A stretch of 64,000 bases of DNA, from positions 2,464,001 to 2,528,000 of the forward strand of contig OZ241863.1 of NCBI GenBank assembly GCA_965203055.1, written 5' to 3'. The stretch is from Spirochaetia bacterium. GTDB taxonomy: Bacteria > Spirochaetota > Spirochaetia > SZUA-6 > Bin103. Under the pieces are notes generated by a model that was given only the letters and a program-made list of their open reading frames with translations, was not told where the DNA came from and did no database searches. The position numbers were made by a program, and so were the translations under genes. Positions within the stretch are counted from its first letter, which is position 1. Every line of letters starts with the position of its first letter. Positions 1-64,000 of this stretch are shown piece by piece.

Positions 1-576
1 GGCGACCGCCGCCGCGCCAGCCTGTGGCAGGTACTGGGCGCGGCGCGCCGCCGCGGGCGCGCCGCGCCGCTGGCCCCGGATCTCCCGCAGCCGGAGACCT
101 CCTTCGCCCCCCTCAACCGCGCTGCCGCCATCGCCTGGGACTACACCGCCACCGGCCACAGCGCGCGCGGCCATCCGCTGGCGCCGTTGCGCCGCCGCCT
201 CGCCGCCCGCGAGCTGCCCACCGCCCGGCAGGTCGCCGCCATGGAACATGGCCGGCAGGTCTCCTGCGCCGGCCTGGTAATCTGCCGCCAGCGGCCCGGC
301 ACCGCCTCCGGCGTGGTGTTCATGACCCTCGAAGACGAGACCGGCTTCATCAACCTGGTGGTCTGGCCCAAGGTGTTCCAACGCTTCCGCAGCACCATCC
401 TCACGGCCGCGTTCCTCGAGGTAAGCGGCGCGGTCCAGGCGCAGCACGGCGTGGCGCACGTGATCGCCGGACGGTTCCGGGCCCTGGAATGGGCCACCGG
501 GCGGCCCCTGGAGCCCGGCGCCGGCCAGCCCGCCGCGCGCAACGCCCTGCCGTTGCGGAGCCACGACTTCCACTGA
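1..576 (+). CDS. dnaE2: Error-prone DNA polymerase III alpha subunit, C-terminal OB-fold part (5'-partial)
   Basis: Frame open from base 1; motifs RQRPGTASGVVFMTLEDETG and C-terminal RSHDFH typical of DnaE2. Confidence 0.92.
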   Translation, partial: GDRRRASLWQVLGAARRRGRAAPLAPDLPQPETSFAPLNRAAAIAWDYTATGHSARGHPLAPLRRRLAARELPTARQVAAMEHGRQVSCAGLVICRQRPGTASGVVFMTLEDETGFINLVVWPKVFQRFRSTILTAAFLEVSGAVQAQHGVAHVIAGRFRALEWATGRPLEPGAGQPAARNALPLRSHDFH

Positions 577-710
577 CCAAGCCGGCCCGCGGCGCCGCGC
601 AGCGGCCTGTTCCGTACCACCTCGCCGCGCACCGGAGGGAGGCCGTGCGCTTCCCGCCGGCGGCCAGCGCTACGCCCAGGCCGCGTCTGCGCTCCGGCAG
701 GGGGCGGCCC

Positions 711-1877
711 TCAGCGCGGCAGTTCCCGACCCGGGGTGAGCTCGGTCAGGAACCGGTCCACCGGCAGGCAGCGGATGCCGTCCCGTTCCAGCGCCTCGTC
801 TCCCCGGTACAGCAGGAGCGGCGCCGCCTCCGGGTAGTCGGCATGGAACGTCCTGATCCCCCGCAGATCGTGCGGCCGCAGCGAACGGCTGTTCTTCACC
901 TCGATGGCATGGAACCCGGCCTCGCCGTAGAGCACGAAGTCGACCTCCGAGCCGCCCCGCGTGCGCCAGTAGTAGATGCCGCAATCGGCGTTGCCGTAGC
1001 CAACCCAGGCCTGCAGGTGCTGCAGGACCAGTCCTTCGAGCGCCGGCCCGGCCATCTCGGTGCGCGTATCGAGCGGCCCGGCGGGGCGCAACGAGCGGAA
1101 TATGCCGCAGTCGAAGAAGTAGAACTTGGCATGCGCGGCCAGCGAGCGCTTGGCGCGGCGCCGGAACACCGGCAGCCGGACGGCGATGAGCAGGTCCTCC
1201 AGGATGCCGAGATAGGACTCCACCGTATTGCGGCTGGCCACGCACTCGCGCGCCACCGCGGCGACGTTGAGCACCTGCCCGTGCGAGAACGACGCGGTCT
1301 CCAGGAAGCGGCTGAAGTCGTCGAGCCGCCGGACCAGCCCTTCCGCCTTCACCTCCTGTTGCAGGTACAGGTCGATGTACCCGCGCAGGGTGCGCTCCGG
1401 CGAGGCCGCGGTGACCACCAGCGGCACCATGCCGAGCGCCAGGCTCCGGTCCAGGTCGAACCGTGCACCCAATTCGGCGGCCATGAAGGGGTGCATCGTG
1501 CACCGCACCGCCCGGCCCGCCAGCAGATCGACCCCTTCGCGCCGCAGCTTCCGGGCGCTGGAGCCGGTCAGGACGAAGCGGAGCGACCGGTCGAGCTCCA
1601 TCTGCTGGTGCACCACCGGGAGGAGCTGCGGGACGCGCTGGACCTCGTCGATGACGATGGTCCCCCGCCCGGCGTTCGCCCGCACGAACTCCCGCAGGCG
1701 TTCCGGCCGGGCGGAGTAGTTGCGCTCGGCTTCCGCGTCCAGGAGGTCGATCCAGGCCGCATCCGGGTACGCCGCGCGCAGCCACGTCGACTTGCCGGTG
1801 CCGCGCGGGCCGAACAGGAAGTAGCTGCCTGCCGGATGGTCGAAGAATCTCAGTACTTCTGACACAATGGGACGCAA
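711..1877 (-). CDS. AAA_14 family ATPase with DUF4143 C-terminal domain
   Basis: Walker A GPRGTGKS, Walker B IVIDEVQ, LTGSSA, KFYFFDCG, YWRT..EVDF..AIEVK; start uncertain (1877 or GTG 1865). Confidence 0.88.
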   Translation of the reverse strand: MRPIVSEVLRFFDHPAGSYFLFGPRGTGKSTWLRAAYPDAAWIDLLDAEAERNYSARPERLREFVRANAGRGTIVIDEVQRVPQLLPVVHQQMELDRSLRFVLTGSSARKLRREGVDLLAGRAVRCTMHPFMAAELGARFDLDRSLALGMVPLVVTAASPERTLRGYIDLYLQQEVKAEGLVRRLDDFSRFLETASFSHGQVLNVAAVARECVASRNTVESYLGILEDLLIAVRLPVFRRRAKRSLAAHAKFYFFDCGIFRSLRPAGPLDTRTEMAGPALEGLVLQHLQAWVGYGNADCGIYYWRTRGGSEVDFVLYGEAGFHAIEVKNSRSLRPHDLRGIRTFHADYPEAAPLLLYRGDEALERDGIRCLPVDRFLTELTPGRELPR

Positions 1878-1926
1878 TATATCAGTTAAACTGACGAAAC
1901 GCGCGTCAACAATACCTGGCCGACCA

Positions 1927-1975
1927 GGCGCATTTCCGAAATGTAGGTAGCGTCAGGCCGCTTGACGGCCGAGCC
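1927..1975 (-). repeat. Conserved double-hairpin motif, copy 1 (3' of HNH gene)
   Basis: gcgcatttccgaaatgtaggtagcgtcaggccgcttgacggcc; similar copies at 19222, 29222 and 29299. Confidence 0.8.
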
Positions 1976-1981
1976 CTATGA

Positions 1982-3337
1982 TCACCGGTCTACGGGCGCC
2001 TCACGATCCTCGCCGGGGCGGCCGAATCCGGCGCCGGCGTGGCGGTAGCGGTGATGGGCAGCGCACAGCAGGCGGAGATTGTTCGGCTCGGCGGCGCCGC
2101 CGCAGGCATACGGCACGACGTGATCGATCTGCAGCAGGTGTTGGGAGCCGCAGCGGCGCCCGCTGGTACGGTCCACGTAGCGGCAGCGGCCCCGGTCGCG
2201 CCGCCAGACCTCGCGCTTGACCGCTGCCGGGATGGCGCGGCCGGTCACGCCGCCCGCCTTCGCCGCCGAAGTTTCGGTCCGCGGCGGCGCAGCCGGCTTC
2301 GCGCAGGCCGTCGCAGCCTGCCGGCCGAGGCGCCGCGTCTTCGGCGCCGAAGTGGCGTCGGTCGCCGGCTTCGCTGCCGAAGTGTCCGGGCGGTCAGCGG
2401 CTTCCTCTCCCGGCTCCGCCGGCGCCTGAGCCGATACCTTCGCCGCCGAAGGAGCGGCGCGGTCCGCGCCGGCCTCCTGCTTCGCTGCCGGGGCAGCGCC
2501 GCGAGCCGAGGTCGCCTGCGTCTTCGCCGCCGAAGTTTGCTCGGCTCCTTTGGCCGGCGCGGCGCGCCGCCCACGCGGCGGCCGGGCCGGATCGTGGCGG
2601 TCGAGCCCTTCCCGCACCAGCCGCGCCATGAGCTGCCCCAACGTCATATGCGGATCGACGTGGGACAGGAGGCCCTGGAGCCGCTCCAAGCCGCGCCGGC
2701 ACTCATCGTCGATCACCGCCTTGAGTTCCCAGCACCCGCCGCCCAGGGGCCGCACCCGCTCCGCCGGCGCCGCCAGCTCCGGGTCCACCTCGGCCAGCAA
2801 CTGCATCACCTCCCGGCTGCTCTTGCCGGAGGCCTGCTCCACCAGCTCCCGCCGCGCCTCCGAGTCCAGCACCGGCGCCGGCTTCCGCTCCGCCGGCCGC
2901 GGCGGCGCCGCCCCGTCCTGCGACTGAGCGGCTGCCCCGCACCCGGCCCCGTCCGGCGCGCTACGCGCCGCCCGTTCCTTCTTGCGCTCCTGCCGGTCGA
3001 AGGCGTTCTGCAACTGCGCGGCCGCGTTCAGCGTCATCGTGCCATCCTGCAGGCGCTCGCGCACGCCCTCGACGTCCGCGCAGAGCCGCATCGCCTTGAT
3101 GCGCCGCCACGCCGCGGCGTCACTGTAACCCAGCTCGCGCACCGCGTAGTCGAACAGGCTCGAGAACCCGCGCCGCAGATACAGGCGACGCTTCTGAATC
3201 TCGCGCAGGTGGTCGATCACGACCACTTCGAGATGGTGTTCGATGCGGGAAAGTTCCTTGGTCCGCTCCAGCAGGCGGTCGTCTGAGAGGGCGGATACAG
3301 TAGTGGTGACGGCCTCGTCGGAAGCATGTCTGTTCAT
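1982..3337 (-). CDS. HNH endonuclease with long N-terminal helical (DUF222-like) region and TSAAK-repeat linker
   Basis: C-terminal RDRGRC...C...LQIDHVVPYACGG...NNLRLLCAAHH; decayed paralogues elsewhere in the window. Confidence 0.85.
   Translation of the reverse strand: MNRHASDEAVTTTVSALSDDRLLERTKELSRIEHHLEVVVIDHLREIQKRRLYLRRGFSSLFDYAVRELGYSDAAAWRRIKAMRLCADVEGVRERLQDGTMTLNAAAQLQNAFDRQERKKERAARSAPDGAGCGAAAQSQDGAAPPRPAERKPAPVLDSEARRELVEQASGKSSREVMQLLAEVDPELAAPAERVRPLGGGCWELKAVIDDECRRGLERLQGLLSHVDPHMTLGQLMARLVREGLDRHDPARPPRGRRAAPAKGAEQTSAAKTQATSARGAAPAAKQEAGADRAAPSAAKVSAQAPAEPGEEAADRPDTSAAKPATDATSAPKTRRLGRQAATACAKPAAPPRTETSAAKAGGVTGRAIPAAVKREVWRRDRGRCRYVDRTSGRRCGSQHLLQIDHVVPYACGGAAEPNNLRLLCAAHHRYRHAGAGFGRPGEDREAPVDR
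2258..2535. repeat. In-frame palindromic repeats CTTCG-N4-CGAAG (encode T/PSAAK or TSAPK)
   Basis: Copies at 2258, 2339, 2369, 2438, 2522; degenerate copy at 2480. Confidence 0.85.
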
Positions 3338-3343
3338 AATATA

Positions 3344-3374
3344 AGTATAATCATGGAAACTACTTGAGTCAAGT
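3344..3374 (-). promoter_or_regulatory. Sigma-70 promoter of the HNH gene (leaderless) with palindrome over the -35 box
   Basis: TTGACT-N17-TATACT, 6 nt before the ATG; ACTTGA-G-TCAAGT at 3362-3374. Confidence 0.75.
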
Positions 3375-3543
3375 TATTCGGCCCGGAGGATGGCACCTGC
3401 GGGCGTGACTCGGCGGCGCATTCCCAAGCGGCTGGACGCAGCAATACGCAGGTGGTCAGCGTGGGGAGCGCGTGCTATCATGGCGCGGTCCGGCTCGCGG
3501 CCAATCGCCAACGACGGCCGGGGGGTGATCGCTGGTATCGCTG

Positions 3544-5520
3544 TTGCTGGCCGCCGGAGTCGCCGCGCTAATGGCGTGCGCGCCCGCGGCGCGCCCCTCC
3601 GCGGCGCCCGCCGACCCGGCCCAAGGGGGGGGGGGGGGTAAGCCACCGAGCGAGCCGCCGCCGACTTCGCCGCCGCCGACTTCGCAGCCGCCCACCTCGC
3701 AGCCGGCCGAGCAGCGCTGGACGATCAGCGCGGCCGACTTTGGTGACAGCTACCGCGCGCACCTGTTGACCAACCGCTCCGCGCCCTATGCCTGGGAGCG
3801 GATCACCGCCGGCGGCGTGCGCGTTTCGATCGGCGGGCGCGAGCTGCCGTTCACGAGCACGCGAGCCAACCCGGTCTTCACCCCCGATCTCTCCGGCGCG
3901 GAGTGGACGGTTGCCGCCGAGGTGCGGGCGGGAGAAGTGGTGCTGGTGCTCACCGCCCCCGATCAGTCGGGCGCCGGCGACACGGTTGAATCGGTCACGA
4001 TCACCAACCCGGGGAGCGGCTACACGACAGACCCGACCGTGACCTTTTCGGCCCCGCCGTCCGGCGGCGCCACCGCAACCGGCGCCGCGGTAAGGTCCGG
4101 CAGCGTCGACTCCGTGACGATTACGACCCCAGGGAGCGGCTACCCCTCGGTTCCCACCGTGACCTTTTCGGCGCCGCCGTCCGGCGCCGCGGCAACCGGC
4201 GCCGCGGTGGGGACCCGGCGCGTCGATTCCGTGACGATTACGACCGCCGGGAGCGGCTACACGGCTGTTCCCGGCGTAACGTTCGGGGCGGCGCCGTCCG
4301 GCGGCGCCACGGCAACCGGCACCGCAGTGGGGACCCGGCGCGTCGATTCCGTGACGGTCGGGACCGCGGGAAGCGGCTACACGGCGGTCCCTGCCGTCAC
4401 GTTTTCGGGCGGAGGCGGCAGCGGCGCGGTCGCTACCGCGGTACGGCAAAGCGGCGTCGCGTCAGTGACGCTCACGAACCGCGGGACATTTTATCTCTCT
4501 GACCCAACCGTCACGTTCGGGGCGGCGCCGTCCGGCGGCGCCACGGCGACCGGCACCGCAACGCGGCGATCTGAAGTATTTACCGTGGCGGTGAACGTCG
4601 GGGGGAGCGGTTACACGTCTGCCCCCACCGTGACGATTGGCGCTCCGCCGCCCGGTGGCACCCAGGCAACCGCTACAGCGGCGATCAGTGGCGGTCAAGT
4701 GAGTTCCGTAACCGTGACGAACGGTGGGCGCGGCTACACGTCTAACCCTTCCGTCACGTTTTCGGGAGGAGGGGGCAGCGGCGCGGCCGGCAACGTGTCG
4801 ATTCGAGCAGACAGGTTGGATGCCGTGACGATCACGAACCCGGGGAGCGGCTACACGTCAGCCCCTTCCGTAACGTTTTCGGCGGCCCAGGGGACTGGTG
4901 TTACGGCAACCGGCACCGCGGTGCTGCAGAGCGGCGTCGCGTCGGTGAGGGTCACCAACGGCGGGAGCGGTTACACCTCCGCCCCTGCCGTGACCTTCGC
5001 GGCCGCGCCTGCCGGCGGCACCACCGCAACCGGCACCGCGGCGCTGCGCTACGGCGTCGCGTCGGTGGACGTCACGGACGGCGGGAGCGGCTACACCTCC
5101 GCCCCTACCGTGACCTTCGCGGCCGCGCCGAGCGGCGGCACCACGGCCGCCGGCACCGCGGTGCTGCGCTACGGCGTGGCGTCGGTGAACGTCACGAACG
5201 GCGGGAGCGGCTACACCTCCGCCCCTGCCGTGACCTTCGCGGCCGCGCCGAGTGGCGGCGCCACCGCCGCCGGCACCGCGGCGCTGCGCCTCAGCGCCGT
5301 CGCGTCGGTGAGGGTCACGAACGGCGGGAGCGGCTACACCTCCGCCCCCACCGTGACCTTTTCGGCCCCGGCCGGCGGTACCCGCGCGACCGGCACGGCC
5401 AACTTGGCAGAGAGCGGCTACGATCAATACCAGAACCTGTATTGGGCGCGCCAAACCCTGGATGGCAAGCAGCTTGTCGTTCAGCTCGCGGATCAGGCGC
5501 CGGCCCGTGATGACAGATAG
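3544..5520 (+). CDS. Putative surface lipoprotein with 12 GSGYT/APTVT repeats (paralogue 1)
   Basis: Lipobox-like LLLAAGVAALMA-C, Pro-rich linker, 12 ~40-aa repeats; start uncertain (CTG 3532 after SD-like GGGGGTGATC, or TTG 3544). Confidence 0.75.
   Translation: MLAAGVAALMACAPAARPSAAPADPAQGGGGGKPPSEPPPTSPPPTSQPPTSQPAEQRWTISAADFGDSYRAHLLTNRSAPYAWERITAGGVRVSIGGRELPFTSTRANPVFTPDLSGAEWTVAAEVRAGEVVLVLTAPDQSGAGDTVESVTITNPGSGYTTDPTVTFSAPPSGGATATGAAVRSGSVDSVTITTPGSGYPSVPTVTFSAPPSGAAATGAAVGTRRVDSVTITTAGSGYTAVPGVTFGAAPSGGATATGTAVGTRRVDSVTVGTAGSGYTAVPAVTFSGGGGSGAVATAVRQSGVASVTLTNRGTFYLSDPTVTFGAAPSGGATATGTATRRSEVFTVAVNVGGSGYTSAPTVTIGAPPPGGTQATATAAISGGQVSSVTVTNGGRGYTSNPSVTFSGGGGSGAAGNVSIRADRLDAVTITNPGSGYTSAPSVTFSAAQGTGVTATGTAVLQSGVASVRVTNGGSGYTSAPAVTFAAAPAGGTTATGTAALRYGVASVDVTDGGSGYTSAPTVTFAAAPSGGTTAAGTAVLRYGVASVNVTNGGSGYTSAPAVTFAAAPSGGATAAGTAALRLSAVASVRVTNGGSGYTSAPTVTFSAPAGGTRATGTANLAESGYDQYQNLYWARQTLDGKQLVVQLADQAPARDDR
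3625..3638 (+). repeat. G14 homopolymer inside the lipoprotein CDS
   Basis: ccaa(G)14taagc read directly. Confidence 0.9.
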
Positions 5521-5548
5521 ACCCTTGCCCATACGTACCAAACGTGAA

Positions 5549-6157
5549 TCAGAAGTCGATGCCGCGCTGGGCCTTGATGCCGGCCTGGAACGGGTGCTTG
5601 ATCTCGACCATCTCGCTCACCAGGTCGGCGTACTCGATCAGTTCCGGCGGAGCGCCGCGCCCGGTCAGGACCACGTGGGTGCGGGCCGCCCGCGCCTCCA
5701 GGCACGCCACCACCGCCGCCGGCGGCAGATAATCGCAGCTCATCACCACGTTGATCTCGTCGAGCACCACGAGCTCGAAGCCGCCGCCGGCGATCAACTC
5801 CCGCGCCATGGCGAGCGCCGACCGCGCCGCGGCGCAGTCCGCCTCCCGGTCCTGCGTGTCCCAGGTGAACCCCTGCCCGGTCGTGCGCCATTCGAGCTGC
5901 TCCGGGAAGCGGCTGAAGAACCGGCGTTCGCCGGTCTTCCAGGCGCCCTTGATGAACTGCACGATCGCCACGCGCTGCCCCCAGCCGAGGGCGCGCGCGG
6001 CGACGCCGAAGGCGGCGCTCGACTTGCCCTTGCCGTTGCCGGTGTGCACCAGCACCAGCCCGCGCCGCGGATTCACGGCCCGCGCAACCTTGGCCCGCTG
6101 CTCCGCCTGCAGCGCGCGCATCCGCTCGGCGTGCTCGGCGTTCGCCTGATTCCCCAC
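5549..6157 (-). CDS. cobO: Cob(I)yrinic acid a,c-diamide adenosyltransferase
   Basis: TGNGKGKSSAAFG, VQFIKG, LVVLDEI, VVLTGR, KHPFQAGIKAQRGIDF. Confidence 0.93.
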   Translation of the reverse strand: MGNQANAEHAERMRALQAEQRAKVARAVNPRRGLVLVHTGNGKGKSSAAFGVAARALGWGQRVAIVQFIKGAWKTGERRFFSRFPEQLEWRTTGQGFTWDTQDREADCAAARSALAMARELIAGGGFELVVLDEINVVMSCDYLPPAAVVACLEARAARTHVVLTGRGAPPELIEYADLVSEMVEIKHPFQAGIKAQRGIDF

Positions 6158-6191
6158 AAACGGAGTGTACCCGGGGTACACTGCCGGGGTC

Positions 6192-6599
6192 ATGGCAAGC
6201 GTCTTCACCCGCATCATCGCCGGCGAATTGCCGGGCCACTTCGTATGGCAGGACGAGCAGTGCGTCGCCTTCCTGTCGATCAACCCGTTGCGCCCCGGCC
6301 ACACGCTGGTGGTGCCGCGCGCCGAGGTGGACCACTGGATCGACCTGGACGACGACGCCGCGGCGGCGCTGATGCGCGTCGCGCGCATCGTAGCCCGCGC
6401 CCAGCAGGCGGTGTATCGGCCCGCCAAGGTCGGGTTGATGATCGCCGGTCTGGAGGTGCCGCACGTCCACCTCCACGTAAGCCCGATCGACCGGATGCGC
6501 GACCTGGACTTCGAGCAGGCCGCCCCGCACCCGGGGGACGCGGCGCTGGCGGCCGAGGCCGCGCGCATCCGCGCCGTGCTGCCGGCGGTTGGAAGATGA
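6192..6599 (+). CDS. HIT family nucleotide hydrolase
   Basis: SVFTRIIAGELP, GHTLVVP, histidine triad VPHVHLH. Confidence 0.92.
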   Translation: MASVFTRIIAGELPGHFVWQDEQCVAFLSINPLRPGHTLVVPRAEVDHWIDLDDDAAAALMRVARIVARAQQAVYRPAKVGLMIAGLEVPHVHLHVSPIDRMRDLDFEQAAPHPGDAALAAEAARIRAVLPAVGR

Positions 6600-6916
6600 T
6601 TCTGACGACGGCGGCCGCCATCGCCGGCCATCGGGTCGTGAAGACGATCGGCCTGGTGCGCGGCAACACGGTCCGTTCACGGCACGTGGGCCGCGATTTG
6701 ATGGCCGGCTTCAAGACGATCGTGGGCGGCGAGATCGCCTCCTACACCACCATGATGGAGGACGCGCGCGCGGAAGCGGTGGCGCGCCTCATCGCCGACG
6801 CCGAGCAGCGCGGCGCCAACGCGGTGACCGACGTCCGCTTCACTACCTCCGCGATCATGAGCGGCGCATCCGAGATCCTGGCGTACGGCACCGCCGCGGT
6901 GGTGGAGCCGGAATAG
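6596..6916 (+). CDS. YbjQ (UPF0145) family protein
   Basis: MILTT..GLVRGNTVRSRHVGRD..GGEI..GANAV..EILAYGTA; ATGA overlap with the HIT gene. Confidence 0.9.
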   Translation: MILTTAAAIAGHRVVKTIGLVRGNTVRSRHVGRDLMAGFKTIVGGEIASYTTMMEDARAEAVARLIADAEQRGANAVTDVRFTTSAIMSGASEILAYGTAAVVEPE

Positions 6917-7015
6917 GCACCGGGTCCATGCGGCCGCCCTTGCCGGGGCGGCCCTGGGCGCCGCCAGGGCTTGACCGCTTTGACCGCGGGCCGCGCAGCC
7001 CATACAGTTGCCCGC

Positions 7016-8443
7016 ATGGCATCATCCGCGGCGCCGCGCCCGCCGAACGTCCCGCCGAACGTATTGTGGATCTGCACCGATCAACAGCGCGGGGACACCA
7101 TCGCCGCGCTCGGCAACCGCTTCATCAACACGCCCAATCTCGACCGCCTGGCGGCGCAGGGCACCGCGTGCCGCAACGCGTTCTGTCAGGCGCCGATCTG
7201 CACTCCCAGCCGGGCCAGCTTCCTTACCGGCTGCTACGCCAGCACGGTGCGGGCCTGCAGCAACGGCAACCGCCGCTGGGCCGAAGCCGCGCCGCTGGTC
7301 ACCAGGCTGCTCGCCGACGCCGGCTACTGCTGCGGTCTGGCCGGCAAGCTGCATCTGGCCGGCGCGCACGGCCGCATCGAGCCGCGCCCCCGCGACGACG
7401 GCTACAGCGTATTCCATTGGAGCCACGATCCGCGCGACGCCTGGCCCGCCGGCCACGCCTACCGCGAGTGGGTCGCGCAGCGCGGCGCCCACCTGGGCCG
7501 CACCTACGCGGAACTGGGCCATATGCCCGCCGAGCTGCATCAGACCACCTTCTGCGCCGAGCAGGCGATCGACTTCATGGAGACCTCCTGGAGTCAGCCC
7601 TGGCTGATGAGCGTCAACATCTTCGATCCGCACGCGCCGTTCGACCCGCCGGCCGACTATCTGGCGCGCTACCACCCCGACGAGCTGCCCGGTCCGGCCT
7701 TCGAGACCGGCGATCTGGCCGCCCAGCAACTCCTGGAAGGGGTGGATTTTCAGACGCCGGCGCGCGTTCCCGAGAGCTTCGACGCGCGCGGCAAGATCGC
7801 CGCCTACTACGCCATGATCGAGCTGATCGACCACAACGTGGGGAGGATGCTCGACGCGCTGGAGCGCACCGGGCAGGCGGAGAACACCCTGGTGATCTTT
7901 ACCAGCGACCACGGCGAGATGCTCGGCGACCACGGCCTGCTCCTCAAGGGCTGCCGCTTCTACGAGGGGCTGGTGCGCGTACCGCTCATCCTGCGCTGGC
8001 CGGGCCGCATCGCCGCCGGCGCAACCACCGGCGCCCTGGTGGAACTGACCGATCTGGCGCCCACGCTGCTCGACGCCGCGGGCCTGGCCCCGCCGCCGCA
8101 CCTGGCCGGCCGCTCGCTGCTGCCGCTACTGCGCGGGGAAGCCGCCGAGCACCGCGCCGCGGTGCGCTGCGAGTACTACGCCGCGCTGCGCGACCTGCGC
8201 GGCAACCGCCGCGGCTGGAACGACACGCGCGCCACCATGATCCGCGACCGGCGCTACAAGCTGGCGGTCTACCACGGCCATCCGGTCGGGGAACTGTTCG
8301 ACCTGCAGGAGGATCCGCACGAGCACCGCAATCTCTGGAACGAGGCGCGCCACGCCGAGCTGCGCTTCGACCTGCTGCGGCAATGCTTCGACGCCGCCGC
8401 CGGCGCCATCGACACCGGCCCCGAGGTCACGCGGAACTTTTGA
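7016..8443 (+). CDS. Sulfatase (formylglycine-dependent)
   Basis: PNVLWICTDQQR, CTPSR motif, GKLH, FTSDHG. Confidence 0.93.
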   Translation: MASSAAPRPPNVPPNVLWICTDQQRGDTIAALGNRFINTPNLDRLAAQGTACRNAFCQAPICTPSRASFLTGCYASTVRACSNGNRRWAEAAPLVTRLLADAGYCCGLAGKLHLAGAHGRIEPRPRDDGYSVFHWSHDPRDAWPAGHAYREWVAQRGAHLGRTYAELGHMPAELHQTTFCAEQAIDFMETSWSQPWLMSVNIFDPHAPFDPPADYLARYHPDELPGPAFETGDLAAQQLLEGVDFQTPARVPESFDARGKIAAYYAMIELIDHNVGRMLDALERTGQAENTLVIFTSDHGEMLGDHGLLLKGCRFYEGLVRVPLILRWPGRIAAGATTGALVELTDLAPTLLDAAGLAPPPHLAGRSLLPLLRGEAAEHRAAVRCEYYAALRDLRGNRRGWNDTRATMIRDRRYKLAVYHGHPVGELFDLQEDPHEHRNLWNEARHAELRFDLLRQCFDAAAGAIDTGPEVTRNF

Positions 8444-9398
8444 GCCGCAGCGCGCGGCGCGCGCCGGCCACGACGTCGGCCGCGGCGCAGCCGTGGCGGT
8501 CGAGCAGGTCGAAGTAGGGGCCTGACTCGGTGAAACGGTCGGCGATGCCGACCCGCACCACCGGCACCGGGCAGCGTTCGGCCAACAGCTCCGCCACCGC
8601 GCCGCCCAGGCCGCCCAGAACGGTGTGCTCCTCCGCGGTGACCACGGCGCCGGTCTCGCGCGCCGCGGCGGCCAGCGCGGCGCCGTCGAGCGGCTTGATG
8701 GTGTGCAGGTCGATCACCCGGCACTCCACGCCCTCCCCCGCCAACTGCTCCGCGGCGGTCACGCTGCGCGCCACCATCACCCCGGCGGCAACGATGGTCA
8801 GGTCGCTGCCGGGGCGCACCACCTGGGCGCGGCCCAGTTGCAGGGCGGCCGCGGGGCCGGCGGTGCCGGCGGTGCCGGCGCCGTACACCGCCGGCACCGC
8901 GTTGCGGTTCATGCGGAAGTAGACCGGTCCGGGGCTGGCCGCCACCTGCGGCAGCAGCGCAGTCAGCGCACCGGGGTCGGCCGGCGCCACCACCCGCATG
9001 CCGGGGAAGGTCCGCAGAATGGCGATGTCCTCGGTGGCGTGGTGGGTCGGCCCCTCGAAGCTGGGCGACAGCCCGCCGTAGGCGGCCATCAGCTTGACGT
9101 TGGCGCGCCCGTAGCAGACGTGGGTGCGGATCATCTCCACCGCGCGGGTGGCCAGGAACACGCCGAAGGTGTTGACGAACGGCAGCTTGCCGGCCAGCGC
9201 CAGACCGACCGCGCAATCCACCAGCGACTGTTCGGCGATGCCGGTGTTGATGAAGCGGTCGGGAAAGGCGTCGGCGAACATGAAGCTGTGGTCGGAGTTG
9301 GAGACGTCGGCGGACAGCACCACCACGTCGGGATTGCTGCGCCCCAGCTCCACCAGCGCCTTGCCGTAGGCGAGGCGGGTGTCGATCAGCTCAGCCAT
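8427..9398 (-). CDS. Transketolase C-terminal subunit
   Basis: GIAEQ, GPTHHATED, GPVYFR, TIKPLD, EEH...GGLG. Confidence 0.92.
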   Translation of the reverse strand: MAELIDTRLAYGKALVELGRSNPDVVVLSADVSNSDHSFMFADAFPDRFINTGIAEQSLVDCAVGLALAGKLPFVNTFGVFLATRAVEMIRTHVCYGRANVKLMAAYGGLSPSFEGPTHHATEDIAILRTFPGMRVVAPADPGALTALLPQVAASPGPVYFRMNRNAVPAVYGAGTAGTAGPAAALQLGRAQVVRPGSDLTIVAAGVMVARSVTAAEQLAGEGVECRVIDLHTIKPLDGAALAAAARETGAVVTAEEHTVLGGLGGAVAELLAERCPVPVVRVGIADRFTESGPYFDLLDRHGCAAADVVAGARRALRLKSSA

Positions 9399-10282
9399 TG
9401 CCGCAGGCCCGCTTCCAGCTCGGCCTTGGCGGCCGCGTATTGCGCCGCGGTGGGCGGCGTGCCGTGCCAGTTGTGGTCATATTCCATGAACGATACGCCG
9501 CGCCCCTTGGTGGTGCGGGCGATGATCACCGCCGGCCGCGCGTGCACCTGATCGGCGCGGTCGAGCGCGTCCAGCACCTCGCGCACGTTGTGGCCGCCGA
9601 TCTCCTGCACGTGCCAGCCGAACGCCGCCCACTTGGCGGCGATCGGCTCGCTCGGCATCACCTCGGCGGTGGCGCCGGTCTGCTGGATGCCGTTGTAGTC
9701 CAGGATCGCCACCAGGTTGCCCAGGCGATACTTGGCCGCCAACATCGCCCCTTCCCAGATCACCCCGGCGTCGATCTCGCCGTCGCCGAGCACCACGTAC
9801 ACGCTGGCCGGCGAGGCCGCGCCGGAGGGCGCCGAGCGCGCCGCCGGCTTGGCGCCGCGCTCGCGCAGGGCCAGCGCCATGCCGCAGCCGACGGCCACCC
9901 CGTGGCCGAGCGGCCCGGCGGGAATCTCGATGCCGGGGGTCTTGCGGTCCGGGTGTCCCTGCAGCCGGCTCTCGACCTTGCGGAAGCTCAGCAGCTCGGA
10001 CGGGGGAAAGAAGCCGCGGTGGGCGAGCGCCGCGTAGAGGGCGGCGCAGGCGTGCCCCTTGGAGAACAGCAGCCGGTCGCGGTCCGGCCAGTCGGGGCGC
10101 TCGGGATCGATGCGCAGGTGGTGGAAGTAGAGCGCGGCCAGGAGCTCGGCGCAGGAAAACGCGCCGCCGAGGTGGCCGCTGCCGCTGTCGTGGACCATCT
10201 CCAGCACGTCCAGCCGGAACTGCTGAGCGCGGCGGTGCAGCTCGCGCACCAGCCCGCCGGGATGGTCATGGGTATGCCGCAT
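9386..10282 (-). CDS. Transketolase N-terminal (TPP-binding) subunit
   Basis: GHLGG, SKGH, LQGHP, GDGE..G..WE; own promoter TTGACC-N17-TAGGTT at 10291-10319. Confidence 0.92.
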   Translation of the reverse strand: MRHTHDHPGGLVRELHRRAQQFRLDVLEMVHDSGSGHLGGAFSCAELLAALYFHHLRIDPERPDWPDRDRLLFSKGHACAALYAALAHRGFFPPSELLSFRKVESRLQGHPDRKTPGIEIPAGPLGHGVAVGCGMALALRERGAKPAARSAPSGAASPASVYVVLGDGEIDAGVIWEGAMLAAKYRLGNLVAILDYNGIQQTGATAEVMPSEPIAAKWAAFGWHVQEIGGHNVREVLDALDRADQVHARPAVIIARTTKGRGVSFMEYDHNWHGTPPTAAQYAAAKAELEAGLRQWLS

Positions 10283-10374
10283 GGGCCCCGAACCTAAGCC
10301 GGCCCCCGGTCCCGGTCAAGCCGACAACGCCCGCACGCCCGCCGCCCGGCGAGCGCCGGCCGCCGCTCGCCGCT

Positions 10375-11229
10375 TCAGGCCTTGATGCCGGTGAGCGTGA
10401 TGCCCTCGATGAAGTAGCGCTGCGCGAACAGGAAGAGCGCCAGCACCGGCGCTATCACCACTGTCGCGGCCGCCATCAGCAAGTGCCACTGCGAGGTGTA
10501 CAGCCCGGTGAATTCCGCCAATCCCAGGGCCAGGGTGAACTGCCGCGAGTCGTTGAGGTAGATCAGCGGCCCCAGGAAGTCGTTCCATTCGAACAGCGCG
10601 GAGAAGATGCCGACCGTGATCAGCGCCGGGCGGCTCAGGGGCACGACCACGTGGCGCAGCACCTGCAGGGGGTTGGCGCCGTCGATGATCGCCGCCTCGT
10701 CCAGCTCGCGCGGCAGCGTCAGGAAGAACTGCCGCAGCAGGAACACGTAGAAGATGGTGCCGCCGAACCAGTCGGGCAGCACCAGCGGCCAGTAGGTGTT
10801 GATCAGACCGATCCGGGCCCACAGCAGGAAGGTGGGGATCAGGGTTACCGCGTAGGGCAGCATCAGGGCGCTCAGCAACACCCCGAACACCCAGTCGCGG
10901 CCCGGCCACTGCAGCCGGGAGAAGCCGAAGGCAGCCAGCGACGCGGTGATCAGCGTGCCGATTACGGTGGGCGCCAGGATCAGCAGCGTGTTGCCGAAGT
11001 AGCGCGCGAACGGGATCGTCGTGAGCGCCTTGGGGTAGTTGTCCCAGCGCCACGGGTCGGGGAGCCACTCCGGCGGAAAGATGAAGATCTGGCTCAGCCC
11101 CATCACCGAGCTGCGCACCAGCCACGCCAGCGGAATGAGCATCACCACGCTGCCGGCCAGCAGCAGCAGATAGACGCCCAGCGCGACGAGCCGGGCGCGG
11201 GCGGTGCGGCCGAGGGAGGCGGGGCGCAT
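10375..11229 (-). CDS. Carbohydrate ABC transporter permease (MalG-like)
   Basis: EAA loop LDEAAIIDGA, WNDFLGPLIYL, ends TGIKA. Confidence 0.92.
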   Translation of the reverse strand: MRPASLGRTARARLVALGVYLLLLAGSVVMLIPLAWLVRSSVMGLSQIFIFPPEWLPDPWRWDNYPKALTTIPFARYFGNTLLILAPTVIGTLITASLAAFGFSRLQWPGRDWVFGVLLSALMLPYAVTLIPTFLLWARIGLINTYWPLVLPDWFGGTIFYVFLLRQFFLTLPRELDEAAIIDGANPLQVLRHVVVPLSRPALITVGIFSALFEWNDFLGPLIYLNDSRQFTLALGLAEFTGLYTSQWHLLMAAATVVIAPVLALFLFAQRYFIEGITLTGIKA

Positions 11230-11231
11230 GG

Positions 11232-11882
11232 TCACCTGCCCGCGTAGTACACCCAGCGCGACGAGGTGCGAAACAGCAGCACGCTCAGGCCGGCTATGAT
11301 CAGGAACAGAATCCAGGCCAGCGCCGAGGCGTAGCCCATCTGAGTCTGCTCGAACGCCTTGTTGTACAGGTAGAGCACGTAGAGCAGGCTCGCGTTGTCG
11401 GGTCCTCCTTCGGTCATCACGTAGGCCTGCACGAAGGTCTGCATGGTGCCGATTACGCTCAGGATCAGGTTGAACAGGATGGTGGGCGTGACCATCGGGA
11501 TGGTGACGTGGCGCATCTTGTGCCAGGGATTGCCGCCGTCGATCTCGACCGCCTCGTAGAATTGCCGGGGGACGCCCTGCAGGCCGGCGAGGAAGATGAT
11601 CATCATCGGTCCGACGTCCCACAGACTCATCAGGATCAGCGCGGGAATGACGCTCGCGCTGCCGTAGATCCACTGCGAACGGGGAAACCCGAGCGGCACC
11701 AGGATGGAGTTGAGCAGGCCGAAGTCGGGGTTGAACAGCCAGATCCACAGCACGCTGCTGGCGATCAGCGGCACGATCGAGGGCAGATAGAAGATGGTGC
11801 GGAAGATCGGCAGGCCGCGGATCTTCTGGTTCAGCAGCACCGCCAGGGCGAACGCCGCCAGCAGGCGCAGGGGGACGCTGCC
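11232..11882 (-). pseudogene. 5'-truncated carbohydrate ABC permease (MalF-like)
   Basis: Homology begins mid-protein (GSVPLRLLAAFALAVLLNQK); upstream frame is non-homologous with in-frame TAG at 11937-11939 and no ATG. Confidence 0.7.
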
Positions 11883-11962
11883 GGGTATTTCCGTGGCTGC
11901 GGGGTTCGCCGGCTTGTCCGGGGGTGAAGGAGCTACCTATACTTGGCGTTGGAGGTTCATAT

Positions 11963-13360
11963 ATGCAACTTGGAAAGGTTCTTTGGCTGGCGCTTGCGGC
12001 CACCGTCGCGAGCGCGGCGCTGGTATATGCGGCCGCCGAGGAAGAAGCGGCAGCCGCTCCCGAGATGGCCCAACCGGTCACCATCGAGTATTGGACGACT
12101 CAGGATCAGTCGGAGCGGCAGGCGACGATCCGCTTGATCGCCGACACGTTCATGGCGCTCAACCCGCACGTCACCGTCAACGTGGTGCCGGTCGCCGAAC
12201 CGGAAGTGCCCGCCCAGCTCTCGGCCGCCGCGGCCGCCGGCAGCCTGCCCGACGTCATCGAGTTCGGCTCCGAGAACGCGATCGCGTTCGGCGCGCAGGG
12301 ACTGCTCGACATGGAGACGCACCACGAGATCATCCGCAGCATCGGCCAGGATCGCTTCTACTCCGGCGCGCTGAGCCTGCTGCGCGCGCCGTCCGGACAG
12401 AACGACTACTACGCGCTGCCGTTCCACGGCTGGATCCAGGGCATCTGGTACCGCACCGACTGGTTCGAGGATGCCGGTCTGGAGCCGCCCGATTCGTGGC
12501 GGAACATCCGCGCCGCGGCCGAGCACTTCTACGACCCGGCGGACAACCAGTACGGCATCCTGGTCGGCACCAAGTCGGAGCCGTACGCCGAGCAGGTGTT
12601 CACCCAGTTCGCCATCTCCAACGGCGCGCGACTGTTCGACGCCGGCGGCAACCTGATCTTCAACTCGCCGGAGATGAAGGAAGCGCTCGAGTACTACCTG
12701 GAGGTGTCGCAGTTCAACCCGCCCGGACCGCAGACCTGGCGCGCCCGCGACTACTACCTGCAGGGCAAGATGGCGATGTTCTTCTACTCGACCTACATCA
12801 TGGACGATCTGGCGCTGCAGGAGGTGGCCGCCGGCTCGCTGACCGGCGACAACTTCGCCGATCTGGCCGGCGGAGACTTCGATCCGGAGCTGGCCAACAA
12901 GACCGGATTCGTGCCGATCATCACCGGCACCGAACCGGCCTCCTACGGCGTGGTGGTGGCGCTCGGGGTCTTCGAACAGGATGACGCCGACCGGCTCGCC
13001 GCGTCCCGCGCCTGGGTGGAGTACCTCTACACCGAGGACGCCTACGTCACCTATCTGCACATGGCGCCCGGCGGCATGAATCCGGTCCTCAAGGGGGTCG
13101 CCGCCAGCGCCGCGTTCGTGGACGATCCGAAGGGGGTGCACGCCCGCTACGGCGCGGAAAAGATGGGCGAGATCGTCGAGGGGCTGGAGAACATCCAGCG
13201 CTTCGGGATCGTCGAGGGCAACCTGATCGAGGACTACGGCACCATCTTCGCGCAGCAGATCATCCCGCAGATGATCTTCCGCATCACCCAGGAGGGTGAG
13301 GATATCGATGCCGCGATGGCGTGGGCCGAAGCGGAAATGAGGAAGGTGATCGACCAGTAG
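11963..13360 (+). CDS. Carbohydrate ABC transporter solute-binding protein (YcjN-like)
   Basis: GGAGG RBS, signal peptide, YYALP..GIWYRTDWF, YLHMAPGGMNP. Confidence 0.88.
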   Translation: MQLGKVLWLALAATVASAALVYAAAEEEAAAAPEMAQPVTIEYWTTQDQSERQATIRLIADTFMALNPHVTVNVVPVAEPEVPAQLSAAAAAGSLPDVIEFGSENAIAFGAQGLLDMETHHEIIRSIGQDRFYSGALSLLRAPSGQNDYYALPFHGWIQGIWYRTDWFEDAGLEPPDSWRNIRAAAEHFYDPADNQYGILVGTKSEPYAEQVFTQFAISNGARLFDAGGNLIFNSPEMKEALEYYLEVSQFNPPGPQTWRARDYYLQGKMAMFFYSTYIMDDLALQEVAAGSLTGDNFADLAGGDFDPELANKTGFVPIITGTEPASYGVVVALGVFEQDDADRLAASRAWVEYLYTEDAYVTYLHMAPGGMNPVLKGVAASAAFVDDPKGVHARYGAEKMGEIVEGLENIQRFGIVEGNLIEDYGTIFAQQIIPQMIFRITQEGEDIDAAMAWAEAEMRKVIDQ

Positions 13361-13372
13361 GGCAACCCGTCC

Positions 13373-14248
13373 GTGGCCGGTCACGCCCGGAGCATCCGGG
13401 CTCAGGAAGCGCGCTTTGGCTGGCGGCTGATCGCTCCGTCGGCCGCCGTCATCGCGCTGCTCATCCTGTACCCCATCGGCTACAACGTCTTCCTCAGCTT
13501 CTTCGACGTGCGGCTGCAGGGCGCCAACGTCTACGTTGGCGCCCGCAACTATACCGGGGTACTCGCCGATCCCGCCTTCTGGCGGTCGGCGCTCACCACG
13601 GTGATCTACGTGGCCGGCACCACCGCCGGCACCACGCTGGTGGGGCTCGGCGTGGCCCTGGTCATGAACCAACGCTTCCCGCTGCGCGGGCTGGTGCGGT
13701 CGCTGATCCTGCTGCCCTACATTGCCCCGGTCATCGCCGTCGTCTACGGTTGGCAGTTCATCTTCGACCCGGTCAACGGCATCTTCATGCACGTCACCGT
13801 CGAGATGCTGGGCCTGTTCGAGGAGCGCTTCAATCTGATCGGCGCGCCGCGCAACGCCATCGTGGTCGCGATCCTGTTCAACGTCTGGAAGAACTTCCCG
13901 TTCAGCTACCTGATGCTGCTGTCGTCGCTGCAGGGGATCGACGGCAGCCTCTACGAAGCCGCGCAGATCGACGGCGCGTCGGCGTGGCAGCGGTTCCGCT
14001 TCATCACCCTGCCGGAGATCTTCTTCGTGCTGGGCGCGCTGGTGGTGTTGCGGGTGATCTGGAACTTCAACAAGTTCGAGGAGGTGTTCCTGCTCACCGA
14101 CAACGTGCGGGTGCTGTCGGTGTTCACCTACTTCAAGGCGTTCACCGGCGCCCTGGACCAGGGGCAGGGCGCGGCGCTGGCGCTGATCCAGTTCCTGCTG
14201 CTGGTGGGCTTCATCCTGTTCTACGTAAAGCGGGTGCTGAAGTGGTAG
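13373..14248 (+). CDS. Carbohydrate ABC permease (YcjO-like)
   Basis: LYEAAQIDGA motif, transmembrane helices. Confidence 0.9.
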   Translation: MAGHARSIRAQEARFGWRLIAPSAAVIALLILYPIGYNVFLSFFDVRLQGANVYVGARNYTGVLADPAFWRSALTTVIYVAGTTAGTTLVGLGVALVMNQRFPLRGLVRSLILLPYIAPVIAVVYGWQFIFDPVNGIFMHVTVEMLGLFEERFNLIGAPRNAIVVAILFNVWKNFPFSYLMLLSSLQGIDGSLYEAAQIDGASAWQRFRFITLPEIFFVLGALVVLRVIWNFNKFEEVFLLTDNVRVLSVFTYFKAFTGALDQGQGAALALIQFLLLVGFILFYVKRVLKW

Positions 14249-15201
14249 GTGGCGCCCGCCTGGCGCAGCGCGCCGGCCTGGCGGCGGCGGTGGCGGCGAT
14301 CCTGCTGTTCGCGCTGTTCCCGTTCGTGCAGATGCTGTCGCTGTCGCTCAAGTACCAGCCGGATTGGGGCAACCCGTCGCTGCTGCCGACAAGGGTGAAC
14401 TGGCAGGCGTACGGGGAGCTGCTGGCGATCGGACAGGATCTGCGGGACGTCCCGGAGTCGGCGCGGCGGCTGCTCGACAACCCGAATCTGAGCGCCGAGC
14501 AACGGCAGGCGATCATCGATCGCTTCCGGGACAGCGGCGACGTGTTTCCGTTCCTGCGCTACTTTCGCAACTCGCTGCTGCTGTCGGGCGTTGCCGCGCT
14601 GGCCTCGCTGGCGCTGGCGACGCTGGGCGCCTACTCGTTCAGCCGCGTCCGCTACCGGGGACGGACGGTGATGCAGCGCGGTGTGCTGTTCGTGTACATG
14701 TTCGGCGGCATCCTGCTGGTAATCCCGCTGTTCCAGCTCACCGTGCGCTCGGGCTTGGCGAGCACCGCCGGCGGCACGTTCGCCGCCGTCCTGGTAATCT
14801 ACCTGGCGCAGACCCTGCCGGTGTCGCTGTACATGCTCGGCAACTACTTCCGCACCATTTCGTTCTCGCTCGAGGAGGCGGCCATGATCGACGGCTGCAG
14901 CCGGGCGGCGACGATCGCCCGCATCATCATTCCGCTGGCGCTGCCGGCGCTGGCGGCGGTCTTCATCTACTCCTTCATGATCGCCTGGAACGAATACCTG
15001 TTCGCCTCGGTGTTCCTCAAGTCGTACAGCGATCTGTATACGCTGCCGCTTGGCCTGCGCGCGCTGTTCACCTCCAAGAACGCGATCTGGGACCGGATCA
15101 TGGCCGGATCGATGCTCACCGCGGCGCCGGTGGTGGCGCTGTTCATGGTGGTGCAGAAGTACATGACGCAGGGCCTCTCCGCCGGCGGCGTAAAGGGATA
15201 G
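14242..15201 (+). CDS. Carbohydrate ABC permease (YcjP-like)
   Basis: LEEAAMIDGC, AWNEYLFA, ends GGVKG. Confidence 0.9.
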   Translation: MVGGARLAQRAGLAAAVAAILLFALFPFVQMLSLSLKYQPDWGNPSLLPTRVNWQAYGELLAIGQDLRDVPESARRLLDNPNLSAEQRQAIIDRFRDSGDVFPFLRYFRNSLLLSGVAALASLALATLGAYSFSRVRYRGRTVMQRGVLFVYMFGGILLVIPLFQLTVRSGLASTAGGTFAAVLVIYLAQTLPVSLYMLGNYFRTISFSLEEAAMIDGCSRAATIARIIIPLALPALAAVFIYSFMIAWNEYLFASVFLKSYSDLYTLPLGLRALFTSKNAIWDRIMAGSMLTAAPVVALFMVVQKYMTQGLSAGGVKG

Positions 15202-15202
15202 C

Positions 15203-16462
15203 TCACACGCCGCCCAAACCGGCGGCGGCATCGATCGGTTCCTGGTAGCGGCGCACGGCGCCGCTCAGCGCGTCGGCCACCGCTACCGGCTGCCCGCCGG
15301 CGGCGGACTCCAGCATGGCGTAGCACAGCGCGACCGAGCGCATTCCCTGCTCCACGTCCACCTCCACCGGCGCGCCGTCCATTACCGCGCGCGCCAGTTC
15401 CGCGTATTCGACGGCGATCAGCTTGCGGTCGATGGCCGGGAACTCCAGCTCGTAGCTGCCCAGCCGCTCGCCGCCGAACAGGCGCGCCGTGACCGGCTCC
15501 AGTCGGAACTCCGGCACCAGCTCCAGCAGCTCGGCGCCGCGGCGGCGCTCGCCGTCCCGATCCAGCTCGAAGGCGAGGCCGCGGCGGTCGTGCGGCAGCT
15601 CCAGCGCCCCGTTCGCGCCGTACAGGGCGCGCCGCCACCCGCCCAGACCGTGCGCCGCGTGATCCGCCGCGTATTGGCCCGCGGCGCCGTTGGCGAAGCG
15701 CAACGTGGCGTACACCGCGTCCTCCGCGTCGACCGGGAAGCGCTCCGGCATCTGCCGCTGCCAGCGGCCGTAGACGCCGGCGGGATCCACGCTGCCGCCG
15801 CCCACCGGATTGACCCGCACCGGCTCGTGCAGCCGCGCCTGCGCGTACACCTCCTCCACCGGCCCGCACAGATACTCCATCACGTCGGCGTCATGGACGC
15901 CGGCGTCCACCAGCAGGCCGCCCTCCTGCTTGCGATGGCGCCACACCGAGATGAACATGGCGCCGGCGCCGCCAAAGCCGTGCTGCAGGTAGACGCGCGG
16001 AGCGCCGATGGCGCCGGCGTCGAGCAGCGCCCGCGCCAGCCGGTTCAGCGGGTCGCGGCGAAAGTTCTCCGCCACGCTGACCACCAGTGCCGAGGCGCGC
16101 GCCCGCTGCCGGACGTAGCGGCAGGCGGCAACCGACACCCCGAGCGGCTTTTCCACCATCACGTGCCAGCCCCGCTCCAACGCCGCGGCCAGGCTGTGGT
16201 GATGGTGCCGGGTGCTGGTGGTCACGTCCACCGCCTCGACGCCGAGGCGCGCCAACTCATCGAGGTTCGCTACCGCGGCCGGGCGGGTCCCGAAGTGCCG
16301 CTGGGCGGCCGCCGCGAGCGAGGCGGCATTGTCCGCCACCGGGTCGCACGCCCCCACCAGCCGGTACCGGCTCAGACCGGCGCGGTGCAGCTCCGCCAAG
16401 CCTTCCAGATGGCGGTGCCCCATGCCGCCGCAGCCCACGATCGCCAACGCGATTCGTTCCAT
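15203..16462 (-). CDS. Gfo/Idh/MocA family oxidoreductase
   Basis: IVGCGGMG, VEKP, ENFRR, GG..D.GVH. Confidence 0.9.
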   Translation of the reverse strand: MERIALAIVGCGGMGHRHLEGLAELHRAGLSRYRLVGACDPVADNAASLAAAAQRHFGTRPAAVANLDELARLGVEAVDVTTSTRHHHHSLAAALERGWHVMVEKPLGVSVAACRYVRQRARASALVVSVAENFRRDPLNRLARALLDAGAIGAPRVYLQHGFGGAGAMFISVWRHRKQEGGLLVDAGVHDADVMEYLCGPVEEVYAQARLHEPVRVNPVGGGSVDPAGVYGRWQRQMPERFPVDAEDAVYATLRFANGAAGQYAADHAAHGLGGWRRALYGANGALELPHDRRGLAFELDRDGERRRGAELLELVPEFRLEPVTARLFGGERLGSYELEFPAIDRKLIAVEYAELARAVMDGAPVEVDVEQGMRSVALCYAMLESAAGGQPVAVADALSGAVRRYQEPIDAAAGLGGV

Positions 16463-16527
16463 CAGCCCCTCCGGGGCCATGTTACACCGGCTGGCGCCGC
16501 CGGCGTCACTGCGCTACGTTTCAGCCC

Positions 16528-17424
16528 ATGGACCAGATTCCCATCGTCGACACCCACCAGCACCTGTGGGACCTCGATCGATTGTCGTTGCCGTGGCTGA
16601 AGGACGCGCCGCAACTCGCCCGGCACCATCGCATCGACGACTACCTGCGCGAGGCCGACGGTCACGGCGTGACCAAGGCGGTCTACATGGAGGTCGACGT
16701 GGATCCCGTCGATCGGCCGCTCGAACGCGACCTGATCAGCGAGTTGTGCCGCCGGCCGGAGGTGCCCACCGCGGCGGCCGTATTCGGCGCCACCCCCGGC
16801 GGCGAGGGGTTCGCGGCAACCGCTCAGGCGCTGGCCGACAATCCGTATGCCAGGGGCGCCCGCGTGGTGCTGCAGGCGGCGGACCGCCCGCGCGGCTTCT
16901 GCCTGCAGGAACAGTTCGTGGCCGACGTGCGCGCCCTCGGCGCCCGCGGCCTGCTGTTCGACGTCTGCATCCGCCCCGCCGAGTTGCGCGACGCCGCGGA
17001 GCTGGCGCGGCGCTGCGCGGAGATGACGTTGATCCTCGACCACTGCGGCAACGCCGACCCCGGCATCGTGGCCGGCGCCGGCGGCAATCCGGACGACCCC
17101 ACCTACGGCCACGGCCGCGGGCAGTGGCTGGACGACGTGCAGGCGCTCGGCGCGCTCTCCAACGTGGTGTGCAAGATCTCGGGCGTGGTGGCGCGCGCCG
17201 CCCCCGGTTGGAGCGCCGCCGACCTGGCGCCGGCGGTCAACCACTGCATCGACTGCTTCGGCGAAGACCGCATCGTATTCGGCAGCGACTGGCCGGTGTG
17301 CACCTTCGCCGCCAGCCTGGGCGAGTGGATCACGGCGCTGCGGGAGATCATCAGCGTCCGCTCGCCGCGCCTGCAGCGCAAGCTGCTGCACGAAAACGCC
17401 GAACGCATCTACCGCCTCACCTAG
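16528..17424 (+). CDS. Amidohydrolase family 2 protein (sugar lactonase-like)
   Basis: DTHQHLW, ILDHCG, CKISG, FGSDWP. Confidence 0.88.
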   Translation: MDQIPIVDTHQHLWDLDRLSLPWLKDAPQLARHHRIDDYLREADGHGVTKAVYMEVDVDPVDRPLERDLISELCRRPEVPTAAAVFGATPGGEGFAATAQALADNPYARGARVVLQAADRPRGFCLQEQFVADVRALGARGLLFDVCIRPAELRDAAELARRCAEMTLILDHCGNADPGIVAGAGGNPDDPTYGHGRGQWLDDVQALGALSNVVCKISGVVARAAPGWSAADLAPAVNHCIDCFGEDRIVFGSDWPVCTFAASLGEWITALREIISVRSPRLQRKLLHENAERIYRLT

Positions 17425-17458
17425 CCGAGCTGGCCGGTTCGCCCCGAATGAAGCGTTC

Positions 17459-18685
17459 GTGCGCATACCGCGGGTGACCGCGGCGCCCGGCGCGTTCCGG
17501 TTCCCGGCCTTCCGGCGGGTGTGGGGCGCCGGAGTGCTGATCGCGCTGGCCATCTGGACCGAGCGCCTCGCCGTCGGCTGGCTGATTCTGACCGAGACCG
17601 ACTCGGTGTTCCTCACCGCGGCGTCGTTTGCCGCGCGGCAGGCGCCGGGACTGATCGCGGCGCCGCTGGCCGGAGCGATCAGCGACCGGATGCCGCGCCA
17701 TCGGCTGCTCGGAATCGCCGCCGCGTTCCGGGCGCTGCTGCTGGCGCTGCTGGCGATCTTTGCGCTGGCGGGCCTCGAACCCCTCTGGGTCGCGTTCGCG
17801 CTGATCGCGCTGGCCGGCGTCGGCCAGTCGTTCGAGATCCCGGCCACGCAAGCGCTGGTGACCGATGCCGTGCCGCGCCGCGCGGCGATGAACGCGGTCG
17901 CGCTGCAATCGGTCGGCGCCCGGGGCGTGGGAGCCCTGGGAGGGCTGGTCGGCGGCGTGGTGATCGCCCGGTACGGCATCCCCGCCGCCCTGCTTGCCGG
18001 TGCGGTCGTGTCGCTGATCGGCGGTGTGGTGGTGGGCACGATGCGCGCCCCGGCGGCGCGCAGACCGCGCGCCGGAACCCGTGACGGCTCGGTGCTGCGC
18101 GACGTCGTGGACGGGTTGCGGGTGATGTTGGCCCTTCCATTGGTGCGGACGCTGCTGGCGCTGGCGGTAGTGGTGGAGATGTTCGGGTTCGCCTACCAGT
18201 CGGTGCTGCCCGCCGTGGCCCGCAGCGTGCTCCGGGTAGGCGAGGTGGGATTGGGCCTGCTGAGCATGATGGCCGGCTTCGGTTCGTTGGCCGGAGTGAT
18301 CGCGCTGACCGCGGCCGGCAACGTCCGTCGCCGGGGGCCGCTGCTGATCGGCATCACCGCGGGCTACGGCGCGTGCCTGCTGGCATTCGCTTCCTCCGGC
18401 GTGTTCCCGCTATCGCTGGTCCTGATCACCGGCGTGGGGGCGATGGCCGCGGCCTTCGACGCGATGCAATGGGTCCTGCTGCAGCAGCACGTACCCGACG
18501 AGATGCGCGGCCGGGCGATCGGCGGCTGGGTGTTCGCGATCGGCTTCGGGTGGATCGGTCACTTGGCCCTCGGCGCCGCCGCCGAGACCTTCGGCGTGCA
18601 GTGGGCGCTGGCCGCCACCGGCGCGGCAGTAGTGCTCACCGGCCTCGCCGCCGCCGCCCTGGCCCCAAAACTGCGCTCGGCATAG
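17459..18685 (+). CDS. MFS transporter
   Basis: About 12 hydrophobic segments, GAISDRMPR motif A, VPDEMRGR. Confidence 0.88.
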   Translation: MRIPRVTAAPGAFRFPAFRRVWGAGVLIALAIWTERLAVGWLILTETDSVFLTAASFAARQAPGLIAAPLAGAISDRMPRHRLLGIAAAFRALLLALLAIFALAGLEPLWVAFALIALAGVGQSFEIPATQALVTDAVPRRAAMNAVALQSVGARGVGALGGLVGGVVIARYGIPAALLAGAVVSLIGGVVVGTMRAPAARRPRAGTRDGSVLRDVVDGLRVMLALPLVRTLLALAVVVEMFGFAYQSVLPAVARSVLRVGEVGLGLLSMMAGFGSLAGVIALTAAGNVRRRGPLLIGITAGYGACLLAFASSGVFPLSLVLITGVGAMAAAFDAMQWVLLQQHVPDEMRGRAIGGWVFAIGFGWIGHLALGAAAETFGVQWALAATGAAVVLTGLAAAALAPKLRSA

Positions 18686-18778
18686 TGGACCAAGGCTCGC
18701 TCGCTGATCTCCGCTGCAGCCGGCGGACGGGAAACGATCCCCGACCGCATCGGCTGCAGCGGAATCTCCGTCGGTCAG

Positions 18779-19138
18779 TCAGGAGGCGTTATGCCTCGGG
18801 CCGCCGTTGTAGACCGGGCCGCCGACATCGTCCCAGAAGGTGAACGCGTTGTCGGTGGCGGTATAACCGGTACCAGTCCAGCGGTAGACGGTCCCGCCGG
18901 CCGCCGCCTCCATCTCGGCCTCGGCGAGCGCCGCCGACGGCGGCAGCACCACATGGCTGGTGTCCTTGACGTCCTCGTGCACCTCGATGGTGAAGCCGTC
19001 GGGTATCGTCACCCCCAGCTCATCCTTGATCGTGGCCTTCGGGTCGGCGAGCAACTGGAAGCGGAACGCTCCGTCCTCGGTCGCCTTCTTCACCAAGCGT
19101 GCCCGCATCTCGGCGACAGTCAGAACTTCGTCACTCAT
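18779..19138 (-). CDS. NHLP (nitrile-hydratase-like leader) RiPP precursor
   Basis: LVKKATEDGAFRFQLLADPKA..ELG..IP..I.VHE..HVVLP..LAEAEMEAAAGG plus 37-aa core; GGGAGG RBS; TTGACA-N18-TATCCT at 19173-19202. Confidence 0.88.
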   Translation of the reverse strand: MSDEVLTVAEMRARLVKKATEDGAFRFQLLADPKATIKDELGVTIPDGFTIEVHEDVKDTSHVVLPPSAALAEAEMEAAAGGTVYRWTGTGYTATDNAFTFWDDVGGPVYNGGPRHNAS

Positions 19139-19221
19139 TACAGGACCTCCCATAGTGTCCGATGATGAAGCAAGGATAGGCTACCGCCGGGCGGCGTGTC
19201 AACGCCCGCACGCTCGGCGGC

Positions 19222-19271
19222 CGCATTTCCAAATTGTAGGTAAAGCGACAGGCCGCTTGGCGGCCCAAGCC
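19222..19271 (-). repeat. Conserved double-hairpin motif, copy 2
   Basis: cgcatttccaaattgtaggtaaagcgacaggccgcttggcggcc. Confidence 0.78.
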
Positions 19272-19325
19272 CAAGTCCAGCGTAAGATGACGTTTCTCGG
19301 CGTTGATTCACCTCTCCGCGTTGAT

Positions 19326-20000
19326 TCACCGGTCTACGCCTTCGGCAGCGGGCGGGGCTGAACGGAACCGTCGCCTGCCGATCCTCGCCGGGGCGGTCGA
19401 ATCCGGCGCCGGCGTGGCGGTAGCGGTGATGGGCGGCGCACAGCAGGCGGAGATTGTTCGGTTCGGCGGCGCCGCCCTGGGCATACGGCACGACGTGATC
19501 GATCTGCAGCAGGTGTTGGGAGCCGCAGCGCCGCCCGCTGGTGCGGTCCACGTAGCTGCAGCGGCCCCGGTCGCGCCGCCCTCCTTCGCTGCCGAAGTTT
19601 CGGTCCGCGCCGGCGGCGCAGCCCGCGCCGCGCCCGCCGTCGCAGCCTGCCGGCCGGGGTGCCGCGTCTTCGGCGCCGAAGTTGTGTCGCCCGCCGGTTT
19701 CACTGCCGGTTTCACCGCCGAAGTGTCCGGGCAGTCCGGGCGGCGGTTCGCCTTCAACGGCGAAGCGGCTTCGTCTCCCGGCTGCGCCGACTGAGCCGAA
19801 ACCTTCGCCGCCGAAGGAGCGGCGCTGTCTGCGCCGCGAGCCGAGGCTGGCTGCGTCTTCGGCGCCGAAGTCTGCTCGGCGCTTTGGCCGGCGCGGCGCG
19901 CCGCCCGCGCGGCGGCCGGGCCGGATCGTGGCGGTCGAGCCCTTCCCGCACCAGCCGCCCCATGAGCTGCCCCAACGTCAGGTGCGGATCGACGTGGGAT
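19326..20000 (-). pseudogene. HNH element remnant (3' half, internal deletion and frameshift)
   Basis: Near-identical DNA to 1982-2665; 5' half absent; RAIPAAVKREVW segment deleted. Confidence 0.85.
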
Positions 20001-20027
20001 CGCCTTGGCGCTCGCTCGCAGCGCACC

Positions 20028-20056
20028 TTGACAATTACCAACTACGCCCTTAACCT
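20028..20056 (+). promoter_or_regulatory. Sigma-70 promoter of the toxin-antitoxin operon
   Basis: TTGACA-N17-TAACCT. Confidence 0.6.
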
Positions 20057-20098
20057 GTCCCGACGAACCAGGACTGTCCACCGACGTTCCGACGGGAA

Positions 20099-20722
20099 GT
20101 GATGATGCCGCGATTTGCTATTCGCTCCATCAAGGAAAACGGGAGATCACGCATTACTGATCCACTCCTGAAGAGATATGAGAAGTACGTACAAAGCATC
20201 GACGATCGCAACGTCGGTATCCTGAAGTTCAGAGAATCAGAGGATATCTCTCTAGCGCGGAAGGCGCTCCGACTTGCCGGCGACGAAATGGACCTTGATC
20301 TGATTATCTGGCGGCCGCGAGGTATCAATGAATTGCAGTTCCGGCTGCGAGACAAGAAACGCTCAGCCATTGAGATGGATCGCTATTCTAGGCATCAAGG
20401 TGGTCTGATGGCTGCGCGCGAAAAGACGGTCAGGATATGGAGGCTTGATCGATCCGAAACAGATCGTATCTTTGACGGATCAAATTCGGTAGTCCACAAG
20501 TGGCGACAACATGGCTTCCTACGGGATGCGATCGCTGATCTTGATGAGGCTACCGACCTGCTCTGCCTCTATCTGAAGCAAGATCGAATACCAAGTGTTG
20601 TGCGTAGACCAATCCCGGCGCGCGATGAAGTTTCGTTGATCGAGATGTTGGAGCGGGGAGACTCGAAGACGCTACTGGCAACATGCCGTGACATGTTCCG
20701 GTTCGAACAGGTCCACGCCTGA
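20099..20722 (+). CDS. Putative antitoxin (Xre/MbcA-like C-terminal half) with extra N-terminal domain
   Basis: AIADLDEATDLL..LKQDRIPSVVRRP; 3 bp upstream of RES gene; lower GC. Confidence 0.6.
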   Translation: MMMPRFAIRSIKENGRSRITDPLLKRYEKYVQSIDDRNVGILKFRESEDISLARKALRLAGDEMDLDLIIWRPRGINELQFRLRDKKRSAIEMDRYSRHQGGLMAAREKTVRIWRLDRSETDRIFDGSNSVVHKWRQHGFLRDAIADLDEATDLLCLYLKQDRIPSVVRRPIPARDEVSLIEMLERGDSKTLLATCRDMFRFEQVHA

Positions 20723-20725
20723 AGG

Positions 20726-21253
20726 ATGCGGCGGGAGAGAATTCGCGACCTTCATACGTGGTGGCGTATCGCCGATCCTTCTTGGCTCCAACCACTCGAT
20801 CCGAGGCACGCGCAGCGACACGGAGGACGCTGGAATCCGCCTAACAGCTTCCCGGTGCTGTACCTCAACGAAGACAAGCGTACGGCACGCCATAATCTCG
20901 CTACTTTCGTCGCTAGACAGCCGTACACGATAGACGAACTCCGTGACGAAATGAGACCCGCTTTGGTGGGCTGCCATCTGCCGCGTAACCAGGAAGTATG
21001 CGACGTCCACTCACCCGCGGGTCTGCGCGCCGTCGGACTTCCGGTCACGTACCCGTGGGAGAATGGCCAGTTGATACCTCACGTTCGCTGTCAGCCCATC
21101 GGCAAGCAGGTAAAGGCGGCGTCCTTGCGCGGTGTTCTTGCCCGTTCGGCGCAGTCTCCGAACGGGCTTGGTCGAGAGCTGGCGTGGTTCCCGGCTACCA
21201 TTCGCTCGCGAGCCCGACAAGTACAGGCGCTGGTGTTCGCGGTATGGTACTAG
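20726..21253 (+). CDS. RES-domain protein (putative NAD+-consuming toxin)
   Basis: WWRIA..GGRWNPPNSFPVLYLNED..RSA. Confidence 0.85.
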   Translation: MRRERIRDLHTWWRIADPSWLQPLDPRHAQRHGGRWNPPNSFPVLYLNEDKRTARHNLATFVARQPYTIDELRDEMRPALVGCHLPRNQEVCDVHSPAGLRAVGLPVTYPWENGQLIPHVRCQPIGKQVKAASLRGVLARSAQSPNGLGRELAWFPATIRSRARQVQALVFAVWY

Positions 21254-21274
21254 CCTGCCGCATACCGCGGCGGC

Positions 21275-22753
21275 CTACCGGGGAGCGTGGGCGTAGGGCC
21301 AGCTCGTGCCGCCGCGGCCGGCGGCGTGCTGCGCTTCGCCGGCCACCAGGGCCGCGCTCAGCCGGTGGATCAGGTGATCGCGCCGGGCGGCGTGGCGGGG
21401 AGCGCTCCACAGGTTGGTGGTCTCCTGGGGGTCCTCGTCCATGTCGTACAACTCCCCTTCCGGGCCGCGGCGGGCCGCCGGGTCCTGGTAGAGCGTCAGC
21501 TTGTAGCGCCCGTCGTGGAACATGGAGGCGTAGATGGGCGGCTCCCACTGTTGCTGGCCTGGTCCGATCCCGGAGTTCCGGTACAGGGTGACGGCGTGGT
21601 CGCGCGCCTGCGGACCGCCGCCGCGCGCCAGGGCCGCCAGGTCCTGCGACTGCGGCATCAACGCCGCGACCTCGGCCGCGGGCATCCCGGCGGCGCGCAG
21701 CAGGGTAGCTGCCAGGTCGTGCGGCTGCACCAGGTCGCGCAGCCGGGCGCCGGCCCGCTCCGCCCCCGGCAGGCGCACGATCAGCGGCACCCGGGTACAG
21801 GGATCGTAGAAGAAGGCGCCCTTCGCGATCAGCTCCAGGTCGCCGATCATGTCGCCGTGGTCGGACACGAACAGGATCAGGGTGTCGCGCATCAGGTCCA
21901 GGCGCTCCAGCTCGGCGAAGATGCGCCCCACCTGCCGGTCGAGGAAGGCGATCGACGCCAGGTAGCCGCGGCGAATCGCGGTGATGTCCTGCTGCCCCGG
22001 CTTCCTGCTCCTGCCCTGCCCGGCGTGGAACGCCTCGCGCTCGCGCGCCACGCCGCTCGGGATCGGCCGGTGGGCTGCGGTGAGCGGCCGCACCGGCGCC
22101 ATCCGCGAGTGGTCCACCAGCTCGCCCGCCTCGAGCGGATAGTCGAAGTAGGGGCCGTGCGGGTCGAACAGGCTCACGTTGAGGAAGAACGGCCGCGCGC
22201 GGTCGCGCTCGCTCAGGAAGGCGATGGCGCGCTCCGCCGCCCAGGTGCTGAAGTGCGCCGCCGCCGGGTGGTGATCCTGCCGCCCGGCCTGCAGCCGCCG
22301 CAGAAACTCAGGGTGGCGCTCGCGCAACCACGCCACGTGGGCGTTGAACGGCGAGTCGAGGTGCGCCTGCGGATCGATGCTCCACTCGTAACGCTGGAAG
22401 CCGTCGTGCGGGTGGCGCTCGACGGACTCCACGGCCCGGCCCGACACGTGCAGCTTGCCCACCAGCGCGGTCTCGTAACCCAGGCCGGCAAGGTGTTCCG
22501 GCAGCAGCACCTGGTCCGCCGGCAAGGTGTCGTGGATGCGATACACGCCGTGGCCCGCCGGCAGCCGGCCGGTCAGCATGCAGGCGCGGCTCGGCGTGCA
22601 GATCGGCACGTTCACGTAGCAGCGCTCGAACACCACCCCGTTCGCGGCCAAGCCGTCGAGCGCCGGCGTGGGAATGGCGCTGCAGCCGTAGCAGCCCAGC
22701 GTGTCCCAGCGCTGCTGGTCGCTCATCAGCAGCAGAATGTTGGGTCGATCCAT
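21275..22753 (-). CDS. Sulfatase
   Basis: PNILLLMSDQQR, CTPSR, GKLH, SDHGDM. Confidence 0.93.
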   Translation of the reverse strand: MDRPNILLLMSDQQRWDTLGCYGCSAIPTPALDGLAANGVVFERCYVNVPICTPSRACMLTGRLPAGHGVYRIHDTLPADQVLLPEHLAGLGYETALVGKLHVSGRAVESVERHPHDGFQRYEWSIDPQAHLDSPFNAHVAWLRERHPEFLRRLQAGRQDHHPAAAHFSTWAAERAIAFLSERDRARPFFLNVSLFDPHGPYFDYPLEAGELVDHSRMAPVRPLTAAHRPIPSGVAREREAFHAGQGRSRKPGQQDITAIRRGYLASIAFLDRQVGRIFAELERLDLMRDTLILFVSDHGDMIGDLELIAKGAFFYDPCTRVPLIVRLPGAERAGARLRDLVQPHDLAATLLRAAGMPAAEVAALMPQSQDLAALARGGGPQARDHAVTLYRNSGIGPGQQQWEPPIYASMFHDGRYKLTLYQDPAARRGPEGELYDMDEDPQETTNLWSAPRHAARRDHLIHRLSAALVAGEAQHAAGRGGTSWPYAHAPR

Positions 22754-22778
22754 AGTGTGCCGGCCGAGCACGGGTGCG

Positions 22779-23615
22779 TTACCGTCCCGCACCGGAGTCG
22801 GCGCCGGGATCATGCCGCCGCGCCAACAGTGCCCGCAGCTCCGCCACCTGCGCTTCCGCCGCATCGCGCGCGGCTTCCGCCTGCTGCCGATCCCGCTCCG
22901 CCTGCTGTCGCGCCTGTCGCTCCTGCTGCCGTTCCTGTTCCGCCTGCTGCCGCGCCTGTCGCTCCTGCTGCCGTTCCTGTTCCGCCTGCTGCCACGCCAG
23001 TTCCGCCCGCTGCCACGCCTCGTTGCTCTCGGTCAGCGTCCTTATGTTCCGTCCCGTCTCAGGGTCGTGAAAGCGTAACTCCCCTTCCTCGATCCACACT
23101 TCCAGCCCCAGCACCGCGCTGTAGATCGCCAGCGTCCCGTCCCCCAGCCGCGTCTCCGCCAGTTCCTCGTACTCCCCGCCCACCAGACTCAAGCCGCGCA
23201 ACGGCGGCTCCAGGTAATCTCCCGTCGGATCGTACTGCCAGTACTCCTGCACGCCCAGTGACTCGTACAACTCCCGCTTTGGCCCCTGGTCGTTGTGCCG
23301 CGTGTGGCACGAGGTGATCTCCATTACGAAGTCGGGACTCTTGCCCTCCTCCCACGCCTTGTACGTCGGCCGGATGTGGTTCGGCACCCCGAACACCACA
23401 AACACGTCGGGTGCTACCGAGGCATCGAAGTTGCCCTCCTGGTAGTAGATCAGCAGGTTCCCGGAGACGTAGACGTCGGGACGGTGGCGGAAGTAGTCGC
23501 GCAGTCCGGCGACCGCGTACATGAGCGGGATGCCCTGGGCATCGGTTTCGGCCAAGGGGACACCGTCCTCGGTGGGGTACTCAATTGCGGCGGGAGCGAG
23601 CGTAGACCTGATCAT
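22779..23615 (-). CDS. Uma2 family PD-(D/E)XK endonuclease with repetitive coiled-coil tail
   Basis: YP.EDG.PLAE, VAPDVFVV, PDFVMEITS, GVQEYWQYDP; QQAEQERQQERQAR repeats. Confidence 0.9.
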   Translation of the reverse strand: MIRSTLAPAAIEYPTEDGVPLAETDAQGIPLMYAVAGLRDYFRHRPDVYVSGNLLIYYQEGNFDASVAPDVFVVFGVPNHIRPTYKAWEEGKSPDFVMEITSCHTRHNDQGPKRELYESLGVQEYWQYDPTGDYLEPPLRGLSLVGGEYEELAETRLGDGTLAIYSAVLGLEVWIEEGELRFHDPETGRNIRTLTESNEAWQRAELAWQQAEQERQQERQARQQAEQERQQERQARQQAERDRQQAEAARDAAEAQVAELRALLARRHDPGADSGAGR

Positions 23616-23686
23616 GGCGACAAATCCCTCCCAAGCGGTAAGATGATAGCATGAGCTGGTCCGCCACGCCAGCGGGATGGCGAGCG

Positions 23687-24200
23687 AATCCGGCGCCGGG
23701 GTCCGCGGCGGCGCAGCCTGCCGGCCGAGGCGCAGTGTCTTCGTCTTCGCCGCCGAAGTCTGCTCTACGCCTTTGGCCCGCGCGGTGCGGCGCCCGCGCG
23801 GCGGCCGGGCCGGGTCGTGGCGGTCGAGCCCTCCCTCACCAGCCGCCCCATGATCTGCCCCAACGTCGCGCCCGCCGCCCAGGGTCGCACCCGATCCGCC
23901 GGCGCGGCCAGCTCCGGGTCCACCTCGGCCAGCAACTGCATCACCTGCCGGCTGCTCTTGCCGGACGCCTGCTCCACCAGCTCCCGCCACGCCTCCGGGT
24001 CCAGCACCAGCGCGGGCGCCGGCTGCCACTCCGCCGGCCGCGCCGGCGCCGAGCCATCCTGTGATCGCGCGGCAAACCCGGACCCTATCCCGCCCGGCGT
24101 GCTGCGCACCGCGCATGCCCGCTTGCGATCCTGCCGGTCGAACGCGTTCTGCAACTGCGCGGCCGCGTTTAGCGTCATCGTATTTGAGTCAGGTTTTGTC
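23687..24200 (-). pseudogene. HNH element remnant (multiple deletions, HNH domain lost)
   Basis: Matches MTLNAAAQLQNAFDRQ..EQASGKSS..EVDPELAAP; tatttgagtcaggtt resembles the 3361 promoter region. Confidence 0.82.
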
Positions 24201-24336
24201 GGCGGTAAGATGTCGCAAGCGGTGTGATTCGGGGGAGTATTACATTACCAGTATTACATTACCAGTCCATTTCGCCGCTGCGCAGCGTCCTAAGACTATG
24301 AAAACGGATCGATGTATCGTAGAGTCGTAGTCGTAG

Positions 24337-24510
24337 CAAGCAGAGTGCGGCAGAAGAGGCCGGTTTCGCTATGGTGCGAGCGAGCCCGAAGACCAGTCTG
24401 GCCGGGATGCCGCTGAGTACCGAAGACTGTAGCCCCGCTAGTCGGGAAGCACGCGGACTAGATTTCCGTAACTACGGTATCCATCGCCGCGCTCTAATTT
24501 GGTTGTTGGG
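24337..24510 (+). ncRNA. Candidate IS110 bridge RNA
   Basis: Several stems; CGGACTAG at 24454-24461 is identical to the element right end 25770-25777. Confidence 0.5.
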
Positions 24511-24518
24511 AGGGTACT

Positions 24519-25760
24519 ATGGAACTGATCTTCCAGTGCTGCTGCGGGATCGATATCCACAAGAAGAACGTCGTGGTCAATCTGCTGCGGCGCGGGGTGG
24601 ACGGCGTACCGGACATCGACGAGGTGCGCAGCTTTGGGACCATGACGGGCGATCTGTTGGAACTGTCGGACTGGCTCAAGCAGGCCGGTTGCAGCCATGT
24701 GGCGATGGAAAGCACGGGAGTCTACTGGAAGCCGATCTTCAACGTGTTGGAGGGAGACTTCGAGTTGCTGCTGGTCAACGCCAAGCATATCAAGACGGTG
24801 CCGGGCCGCAAGACCGACGTGCAGGACTGTCAGTGGATTGCGCAGTTGCTGCAGCATGGACTGTTGGAAGCAAGCTTCATTCCACCCCAGCCGATTCGTG
24901 AATTGCGAGACCTGACACGGCAGCGGCGCAAATTGGTGCGGGAGCGCAGTTCGGTGATCAATCGGATCCAGAAAGTTCTGGAGGACGCCAACATCAAGCT
25001 CGGGTCGGTTGCCTCTGATGTGATGGGCAAGTCGGGCTGGGATATGATTCGAGCGATTATCGCCGGTGAACGCGATCCGCAGCAGCTCGCGGCGTTGGCC
25101 CGGGGCCGACTGAAGGCCAAGCGGGCCGCACTGGAGCAGGCGCTGCAGGGGCGGATCACCGACCACCACACGTTCCTGTTGAAGCAACATCGGGTTCACC
25201 TGGAAATGCTGGATCGTCTGATCGAGACCTACGATCAACGTATCGATCGCCAAGTAAGCCCCTTTCGGGATCATGTGCAACGTCTCGACACCATTCCGGG
25301 AGTGAACGAGATCGGGGCCAAAGAGATTATCGCTGAGATCGGCGTCGACATGGAACAGTTTCCCGATCAACACCACTTGGCGTCATGGGCCGGGGTGTGT
25401 CCGGGCAACAACCGTAGCGCTGGCAAGCAGAAGGGCGGCAAGACCACCAAAGGCAGTCGCTGGCTGCGGGCCACGCTGGGTGAGGCAGCCTGGGCTGCGG
25501 CCCGCACCAAGCACACCTACCTGCAGACTCGCTTTCGGCGCTTGGCCAGCCGCCGAGGCAACAAACGGGCGATCGTGGCGGTGGGTCATCAACTACTTAC
25601 TAGTGCATACTTTATCATCAAGGAGCAGACCACCTACGAAGAACTCGGAGAGGACTTCTACGACATCAATCGGCTCCGTCATCTCAAGCGTTACTTCACC
25701 AAGCGTCTCGAACGCCTCGGCTTCAACGTGCAAATCACGCTAGCCGAATCGGTCGCGTGA
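24519..25760 (+). CDS. IS110 family transposase/recombinase
   Basis: GIDIHK, MESTGVYW, RKTDVQD (DEDD), IPGV, ASWAGVCPGNNRSAGK. Confidence 0.95.
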   Translation: MELIFQCCCGIDIHKKNVVVNLLRRGVDGVPDIDEVRSFGTMTGDLLELSDWLKQAGCSHVAMESTGVYWKPIFNVLEGDFELLLVNAKHIKTVPGRKTDVQDCQWIAQLLQHGLLEASFIPPQPIRELRDLTRQRRKLVRERSSVINRIQKVLEDANIKLGSVASDVMGKSGWDMIRAIIAGERDPQQLAALARGRLKAKRAALEQALQGRITDHHTFLLKQHRVHLEMLDRLIETYDQRIDRQVSPFRDHVQRLDTIPGVNEIGAKEIIAEIGVDMEQFPDQHHLASWAGVCPGNNRSAGKQKGGKTTKGSRWLRATLGEAAWAAARTKHTYLQTRFRRLASRRGNKRAIVAVGHQLLTSAYFIIKEQTTYEELGEDFYDINRLRHLKRYFTKRLERLGFNVQITLAESVA

Positions 25761-25791
25761 GGGGGTTTTCGGACTAGCGTCTGACGGTCGA

Positions 25792-28700
25792 TCAGATGCT
25801 ACTGCCGAGAATGTCGCCGGCGTCGACAGGGCGCGATCTGCCGGGTACCGGAGGGCCGGCGGCGGTGCCGGCGCGGGCTTCGGCGGCGGCGCGGTCGGCG
25901 TTGAGGGCGAGCAGGCGGGCGAGCACTTCGTCGCGGACTTCGTCAGGCCAACGCCAGCGGTACGGCTTCTTCTTGCGGCCCCAGGAGGCTTCGTCGATCT
26001 CGTAGTCGAGGAGCAGGTCGCAGGCGGTCGGAATGTCGCTCCAGCCGTAGGCGTCGAGGACCGCGCGGTCCATGGCGGCGTGCAGCTCGCGCAGTTCGGC
26101 GATGCGCGGGTCGGTCTCGTAGAGGTCGTGGAAGCGGTTGTATATCTTGGTCATGCCCTCGTTATTGTCAACCATGAGCGCGGCGCGGTACTCGTAGTAT
26201 GCTTTGCCGGCGGCTTCGAGGGTGGGATGAGTGTCCCAGCCTTCCGGGAACGGGAAAGTCTCGAAGCAGTCAGAGAGAGTGTAGCGCAGATCGTCCTTCA
26301 TCGACGAACCGAAGAAGTGCGCCCAGATTTCGTGGGTGCGGGACTGGAGGGCGCAGAATACGGCGTAAGTCTGATAAGGATATACGTTCAAAGTAATCGC
26401 GCACACGTTGCCGACAGGTAGGAAGGCGAACTGGATGATCGCACTAACCTGAGAGTTGACCAATATCCGTTCCGATCCTGCAATGGCTGCATGCAGGTCC
26501 TTGGCTCGGTGCATAAATTGCCACCACACCGCGGCGCGGCGGCCGCGGCTCGATATGCTTCGCTGTGCCAGTGTCAAGCGAGACGGCTTTACCCTCTCCT
26601 CCAGGATCATTACGGGAAGATAACCTCGCGGTTGCGCGGGTCGGCCTCGATCAGCCGGCGCATCTCGGCGAGCGGTAACGCGACTCCTTTCTTGTCGGTA
26701 TCGTCGAAGGTGAATCCCATGCCGAGAACGTCGTTTCCTCGGAAGCTCTTGCCTGCATTGGCGGCTAGCCGAGCGGGGTCGGAGTTACCGCCCCGATGGT
26801 ACAAGAACGCGGTGATATTATCGACGTTCACGCCGTCAAGCACTAAGTCTCTGAGAATCTGACCCTTGACGATATGGATTACGCTTACTACTACTGCCGC
26901 GTCGCCAGGCCATCTGACCCGCTTGGTGGCGCGGTAGATATGACCGCCATGCTCGCATATCCAGCGCAGCCCGCTGGATCGGGTATCTCCTTGAGCGATG
27001 GTGTTCGTAGCGATCAATCCGAGTGTCCCGCCGTTTCGTAACAAATCGAAGGCGCGCCGGTAGAAGTGCGCAACCACGTCACACTTGCCGGCGCTTCCGG
27101 GATGTTGAGTGCGGAGCCAGTCCGTGTAATGACTCAGGTTGCTTTCGACTACGGTAACCTGACCCGCGAACGGCGGGTTGCCGACGAAGCCGTCGAAGCC
27201 GGGGTTCTCCCGCTCGAACACCTCGGGAAACTCGATCTCCCAGTGAAACGGCGCGAACGGCATCTCGGCGTGGCGCCGCGCCTGCCGCGTCAGAATCGCT
27301 TCCTGATACGCCTCCAGGCGTGCCGCGCGCTCCTTCGGCTTCGAGCCCTCGAAGAACGCCGCCAGCGTCAGATCGCCGAACCGCCGCACCTCGGCCAGCG
27401 CGTCCTGCGCGCAGCGCCACAGCGCCTGCAACTGCCGGTCGGTCACGGTGTCGTCCGCTTCCCGAATCCGGCGCCGCAACTCCGATGCCGCCGCCAGTTT
27501 CTCGCGCACCCCGAAGCCGGCCAGGATCGGCTGCCCGCCCTGCCAGTGTAGCGCTTCGAGCTGCCGCCGCGTCAGCCCGACGAGCGAATCGCCGCGGCGG
27601 AAGGCGTGGTCCACGAAGGTGAACGGATGGTCGCGCGCCAGCGTGCTCAGCCACAGCGACACCTTGGCCAGGTCCACCGCCATCGGGTTGCGGTCGATGC
27701 CGTACAGACACCGCTGCGCCACCAGCCGGCGCGCGAAGGTCACTTGGTCCTCATCCGACGGAACGTCGGGCGTGGCGCCGTGCGCGCCCCATGCCTCGAT
27801 CAGCGCGTCGGCCAACTGGCGGCAGGTCTCCACCAGAAACGCCCCCGATCCCATCGCCGGATCGCAGATCTTGAGATCGAGGACCTGCTCCGGGCGCGGC
27901 GGGCCGCCGTCCTCGCCGCGCAGCCGGTCCAGCAGCGGCGCCAGGGTGTGGCGCACGATCGGCTCGGTCAGCTCGCGCGGCGTGTAGTGCGAGCCGGAAC
28001 GGCGCCGCTCCTCGTTGGGCTGCAGCACCAGCCCGCCGCGCGGCACCAGGTCCGGGTCGAACAGCGCCCCGCGGCGCTCCGGCAGACTTACCGCGCCGCC
28101 GCGGCCCGCCGGTATTCCGTCGTGGAGCAGGCGAAACAGCACCACCAACTGCGCCCAGGCGCCGTAGCGCTGGTCCATCGTGTCCGGGTAGGCCGCAGCG
28201 TCCTTGCGCAGCCGCCGGTAGAGGCCGCCCAGCAAGTAGTGGCGCGCGAAGGTCTCGTCCTTTGGCAGCAGGCCGCGCTCCTCGGCGTACAGCAGGAACA
28301 CCAGCCGCAGGATCACGGTGAGCAGCCCGCGGTAGATGGCGTTGCGGTCCCCGCCGGCGGCCAGCGGCTCGCTCAGCAGCGCGCCGTCGGTGGCGGCATG
28401 GGCGTTCTGGAAGCCGCGCACCAGTTCGTACAGCGCGTGCAGCACCTGCTCGGCGAGGCGCTCGGAGACCTCGTTCTGGTAGATGCGGCTGTCGGCCAGC
28501 ACGGCGGTGAGGCGCTCATGGCGCGGCAGCGCCAGCAGCCGCTGTTCGGACAGAAGCAGGTGCAGGGCGGAGCAGAGCGGGCGCCCGGCGGTGTGAGCAG
28601 GTCGGCGAAGCGGAAATCCATCCAGCCGGAACTCTCCCCGTGCGGGGCGGAGATCAGGCGCAGCGCAACGCCGTTGACCAGCACGCCGGCGCGCACCCCG

Positions 28701-29200
28701 GTGGCGCGCAGCAGGCGTTCGGCGCGCCCCTGGGCGGATGCGTCCAGCCCGCCGCGGCCGGGCGCCGGGCGGTCGAACTCCTGGCCGGCGGCCAGCACCT
28801 GCACCAGCAGTTGCCACGGCGAGTCGCCACTCGCCGGATCGCGTTCGCGCACCGCGAAGTCGGGGCGCAGGGTCTCGCCGTAATCGGGCAGCGGCAGCGT
28901 GAGCTCTTCAGGGATCGGAGTCTCTTCAGTGAAGCCGGCGTAGCCCCGGGGCGAGAATCCCCAGCCGAGCACTGCGGCGGCGAACTCGCGGAAGTCGCGG
29001 ATGCACGGCTGCGGGTTGCCGCCCGGAGCGAGCTCGCGTTCCCCGGTGCAGCCGGCGAGCAGCGCCTGCCGGTGGGTATCCTGGCGGTTGACGAACGCGC
29101 CCGCCTTGAGCAGCGCCGGCGGCGACACCACCAGGCCGTGCGGCTGGATGTAGCCCAGCCATTCCAGATGCGCGCGCGTGTTCGGATCAGATGCAGGCAT
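25792..29200 (-). pseudogene. Fragmented type IIG (Eco57I-like / DISARM DrmMI-like) N6-adenine methyltransferase
   Basis: Three ORF pieces (frameshift near 28590, stop at 26610); GSHYTP, DPAMGSGAF, GNPPF, CFETFPFP motifs. Confidence 0.82.
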
Positions 29201-29221
29201 CGTTCAGCAGCCTTCAAGGGC

Positions 29222-29328
29222 GCGCATTTCCAAACGCAGCAGATAAGCGTCAGGCCGCCTGGCGGCTAGGAGGGTTTCTTGAAGTGCCAGCGCCGGGGCG
29301 CGCGCTTCCAAACGCAGGTAGCGTCAGT
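29222..29328 (-). repeat. Conserved motif, copies 3 (full) and 4 (partial, overlaps Uma2 stop codon)
   Basis: gcgcatttccaaacgcagcagataagcgtcaggccgcctggcggc and gcgcttccaaacgcaggtagcgtcag. Confidence 0.75.
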
Positions 29329-30124
29329 CGGACCTGCGGCGTAGCAATGCCTCGAGTTCGGCCAAACGCGCTTCGGCCGCTTGGCGGGCGGTGGCTTCCT
29401 GTTGGGCGCGGGTTTCTGCGGCCTGGCGGGCGGTGGTTTCCTGTTGGGCGCGGGTTTCTGCGACTTGGCGGGAGGCCGCCTCCTGCTCCGCGCGAGACTC
29501 CGCCTCCCGGCGTTGTTCGTCGGTCTCCGCCAAGTCCGGCAGCTCCCCAGGCTGCGGATCGTAGAACCTCAGCCGCCGGCCTGCCACCCGCAACTCCAGT
29601 CCCAGCACCTCGCTCCGCGCCGCCAACGTCCCGTCCGCCATCTCCCACCCCGGCAGCGGATCGTACTCTCCTTCCACCAACTCCAACCCCTGCAGCGGCG
29701 GCTGCAGGTAGTTCCGCGTCGGATCGTACTGCCAGTACTCCCTCACGCCCAGCCGGCGATACAACTCCCGCTTCCAGGTCTGATCGGCCCGCCACTTCCC
29801 CGGCGACGTGATCTCCAGCACGAAGTCGGGCGCCTTCTCCTCCTCCCACAGCAGGTACCTCGCGCGTTCTTCTTTCCGATTGCGCGCCCCGAACACCACG
29901 AACACGTCCGGCGCCACCCTTGCCAGCGTCCCTTCCTCGTAGTAGATCAGCAGGTTGCCGGAGGCGTGCACCTCGGGGCGGTTGCGGAAGTAGTGCCGGA
30001 GGCAGCTCACGGCGTACATGAGAGGTATCAGCTGCGACTCGCTTTCCGCCATCGGCTTGCCGTCCGAGCTGGGGTAGTCTATCGTCGCCGCCGGCGCCGG
30101 CGGTGCGCTGATTGAACTTGCCAT
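29324..30124 (-). CDS. Uma2 family endonuclease with repetitive tail
   Basis: YPSSDGKPMAES, VAPDVFVV, PDFVLEITS, GVREYWQYDP; AETRAQQE repeats. Confidence 0.9.
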   Translation of the reverse strand: MASSISAPPAPAATIDYPSSDGKPMAESESQLIPLMYAVSCLRHYFRNRPEVHASGNLLIYYEEGTLARVAPDVFVVFGARNRKEERARYLLWEEEKAPDFVLEITSPGKWRADQTWKRELYRRLGVREYWQYDPTRNYLQPPLQGLELVEGEYDPLPGWEMADGTLAARSEVLGLELRVAGRRLRFYDPQPGELPDLAETDEQRREAESRAEQEAASRQVAETRAQQETTARQAAETRAQQEATARQAAEARLAELEALLRRRSD

Positions 30125-30209
30125 TCGACCACGCCTCCAGACGCCGGCCAGCTTAGCACGCCGCGCGCCGGGTAGGCACGCGCGCGGGAAAGCGGCAGTA
30201 TCGTGCGGC

Positions 30210-31100
30210 ATGGCGCGCTATCCCGATCACACGCGGCCGCCGGTGCCGATGACCGGCGAACAGAAGTTCTTCTTCGACCTGCGCGGCTGGCTGGTCCTGC
30301 CGGCGGTGCTCTCGCCGGCCGAGCTGGACGCGGCGCGCGCGGAGTGCTACGCCGGCGTCGATCCGCTGGCGGAGCGCCCCGGCGGCGTCAAGGACGGCCA
30401 CTGCGGCGTGCTGCAGACCCTGCTCGATCATCCCGCGCTGGTCGGGGTGCTCTCCGAAATCCTGTCGGAGGAGCCGTTCGACCTGGCGGAGTGCTACGGT
30501 TTCCGCTGCGAGGATTCGCACGTCATCATGCGGCCTCCCGGCTGGCGCAAGAGCAACCGCGGCGACGACGGCATCCCGCACGTGGTGCGCCCGCCGCAGC
30601 TCGCCAACGCCATGCGCTACCAGGTCGCGGGAAACCGGATCTTCTCAGGCCTCACGCGCGTGGTATGGGAGCTGGAAGAAGTGAAGGCGGACCAGGGCGG
30701 CACCTCGTTTCTCAGCGGCTCCCACAAGGCGCACTTCGGCTACGGCGGCCCCGACCGGTTCGCCTCCAGCGCGGCCGGCTCGCCGTGGCTGGAGCGGATC
30801 CGCTCCGCCATGGACACCTACGCCTGCCCGGCCGGCTCGGTGGTGATCTTCACCGAGAGCGTGCTGCACGCCGCCAACGACTGGACCAACCCCGACAACG
30901 GGCGCTGCGCCATCTTCCAGTGCTACAACTCGGTGTGGGCGCAGTGGCACCGCCCCAACATCACCCCGGCGGAGATCGCCGCCATGCCGCCGAAACGGCG
31001 TTCGCTGTTCCGCGGGGTGTGGCAGCTCGGAGGCAACACCGCCTACTCCGCCGCCAACCGGACCTTGCTGCGCGCGTCGCCCCACCGCCGCGCCGGCTGA
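30210..31100 (+). CDS. Phytanoyl-CoA dioxygenase (PhyH) family protein
   Basis: FFFDLRGWLVL, GGTSFLSGSHK, PAGSVVIFTESVLHA. Confidence 0.8.
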   Translation: MARYPDHTRPPVPMTGEQKFFFDLRGWLVLPAVLSPAELDAARAECYAGVDPLAERPGGVKDGHCGVLQTLLDHPALVGVLSEILSEEPFDLAECYGFRCEDSHVIMRPPGWRKSNRGDDGIPHVVRPPQLANAMRYQVAGNRIFSGLTRVVWELEEVKADQGGTSFLSGSHKAHFGYGGPDRFASSAAGSPWLERIRSAMDTYACPAGSVVIFTESVLHAANDWTNPDNGRCAIFQCYNSVWAQWHRPNITPAEIAAMPPKRRSLFRGVWQLGGNTAYSAANRTLLRASPHRRAG

Positions 31101-31162
31101 ACCGGCCGCGGCCTCCGGGGACGAGACCGGCGGCCAAACCAGGTTGAACGAGGAGCGCCGCG

Positions 31163-31885
31163 CTGAAGTACGAGCTGGAGACGATTCCGGTGTGGGATGC
31201 CTACCACGCGGGAAGCGAGTGCCCCCTCTGCGCGCTGCAGCGCAAGGCGGAGCAGGAGTTCGTGCGGTTCTACGTCGGACACTCGGTGATGGTGCCGGAG
31301 CTGCGGGTGCAGGTGAATGACTCGGGGTTCTGCCGGACCCACTACCCGATGCTGCTGGAGGGCGGCAATCGCCTGGGGCTGGCGCTCATCACCCACACCC
31401 ACCTCGGCGAGCTGCGCGGCAAGCTGGACCGCCGGCTGGGAAACGCCAAGGCCGGCGCCGCCCTCAGACGGGAGATCGCGGGCTTCACCGCCTTCCTCAC
31501 GCAGCAACTGGACCGCTGCCTGATCTGCGGGCGCCTGGAGGAGCGCTTCCGGCGCTACAGCTACACGATCGTGCACCTGTGGCGCAGCGACCGCGAGTTT
31601 CGGCAGGTCTTCAACGCCTCCCGCGGCGTCTGCCTGGACCACGTCCGCGGCCTGCTGGCGATGGCCGTGAAGACGCTCCGGGCCGCGCCGCTGCGGGCGT
31701 TCGTCGGCGACCTGCTGGAGGCGCAGCGGCGCTCCTGGGAACGGCTGGAACGGGAGTTGCTGGCCTTCACCGGCACCTTCGACTACCGCGCCGCGGGCCC
31801 GCCCGATACCGCGGCCAAGGAGGCGGTCGCCGACGCCATCCGCAAGCTCACCGGGGCCGGCGTCCCGCGCGAGCCGCCTCCCTAG
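31163..31885 (+). CDS. DUF6062-like protein with Cys/His motifs
   Basis: ECPLC, GFCRTH, CLIC, GVCLDH, FDYR; probable CTG start after GAGGAG. Confidence 0.75.
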   Translation: MKYELETIPVWDAYHAGSECPLCALQRKAEQEFVRFYVGHSVMVPELRVQVNDSGFCRTHYPMLLEGGNRLGLALITHTHLGELRGKLDRRLGNAKAGAALRREIAGFTAFLTQQLDRCLICGRLEERFRRYSYTIVHLWRSDREFRQVFNASRGVCLDHVRGLLAMAVKTLRAAPLRAFVGDLLEAQRRSWERLERELLAFTGTFDYRAAGPPDTAAKEAVADAIRKLTGAGVPREPPP

Positions 31886-32003
31886 ACCTGCCCGGACGGC
31901 CCGCGCGCGCCGCCGCGGCGCCGGCCCCGTTCCGCCGGCCAGCTCGTGCCGCCGCGGCGGTTGGGTTGACCGCGCACGGCGGGCCGCCTAGGATGGCCAG
32001 CCT

Positions 32004-32957
32004 ATGGCGGACCTGCGCGCGGTACGGCACCTGGCGCCTACCCGGCATTCCACGTGGCGGCGCGTTGCGCGCGTGCTGCACAAGGATCGCTATCTCTACC
32101 TGATCTTCCTGCTGCCGTTCCTGTACTTCCTGATCTTCCACTACCTGCCGATCTACGGCGTCATCATCGCCTTCAAGGACTACAAGGTGGCGCTCGGCAT
32201 CTGGGGTTCCAAGTGGGTCGGCCTGCGCTACTTCACCGAGTTCCTCGCCGATCCCTACGCCTGGAAGCTGATTCGCAACACCATGCTGCTGTCGCTGTAC
32301 AGCATCATCTTCGGCTTTCCGGTGCCGATCATCCTGGCGCTGCTGCTCAACGAGTTGCGCGTCTCCTGGTTCAAGCGCGTGGTGCAGACGATCAGCTACC
32401 TGCCGCACTTCATTTCGGTGGTGGTAGTGGCCGGGATGGTCTCCAACTTCCTGGCCAGCGAAGGCCTCGTGAACCGCATCATCGTGGCGCTGGGCGGCGA
32501 GTCGTTCCAGTGGCTGATGCAGCCGCGCTGGTTTCCCTCCATCTACGTCATCTCCGGCATCTGGCAGCACGCCGGCTGGACCTCGATCATCTATCTGGCC
32601 GCCCTGGCGGCGATCGACCCGGAACTGTACGAGGCGGCCACCATCGACGGCGCGGGACGGTTCCGGCAGATGCGCCACATCACCCTGCCCGGCATCGCCC
32701 CCACCATCACCATCCTGCTGATCCTCGATCTCGGGCGTATCATGGTGGTCGGCTGGGAGAAGATCCTGCTGCTCTACACCGGCGCCACCTACGAGACCGC
32801 CGACGTGCTGCAGACCTACATCTACCGCCGCGGCCTGGAGGGCGCCGACTTCAGCTACGCCACCGCGGTCGGCGTGTTCCAGGGGCTGGTGGGGCTGGCG
32901 TTCGTGATCGGCGCCAACTACCTGTCGCGCCGCCTGTCGGACACCAGCCTGTGGTGA
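32004..32957 (+). CDS. ABC permease (LplB-like)
   Basis: VQTISYLPHFISVVV, LYEAATIDGA; promoter TTGACC-N17-TAGGAT at 31966-31994. Confidence 0.92.
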   Translation: MADLRAVRHLAPTRHSTWRRVARVLHKDRYLYLIFLLPFLYFLIFHYLPIYGVIIAFKDYKVALGIWGSKWVGLRYFTEFLADPYAWKLIRNTMLLSLYSIIFGFPVPIILALLLNELRVSWFKRVVQTISYLPHFISVVVVAGMVSNFLASEGLVNRIIVALGGESFQWLMQPRWFPSIYVISGIWQHAGWTSIIYLAALAAIDPELYEAATIDGAGRFRQMRHITLPGIAPTITILLILDLGRIMVVGWEKILLLYTGATYETADVLQTYIYRRGLEGADFSYATAVGVFQGLVGLAFVIGANYLSRRLSDTSLW

Positions 32958-33865
32958 AGTCGCTGCCGGCGGCGCGCTTGCGCGCCCTGCTGGGCGACCG
33001 CCCGCTCAGCTCCCATCTGTTCGACATGCTCAACATCGCGCTGCTGCTCGGCGTGATCTTCGTCACGCTCTACCCGATGTACTACATCGCTATCACATCG
33101 ATCTCCGACGGCAAGGAGGTGCTGCTCGGGCGGGTGCGCTTCTGGCCGCGCGGCCTCAACCTGCAATCCTACCAGAGCGTCCTGCGCGACCCGACCATCA
33201 TCCGCTCCCTGTTCAACTCCATCCTGTATACCTCGACCGGCACGCTGATCAACCTGGTGCTGTCCACCCTGTGCGCTTACCCGCTGTCGCGGCGCGACTT
33301 CTCGGGGCGCAAGCTGCTGACCCTGTACGCGGCGATCACCATGTTCTTCCAGGGCGGGTTGATCCCCCTCTACCTGGTGGTCCTCCAGCTCGGGCTGCTC
33401 GACACGATGTGGGCGATCGTGCTGGTACCGGCAATCAACCCCTTCTACATGTTCATCATGCGCACCTACTTTCAGGGCCAGCCGACGGCGCTGCACGAGG
33501 CGGCGATCATCGACGGCGCCAACGACGTGCAGATTCTGGGGCGCATCGTGGTGCCGCTGGCCAAGCCGATCATGGCCACCATGCTGCTGTTCTACGCCGT
33601 CCTGCACTGGAACAGCTTCTTACACGCGCTGATATTCCTAACCGAGAAGCGCCGCTACCCGCTGCAACTGATCTTGCGCAGCGTGGTCGTCGAGAGCACC
33701 TTCGATCAGATGAACGACATCGGCGCCGCCACCGACTTCATGGTGGTGGCGAAGACGATCCGGTTCTCGGTAATCATGGTTTCTACATTGCCCATTCTGT
33801 TGGTGTATCCCTTCCTGCAGAAGTATTTTGTGAAGGGCGTCATGATTGGCGCCCTGAAGGGATGA
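32954..33865 (+). CDS. ABC permease (LplC-like)
   Basis: AYPLSR, GGLIPLY, EAAIIDGA, YPFLQKYFVKGVMIGALKG. Confidence 0.92.
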   Translation: MKSLPAARLRALLGDRPLSSHLFDMLNIALLLGVIFVTLYPMYYIAITSISDGKEVLLGRVRFWPRGLNLQSYQSVLRDPTIIRSLFNSILYTSTGTLINLVLSTLCAYPLSRRDFSGRKLLTLYAAITMFFQGGLIPLYLVVLQLGLLDTMWAIVLVPAINPFYMFIMRTYFQGQPTALHEAAIIDGANDVQILGRIVVPLAKPIMATMLLFYAVLHWNSFLHALIFLTEKRRYPLQLILRSVVVESTFDQMNDIGAATDFMVVAKTIRFSVIMVSTLPILLVYPFLQKYFVKGVMIGALKG

Positions 33866-33909
33866 TCACATACGATGCGCGCCGCGAGCGCGCGAAAGGA
33901 GTTTCAACG

Positions 33910-35427
33910 ATGAGGTTTTCGTATTTGGCGGCAGGGCTGGCCCTGCTGCTCGTTGCCGGCACGGCGTGGAGCGCCGGCGAGGCCGAGGGGGGCGCTGCCG
34001 ACGAGCGGGTGACCATCACCTACATGCGCCCGGAGCACCCGTCGTCGCCGATCGATCCCGAGGCGCCGGTGTATGAGGCGATCCGCGAGGCGCTCAACAT
34101 CGACCTGCGGATCGAGGCGATTCCGAGCGGCGACTTCGACGCCAAGGTGCAGCTCCTGCTCGGCACCGCGCAGCTTCCCGACGTTACGCGGCTGCGGCAG
34201 CGGAGCGTGAACGACTTCGCCGACTCCGGCGTGTTCCTGGCGCTCAACGAGCCGGTGCAAAATCAGGCGCCGGCGCTGTGGGCCAAGATCGACGCCATTC
34301 CCGACGCCAGGAAGACGTTCATCGACGGCACCATGTACTACGTGCCGCAGATGGATTCCTTTCAGAAGATCCTCGCCCCGATACCGATGATCCGGCGCGA
34401 CCTGCTGGACGACGTCGGGCTGGAAATGCCGGACAGCTTCGACGAGCTGTACGACACGCTGGCCGCGTTCAAGCGGGAGTTTCCCGACAGCCAGCCATGG
34501 ACGGTGCGCGGCGGTACGCGCAACCTGCTCAACCGGGCCGCGTTTCCCATGGGCATGGGCTGGAGCATCCACTGGGTGCCCTCCGAGCAGCGCTGGGTGT
34601 ACGGCACGGTAAAGCCGGAGTTCCGCACCATCCTGGAGTACTTCCGCCGCGCCTACGAGGAGGGCGTGCTCGATCCCGACTTCGCCATCAACTCGTCGAG
34701 CCAGTGGCACGAGAAGCTCGGCTCCGGCAAGTCGCTGTTCTACTACGACAACATGACCTTCGGGCTGAACTACACGCTCAGCCTGCGGCAGGTGAAGCCG
34801 GAAGCGTTGTTCTGGCCGGTCCCGGTCATGGAGAACGAGTTCGGGTCGCGGCGCAACTTCTCCTATCCCCGGCACTGGCTCTCCTCCGGCTTCGCGGTGG
34901 CCGCCGACAGCGATCACCACGGCCGCATCATGGAGCTGTTCAACTGGATGGCCGACGGCGCAGGCGAGATCATTACCAACTGGGGCCTGGAGGGCGAACA
35001 CTGGCACCGCGTCAACGGCGAAATCGAGGCGCTGCCGGAGGTGCTCGACACCTACCGCGGCGCGTCGGACCCGCAGCGCGCGATGCGCGCCGGCATCGGC
35101 ACCGGGCTGCTTCAGTTCGCGCTGATCGTGGATCAGAAGCCGATCTACTACTTCGATCCGCCGGAGGTGTCGGACTGGTACGCGCAGGTCAACTCCGATC
35201 CCCACATGCACCTGCCGGTGCTGCCGCCCGCCTTCAACGAGGAGGAGCGCGAGCGCCTGAAGCGCTTGATCACCGACGTCGACAACATCCTCAACCCGGC
35301 GCTCGACGGCTTCATCGTCGGCACGCTGCCGATGGATCAGTTCGACTCCGTGATGGAGCAGGCGATCGCCGCCGGCGCCGAGGAGATCGAGGAGATCTAC
35401 AACACCGCCGAAGCGCGCCTGCGCTAG
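33910..35427 (+). CDS. ABC solute-binding protein (LplA-like)
   Basis: Signal peptide, IRRDLLD..GL..P, YEEGVLDPD, WGLEGEHW. Confidence 0.88.
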   Translation: MRFSYLAAGLALLLVAGTAWSAGEAEGGAADERVTITYMRPEHPSSPIDPEAPVYEAIREALNIDLRIEAIPSGDFDAKVQLLLGTAQLPDVTRLRQRSVNDFADSGVFLALNEPVQNQAPALWAKIDAIPDARKTFIDGTMYYVPQMDSFQKILAPIPMIRRDLLDDVGLEMPDSFDELYDTLAAFKREFPDSQPWTVRGGTRNLLNRAAFPMGMGWSIHWVPSEQRWVYGTVKPEFRTILEYFRRAYEEGVLDPDFAINSSSQWHEKLGSGKSLFYYDNMTFGLNYTLSLRQVKPEALFWPVPVMENEFGSRRNFSYPRHWLSSGFAVAADSDHHGRIMELFNWMADGAGEIITNWGLEGEHWHRVNGEIEALPEVLDTYRGASDPQRAMRAGIGTGLLQFALIVDQKPIYYFDPPEVSDWYAQVNSDPHMHLPVLPPAFNEEERERLKRLITDVDNILNPALDGFIVGTLPMDQFDSVMEQAIAAGAEEIEEIYNTAEARLR

Positions 35428-35442
35428 CGTCTGTCCGTTTGG

Positions 35443-35488
35443 GCCGCGTGTCCGGCCGGCGGCGGTTGCCGCCGGCCGGACACGCGGC
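35443..35488. terminator. 21-bp perfect hairpin between convergent operons
   Basis: gccgcgtgtccggccggcggc-ggtt-gccgccggccggacacgcggc; no U-tract. Confidence 0.6.
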
Positions 35489-35536
35489 AGTTCAGGGCTG
35501 GCGCACGCGCCGGAGAGCGCCCCCAAGCACCGCCAT

Positions 35537-36676
35537 CTACTGGTACGGATCGGCTGCGTCGCGCAGGCCGTCGCCGACGGCATTGAAGCAGAGCACGGTC
35601 ACTACGACGAAGAGCGCCGGGATCAGCAACCACCAGTGCAACGCGATCACGTTCACGTTCATGGCCTGCTGCAGGGCGACCCCCCAGCTCACCACCGGGG
35701 AGGTAAGACCAATGCCCAGGAAGCTGAGCGCGGTCTCGCCGAGAATCATGCCCGGTATCGCGAGCGTGACGTTTACGATCAGATAGCCGACGAAGTTGGG
35801 CAGCATGTGCCAGGTGATGATCCGGTAGTTGGTAGTGCCGCTCACCTTCGCCGCGGTGACGAAGTCCTCTTCCCTGAGCTGCAGGATCTTGCCGCGCACC
35901 GTACGCGCCAGCCCGGTCCAACCAAGGATGGAGAGGATCACCGACATCAGGAAGTACTTGGTCACCGTAGGCCACTCCAGCGGTATCGCCGCCCCCAGCG
36001 CCATCCAGAGTGGCAGCGTGGGCAGCGCCTCGATGAACTCCACGATGCGCTGGATGCCCAGGTCCACGCCGCCGCCGAGCAGGCCGGAGGCGCCGCCGAG
36101 CAGGGCGCCGAGCACGAAGCTGAGCGCGATGCCCACCAGGCCGATGGAAAGCGAGATCTGGGCGCCGTGGATGATTCGCGAGAATACGTCGCGGCCGAGG
36201 TCGTCGGCGCCGAACAGATAGACTACGCCCGGGTCGTCGACCCCGAACAGGCGCAGGTCGGCGTCGAACAGCCCCCAGAGCGTGTAGGGGGGCCCCTTGA
36301 CGAACAGTCTGAGCGGATAGCGCGTCTCCCGGTCTTCGGAGTACACCATCAGGAACGTGTCCATGTCCCGCTCCCGCGCCACGCCGTACACGAACGGCCG
36401 GTGCAGTCTTCCGTCATGGAAGAGGTGGATCCGCGCCGGCGGCAGCAACGCCAGTTCCGTCCTGCTCTGAATCTTGTCGTAGGGGGCGAAGAACCCGGCA
36501 AAGGCAGCCATGAAGTACAACAGCGCCAGAATCACCGCCGCCGCCACGGCCAGCTTGTGGCGGCCGAATCTGCGCCGCATCAGCTCCCAATGGGAAGCGA
36601 CGTAGTACTGTTCCCGTTCCGCCTCGGTGCGCCCGGTCGTGACACGCGGCCGCGGCGCCTGCGTTTCGGCGCTCAT
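35537..36676 (-). CDS. Peptide/nickel-type ABC permease (DppC-like)
   Basis: FGADDLGRDVFSR, ETALSFLGIG, GDGLRDAADP. Confidence 0.92.
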   Translation of the reverse strand: MSAETQAPRPRVTTGRTEAEREQYYVASHWELMRRRFGRHKLAVAAAVILALLYFMAAFAGFFAPYDKIQSRTELALLPPARIHLFHDGRLHRPFVYGVARERDMDTFLMVYSEDRETRYPLRLFVKGPPYTLWGLFDADLRLFGVDDPGVVYLFGADDLGRDVFSRIIHGAQISLSIGLVGIALSFVLGALLGGASGLLGGGVDLGIQRIVEFIEALPTLPLWMALGAAIPLEWPTVTKYFLMSVILSILGWTGLARTVRGKILQLREEDFVTAAKVSGTTNYRIITWHMLPNFVGYLIVNVTLAIPGMILGETALSFLGIGLTSPVVSWGVALQQAMNVNVIALHWWLLIPALFVVVTVLCFNAVGDGLRDAADPYQ

Positions 36677-37674
36677 CACGTCTGCCGCTCGAAGCGGATG
36701 CGCGGATCCACCACCACCAGCAAGAGATCGGACAACAGCGTACCGAACAGCCCCAGCGACCCCAGGAACAGTATCAGGCTGGCGGCAATCTGCAGATCCT
36801 GCTCGATGACCGCGGTCAACAACAGCGGCCCGACGGTAGGCAGGCTGAGCACGATCGACACGATCGCCTCGCCGGAGACGATTCCCACCAGCAGACCGGC
36901 CGTCCCGGACACGATCGGATTGATCGCCAGCCGGATCGGGTACTTGAACAGCAGGCGGCCCTCGGCGACCCCTTTCGCGCGCGCGGCCACGACGTATTGC
37001 CTGGCCAGTTCGTCCATGAGGGAAGTGCGCAACACGCGGATCATGCCGGCCGTGCCCGCGGTACCGATCACGATCAGCGGCACCGGCAGATGCTTCAACA
37101 GGTCGATCACCTTGCCGAAACTCCACGGCTCGATCAGGTACTCGGGCGAGAACAGGCCGCCCGGGCTCCAGCCGAAGTAGCGCTGGAAGACGAACATCAG
37201 GATGAGCGCCAGCAGGAAATTGGGCGTGGCCAAGCCCATGAACCCGAACACGGTGCCGGCGTAGTCCCCGGCCGAGTAGGGGTGAGTCGCGGAGTAGATC
37301 CCGATTGGCACTGCGATGAGCCAGGTGACTACCAGGGTGGACAGCGACAGAACGATCGACAGGAAGATGCGCTCCCCGATCAGCTCCGAGACCGGTCTGT
37401 TGTACGCGGCCGACTCGCCGAAGTCGCCGCGAAAGATAATGTTGGTGATCCACTTGTAGTACTGGACGTAGAAGGGATCCTTGAAGCCCCAGCGGCGGTT
37501 GAGTGCTTCGATGGCAGATTCGTCCAGAGTCACCCCGAACCGCTCCATGTAGTACACGAAGTTGTCTATCCAGTCTCCCGGCGGCAGTTGGATGATGGCA
37601 AAGGCGACGAAGGACAGCATCGTGAGCAGCAGGACCATGTAGAACAGGCGCCGCACGATGTAACTGCCCATCAT
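36676..37674 (-). CDS. Peptide/nickel-type ABC permease (DppB-like)
   Basis: YIVRRL, LPPGD, GDFGES, ARAKG, VDPRIR. Confidence 0.92.
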   Translation of the reverse strand: MMGSYIVRRLFYMVLLLTMLSFVAFAIIQLPPGDWIDNFVYYMERFGVTLDESAIEALNRRWGFKDPFYVQYYKWITNIIFRGDFGESAAYNRPVSELIGERIFLSIVLSLSTLVVTWLIAVPIGIYSATHPYSAGDYAGTVFGFMGLATPNFLLALILMFVFQRYFGWSPGGLFSPEYLIEPWSFGKVIDLLKHLPVPLIVIGTAGTAGMIRVLRTSLMDELARQYVVAARAKGVAEGRLLFKYPIRLAINPIVSGTAGLLVGIVSGEAIVSIVLSLPTVGPLLLTAVIEQDLQIAASLILFLGSLGLFGTLLSDLLLVVVDPRIRFERQT

Positions 37675-37778
37675 CGGAACGTAGAGCGCCCCTCGACCGC
37701 TGTCAAGCCAGCCCTTGCGCCGGCCGGCGGCCGCCCCGCCCCGGGGACGACCGCCGTGACTGCGGGGCTAGCGCGCGT

Positions 37779-39692
37779 TCAACTCTTGAAGAAGAACTGG
37801 TCGACGTAGTAGTTGAAGCCGATGTCGCCCTCGAAGAAGGGCGGAACCTTGTCCGGCACGTTGACCAGATTGGAGCGGTACACCATCACCATCGGAGCGG
37901 CCTGGGTGACGCCGATGTTCCACAGATTCTCGGCCTGCAGCTCCCAGGCCGCGGCACTGAGCCGCTTCTGTTCAGGGCTGCCGAAGGGGTGCTTCTTGCT
38001 CTGCACGATCTGCGTCTCGAAGTACTCCATCAGCTCCGGCGGCGGCTCTTCGCCCGGCAGAGCGCCGGTCTCGCCGGAGCGGCCGGTCCTGCGCTTGTGC
38101 ATCTCATCCCACCAGATCCAGTACTGGTGCGCCATGTGGGAGAGCGATTGATTGATGCCGCCGGTGGTGCTCAGGTAGTCCTGCATCTCGCCGATGGTCT
38201 CGTTCCAGCGGACGAAGTCGATCGTTCCGCCCGACATGCCCTGGTCGATCACCGAGATGTCCGCGGGCCGCAGTTCCAGGCCGATTCCGACCGCTTCGAA
38301 GTCCTCCTTCACCAGTTCGTAGGCGCGCAACGGCGTCTTGCCCGAGAACGCGTTTATCACGATGAACGGCTCGCCGTCGGGCAGCAGCCTGATGCCGTCG
38401 GCGTTGCGCTTGTCCAGACCGATGGCGTCGAGCATGCGGTTGGCCTGGTCCGGGGCATGGCGCGCGTAGGGGTGAGCTTCTCCCCACTCCGGCCGGTAGA
38501 TGCCGGCCAGCTTGGTGATCGTCATCTGCGACGGCGTACCCTGGCCGAGCCACTGCACTTCGTTGATCCGTTCGCGGTCGATCGCCAGTGAGATGGCACG
38601 CCGGAACTCCAGATTTTCGAAGTACTTCCGCTTGGCGGAATCCTTGACGTTGAGGTTGAACGCGTAGGCCAGGCCGACGCCCTCGAACCAGGATTCGATC
38701 AGATTGAGCCGGTAGTTGCCGGCGTTCCGCCCCTGTCTCAGGAGCGGGTAGGCATCCAGGGTCATCATGGCGTAGTCGGCTTCGCCGCCGATCACCTTCA
38801 GCCTGGTGGCCTCGCGGTCCTCCACGATCTGTATCAGACCCGAGTCGATGTAGGGAAGCTGCTGTCCGGCGCTGTCCACCGCGAAGTAGTAGGGGTTGCG
38901 TTCCTTGAGGCGGAAGGTGGGCTGCACGTCGACGAGCATGAACGGCGCCATGGTGGGCCGGTTGATGTCCCGCTGCGGGCAACAGAACGTCGAGTGATCG
39001 GCGAACGCCTCCTGCCAGTTCTCGAAGCCCTCCTCCTGCGCCTTCGCGTTGGCATCTTCGTTGTACTCGATGTGCCACTGCTTCAACCACGTGCTCGGCT
39101 GGTAGAACGTCCAGTCGGTGCCCTTGTAGGTCACCAGGTCGTTCAACACCTTGGGGTACGGCTCGCTGTACTCGATCACCACCGTATGGTCATCCACGGC
39201 GGTGACGGAGTTGACTTGCGAGGGCATTCCCCACACGTAGCCCAGCTCCTTCTTCTGCATCTCATTGAAGTGGAACGAGACGTCATGGGCGGTGAATGGA
39301 TCGCCGTTGGACCACTTGGTTCCTTCCCGCAGTGTCAGGGTGAAGGTCCGGTAGTCGTCGGAGAGATCGAAGTCCAGGGCCAGATCCGGCTCCAGCGATC
39401 CGTCGAAGCCCATTCGGATCGGGGTCGGAGTTCCCTCGGGATTCTCTCCCACCAGCGGCGCCCACGGATTCGGGCCAGTGCCGAAGACCAGAAGCCGCCC
39501 GCCATAGGTGCCCACTTCGTGAAAGGTTTCGCGCACTTTCGGCTCCAGCGGCAGCCGCTCCTCCACCGGTGGCAGCTCGCCCGCGGCAACCATAGCCGCA
39601 AGCATGGGAGCCTCCCGGTAGTCGCCCGGAGCGGCCCAGGCGAAGGCGACCATCAGCGGCACGACCGCTGCCATCAACAGGAACCTTTTCAT
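37779..39692 (-). CDS. ABC solute-binding protein, family 5
   Basis: LPPVEERLP, LREGTKWSNGDPFT, RNPYYF..GQQLPYID. Confidence 0.9.
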   Translation of the reverse strand: MKRFLLMAAVVPLMVAFAWAAPGDYREAPMLAAMVAAGELPPVEERLPLEPKVRETFHEVGTYGGRLLVFGTGPNPWAPLVGENPEGTPTPIRMGFDGSLEPDLALDFDLSDDYRTFTLTLREGTKWSNGDPFTAHDVSFHFNEMQKKELGYVWGMPSQVNSVTAVDDHTVVIEYSEPYPKVLNDLVTYKGTDWTFYQPSTWLKQWHIEYNEDANAKAQEEGFENWQEAFADHSTFCCPQRDINRPTMAPFMLVDVQPTFRLKERNPYYFAVDSAGQQLPYIDSGLIQIVEDREATRLKVIGGEADYAMMTLDAYPLLRQGRNAGNYRLNLIESWFEGVGLAYAFNLNVKDSAKRKYFENLEFRRAISLAIDRERINEVQWLGQGTPSQMTITKLAGIYRPEWGEAHPYARHAPDQANRMLDAIGLDKRNADGIRLLPDGEPFIVINAFSGKTPLRAYELVKEDFEAVGIGLELRPADISVIDQGMSGGTIDFVRWNETIGEMQDYLSTTGGINQSLSHMAHQYWIWWDEMHKRRTGRSGETGALPGEEPPPELMEYFETQIVQSKKHPFGSPEQKRLSAAAWELQAENLWNIGVTQAAPMVMVYRSNLVNVPDKVPPFFEGDIGFNYYVDQFFFKS

Positions 39693-39824
39693 GGTGTCGT
39701 CCCTCCTGTAGCCGGCCACGCTACGGGATGCGCCGGCAGTTGTCAAACAAGCCGGAATCGCTGCGGGACCGCTCCTTGCGCCGCGCCGGCGACCGCACCG
39801 GCGGCCCAAGTCATTGAGCGGCCT

Positions 39825-40673
39825 CTAGCCGCGCACCGCGCCGCCGGTCAGGCCGCCGACGACGTAGCGCTGCAGTACCAGGTAGAGCACGATCACCGGG
39901 ACGGTGGCGACGACCGCCGCGGCCATGATGTTTTCCCAGCGCATCGACATGATGCCGAAGTAGTAGACGTGAATGCCCGGCCCCAGCGGCCGCGCGCGCG
40001 GCGTGGTGGTCAGCGCCAGGGCGTAGAGGAACTCGCGCCATGACATCAGAAACGACACCACGCCCGCGGTGACCAGACCGGGCGCGATCATCGGGCAGAC
40101 GATGCGGATCAGGATCCCCAGGCGGCTGCTCCCGTCGATCGCCGCGGCTTCCTCTATCTCGCGCGGCACGGTGTCGATGTATCCCTTCAGCAGCCACGCG
40201 CTGAACGGCAGGGCGATGGCGGTGTGCGCCAGAATCACCGCGGCGTGGGTATCGAGCAGGCGCGCGCGCACGAAGTAGATGTAGATCGGAATCAGCAGCA
40301 GCGCCATCGGGAACATCTGGCTCATCAGGATGAACACCATCACCGAACGCCGCGCCGGCACCGGAAAGCGCGCCAGCGAGTAGCCGGCCAGCGCGCCGGC
40401 GGCGAGGCACAGCGCCACCGTGCCCGCCCCCACGAGCATGCTGTTGAGGAAGAAGCGCAGCACCGCGCGGTCCTCGTTCAGCAGGCGCCCGTAGTTGATC
40501 AGCACCGGGCGCTGCGGGACGAACTGCGGCGGCGTCCGGTAGGCGTCCTGCTTGGCCTTGAACGAGGTGTTGAGCATCCAATAGAAGGGGAACAGGCTGA
40601 ACAGCAGGTAGGCCGCCAGGAACAGCGCCACCACCGCCAGCGCCGCCGGGCTGCGCCGCTGAACCAGGCTCAT
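39825..40673 (-). CDS. Carbohydrate ABC permease
   Basis: IEEAAAIDG, ends GGAVRG. Confidence 0.9.
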   Translation of the reverse strand: MSLVQRRSPAALAVVALFLAAYLLFSLFPFYWMLNTSFKAKQDAYRTPPQFVPQRPVLINYGRLLNEDRAVLRFFLNSMLVGAGTVALCLAAGALAGYSLARFPVPARRSVMVFILMSQMFPMALLLIPIYIYFVRARLLDTHAAVILAHTAIALPFSAWLLKGYIDTVPREIEEAAAIDGSSRLGILIRIVCPMIAPGLVTAGVVSFLMSWREFLYALALTTTPRARPLGPGIHVYYFGIMSMRWENIMAAAVVATVPVIVLYLVLQRYVVGGLTGGAVRG

Positions 40674-41569
40674 GCGCGCCGCTCTCCGCGGTCGACCAGC
40701 TTCAGGTAGATCACCACGAACACCAGCAGGTAGCAGAACCAGGTCACCCCGATCGCCGACGCCTTGCCGAGCCGCGCGGCGTTGAACGCCGTCTCGTACA
40801 CGTAGAGCGCCAGCGTCTCGGTGGCGTAGCCGGGACCGCCCTGGGTGAGCATGTAGACGATGACGAAGTTCTGGATCGTGTAGATGACGCGCAGGATGGT
40901 CGCGATGGTGATGATCGGCAGCAGCAGCGGCAGCACCACCAGGCGGAACCGCTGCCCGAAGGTGGCGCCGTCCACCACCGCCGCCTCCACCAGCTCCGCC
41001 GGGATCGCCTGCAGGCCGGCGAGCAGGGTCACCATGATGAACGGCACCGACGACCACACGAACACCCCGTTCACCGCCGCCATCGACAAGGTGCCGTCAG
41101 CCAGCCACGGCAGGTTGCCGGCCGCGAGCCCGGCGGCGCGGAGCAGGTAGTTCACGATCCCGGTCTCGGTGCTCAACATCCAGTTCCAGGTCACGCCGAT
41201 CACCACCCCCGGCACCAGCCACGGCACGATGAACAGCGCCCGCAGCAACCCGCGCCCGGCCGTGAGACCGTTCAACGCCAGCGCCAGCGCCATGCCGATC
41301 ACCACGCTGCCGGCCACCGACGCGCCGGTGATGAAGAAGGTGTTGCCGACCACCTGCCAGTAGGTGGGATCGGTGAAGATCTGCTGATAGTTGCGCAGGC
41401 CGACCAGCGGCTGCGTGCGAATGTTGATCAGGTTGGTGGAGGTAACGCTGAGCCGCATCGCGTCCAGCAACGGGAACAGGATGATGCCGGCGATGATGGC
41501 GAACGCCGGGAGCAGCAGCGCCACCCCGAACGCCCGATCGCCCAGCAGTTGGCGGCCGCCCGTGATCAT
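40670..41569 (-). CDS. Carbohydrate ABC permease
   Basis: LVEAAVVDGA, TQGGPG. Confidence 0.9.
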   Translation of the reverse strand: MITGGRQLLGDRAFGVALLLPAFAIIAGIILFPLLDAMRLSVTSTNLINIRTQPLVGLRNYQQIFTDPTYWQVVGNTFFITGASVAGSVVIGMALALALNGLTAGRGLLRALFIVPWLVPGVVIGVTWNWMLSTETGIVNYLLRAAGLAAGNLPWLADGTLSMAAVNGVFVWSSVPFIMVTLLAGLQAIPAELVEAAVVDGATFGQRFRLVVLPLLLPIITIATILRVIYTIQNFVIVYMLTQGGPGYATETLALYVYETAFNAARLGKASAIGVTWFCYLLVFVVIYLKLVDRGERRA

Positions 41570-41636
41570 TTGGGTGAGATGCCGGCGGTTCGGTCAGGCA
41601 GGCCCGCCGCCGCGCGCGGACCTGCCCGGCAACCGG

Positions 41637-42944
41637 TTACTCGGCGAGCAACTGCTCGAACTCGCGCTGCGCCTGGGCGGACACGGCGGCGAAGTCTTCG
41701 CTTTCGATCGCCTCGGTGACGGCCTTGGCCAGGATGTCCTGCAGCCCCGGCCAGCGCGAGTCCTTCCACGGCGCCCCGCGGCTCATCGGCATCTGCGCCG
41801 CGAACGTGCGCGCGAAGTCGTCCTGCAGCAGCGGGTCGTTCTCCAACATGTCGTTGACCGTGGGCAGCAGGCCCATGTTGCCGTAGAGGCCGCTGAGGAC
41901 GTTGGTGTTCGCCGAGGCGAACTTGGCGAACTCGAACGCCCATTCCTTGTTCTTCGAGCTCTCGAACACCACCAGCACCGTCGGATTGGCGATGGTCCAG
42001 TTCTCCCCGGTGACGCCCTTCGGCATCGGGATCACCTCGTAGGCGTCGTCGATGGTCGGATCCTCGGTGAGCGTGCGCAGCATGCCGCGCAGCCACGGTC
42101 CGTCGAACACGAACCCGGCGCGCCGCTCGCCAAACACGATGCGCGTGTTGTAGGGGTCCATGCCCTTGGCGCTGTAGCCGTTGTTGGTCATCCAGGCGTA
42201 GAACTCCAGCGCGCGTTGGAACTCGGCGCTGTCGAGGGTCGGGTTGCCCGCGCCGTCGACCAGCTCGCCGCCCCACGCCCACAGCCACGGCGTGAACCAG
42301 AACGCGGCGTTGGCGCTCTTCACGTTGCGCAGCGAGAAGCCGATGATGTTGCGGCCCTGGTCGTCGGCGCCGAGCGAACCGATCTTGGCGATCTGTTCGC
42401 GGTAGGCGTGAATGTCCTCCACCGCCCCGGCGGGCAGGCCGGCCATCTCCTGCAGCGCGGTGTTGGCGTAGGGCAGAATCGGCCCGTGCCAGAACGGCAC
42501 GCCGTAGGGAACGCCCTCGTAGGTGGCGTCGGCGACCGGCGAGGAGACGTAGCCGGCGATCTCCGCTTCGCTCAGGTAGTTGCTGACCGGCTCCAGAATG
42601 CCCGCTCCGGCAAGCTGCGGAACCCACGACACGACCGGCTCGGTAATGTCGGGCGCGGTGCCGGCCTGGGCCATGATCAGCGCCTGCTCGCGCATCCGCT
42701 GGTAGGTGATGTCCACGAACTCGATGGTGACGTTGGGATTGTTGGCCATGAACGTGGCTGCCAGATCGTTGAACGACTCGCGGCCGAACTCCTCGGCGCG
42801 CATGCGCGTCATGTAGGTCAGCGTCACCGGCCCGTCGCCGGCCGCCGCCTCCTGCTCGCCGGCGGCATACGCCGTTCCGGCCCCCGCCAGCAGCAACGCC
42901 GCCAGCGCCAAGCTAGCTCTCATCAGCATAACGCGGCCCATCAT
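41637..42944 (-). CDS. Sugar ABC solute-binding protein
   Basis: Signal peptide, NPNVTIE, YGVP, FDGPW. Confidence 0.88.
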   Translation of the reverse strand: MMGRVMLMRASLALAALLLAGAGTAYAAGEQEAAAGDGPVTLTYMTRMRAEEFGRESFNDLAATFMANNPNVTIEFVDITYQRMREQALIMAQAGTAPDITEPVVSWVPQLAGAGILEPVSNYLSEAEIAGYVSSPVADATYEGVPYGVPFWHGPILPYANTALQEMAGLPAGAVEDIHAYREQIAKIGSLGADDQGRNIIGFSLRNVKSANAAFWFTPWLWAWGGELVDGAGNPTLDSAEFQRALEFYAWMTNNGYSAKGMDPYNTRIVFGERRAGFVFDGPWLRGMLRTLTEDPTIDDAYEVIPMPKGVTGENWTIANPTVLVVFESSKNKEWAFEFAKFASANTNVLSGLYGNMGLLPTVNDMLENDPLLQDDFARTFAAQMPMSRGAPWKDSRWPGLQDILAKAVTEAIESEDFAAVSAQAQREFEQLLAE

Positions 42945-43002
42945 CCTCCACTCCTCAGATACCGTCAATCAAGCGCTGGCGCGGGGCGCGGGTGGCGCAG
43001 GT

Positions 43003-44052
43003 TCACTCGGGCCAGACGAAGGAAACCTTGCCGAGGGTGGCCGGCGATTCGGCGGCGGCGAACGCCTGCGCCGCCGCGGTGATGGGGAACGTCGCGGCGC
43101 TCAGCGGTGCGAAGCTGGTGCCGGTGGTCACCATCAGTTCCACCAGGTCGTGGTAGTAGTGGATCGGCAGCACCCAGGAGCCGACCACCTGCGCCTGCTT
43201 GCGGATCAGGTCGGCGACGTCGATGGAGGGAGCGAAGCGCAACGGCCACATGCCGCGGCCCACGGTTACCACCCGCCCGCCGCGCGCCACCACCGCCAAC
43301 GCCGCGGCCAGCCCCGCCTCGCTGCCGGAGGCATCGAACACGCGGCCGGGAGCGCGGCCGCCGGCGGCGGCGCGCACCCGCTCGGCGAGGCGCCCCGCCG
43401 CCGGGCCGTCCACCGCGACCGCCGCCACCCCGAGCCGCTCGGCATGGCGGCGCCGCTCCGCGCTCCGGTCCAGGCCGACCACCGGCCAGCCCATGGCGCG
43501 CGCCAGCAGCGCGGCGCTCAGCCCGACCGGGCCCAGCCCCACCACCGCGCAGGCCGCCGCCCCCGGCACCGCCTCCAGTTTGCGCAGCGCGGCGTACGCG
43601 GTGCCGGCGGCGCAGGCCAGGAACGAACCGTCCACGTGGCTCAGCGCCTCCGGCAGCGGACAGCAGTTGCGGGCGTCGGTAAGCAGGTAGTCGGCGTCGG
43701 CGCCGTGCAGATGCCAGCCGTAGCCGCGCCGGGCGGCGCAATACACGATCTCACCGGCCAGACAGTGGCGGCACAGGCCGCACCCGCGGTAGTGGTAGAC
43801 CGACACCCGGCGCCCCACCAGGGCGCGCTCCACCCCGCGGCCCACCTCCGCCACCACCCCGCTGGCTTCGTGTCCGATCACCAGATTCCGGCGCTCGCCG
43901 ATCTCCTCCCAACTGTTGTGAAACGTATGCAGGTCGCTGCCGCAGATGCCGGCGTTGCGCAGCGCCACCACCGCCTCCCCCGGACCGGGGCGCGGGTCGG
44001 GAATGGCGCGCACCTCCACCCGGCCCGCGCCGAGCGGCACCACCCCGCGCAT
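43003..44052 (-). CDS. Zinc-dependent alcohol dehydrogenase
   Basis: GICGSD, GHE, CGLCRHC..C, GLGPVG. Confidence 0.92.
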   Translation of the reverse strand: MRGVVPLGAGRVEVRAIPDPRPGPGEAVVALRNAGICGSDLHTFHNSWEEIGERRNLVIGHEASGVVAEVGRGVERALVGRRVSVYHYRGCGLCRHCLAGEIVYCAARRGYGWHLHGADADYLLTDARNCCPLPEALSHVDGSFLACAAGTAYAALRKLEAVPGAAACAVVGLGPVGLSAALLARAMGWPVVGLDRSAERRRHAERLGVAAVAVDGPAAGRLAERVRAAAGGRAPGRVFDASGSEAGLAAALAVVARGGRVVTVGRGMWPLRFAPSIDVADLIRKQAQVVGSWVLPIHYYHDLVELMVTTGTSFAPLSAATFPITAAAQAFAAAESPATLGKVSFVWPE

Positions 44053-45584
44053 CAGAACGGGCTCCGGTTGCCGCCGGCGGCGGCGCGGATCAGTTGCCGG
44101 CGCTGCTGACTGCGGCGCACCTCGCGGTCGATGCGGCGCCAGTCCCAGCGCGCCAACAGCGCCGCGCGCAGCCGCGCCTCCATCGCCGCCGCGGCCGGGT
44201 CGCCGGCGCGGTTGCGCAGTTCCCGCGGATCCTGCTCCAGGTCATACAGCTCCGGCTCCGGGTCGCTGCCGCCGGACAGGCACAGCTTCCAGTTACCCTG
44301 GCGCAGCATCGCCCGCGGGCGGTCGGTGCCGTGCGCAGTCAGCTCGGCGAACGCCGCATCCTCCCAGCCGGCATCGGGGCCGGCCAACAGCGCGGTCAGG
44401 CTGCGCCCATCCAGCGGCGCCGCGGGCGAGGCCGCGTCGGCGGCCTCCACGATGGTCGCGGTCACATCCACCAGGGAGACGCACTCGCCTACCCGGCGCC
44501 CCGCCGCGGCGCGGCCCGGCCAGCGCACCTGCAGCGGCACCCGCGCCGCCTGCTCGTAGAAGCTCATCTTGCGCCACAGGCCATGCTCGCCGAGCAGCTC
44601 GCCGTGGTCGCTGGTGTGGATTACCAGGGTGTCGCCGGCCAGCCCGAACCGGTCGAGCGCCTCCAGGAGCTGGCGCAGCTTGTCGTCGGCATAGCTGACC
44701 AGACCGTAGTAGGCCGCCCGCGCCCGGCGCACTTGAGCCTCGCTGTAGCCCCGGAAGCCGAACGCGCGGCGCAGCCGCTGCGCCGCCGGGGGCAGCGCCG
44801 CCAGGTGCCCCGGCGGCAGGTGCGGCAGGTCGGCATGGCGCGGGAAGTACTGAGCGAAAAACGGCTCCGGCACCACGAACGGGAAGTGCGGCGCGATCAG
44901 GCCCACGCACAGCGCGAAGGGGCGCCTGCCGCGGCCATGCGCCCGGCGGCGCAGGAATGCCAGCGCCGCCGCTGCCGCGGCGTCGTCGGCATCGATCTCC
45001 GGGGTGCGCCCCGGCCCGGTGGGCGGCGCCGCGGCCGCGTCGCCGGCGGCCGGCGGCTCCTCCCCGTCCGGCCCCGGCGGCACGCGCGAGGCGGTCCGCA
45101 CCACGCCGGCCCACGGCTCGCGCGCCTCCGGCACGCCCTGGTCCCAGGGGAAGATGGGGTGCTCCAGCTCGCAGTGCAGGTCGCGCGCCAACTGCTCCCG
45201 GAAGCCGTGCAGGTGATCGTCGCCGACCAAGTGCATCTTGCCGGCCAGGGCCACCTCGTAGCCCTGCGCCCGCAGCAGGTGCGGCCACGTCACCGCGTCC
45301 GGCGCCAGCGGCGTGGCGTTGTCCCAGCCGGCGCAGTTGTGGGTGTAGCGACCGGTCAGGAAGGAGAGGCGGGACGGTACGCACAGCGGGTTGTTGCAAT
45401 AGGCGGCGTCGAAGGTGACCCCTTCGGCAGCCAGGCGGTCCATCCCCGGAGTGCGGATGAACGGATGGCCGTAGGTACCGCTGAATTGGGCGCCGTGCTC
45501 GTCCGTCATCAGCAACAGGATGTTGGGGCGGGCGGCCGCGGGCGGACCGCCGCCGGGCCCGCCGGGCGGCGCCGCGGGGGTCAT
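44052..45584 (-). CDS. Sulfatase (choline-sulfatase-like subfamily)
   Basis: PNILLLMTDEH, CVPSR, GKMH, SDHGE..GLWRKMSFYE. Confidence 0.92.
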   Translation of the reverse strand: MTPAAPPGGPGGGPPAAARPNILLLMTDEHGAQFSGTYGHPFIRTPGMDRLAAEGVTFDAAYCNNPLCVPSRLSFLTGRYTHNCAGWDNATPLAPDAVTWPHLLRAQGYEVALAGKMHLVGDDHLHGFREQLARDLHCELEHPIFPWDQGVPEAREPWAGVVRTASRVPPGPDGEEPPAAGDAAAAPPTGPGRTPEIDADDAAAAAALAFLRRRAHGRGRRPFALCVGLIAPHFPFVVPEPFFAQYFPRHADLPHLPPGHLAALPPAAQRLRRAFGFRGYSEAQVRRARAAYYGLVSYADDKLRQLLEALDRFGLAGDTLVIHTSDHGELLGEHGLWRKMSFYEQAARVPLQVRWPGRAAAGRRVGECVSLVDVTATIVEAADAASPAAPLDGRSLTALLAGPDAGWEDAAFAELTAHGTDRPRAMLRQGNWKLCLSGGSDPEPELYDLEQDPRELRNRAGDPAAAAMEARLRAALLARWDWRRIDREVRRSQQRRQLIRAAAGGNRSPF

Positions 45585-46303
45585 TGCTGCCCTGCCACGC
45601 CCTGCAGCAGGCCGGCTTCCTGCATCTGTTGCCACTCGCCGGCGAAGGTCTGATTCCAGGTCTCGGTGAGGGGATGCTCCAGCATGGCGCGAAGCACCGG
45701 CCAGAACACGATGATGCCGTCGGCGCCGGCGCGCAGCGCGGCCTGCGCCACCTCCACCGAACGCACCAGGGCGGCGGTGACGAAGGGCCGCTGCTCCCAC
45801 CCCGCGAACATGGCGGCGCACTCGCGCACCAGCCGGCCGGGGTCGCCGCCCATCTGCCTGACCGGCTCGCAGAACGGCAGCACGTGGGTGGCGCCGGCCT
45901 GCGCGGCGGCGGCCGCCTGGGCGAGGGAGAACACCGTGGTGCAGAAGGTGGTGACCCTCTCCTGCTCCAGGACGCGGAAGGCGCCGAGGCCGGCCGCGGT
46001 GCACGGGATCTTGATCGCGATCTGCGGCGACAGCGCCGTGAACACGTGGCTCACCTCGACCAGCTCCTGCGCGGTATGGCCTTCCACCTCCACCACCACC
46101 GGCTTGTCGGTGAGGTCCAGGTAACGGCGCACCACGTCCAGCAACTGGCCGTACTTGCGCACCACCTCATTCAGCACCACGGTATTGGTGACGATCCCGG
46201 CGGCGCCGCGCGCCAGCCATTCGCCCAGGTCGGCCGGATCGCCGGCCAGCCAGATGGCCGGGCCGCGGCCGCGGCGCCGCGCTTCGCTGCTCGATAGCCT
46301 CAT
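45581..46303 (-). CDS. Transaldolase/fructose-6-phosphate aldolase family protein
   Basis: GIVTN, IAIKIP Schiff-base Lys, T.VFSLAQA..AAQAGA, MLEHPLT. Confidence 0.82.
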   Translation of the reverse strand: MRLSSSEARRRGRGPAIWLAGDPADLGEWLARGAAGIVTNTVVLNEVVRKYGQLLDVVRRYLDLTDKPVVVEVEGHTAQELVEVSHVFTALSPQIAIKIPCTAAGLGAFRVLEQERVTTFCTTVFSLAQAAAAAQAGATHVLPFCEPVRQMGGDPGRLVRECAAMFAGWEQRPFVTAALVRSVEVAQAALRAGADGIIVFWPVLRAMLEHPLTETWNQTFAGEWQQMQEAGLLQGVAGQQ

Positions 46304-46331
46304 CGTTCCTCCGTTCGGCCGCGCCCGCGGC

Positions 46332-48299
46332 TCAGTAGTGGAAGCGCTGCAACTCGGCGCGGTCGCGCTCATACTGGGAGCGCAGGGTCTGGGTCACCTC
46401 GCTGCGGCTCACCTCGGCCGGCGCCACGTCCCACCAGGTTTCGGAACCAGGCACGTAGCGGTGCTTCTCCACCTCGCACACGATGACGCAGGAGCGCGTC
46501 TCGGCGCGCGCCGCGCGCAGCGCGCCGCGCACCTCGCCGGGGGTGAACGCGTGCCAGGCGCGCGCCCCCATGCCCTCGGCAATCCGGCCGATGTCGAGCG
46601 GCAGGTAATCGCCCTCCAGCCGCCGCTCGCCGCCGGCTTCGCTGCCGCCGCCGGCTTCGCTGCCGCCGCCGGCTCCGCTGCCGTTGGCGCTGGCGCTACG
46701 GGCGCGGAACTCGTTGCCGAAGGGGTGCCCGGTGCGCCCCATCTGCAGGCGCCGGATCACCTGAAAGCCGTGGTTGTCGATCACCACCACGGTTACCTTG
46801 AGCCGCTCCTGCAGCGCGGTGATCAGTTCCATGGGGTTGAGCAGGAAGGTGCCGTCGCCGACGTACACGAACACCTCCCCCGCGCTGCCGCGCGCCATGC
46901 GCACTCCGATGCCCGCCGGCAGCTCGTAGCCCATGCAGGAGAAGCCGAACTCCAGGTGACAGCGGCTGCCGTTGGCGCCGTCCCACAGCTTGAGGATGTT
47001 GCCCGGCGGGCCGCCGGCCGCGGCGACCACGGTATCGGCGCCGGTGGACTCCTCGTTCAGCACCTGAATCACCTGGCCTTCGCTCATCACCTCGCCGGGA
47101 TGGTCGGCGTAGGCGTCGGTGCGCACCACCTTGTCCCAGTCGGCCTGCGCCGCGGCCACCTCCTGCCGGTAGCCGGGGAACGCCGCGCCGGCGGCGCGGC
47201 CGGCCTCCAGCAGCGCCTCCAGGGCCAGCCGCGCATCGCCCACCAGCGGCACCGCGCCCTGCTTGAAGGCGTCCATCGGGCACACGTTGATGGCGATGAA
47301 ACGTACTCCCGGATGGTGGAACAGGCTCTGCGACGCGGTGACGAAGTCGCTCAGGCGGGTGCCGACGGCGATGATCAGGTCCGCTTCTTCGGCGATGCGC
47401 GCGGAAGCGGCGGTGCCCTCCACCCCATGGCCGCCCAGCGACCACTGCGCGGCGCCGCGCAGCGCGCCTTTGCCGGCGTGGGTCTCGCTCACCGGAATGC
47501 CGAACGTGGTCGCCACGGCCGCGAGCGCGTCCCACGCCTCCGAGTAGTGGACCCCGCCGCCGGCGATGATCAGGGGCCGGCGGGCGCGCCCCAGCAGCGC
47601 CGCCGCCTCGGCGACGCGGTCCGCGGCCGGCGGGCGCCGCTCGATGCGCCAGGTGCGCTCGGCGAAGAAGTGGCGCGGATAGTCATAGGCGTGCGCCTGA
47701 ACGTCCTGCGGCAGGGAGAGGGTCACGGCGCCGGTGTCGGCCGGATCGGTAAGCACCCGCATCGCCTGCGGCAGCGCCGTGAGGAGCTGTTCCGGGCGGG
47801 TGATGCGGTCGAAGAAGCGGCTCACCGGCCGGAAGCAGTCGTTGACGCTGACGTCGCCGGCGGAGGGATGCTCCAACTGCTGCAGCACCGGCCCCTGGCG
47901 GCGGGTGGCGTAGTAGTCGGAGGCCAGCAGCAGCACCGGCATGCGGTTGATGGTGGCGGTAGCCGCGCCGGTCACCATGTTGGTGGCGCCGGGGCCGATG
48001 GAGCTGGTGCACGCCAGCGTCTGGGTGCGGCGCGTGGCGCGCGCGAACCCGGCCGCGGTATGCACCATCGACTGCTCGTTGCGGGTCTGATAGTAGGGCA
48101 GCGCGCCCCCGCTCTGCTCCAGGGCCTGCCCCAGACCGCATACGTTGCCATGGCCGAAGATGCCGAACATGGCCGGTATCAGCCGCCGCCGGGCGCCGTC
48201 CAGCTCGCTGTACTGAACCGCCAGGTACTTCACCACCGCCTGCCCCATGGTGAGGCGTTCCGTTTCCTGACCGCCGGTCAGGCGTTGCGTCTGCGCCAT
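46332..48299 (-). CDS. iolD: TPP-dependent 3D-(3,5/4)-trihydroxycyclohexane-1,2-dione acylhydrolase-like enzyme
   Basis: IFGHGNV, RNEQ, TSSIGPGATN, LQQLEH, EFGFSCMGYE, GDG, WWDV. Confidence 0.9.
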   Translation of the reverse strand: MAQTQRLTGGQETERLTMGQAVVKYLAVQYSELDGARRRLIPAMFGIFGHGNVCGLGQALEQSGGALPYYQTRNEQSMVHTAAGFARATRRTQTLACTSSIGPGATNMVTGAATATINRMPVLLLASDYYATRRQGPVLQQLEHPSAGDVSVNDCFRPVSRFFDRITRPEQLLTALPQAMRVLTDPADTGAVTLSLPQDVQAHAYDYPRHFFAERTWRIERRPPAADRVAEAAALLGRARRPLIIAGGGVHYSEAWDALAAVATTFGIPVSETHAGKGALRGAAQWSLGGHGVEGTAASARIAEEADLIIAVGTRLSDFVTASQSLFHHPGVRFIAINVCPMDAFKQGAVPLVGDARLALEALLEAGRAAGAAFPGYRQEVAAAQADWDKVVRTDAYADHPGEVMSEGQVIQVLNEESTGADTVVAAAGGPPGNILKLWDGANGSRCHLEFGFSCMGYELPAGIGVRMARGSAGEVFVYVGDGTFLLNPMELITALQERLKVTVVVIDNHGFQVIRRLQMGRTGHPFGNEFRARSASANGSGAGGGSEAGGGSEAGGERRLEGDYLPLDIGRIAEGMGARAWHAFTPGEVRGALRAARAETRSCVIVCEVEKHRYVPGSETWWDVAPAEVSRSEVTQTLRSQYERDRAELQRFHY

Positions 48300-48313
48300 G
48301 CTCCTCTCCCTGC

Positions 48314-48386
48314 TGGGCGGTGACGGACTCGAACCGCCGACCACCTGGGTGTAAACCAGGTGCTCTACCAACTGAGCTAACCGCCC
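48314..48386 (-). tRNA. tRNA-Val(TAC), CCA not encoded
   Basis: GGGCGGT-TAGCTCAGTTGGTAGAGC..CCTGG-TTTACAC-CCAGG..GGTTCGAGTCC..ACCGCCCA; promoter TTGACA-N17-TAGCGT upstream. Confidence 0.96.
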
Positions 48387-48485
48387 GCGTCACGCCCGCT
48401 GCGCCGGCACGCTATCCGCCGCGCGCCCGGCTGTCAAACCGCCGCCGGCCGGCCGAACCGGCGCGCGGCGCTCATACTATGGCCG

Positions 48486-49595
48486 TCACGAGCGCGTGAG
48501 CACCTCTACTTGCGTCAGAAATTCTTCGTCGGCGCGGCATTGCACCAGCCGGTCGCCGATATCGGCCAGTTGCTCCGGGTCCACGACGTTGGCCAACAGA
48601 ACCGCCAGACGTTCGCTCGTCTCCGCCCCGAACCGCAACGCCGCCATACGGCAGAGCAGCGCCCGTTCGTGTTCAAGCCCCTGCTCGAGGCCCCGCTCAA
48701 GCCCCTGCTCGAGGCCCCGCTCAAGCCCCCGCTCGAGCCCCTGCTCGAGACCCCGCTCGAGCCCCTGCTCGAGCCCCAGCTTGCGGCCTTGCTCAAGGCC
48801 CTGCTCGCGGCCTTCCCGCATCCACTGCGCGGGCCACTCCCTCAAGCGTTCTTGCAGCATCATCCGTACCTCCTCCAGACTGTCCATCGCCGGCAGCTCC
48901 TCACCGGCCGGCTTGACCTGCTCCATCGAACTCGTCAGCCAGTCGATGAACACCCGTCGCAACTCTACGTTCTCCGACCCCTCCAGCCGCTCCGGCAGCG
49001 CGTTCGCGACCCGTATCAGGTCCGCCTCCGTGCGGCTCTGTTCCAACCCGATCACCGCTCCCATCAGATTGTCGCTCGGCACCTCATCCGCGGCTACGTG
49101 CTGCTCCTCGATCACCAGGTAGCGCTGCGCTGGCTGGTACGGCGCCAGTCCCTCCTCCACCGGCGTGATCAGTTCGCCGATCTCCCGCGGCGCCCGCCAC
49201 CGCGGCGTGCCGTTGTACAGCACGATGGGCAGCACCGCCGGCAGCGCCTCGCGCGCCTCCGGCGCCGCATTGCGCACCAGTTCCTGGTACAGCATGCCGG
49301 TGTAGATCAGAATGCGCAGCGCCATGTAGTGATCGTCGCGCGACTGGAACTCAAGCAGCAACAACAGGTAGGCCCAACCGCCGCCGGGCACGCGCAGCCG
49401 CCATACGGTGTCGCCGTGACGTTTGAGCAATTCGTCGCTGACGTAATCTGACGACAACTTCCGCAGCGTCGAGAAGTCGCTGGCGCCGAGTTGACCGACG
49501 AAGGCGCGTACCAAGTCCTCTACCATGCGCGGGAAGGCGAACAGCTTCTTGTACTGCTCGTCGTACTTGGCGCCGGTCTCGCGTGCGGGTGCCAT
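48486..49595 (-). CDS. Rpn family recombination-promoting nuclease / putative transposase (YhgA-like)
   Basis: YD..YKKLF..P.MVEDL, GD.VW, LLEFQS, PIVLYNG..W; EQGLERG tail repeats. Confidence 0.88.
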   Translation of the reverse strand: MAPARETGAKYDEQYKKLFAFPRMVEDLVRAFVGQLGASDFSTLRKLSSDYVSDELLKRHGDTVWRLRVPGGGWAYLLLLLEFQSRDDHYMALRILIYTGMLYQELVRNAAPEAREALPAVLPIVLYNGTPRWRAPREIGELITPVEEGLAPYQPAQRYLVIEEQHVAADEVPSDNLMGAVIGLEQSRTEADLIRVANALPERLEGSENVELRRVFIDWLTSSMEQVKPAGEELPAMDSLEEVRMMLQERLREWPAQWMREGREQGLEQGRKLGLEQGLERGLEQGLERGLERGLEQGLERGLEQGLEHERALLCRMAALRFGAETSERLAVLLANVVDPEQLADIGDRLVQCRADEEFLTQVEVLTRS

Positions 49596-49681
49596 CTTTC
49601 AGCATCGTAGCACAGGGACCGGCGACCGTGAGTCAAGCGGCTGATCGGGAGATCCGTTACCGCTTCGGCGTTGTCAAGGGG

Positions 49682-52003
49682 TCACTCGTCCCCGCCTACC
49701 TGCACCCGAAGCTGCTGGCCGGCCAGGGTCTGGCGCGCCCAGAACAGGTTCTGGCTCGCGTCGTTGCCGCCCGCCGCCAGGATGGCGGTGCCGGTCGCGG
49801 TGGTGCCGCCGCCCGGCGCCGCCGTAAAGGTCACCGTCGGGGCGGTCACGTAGCCGCTCCCCCCGTTGGTGATCTCCACCGACCGGATGACGTATTCGAA
49901 GACCGCGGTGCCGACCGCGGTGGTGGCGCCGGTCGGCGCCGCCGTAAAGGAGACGGTCGGGGCGGAGGTGTAGCCGCTGCCGGGGTTGGTGACCGTCGCC
50001 GTCGGGACGGCGTAGGCCATCACCGCGGTGGCGGTCGCCCCGCTGCCGCCGCCGCCGGTAAGGGAGACGGTGGGCGCCGAGGTGTAGCCGCTGCCGGCGG
50101 TGCCGGGCGTCACCGAGGCGACCCCGTAGTTCATCACCGCGGTGCCGGTCGCCGCGGTGCCGGACGACGGCGTCGAAAAGGTCACGGTGGGGGCCGAGGT
50201 GTAGCCGCTCCCCCCGGCGGTGACCGTCACCTCATCTGCCTCGACGACCACGGTCGCGGTGGCGGCCGCCCCGCTGCCGCCGCCGCCGGAGAAGGAGACG
50301 GTGGGCGCCGAGGTGTAGCCGCTTCCGCCGCTGGTGACGTCAACCCCGGTGATGGTGCTGCCCATCACCGCGCGGTAGCCGGCCCCGCTGCCGCCGCCGC
50401 CGGTAAAGGTGATCGTGGGAGCGGAGGTGTAGCCGCTCCCCGCGTTGGTGACGTCGACCCCTCGAATGTTGGAGTACATTCTCACGTTGAACGTTGCCCC
50501 CGTGCCTACCGTAATGGAGACCGTGGGGGGCGAGGTGTAGCCGCGCCCCCGGTTGGTGAATACGAGGCGGTCCGCCCGCCCGTCTGAATGCCTGCTCAAG
50601 GTGGCGGTTGCCCTGGTGCCGCCGGACGGCGGCGCCGAAAGGGTCACGACGGAGGCCGACGTGTAACCGCTGCCGTCGGCGGTTTTCGGCGCGCTCTGGA
50701 CGGCGTCGGGCCCCCACGCGGTGCCGGTCGCGGTGGTGCCGCCGGCCCGTTGTGGGGCCGAGAAGGTCGCGGTCGGGACCGAGGTGTAGCCGCTCCCGTA
50801 CTGATTGCCGATCCTCGTCACGGAAGCGACGCTGTCGGGCCCGGTCGCGGCGGCGGCCGCGCCGCTGCCGCCGCCGCCGGAGAAGGAGACGGTGGGGGGC
50901 GAGGTGTAGCCGCTGCCGGCGTTCCCGACCGACACCGAAGTGACGGCCCCGCGTGTCGTCGCGGTGGCGGTAGCTCCGCTGCCGCCGCCGCCCGAAATGG
51001 TGACCGTGGGCGCCCCCGTATAGCCCGATCCCCGGGTATCGAGCGTCACGTCAGCGACGCTGCCGCTGAGCGCCGCGGTGCCGGCCGCATCGGTGCCGCC
51101 GGACGGCGCCGCCGAGAAGGAGACGGTGGGCGCCGACGTGTAGCCGCTGCCGGCGGTATCGACGTTCACCGAAGTGACGCTGCCGCTGATATCCGGGGTG
51201 GCGGCCGCGCCGCTGCCGCCGCCGCCGGAAAAGGAGATGGTGGGCGCCGAGGTGTAGCCGGCGCCGGCGGTCGTGACGTTCACCGAACCGACGCCGCCGC
51301 CGCCCGCTACGTCGGCGGTTGCCCGGGTGCCGCCGGCCGGCGGCGGAGCAAGGGTCACGGTGGGCGCCGAGGTGTAGCCGCTGCCCCGCTCGGTAATCCT
51401 GACCGACGCGACGGTGTCCGAGGCCCCAGACTGATCCGGGGCGGTGAGCACCAGCACGATCGCGCCCGCGCTCACTTCGGCGCCAACCGTCCACTGCGCG
51501 CCTGAGATGTCGCCGGCGAAGGTCGGCGCGGTCGCCGTGCTCGTGAACGGCAGCTCGTTGCCGCCGATCGACACGGTCACCTTCTCGCCCTCGGCGCCGG
51601 TGATCCCGTCCCAGGCGAACGGCTCGGAGCGGATCGTCGAGAGGCTCGGGTCCGCTGCGTCAGGCAGCGGCAGCGCCGATGACCAAGCATCCTCTCCCAG
51701 GGGCCAGCTCTTCGTGGCCGCCGGAGTCGGGGCCGGCGCGGTCGGCGACCCGCCATTGCCGCCGGCGCCGCCGCCGGCTCCGTTTCCGCCCGCGCCGCCG
51801 GCGCCCGTACCGCCGGTCGCGCCCGGCCGGGCCGTCTGCTGGCACGCCAGCAGGGCGATGCCGATGACTGCCGCCAGCGCCAGGAGCGCTGCCTTGCCGC
51901 TCATCCCCTTGACCCTCGCCGGCCGGAGCTGCCGAGGTCGGCCCGAATCTTTCGGTTCATGGGGGGGGGGGGTAAGCGTAAGCTCGTTGTCGTTACCGGT
52001 CAT
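49682..52003 (-). CDS. Putative surface lipoprotein with 14 GSGYT/APTVT repeats (paralogue 2)
   Basis: SD GGGAG 8 nt before ATG 52003 (alternative ATG 51904); lipobox-like IALLA-C; same flanking domain halves as paralogue 1. Confidence 0.8.
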   Translation of the reverse strand: MTGNDNELTLTPPPHEPKDSGRPRQLRPARVKGMSGKAALLALAAVIGIALLACQQTARPGATGGTGAGGAGGNGAGGGAGGNGGSPTAPAPTPAATKSWPLGEDAWSSALPLPDAADPSLSTIRSEPFAWDGITGAEGEKVTVSIGGNELPFTSTATAPTFAGDISGAQWTVGAEVSAGAIVLVLTAPDQSGASDTVASVRITERGSGYTSAPTVTLAPPPAGGTRATADVAGGGGVGSVNVTTAGAGYTSAPTISFSGGGGSGAAATPDISGSVTSVNVDTAGSGYTSAPTVSFSAAPSGGTDAAGTAALSGSVADVTLDTRGSGYTGAPTVTISGGGGSGATATATTRGAVTSVSVGNAGSGYTSPPTVSFSGGGGSGAAAAATGPDSVASVTRIGNQYGSGYTSVPTATFSAPQRAGGTTATGTAWGPDAVQSAPKTADGSGYTSASVVTLSAPPSGGTRATATLSRHSDGRADRLVFTNRGRGYTSPPTVSITVGTGATFNVRMYSNIRGVDVTNAGSGYTSAPTITFTGGGGSGAGYRAVMGSTITGVDVTSGGSGYTSAPTVSFSGGGGSGAAATATVVVEADEVTVTAGGSGYTSAPTVTFSTPSSGTAATGTAVMNYGVASVTPGTAGSGYTSAPTVSLTGGGGSGATATAVMAYAVPTATVTNPGSGYTSAPTVSFTAAPTGATTAVGTAVFEYVIRSVEITNGGSGYVTAPTVTFTAAPGGGTTATGTAILAAGGNDASQNLFWARQTLAGQQLRVQVGGDE
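51961..51972 (-). repeat. C12 homopolymer in the 5' coding region of lipoprotein 2
   Basis: + strand ttcat(G)12taagc. Confidence 0.9.
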
Positions 52004-52148
52004 TCAGAGTACTCCCAAAGCTGGATTCGGAATACGACGCGCATAATCAATCTATTGGCCACTGCCGGCGGCCGTCAAGAGTGCGCGGCAACGGCGGCAA
52101 CGGCGCGGCGTTGTCCGGGGCCGGCCCAAGCACGTAGTATAGGGCGCG

Positions 52149-53507
52149 ATGGATAAGCTGAGAGCGAGCCGCACGGCTCGGTGCGCGGGCCTCACGGGTC
52201 TGTTCGGGGTGCTGGCCGGGGTTCCGGCGTTCGCCCAGGAGGCGTCGGCGGCGAACCAGATCGCCGCCATCATCACCGGCGTCGATACGCTGTGGGTGCT
52301 GATGGCCGCGTTTCTGGTGTTTCTGATGCAGGCCGGGTTCGGCATGCTGGAGGCCGGCCTGATCCGCGCCAAGAACACCGCCAACATCCTGATGAAGAAC
52401 CTGATGGACTTCTGCATGGCCTCGCTCGGTTTCTTCATCTTCGGCTACGCGATCATGTTCGGCTCCGGCAATCCGCTGTTCGGCACTTCGGGTTGGCTGC
52501 TGCTCGGCGCCGAGTCCGCGGCGGACGTGCCGCTGTTCGCCTTCTGGCTGTTCCAGGCGGTGTTCGTCGGCGCCGCCGCCACCATCGTGGCCGGCGGCAT
52601 GGCCGAGCGGATGAAGTTTCCGGCCTACGTGATCTACTCGTTTCTGATCTCCGCGTTCGTCTATCCGGTGGTCGGCCACTGGGTGTGGGGCGGCGGCTGG
52701 CTGGCCGGCCTGGGCTTTACCGACTTTGCCGGCTCCACCGTGGTGCACGCGGTCGGCGGCTGGGCCGCCTTCATCGGCACCCGCTGCCTGGGTCCGCGCA
52801 TCGGCAAGTTCAGTCCCGACGGCAAGCCCAACGTGATCGAGGGACACTCCCTGCCGCTCGCTTCTCTGGGGATGTTCCTGTTGTGGTTCGGCTGGTTCGG
52901 CTTCAACCCCGGCTCCACCCTGGGGGTCGGCGACGGCTCCCTCATCGCCCGCGTCGCCATCAACACCAACCTCGCCGCGGCCGCCGGGGCAATCGCGGCC
53001 ACCGCCGCGGTCTGGCTGACGGCCGGCAAGCCCGACCTCACCATGGGGATGAACGGCGCCCTGGCCGGACTGGTGGCGATCACCGCGCCGTGCGCGTTCG
53101 TGGAACCGGGGCACGCGATACTGATCGGGCTGATCGGCGGCGTGATCGTGGTGTTCGGAGTGTTCTACCTCGACCGCCATCGCGTCGACGACCCGGTGGG
53201 AGCCATCGCAGTGCACGGCATGAACGGCATCTGGGGAACCCTGGCGGTGGGCATCTGGGGGCAGGCTGCGTTGGGCGTCCCCAACGACGGCCTGTGGTAC
53301 GGCGGCGGCTTTGGCCAGCTCGGGGTGCAGCTGCTCGGCACGGTCACCGTGAGCGTGTTCATCATCGTCGCCATGGGGCTCATCTTCAAGCTGATCGACC
53401 GGGTGGTAGGTCTGCGCGTGCCGCGTGAGGAAGAGTTGAAGGGCCTGGACGTCGCCGAACACGGCGCCGACGCCTACGGCGGCTTCCAGGTGTTTTCCAC
53501 CGAGTAG
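52149..53507 (+). CDS. amtB: Ammonium transporter
   Basis: MQAGF, DFAGSTVVH, WFGWFGFN, DDPVGAIAVHG. Confidence 0.95.
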   Translation: MDKLRASRTARCAGLTGLFGVLAGVPAFAQEASAANQIAAIITGVDTLWVLMAAFLVFLMQAGFGMLEAGLIRAKNTANILMKNLMDFCMASLGFFIFGYAIMFGSGNPLFGTSGWLLLGAESAADVPLFAFWLFQAVFVGAAATIVAGGMAERMKFPAYVIYSFLISAFVYPVVGHWVWGGGWLAGLGFTDFAGSTVVHAVGGWAAFIGTRCLGPRIGKFSPDGKPNVIEGHSLPLASLGMFLLWFGWFGFNPGSTLGVGDGSLIARVAINTNLAAAAGAIAATAAVWLTAGKPDLTMGMNGALAGLVAITAPCAFVEPGHAILIGLIGGVIVVFGVFYLDRHRVDDPVGAIAVHGMNGIWGTLAVGIWGQAALGVPNDGLWYGGGFGQLGVQLLGTVTVSVFIIVAMGLIFKLIDRVVGLRVPREEELKGLDVAEHGADAYGGFQVFSTE

Positions 53508-53526
53508 CGCCCGCCCGGCAGGGCGG

Positions 53527-54192
53527 TCAGCGGTTCAGGTCGACGTGCTTGCCGGTGGTGACGTAGATCACCGCCTCGCAGATGTTGGTGGCGTGATCGC
53601 CGGCGCGCTCCAGTTGCTTGGCCACGAACAGCAGCGACGACGCCTGGGTGATGTTGCGCGGGGTCTCCATCATGTAGGTGAGCAGCTCGCGGAACAGGTG
53701 CGAGTAGGTCTCGTCCACCTTGTTGTCGCGGGCGCTGACCTGTTCCGCCAGGGCGCTGTCCTGGGTCACGAAGCTGCGCACCGAGTCGCGCAGCATGGCG
53801 CAGGTCTCGTCGGCCATCAACGGTATCGCGATCAGTTCCTTGATGAGCTGCTCGGAGGCCAGCCGTTGCGCAACCCGCGCCATGTGCACCGCCAGGTCGC
53901 CGGTCCGCTCCAGTTGCGCGATGACGTTGAGCGTGCCGACGATCTGCCGCAGGTCGGTGGCTACCGGCTGCTCGGTGGCGAGCAGCCGCACGCAGGAGTC
54001 GTCGATGTCGTGATGCATGCGGTTGACGAGGTCCTCGTCGCGCAGCACCTGCTCCGCGAGGCGCACGTCGTGCTCTTCCAGCGCCCGGACCGAACCGCGT
54101 ATGGCGCGTTCCACCTGCTGCCCCATGGTGGTGAGCGCGTCGCGCAATTCGGCGAAGGCTTGGTCGTATTGGGCCCGCAACGGCGGCGTCAC
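53527..54192 (-). CDS. phoU: Phosphate signalling protein PhoU
   Basis: QPVATDLR, LERTGD, LERAGDHATNI.E. Confidence 0.95.
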   Translation of the reverse strand: MTPPLRAQYDQAFAELRDALTTMGQQVERAIRGSVRALEEHDVRLAEQVLRDEDLVNRMHHDIDDSCVRLLATEQPVATDLRQIVGTLNVIAQLERTGDLAVHMARVAQRLASEQLIKELIAIPLMADETCAMLRDSVRSFVTQDSALAEQVSARDNKVDETYSHLFRELLTYMMETPRNITQASSLLFVAKQLERAGDHATNICEAVIYVTTGKHVDLNR

Positions 54193-54214
54193 TTCGCGCT
54201 CCCGCTCCCTCGGC

Positions 54215-55030
<816 letters not shown>

Positions 55031-55133
55031 CGTCGGCCCCCCTGCGCCGCCGCCGGCAGCGGCCCCGCGCCGCCTTTCCCGATGACACGGCGCCCGGAAC
55101 CGTGCGGGCGCGGCGCGCCGCCGGCGCCCGCCA

Positions 55134-56366
55134 TCAGGTAATCCCCCGTTGTTTGGCATAGTGGTTGCGCAGCAGGATGGCGGTGGCGTTCAGCGTCAAC
55201 AACAATACCAGCAACACCAGGATGGCGGCGGCCGCCGCGTTGCGGAACTCCGCCTGCGGGCGCGCCGTCCACTGATAGATCTGAATCGGCAGCGTGGTGA
55301 ACTTGGAGAACGGGCCGGCCGGATCCAGCGTCACCAGGGTGGAGGCGCCAACCACCACCATCGGAGCGGTCTCGCCGATGGCCCGCGAGGTCGCCAGGAT
55401 GGTGCCGGTCAGGATGCGGTCCAGCGAGCCGGGCAGCACGTGATCGCGAATCGTCTGCCACTTGCTCGCGCCAAGCCCGTAGCTCGACTGCCGCAGACTG
55501 TCGGGCACCGCCTTGATCGCCTCCTGGGCGTTGATGATGATGACCGGGAGAATCAGCAGGCCGAGCGTCAGCCCGGCGGACAGGATGGTCCTGCCGTTGG
55601 CGCCGGCGCCGCCGGCCAACCCGAAGAGCGCGCCGCTGGTGAACGGTTCCATGGCGCGCACGAACACCGTCAATCCGAGCATCCCGTAGATGATCGACGG
55701 CACCCCCGCCAGATTGTTGATGTTGGTCTGGATGGCGCGGTTGAGACGCGTGTCGAGCGCGTACTCTTCCAGGTAGATGGCGGCGCCGACGCCCACCGGA
55801 AACGCGAACAGCACAGTGATCAGTATGGTCCACAGCGACCCCTTGATGGCCGCCCGCACCCCGGCGTCCTCCGGCGTGCTCGACTGCGCGCGGCTGATGA
55901 ACGCGCCGCTCAGCCAGGAACGGGGCGCTACCCGCGCCGCGGGATACTTGGCCGCCGCCTCCCGCAGCACCGCCTCGCGCCGGACCAGCGAGTCCCACAG
56001 CGGCCAGGCCTGCGCCACCGACGGATCCACCACCCGCTCGATCACCAGCGCGTAGAGCTCGTCGCGGCTGCGCTCGGCAAGCGGCCGCTCGCGGTCGAAG
56101 CGCCGCAGCAGGCCGCGCGAGAGGTGCTCGCCCATCACCTCCAGCAGCAGCTCCCGGTTCATGCGCTCCAGCGGCACGCCGCCGCGGGTCAGTTCCCGCG
56201 GCTCGATGGCGTTCTCGATCGCCACCAGGCCGAAGGCCCGATTGGCGATCGTCAGCAGCAGCGCGGTAAGCATCACGATCGCCACCGCGGTGGCGGCGTG
56301 GAACACCAGCCGCCAGACCAGGCCCAGGCGATGGCGCCCCGCCAGATTGCCCGGCATGGCGCTCAC
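55134..56366 (-). CDS. pstA: Phosphate ABC permease
   Basis: [26 protein letters not shown]. Confidence 0.94.
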
Positions 56367-57352
56367 TCGTATACCTCGCGGAAGCGGCGGACGATGCGGC
56401 GGCTCAACATGTTCAGCCCCAGGGTGATGAAGAACAACACCAGGCCGATCGAGTAGATGCTGTTGTAATCGATCGACTGATAGCTCAGGTCGCCGCCGCT
56501 GATGCGCACGATGTGGCCGGTCATGGTCTCCGCGGCGTGGAACGGGTTGAAGGTGAAGGCCGAGCCGGCGCCGGCCGCCAGGGCGACCACCATGGTCTCG
56601 CCGACCGCCCGCGACAGCCCGATGATGAACGCCGCGGCCAGGCCGGAGAAGGCCGCCGGCACCACGATCTTGACCGCGGTCTCCAGGCGCGTCGCGCCCA
56701 GCCCCAGGGCGGCCTCGCGCAGCGCCACCGGCACCGCCGACAGCGCGTCCTCGGCCATCGACGATATCAGCGGCAGGATCAGGATCCCGATCACGATGCC
56801 GGCGGACGCCGTGTTGTAGATCTGCACCGCCTCCTGGCCGAACACGCCGCGCAGCAGGGGCGTCATGAAGGTGAGGGCGAAGTAGCCGTAGACCACCGTC
56901 GGGATCCCCGCCAGCACCTCCAGAATCGGCTTGAGGAACGCGCGCATGCGGCGGCCGGCGTATTCGCTGAGGTAGATCGCCACGCTCATGCCGATCGGAA
57001 CCGCGACCAGCATCGCGGTGAGGCTGGTCATCAGGGTGGCGTTGACCAGGGGCAGAATCCCGAACTTGCCGATCGCCGGCTGCCACTCGGTGGTGGTGAG
57101 GAAGGCCCACAGGTTCACCGCGTCGTTGCGGAAGAAGAGCACCGACTCGCGGCCGAGCACGAGTACGATACCCACCGTCACGAAGATCGACAGGGCGCCG
57201 CAGAAGAACAGCAATGCCTGGATGACGGCCTCGCCGGGCCGCGGCCGGTGCGAGAGCGCGTGCGCGCGCCCGCCGGACACCGCCCGGCTCAGGCGCGTGA
57301 CGCCGGTCGCCCCGACCCGTTGCGTAGTGGACAATGACAGCCTCGCGGGCAA
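56363..57352 (-). CDS. pstC: Phosphate ABC permease (start uncertain)
   Basis: AIYLSEY, LAGIPTVVYG, SRAVGETM. Confidence 0.94.
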   Translation of the reverse strand: MPARLSLSTTQRVGATGVTRLSRAVSGGRAHALSHRPRPGEAVIQALLFFCGALSIFVTVGIVLVLGRESVLFFRNDAVNLWAFLTTTEWQPAIGKFGILPLVNATLMTSLTAMLVAVPIGMSVAIYLSEYAGRRMRAFLKPILEVLAGIPTVVYGYFALTFMTPLLRGVFGQEAVQIYNTASAGIVIGILILPLISSMAEDALSAVPVALREAALGLGATRLETAVKIVVPAAFSGLAAAFIIGLSRAVGETMVVALAAGAGSAFTFNPFHAAETMTGHIVRISGGDLSYQSIDYNSIYSIGLVLFFITLGLNMLSRRIVRRFREVYE

Positions 57353-57454
57353 GTGTCGCCGCCGATTGTTAGGATTTTGTGAGCGCCGGACCAGTTTTGC
57401 ATGTTCTTCTCAGGCTGCGGCGCGGGCAGGCGGCGCGGCGGTCAAGCGCCGCGG

Positions 57455-58222
57455 TCAAGCGCCGCGCAGGGCTTGGCGGTAGAGCGCCTCCCGGCGCTTG
57501 AGGAAGTCCCAGGGCACGTCGTAGGCGCGTTCGAGCCGCTCGCGGGTATGGATCTCGCGGGTCGGCCCGATCAGCGGCGGCCCGTCCGGCCGGAACAGCG
57601 CCACGTAGTCCGAGAACTCCGCCGACAGCTCCAGTTCGTGCACCGAGTAGCACCAGGTCAGCCGCTCCCGCTGCGCGTACTCGTACAAGTAGCCCATTAC
57701 GGCGCGCTTCTGCCGCTCCTCCAGGGCGAACACCGGCTCGTCCATCATCAACGCGCGCGACCCGTAGAGCAGACAGAACGCCAGCAGGGTGCGCTGCAAC
57801 TCGCCCTTGCTCACCTCCTGGGTCCGCTTGTGGAGCACCCCGCGCAGCTCGAACACCTCTACCATCTCACGCATGAACTCTTCGCTGCGCTGCTCGTGAT
57901 ACCCGGTGCGGTATACGTAGGAGATCAGATCGCCGATCGACTGCTCGGTCTCGAACTCCATGTTCTGGTGGATCAACGACACGTGGCGCTGGCGCGCGTA
58001 GGGATCGCGCAGCCGCCGCGTGTCGACGCCGTGCAACAGCACCGTGCCGTCGCCGGGCACGGCGATGCCGCTGGCCAGCAGCATGAAGGTCGACTTGCCG
58101 GTGCCGTTCTGGCCCACCAGGGCCACCACTCCGGCCGGCAGCCGCAACGAGAGATCGCGAAACACCAGTTCGGTGCCCTCCGGATAGGCGTAGCTCACCT
58201 TGCGCAGCTCGACCGGATGCAT
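57455..58222 (-). CDS. ABC transporter ATP-binding protein
   Basis: GQNGTGKST, VSKGE, MMDEP, H-loop SVHE. Confidence 0.85.
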   Translation of the reverse strand: MHPVELRKVSYAYPEGTELVFRDLSLRLPAGVVALVGQNGTGKSTFMLLASGIAVPGDGTVLLHGVDTRRLRDPYARQRHVSLIHQNMEFETEQSIGDLISYVYRTGYHEQRSEEFMREMVEVFELRGVLHKRTQEVSKGELQRTLLAFCLLYGSRALMMDEPVFALEERQKRAVMGYLYEYAQRERLTWCYSVHELELSAEFSDYVALFRPDGPPLIGPTREIHTRERLERAYDVPWDFLKRREALYRQALRGA

Positions 58223-58288
58223 CGCCGCCATTCTTGCGCGCCGCGCGCCGGTTTGACCAGCGCCCGGCGGGGCCGCTACGCTGGGCCG

Positions 58289-60397
58289 GTGTCCGGCCGC
58301 GGCGGCGCCCTCAATCCCGAACAGGAACGGGCGGTCAACACCATCGACGGGCCGGTGATGGTGCTGGCCGGGGCCGGCTCCGGCAAGACCCGGGTCATCA
58401 CCGCGCGCCTCGCGCGCCTGCAGCGCGCCGGCGTCGACCCGCGCGCCATCGTCGCCCTCACCTTCACCAACAAGGCCGCGGCCGAAATGCGCGAGCGCGC
58501 CGCGGGCGCCGCCCGCGGCGCCGGCTCCGGGGGCGGCCGCGGGCGGCGGGCGGCGCCCGCGGTGGGCACCTTCCACGCCTTCGGCCTGCAACTCGTGCGC
58601 CGCTACCGGGACGAGCTGGGATTCCGCGCCGGCGGCGCCGCGGCGGCCGCGGTGACCGTGTACGACCAGCAGGACAGCGCCCAACTGTTGCGCGAGGTGG
58701 CCGGCGAGCTGCGGCTGGACGCCGACCTGGCGGAGGCCGACCCGGCGCTGCTGCAGCGGCTGGTGTCGGGGCTGCGCATGGGCATCGGGGCCGACGCCGC
58801 CGGCGGCGAGCAACTGCGCCGGCTCGCCGCCGCCTACGGGCGGCGGCTGCGCCTGCACCAGGCGGTCGACTTCGACGACCTCATCCTGCTGCCGTTGGAA
58901 TTGCTGCGCGGCGCCGCCGGGGACGCGATCCGCGCGCGCTACAGCCACGTCATGGTAGACGAGTTCCAGGACACCTCGCGGCGCCAGTACCAGCTCCTGC
59001 ATGCCCTCACCGCGGCCTCCCGCAACGTGTGCGTGGTGGGCGACGACGATCAGTCGATCTACTCCTGGCGCGGCGCCGAAGCCGCCAACTTCGACCACTT
59101 CAGCCGCGACTTCGCCGAGCGGGTGGAGATCAAGCTGGAGCAGAACTACCGCTCGACCGGATCGATTCTGGCGTTCGCCAATGCCGTGATCAGCCACAAC
59201 GGCGCGCGCCGGCCGAAGCGCCTGTGGAGCCGCGGCGGGGAGGGCGCGCGGGTGGTGGCCGCCTACCCGGAGAGCGATGCCGACGAGGCGGAGTGGATCG
59301 TGCGCCAGATCCGCAGCCTGGCGCTCGGCGCCGGGCTGCGCTACGCCGACTGCGCGGTGCTGGTGCGGGCCAACAACCTCACCCGCGCCCTGGAGGAGGT
59401 GCTGCTGCGGGAGGCAATCGCGTATCAGGTGTCGGGCGGCATGAGCTTCTTCAGCCGCCGCGAGGTGCGCGACCTGATCGCCTACCTGCGGGTGCTGGCC
59501 AACCCGGACGACGACGTCAGCCTGCGCCGCATCATCAACACGCCGCGCCGCGGCCTGGGCGCCGCCGCCCTGGAACGGATCGCCGCGGTCGGCGCGGCGC
59601 GCGGCTGCTCGCTCTACTCCGCCCTGGCGCTGGTGGGCAGCGGCGAGGCGGCGGCGGACGGCGCCGGGGCCGGCCGCGAACCGAAGCGGCTGCGCGCCCT
59701 CGGCGGCGAGCTGGCGGAGCTGCTGGAACGCTACGCGGCGCGCATGCGCAACGGCGAGCGGCGCCGCGCCATGGCGCCGGTGCTGGCCGAGCTGGTCGAC
59801 GAGCTGCAGTACCGCAACCACCTGCTGGACGGCGCGCGCCCCGAGGTGGCGCGCTGGCGGGTCTCCAACGTCGACTCGGTGATCGGCTCGCTGGCCGACT
59901 TCGAGCAGCATCCGGACCGCATCCAGCCCACCCTGGCCGACTACCTGACGCGCACCGCGCTCGCCAGCCGCGACGACGACACGCCCGACCGCGGCGGCGA
60001 CCCGCGCGGCCGGGTGCAGCTCATGACCATCCACGCCGCCAAGGGGCTGGAGTTCGATACCGTGTTCATTGCCGGAGCGGACGACGGCTCGATCCCGCAC
60101 GCGCGCTCCCTGGCCGAGAGCGAAGCCAACCTGGAGGAGGAACGGCGCCTGTTCTACGTGGCCGCCACCCGCGCCCGCCGCCGCCTGTACGTTACCTGCC
60201 CCGCGGTGCGGCGGCGGCGGCGCGGCGGCGGGCCGCCGGAGGAATACGCCGCCGAGCCGTCGCGCTTCCTGCAGGAAGTCCCCCCGGACCTGGTCGACGG
60301 CGCGCGCGCCGAAGAGGAACTGGCGCCCGAACAGGCGCGCGCGCTGTTCGCCGACCTGAAGCGCCGCCTCGGCGCCGGCGGCGCCGGCTCCAATTGA
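58289..60397 (+). CDS. UvrD/Rep/PcrA family DNA helicase
   Basis: AGAGSGKT, TFTNKAA, VDEFQD, GDDDQSIY, NYRS, TIHAAKGLEF, EERRLFYV. Confidence 0.95.
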   Translation: MSGRGGALNPEQERAVNTIDGPVMVLAGAGSGKTRVITARLARLQRAGVDPRAIVALTFTNKAAAEMRERAAGAARGAGSGGGRGRRAAPAVGTFHAFGLQLVRRYRDELGFRAGGAAAAAVTVYDQQDSAQLLREVAGELRLDADLAEADPALLQRLVSGLRMGIGADAAGGEQLRRLAAAYGRRLRLHQAVDFDDLILLPLELLRGAAGDAIRARYSHVMVDEFQDTSRRQYQLLHALTAASRNVCVVGDDDQSIYSWRGAEAANFDHFSRDFAERVEIKLEQNYRSTGSILAFANAVISHNGARRPKRLWSRGGEGARVVAAYPESDADEAEWIVRQIRSLALGAGLRYADCAVLVRANNLTRALEEVLLREAIAYQVSGGMSFFSRREVRDLIAYLRVLANPDDDVSLRRIINTPRRGLGAAALERIAAVGAARGCSLYSALALVGSGEAAADGAGAGREPKRLRALGGELAELLERYAARMRNGERRRAMAPVLAELVDELQYRNHLLDGARPEVARWRVSNVDSVIGSLADFEQHPDRIQPTLADYLTRTALASRDDDTPDRGGDPRGRVQLMTIHAAKGLEFDTVFIAGADDGSIPHARSLAESEANLEEERRLFYVAATRARRRLYVTCPAVRRRRRGGGPPEEYAAEPSRFLQEVPPDLVDGARAEEELAPEQARALFADLKRRLGAGGAGSN

Positions 60398-60491
60398 CAC
60401 GGCGGCGCGGTTGCCGCTAAGGTCCGGGCCTCACCCCACTACGTCCATTTGCGGTGTCCCATTGCGGTCCCATTTGCGAACGAGGTAACCG

Positions 60492-63170
<2,679 letters not shown>

Positions 63171-63233
63171 GCCACCGGCCTACGGGCGTAGCCAGCCGCC
63201 CGCGTGCGCGGCGGACGGCTGGTGGGCGCGGGT

Positions 63234-64000
63234 TCAGGCGGAAGCGGCGAACGCTTCCAGGTACTGGCTGCGCGACGGGTGGCGCAGGCGGCGCAACGCC
63301 TTCTTCTCGATCTGGCGGATGCGCTCCTTGGTCAGCCGATAGCGGGCGCCGATCTCCTTCAGCGACAGGGGTTGCTTGCCGTTGAGGCCGAAGCGGCGCA
63401 CGATGATGTCGGCCTCCTTCTCGGTGAGGGTGGCCAGCACGCGATTGATCTGGTCCTTCAGGGCGCTGTCATGGGCCTGCTCTTCGGGCGACCGGTAGTC
63501 GGTGTCGGCCACGAAGTCGCCGATGGTCGAGGCGTCGCGGTCCACGCCCACCGGGCTGTCCAGCGACACCAGATCACGGGAGATGCTGACCAGCGACTCC
63601 ACGTGTTCGGCGGACATGTCCACTTCCTTGGCGACCGCGGCCAGCTTGGGTTCGGCGGAGCGGTCGCCCTGGAGCTGCTTGCGCGCCTTTTCGATCTGCA
63701 CCAGCTCGTTGGCGCGATTCAGCGGCAACCGGATCATGCGCGACTTTTCGCACACCGCCTTGAGAATGGCCTGCCGAATCCACCACACCGCGTAGGAAAT
63801 GAAGTGGTACCCCTTGGTCACGTCGAACCGCTCCACGGCGTTCATCAGTCCGATGTTGCCTTCGCTGATCAGGTCGGTAAGGGGCAGACCCTGGTTCTGG
63901 TACTTCTTGGCCACGTTGACGACGAAGCGGAGATTGGCGCGTACCAGGTGCTCCTTGGCCGCCTCGTCGCCGTCGCGGGCGCGCGTGGCGCAGTCGATTT
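63234..64000 (-). CDS. RNA polymerase sigma-70 factor, RpoD/SigA family (5'-partial)
   Basis: ANLRFVVNVAKKY, DLISEGNIGL, SYAVWWIRQ, TKERIRQIE. Confidence 0.93.
   Translation of the reverse strand, partial: IDCATRARDGDEAAKEHLVRANLRFVVNVAKKYQNQGLPLTDLISEGNIGLMNAVERFDVTKGYHFISYAVWWIRQAILKAVCEKSRMIRLPLNRANELVQIEKARKQLQGDRSAEPKLAAVAKEVDMSAEHVESLVSISRDLVSLDSPVGVDRDASTIGDFVADTDYRSPEEQAHDSALKDQINRVLATLTEKEADIIVRRFGLNGKQPLSLKEIGARYRLTKERIRQIEKKALRRLRHPSRSQYLEAFAASA

Follow-up and report, generated by a model that had tools for sequence, protein, structure and literature searches.

Two related genes for presumed lipoproteins lie in the window, the whole stretch of 64,000 nucleotides that was analysed, and their repeat arrays probably fold as nested rods, in which the array is inserted in an anchor domain, runs out for n/2 repeats and returns, with repeat i pairing with repeat n+1-i. 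The usual reading of tandem repeats is a stack of beads or coils that follows the order of the sequence. Here, a tether rich in Pro and Gly would lead to a small anchor domain of beta type, and the repeat array would lie ahead of the last helix and strand of that domain. The array would not continue head-to-tail: after n/2 repeats it would turn at a tight central junction and come back, and repeats i and n+1-i would form one six-stranded, barrel-like rung of approximately 80 residues. Since long strands crossing the repeat junctions would join successive rungs into a rod, rod length would be set by n/2. The two arms must match, and the array would therefore gain or lose whole rungs, or a pair at the tip, which would in turn produce even repeat counts and mirrored junction types. 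Among paralogues, divergence would be greatest in the tip rung. The parts of the two genes are the following:

3544..5520, + strand: full coding sequence of the 12-repeat gene (658 aa, stop included; from the open reading frame, anchors and repeat HMM)
3544..3579, + strand: truncated signal peptide ending in the lipobox LMAC (lipobox by eye)
3625..3638, + strand: G14 homopolymer tract (reads GGGGG), in frame, 15 codons past the lipobox Cys
3709..3981, + strand: N flank, which makes up most of the anchor beta domain
3982..4695, + strand: outgoing arm, R1-R6
4696..5412, + strand: returning arm, R7-R12
5413..5517, + strand: C flank, the helix and last strand that complete the anchor domain in the model
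49682..52003, - strand: full coding sequence of the 14-repeat gene (773 aa, stop included; from the open reading frame, anchors and repeat HMM)
51961..51972, - strand: C12 homopolymer tract, as read on the coding strand (translated as PPP), in frame
51842..51904, - strand: MSGK-AALLALAAVIGIALLAC, signal h-region and lipobox LLAC (Cys54), by eye
51416..51712, - strand: N flank
50579..51415, - strand: outgoing arm, R1-R7
49772..50578, - strand: returning arm, R8-R14
49685..49771, - strand: C flank

The two proteins share 47% identity (BLASTP, E 1e-112). Their N flanks are 60% identical, and the C flanks read QNLYWARQTLDGKQLVVQ in the 12-repeat protein and QNLFWARQTLAGQQLRVQ in the 14-repeat protein, which bears out the common pre- and post-repeat segments described in the initial annotation. 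By using G.[GF]Y anchors, we found 12 repeats in the first protein and 15 matches in the second, where a GAGY inside repeat 9 is spurious and the count is thus 14. The anchors give periods of 36-42 aa. A repeat HMM returned 12 and 14 again, so the even numbers first noted are correct. The midpoint junctions are indeed turn-like, AISGG/QV in the 12-repeat and SRHSDG/RA in the 14-repeat protein (the slash marks the midpoint), and the least canonical repeats are central, as had been claimed. The mean identity to sibling repeats is 50%, 49% and 48% for R4, R6 and R7 of the 12-repeat protein (55-64% for the remaining repeats), and 42%, 40% and 35% for R6, R7 and R8 of the 14-repeat protein (45-52% for the remaining repeats). 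The variant GRGY was said to be restricted to the first repeat after the midpoint; this holds in both proteins, but not as a general marker of the tip, as other paralogues carry it in R1, R7 or R8. Mirror partners are no more similar in sequence than the background (53% versus 57% overall in the 12-repeat protein, 46% versus 46% in the 14-repeat protein), and such similarity is no requirement of the nested model.

Rather than the pair initially described, the two genes are 2 of 32 paralogues in the source genome (68.75% GC, 4.56 Mb), and four related genomes hold 5 to 29 further copies each. A search with FlaA (PF04620) matched neither the source genome nor any control genome and is therefore uninformative. 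Copies in the source genome range from 4 to 14 repeats, and all of the 27 complete ones have even counts (4, 6, 8, 10, 12 or 14 repeats). In the four relatives the raw HMM count gives 18/20, 23/26, 14/18 and 4/5 even copies, which become 20/20, 23/26, 18/18 and 4/5 after correction by eye. When the five genomes are pooled, 92 of the 96 complete copies are even, a figure that includes six HMM miscounts corrected by hand (86/96 by raw HMM count). In a 30-repeat copy of one relative, the irregular repeats that contain Cys are the 15th and 16th. The odd copies in complete genomes have n = 1, 1, 9 and 11 and are each isolated; the 9-repeat copy has a 6+3 arrangement about the tip landmark. Among 28 complete metagenome homologues, four are odd by raw HMM count (7, 5, 5 and a doubtful 3). 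Four further copies of this set with n = 4 (P0016, P0017, P0019 and P0020) were excluded from the tallies, as their variant C-flank motif escaped the pattern.

Even counts could also arise from the mechanics of duplication, in a solenoid or a string of single repeats with the flanks at opposite ends. Sequential stacking is usual for tandem repeats, and some duplications did proceed in two-repeat units. This is the case in the 30-repeat copy, and such duplication alone would preserve parity. However, runs of three near-identical repeats make single steps possible, yet in the repeat-level alignment each arm of the 10-repeat copy has lost a single repeat. Repeat-free homologues and a single small domain that spans both ends of the models, described below, also speak against a sequential stack, which we regard as the least probable of the readings considered.

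Nested insertion is further supported by the way in which copies of different length align to one another. In an unconstrained repeat-level alignment, the shorter copies lack mirror-image pairs of repeats. Six-repeat copies align to R1, R5, R6, R7, R8 and R12 of the 12-repeat gene and miss R2-4 and R9-11, while R2, R6, R7 and R11 are missing from an 8-repeat copy. In a 14-repeat copy, the two extra repeats adjoin the tip. The junctions between repeats are mirrored as well. For each LQS/G-type junction in the outgoing arm, the junction at the mirror position is of the same type in 13/13 cases with n = 6 to 14, compared to 1/13 at a shift of +1 or -1 and 2/13 in direct register; permutation figures for these mirrored junctions overstate the significance, because the paralogues are not independent. 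Tyr-ended junctions of the returning arm lie opposite Gly-type junctions in 47 of 52 cases (versus 41, 34 and 28), and the junctions of copy P0029 read ISS, AYY, tip, AYY, ISS. The closest relative gave 6/7 in the mirror-junction test, the other relatives being devoid of those junction types. When single repeats are classified by N-arm and C-arm HMMs, many copies switch class at n/2, a result set aside as confounded by the two linker types (AAPSGG versus GGGGSG).

Identity among paralogues in the tip rung is 50/51% in the 14-type subfamily (versus 65-82%) and 66/62% in the 12-type (versus 69-80%); the 6-type shows no clear tip divergence among paralogues. The central pair is hence the most divergent position in two of the three subfamilies. 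The prediction that homologues would have even counts and a variable centre is therefore largely upheld by these subfamilies and by the 92 even copies out of 96, with the few odd copies standing against it.

The AlphaFold2 models of the 12-repeat protein and of a 6-repeat copy have pLDDT of 82.1 and 80.1, respectively. Global confidence is low (pTM 0.36 and 0.49), and all but one of the five models for the 12-repeat protein fall to pLDDT 44-65. Small single domains of 60-88 aligned residues were matched by VIA-align across 1..606 of 609 residues in the 12-repeat model and 1..371 of 371 in the 6-repeat model, and the N and C flanks thus belong to one compact domain in both. In the repeat-free homologues P0056, P0065, P0066 and P0068, the N flank is followed by a C-flank-like end within 16-41 residues. 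The proposal that the flanks fold together therefore agrees with both models and with natural proteins that have no array. Flank co-folding is the best-supported element of the whole picture, and it would also suit an array that forms a flexible loop or two independent arms hung from the anchor, to which the low pTM also lends itself. We consider this alternative unlikely: neither the even counts nor the equal arms nor the mirrored junctions would follow from it, and the model ranges reported in the following paragraph for R1+R6 and R2+R5 favour rungs.

The best structural match outside the flanks is, in both models, domain I of the tail sheath protein gp18 of phage T4 (PDB 3foa, 3fo8), with 75-76 aligned residues, rmsd 3.2 A and 12-16% sequence identity, at Z 5.7-5.9 within middling structural matches overall (Z 3.4-6.6, a range common by chance according to the tool). 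Residues 99-188 of gp18 align to 297..373 of the 12-repeat model, which is the contiguous central pair R6+R7 forming the tip barrel (Z 5.9), and to 103..344 of the 6-repeat model, which is R1 plus R6 (Z 5.7, 76 residues). Two CDHR3 matches on the 6-repeat model cover 139..308 and 143..315. As read, here and for the flanks, from the first and last aligned residues of the structural matches only, one compact barrel of the 6-repeat model is R1+R6 and another is R2+R5. Where the strands across junctions are interrupted, the breaks mirror each other, at J3/J9 in the 12-repeat model and at J1/J5 in the shorter one. These ranges, together with the mirrored junctions, support the pairing of i with n+1-i that the initial annotation had put forward. 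gp18 carries a single such domain, whereas a ladder is proposed here; the domains of gp18 are themselves nested insertions. Foldseek against the PDB returned nothing at E <= 0.001; its weak matches include Si3 and Thermus beta-prime chains, all non-significant (E 0.2-2.8, TM below 0.1), and no chain with a sandwich-barrel hybrid motif (SBHM) is found among the VIA-align matches listed for either model.

The repeat itself is related to phage virion proteins, as was initially stated. Four PHROGs virion-protein families (460, 5342, 701 and 19630) match the repeats with E 1e-54 to 1e-90, the best family per protein reaching 1.4e-61 and 1.8e-90 over 5-9 matched stretches. By tblastn, there are 19 records at 27-46% identity, 18 of which are named as cyanophages. 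The virion proteins of these T4-like cyanophages have the same repeat by sequence but neither the N/C flank domain nor the lipobox. In addition, 50 structures predicted for viral proteins are matched at E <= 0.001, and superpositions of such structures cover 82-86 contiguous model columns (rmsd 1.2-1.8 A). No family was retrieved by NCBIfam, Pfam returned 0 families for both proteins, and the PDB sequence search gave only low-complexity Gly-linker matches, with no solved structure covering the repeat. The Protein Atlas offered no lead (best score 0.76, unnamed clusters), and a full-text literature search for the GSGYT-type motif listed matches unrelated by title and abstract.

The viral superpositions make a contiguous two-repeat unit a recurring module, as would be expected if adjacent repeats (R1+R2, R3+R4 and so on) formed barrels in a row. 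Counts would again be even, and the 30-repeat copy shows duplications of two repeats. Against this, the compact contiguous pair R6+R7 of the 12-repeat model would straddle two domains, and the barrel of the 6-repeat model spans 103..344, not 101..180. As mirrored junctions, central landmarks and flank co-folding would be left unexplained, such beads in a row are quite improbable. The presence of the repeat in phage tail-fibre and baseplate families brings in a further reading, in which arms of different chains associate, much as in the trimeric fibres of phages. Inter-chain pairing needs neither equal arms within a chain nor a central turn, and the monomer models close on themselves; an oligomeric fibre thus seems about as improbable as the beads. 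The most probable reading remains the nested rod.

The initial annotation knew of no adhesin with this layout, which is too strong. In streptococcal AgI/II proteins (SpaP/P1, SspB), the account in PMC12974128 describes a chain that goes out and back, with A-region and P-region repeats associating into a long stalk that carries the variable V domain distally and has both of its ends close to the cell. In the features given in that account, the likeness lies in the out-and-back stalk with its tip distal to the anchor. In the AgI/II stalk, by contrast, an alpha helix and a polyproline-II helix wind around each other, and its arms are unrelated repeats, whereas one all-beta repeat would build both arms here. 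AgI/II proteins are wall-anchored in Gram-positives and have a separate globular tip, while the rods would be anchored through a lipobox and have the central pair as tip. By sequence, neither protein could be assigned to AgI/II, in line with the Pfam result for both. A second precedent is Si3 of cyanobacterial RNA polymerase, described in PMC10895346 as a chain that 'folds over itself', with SBHM-2 to -5 formed from distant parts of the sequence. As described there, it resembles the rods in that a loop accommodates a long array of beta structure. Unlike them, it is cytoplasmic, irregular and single-copy, its repeat number follows no mirror rule, and it lacks half-units of 40 residues. The out-and-back architecture therefore has precedents in AgI/II and Si3, and the all-beta form proposed here is not known to have been described.

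If the arrays fold as modelled, the annotation of such arrays changes, copy-number changes are to be read as paired rather than single steps, and the modelling of many unannotated phage virion proteins with the same repeat changes as well. Protein design would also gain from the family a naturally occurring set of rigid rods, with 2 to 15 rungs each.

As a presumably switchable family of repeat lipoproteins, the rods resemble Vlp, Vsa and Vaa of Mycoplasma, multigene repeat lipoproteins with homopolymer expression switches and size variation by repeat number. The latter have short repeats of presumably extended form, with no known parity rule; the bacterium here also differs in its high GC content (68.75%). 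Lipidation is predicted from the lipobox, which is conserved in the 31 paralogues that have a signal region, in whichever frame. The initial assignment as lipoproteins is sustained by LMAC and LLAC and by the signal peptide of the 14-repeat gene, where a charged n-region MSGK precedes the hydrophobic h-region AALLALAAVIGIALL (judged by eye). It does not extend to a signal peptide in the 12-repeat gene, in which an in-frame TGA at 3526-3528 leaves only MLAAGVAALMAC. The Shine-Dalgarno plus TTG start typical of the family is absent from the 12-repeat gene; devoid of a normal start, this copy may be silent, as judged from its sequence.

In most of the 32 copies, the 5' part of the coding sequence contains a homopolymer tract of G or C. 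In the 14-repeat gene, the ATG at 52003 is preceded by GGGAG 9 nt upstream, and the C12 tract begins 31 nt after it, running from codon 11 to codon 15. In 12 copies, G7 to G16 follows the lipobox, and the signal peptide is out of frame in 7 of these. Tract length and frame state go together in a comparison among gene copies, not among cells: the frame is kept with G8, G11 and G14 and lost in the copies with G10, while of the five copies with the 5' end of the 14-repeat gene those with C12 and C15 are open and those with C10, C10 and C20 are closed. By this comparison tract length sets the reading frame, which suggests that the rod repertoire undergoes random on/off switching in the cell. The data point to a large, individually switched repertoire of presumably surface-exposed proteins in an environmental bacterium, a lifestyle usually associated with pathogens. 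We tentatively propose that a mirror-symmetry rule pairs identical 40-residue half-barrels, the first with the last, into a monomeric beta ladder of programmable length and may also govern the very long cyanophage arrays, and that approximately 30 switched rods (2 to 7 rungs, 15 in one relative) vary the height and tip of the coat against phages or host cells, with a role in binding or shielding. Short contigs (75-130 bases) reach across the tract with 1 or 5 letters missing and are indistinguishable from paralogues. No RNA run is among the sequencing runs listed. Contigs of the bacterium itself come from runs registered as metagenomes of sponges or of marine origin.

The two genes encode predicted lipoproteins that are 47% identical over their entire mature length (E 1e-112). 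The initial annotation had described common segments before and after the repeats, and these were recovered as an N flank with 60% identity and a C flank containing QNL[YF]WARQTL.G.QL.VQ in both proteins. Anchoring on G.[GF]Y gave the proposed 12 and 14 repeats, after discounting a spurious GAGY within repeat 9 of the second protein, and a repeat HMM concurred. As also described, GRGY is found in both proteins only in the repeat directly after the midpoint, and the most atypical repeats are the central ones. Nothing was recognised in either protein by Pfam or NCBIfam, and no solved structure was related to them by sequence.

Features of the window
1982-3337, minus strand: HNH nuclease gene, abutting the first gene
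3544-5520, plus strand: first gene, open reading frame of 658 aa
3625-3638, plus strand: G14 tract in the first gene, 15 codons downstream of the lipobox Cys
48486-49595, minus strand: YhgA-like putative transposase (PF04754), adjoining the second gene
49682-52003, minus strand: second gene, open reading frame of 773 aa
51961-51972, minus strand: C12 tract in the second gene, starting in codon 11, downstream of an ATG with a good Shine-Dalgarno (SD) sequence

Rather than the pair first proposed, the two genes belong to a large family: an N-flank profile search detected 32 loci in the same genome (4.56 Mb, 68.75% GC), 27 of them complete with both flanks and five truncated or frameshifted. The N flank was matched by just 55 of 1.84 billion representative proteins and occurred in four out of 30 related genomes, all of the same taxonomic family (22, 29, 26 and 5 matches).

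All 27 complete copies in the window's genome have an even number of repeats.

Repeat number in the complete copies of the window's genome
14 repeats: 9 copies
12 repeats: 8 copies
10 repeats: 1 copy
8 repeats: 5 copies
6 repeats: 3 copies
4 repeats: 1 copy

Raw HMM counting in the four relatives gave even numbers for 18/20, 23/26, 14/18 and 4/5 complete copies. We re-read the odd counts by eye and corrected six, all to four repeats: five apparent three-repeat copies hold two degenerate repeats inside a stretch of 83-86 residues, and in one apparent five-repeat copy a single long repeat had been split into two HMM matches. After correction, 92 of the 96 complete copies in the five genomes are even. 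The true exceptions are a 9-repeat copy (L048) and an 11-repeat copy (L037) in relative G011, and two single-repeat copies (L038 in G011 and L099 in relative G015). In the 9-repeat copy six repeats precede the tip landmark, and three near-identical ones after it are lost (6+3); both single-repeat copies resemble fusions of the first and last repeat. Each of these four exceptions may reflect a recent deletion, an assembly collapse or a variant that is tolerated. Among 28 complete metagenome proteins the raw count was odd in four (7, 5, 5 and a doubtful 3), the 7-repeat one resembling the 8-repeat genome copy with its final two repeats merged. In a flank tree that took in three odd rows, these were single tips and never clades. 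The family extends to a 30-repeat member in a relative (L065, G012:C1:1882400-1891800, a 1422-aa open frame), in which repeat types alternate in both arms and two irregular Cys-bearing repeats occupy positions 15 and 16, the exact centre.

Changes in repeat number follow the proposed nested order, in which repeat i would pair with n+1-i. We aligned whole repeats to those of the first gene with no symmetry imposed. The 6-repeat copies map onto R1, R5, R6, R7, R8 and R12, and hence are without R2-4 and R9-11, which are mirror partners. An 8-repeat copy is without R2, R6, R7 and R11, that is two mirror pairs, and missing from the 10-repeat copy are R2 and a single member of the near-identical set R9-R11; in a 14-repeat copy both extra repeats adjoin the tip. 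Likewise, the order of junction types in the returning arm mirrors that of the outgoing arm, and in one metagenome protein the series is ISS, AYY, tip, AYY, ISS. The counts below come from paralogues of common ancestry, hence they are not independent trials, and the weight of the pattern is its survival across changes of n.

Junction types by register (LQS|G type matched; Tyr-ended in the returning arm facing Gly-type in the outgoing arm)
Mirror register: 13/13 (n = 6, 8, 10, 12, 14); 47/52
Shift +1: 1/13; 41/52
Shift -1: 1/13; 34/52
Direct register: 2/13; 28/52

The closest relative repeats the mirror-junction test (6/7), and the junction types concerned are absent from the more distant relatives.

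Predicted structures point the same way. AlphaFold2 models were obtained for the mature first protein (alignment of 27 paralogues, mean pLDDT 82.1, pTM 0.36; the remaining four models reached just 44-65 pLDDT) and for a 6-repeat paralogue (11 colinear sequences, mean pLDDT 80.1, pTM 0.49). We inferred topology from the first and last residues of structural-alignment ranges, which show only their ends. In the first-protein model, T4 gp18 residues 99-188 superpose on the contiguous R6+R7, range 297..373 (Z 5.9), and the same domain aligns to 103..344 of the 6-repeat model over just 76 residues (Z 5.7), which fits a single predicted barrel made of R1 (101-140) and R6 (307-344). R2 and R5 are likewise joined by two other rows of this model, with ranges 139..308 and 143..315 (Z 3.4-3.6). 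In both models DSSP assigns 17-residue strands across repeat junctions; the central junction alone forms a hairpin, and where strands are interrupted, the breaks lie in mirror-related places. As the Z values are middling and the ranges give only ends, they lend support rather than proof to the proposed pairing, alongside the mirrored junctions.

The array had further been proposed to interrupt one anchor domain. Most of the best rows align 60-88 residues, belonging to one small domain, yet span 1..606 of 609 or 1..371 of 371, which supports, rather than proves, that the flanks sit together in both models. In agreement, 16-41 residues separate the N flank from a C-flank-like end in the repeat-free distant homologues P0056, P0065, P0066 and P0068, so that, judged by sequence, the array looks inserted in a single domain. 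P0056 is the sole clear C-flank match (E 1.6e-4, seven-sequence search), the match in the other three being limited to the last strand, K.LLV.L.E; P0067 has the same layout by eye, but no C-flank match in the search. There is also a weak match between the C flank (5413-5517; NLYWARQTL.G.QL.VQ) and the N-flank profile at positions 29-54 (window 3709-3981; PYAWERIT.G..V.VSIGG), which hints at a possible internal duplication within the anchor domain.

The expected resemblance to phage virion proteins was confirmed. The repeats match PHROGs virion structural, tail-fibre, baseplate and connector families (E 1e-54 to 1e-90), and tblastn hits to the repeat came from 19 phage records, of which 18 are named as cyanophages. 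Three viral predicted structures, one from Synechococcus phage S-PM2, superpose on 82-86 columns of AlphaFold2 model m9087f347b185 (rmsd 1.2-1.8 A, 38-46% identity), so phages have, as modelled, a closely matching two-repeat unit.

A literature search by repeat motif, judged on the listed titles and abstracts, found no description of the family. Out-and-back stalks are however already known, so the absence of a described adhesin with this layout holds only in part. The A repeats of streptococcal AgI/II associate with its P repeats, with the V domain at the tip (PMC12974128), and the chain of cyanobacterial Si3 folds over itself, several barrel motifs being built from its distant parts (PMC10895346). 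Compared with these, the family differs in its identical beta repeat in both arms, in its two half-units per predicted rung, and in its clear evolutionary footprint of parity, mirrored junctions and rung-wise indels.

The proposal of a diversified central pair stood in two subfamilies. This pair is the most divergent among paralogues in the 14-type (50/51% versus 65-82%) and the 12-type (66/62% versus 69-80%), and not clearly so in the 6-type. In the 6-repeat copies L029, L032 and L034, repeat 2 has GYYYSGCC, with two adjacent Cys, in place of GSGYTS; other members, such as P0013, have CC in a junction strand.

Homopolymer tracts lie at the 5' ends. Twelve copies carry G7-G16 at the post-lipobox place, followed by a TAA that would end translation in one of the wrong frames, and in seven of them the signal peptide and the body lie in different frames. 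In the 14-repeat subfamily (window and G000 paralogues from the same genome), a poly-C tract (C10-C20) lies within the N-terminal extension MTGN..LTPPPH. Among five copies with the second gene's 5' end, C12 and C15 leave the frame open, and C10, C10 and C20 close it. The poly-C tract is a second kind of putative switch besides poly-G, its frame state tracking tract length when copies are compared. The family 5' consensus is GGAGG, about 5 nt, then TTG GGT AGA GCA TCG. The first gene deviates from it from ~3528 upstream (window 3480-3545) and has no such SD and TTG start; an in-frame TGA at 3526-3528 leaves TTG 3544 as its only start, without a charged n-region, so the gene may be silent. Sequencing runs from eight studies, registered as sponge or marine metagenomes, yield contigs with DNA nearly identical to this 5' end; in two runs there are contigs that follow the consensus up to the ~3528 divergence point and probably derive from paralogues.

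The adjoining genes are unrelated (HNH nuclease, corrinoid adenosyltransferase, HIT, sulfatase, YhgA-like putative transposase and ammonium transporter). Near its C end the putative transposase has a run of four-residue GLEQ/GLER repeats. In metagenome protein P0034, an N-terminal piece resembling the window's HNH protein is fused to an N flank of the family, suggesting that these loci recombine.
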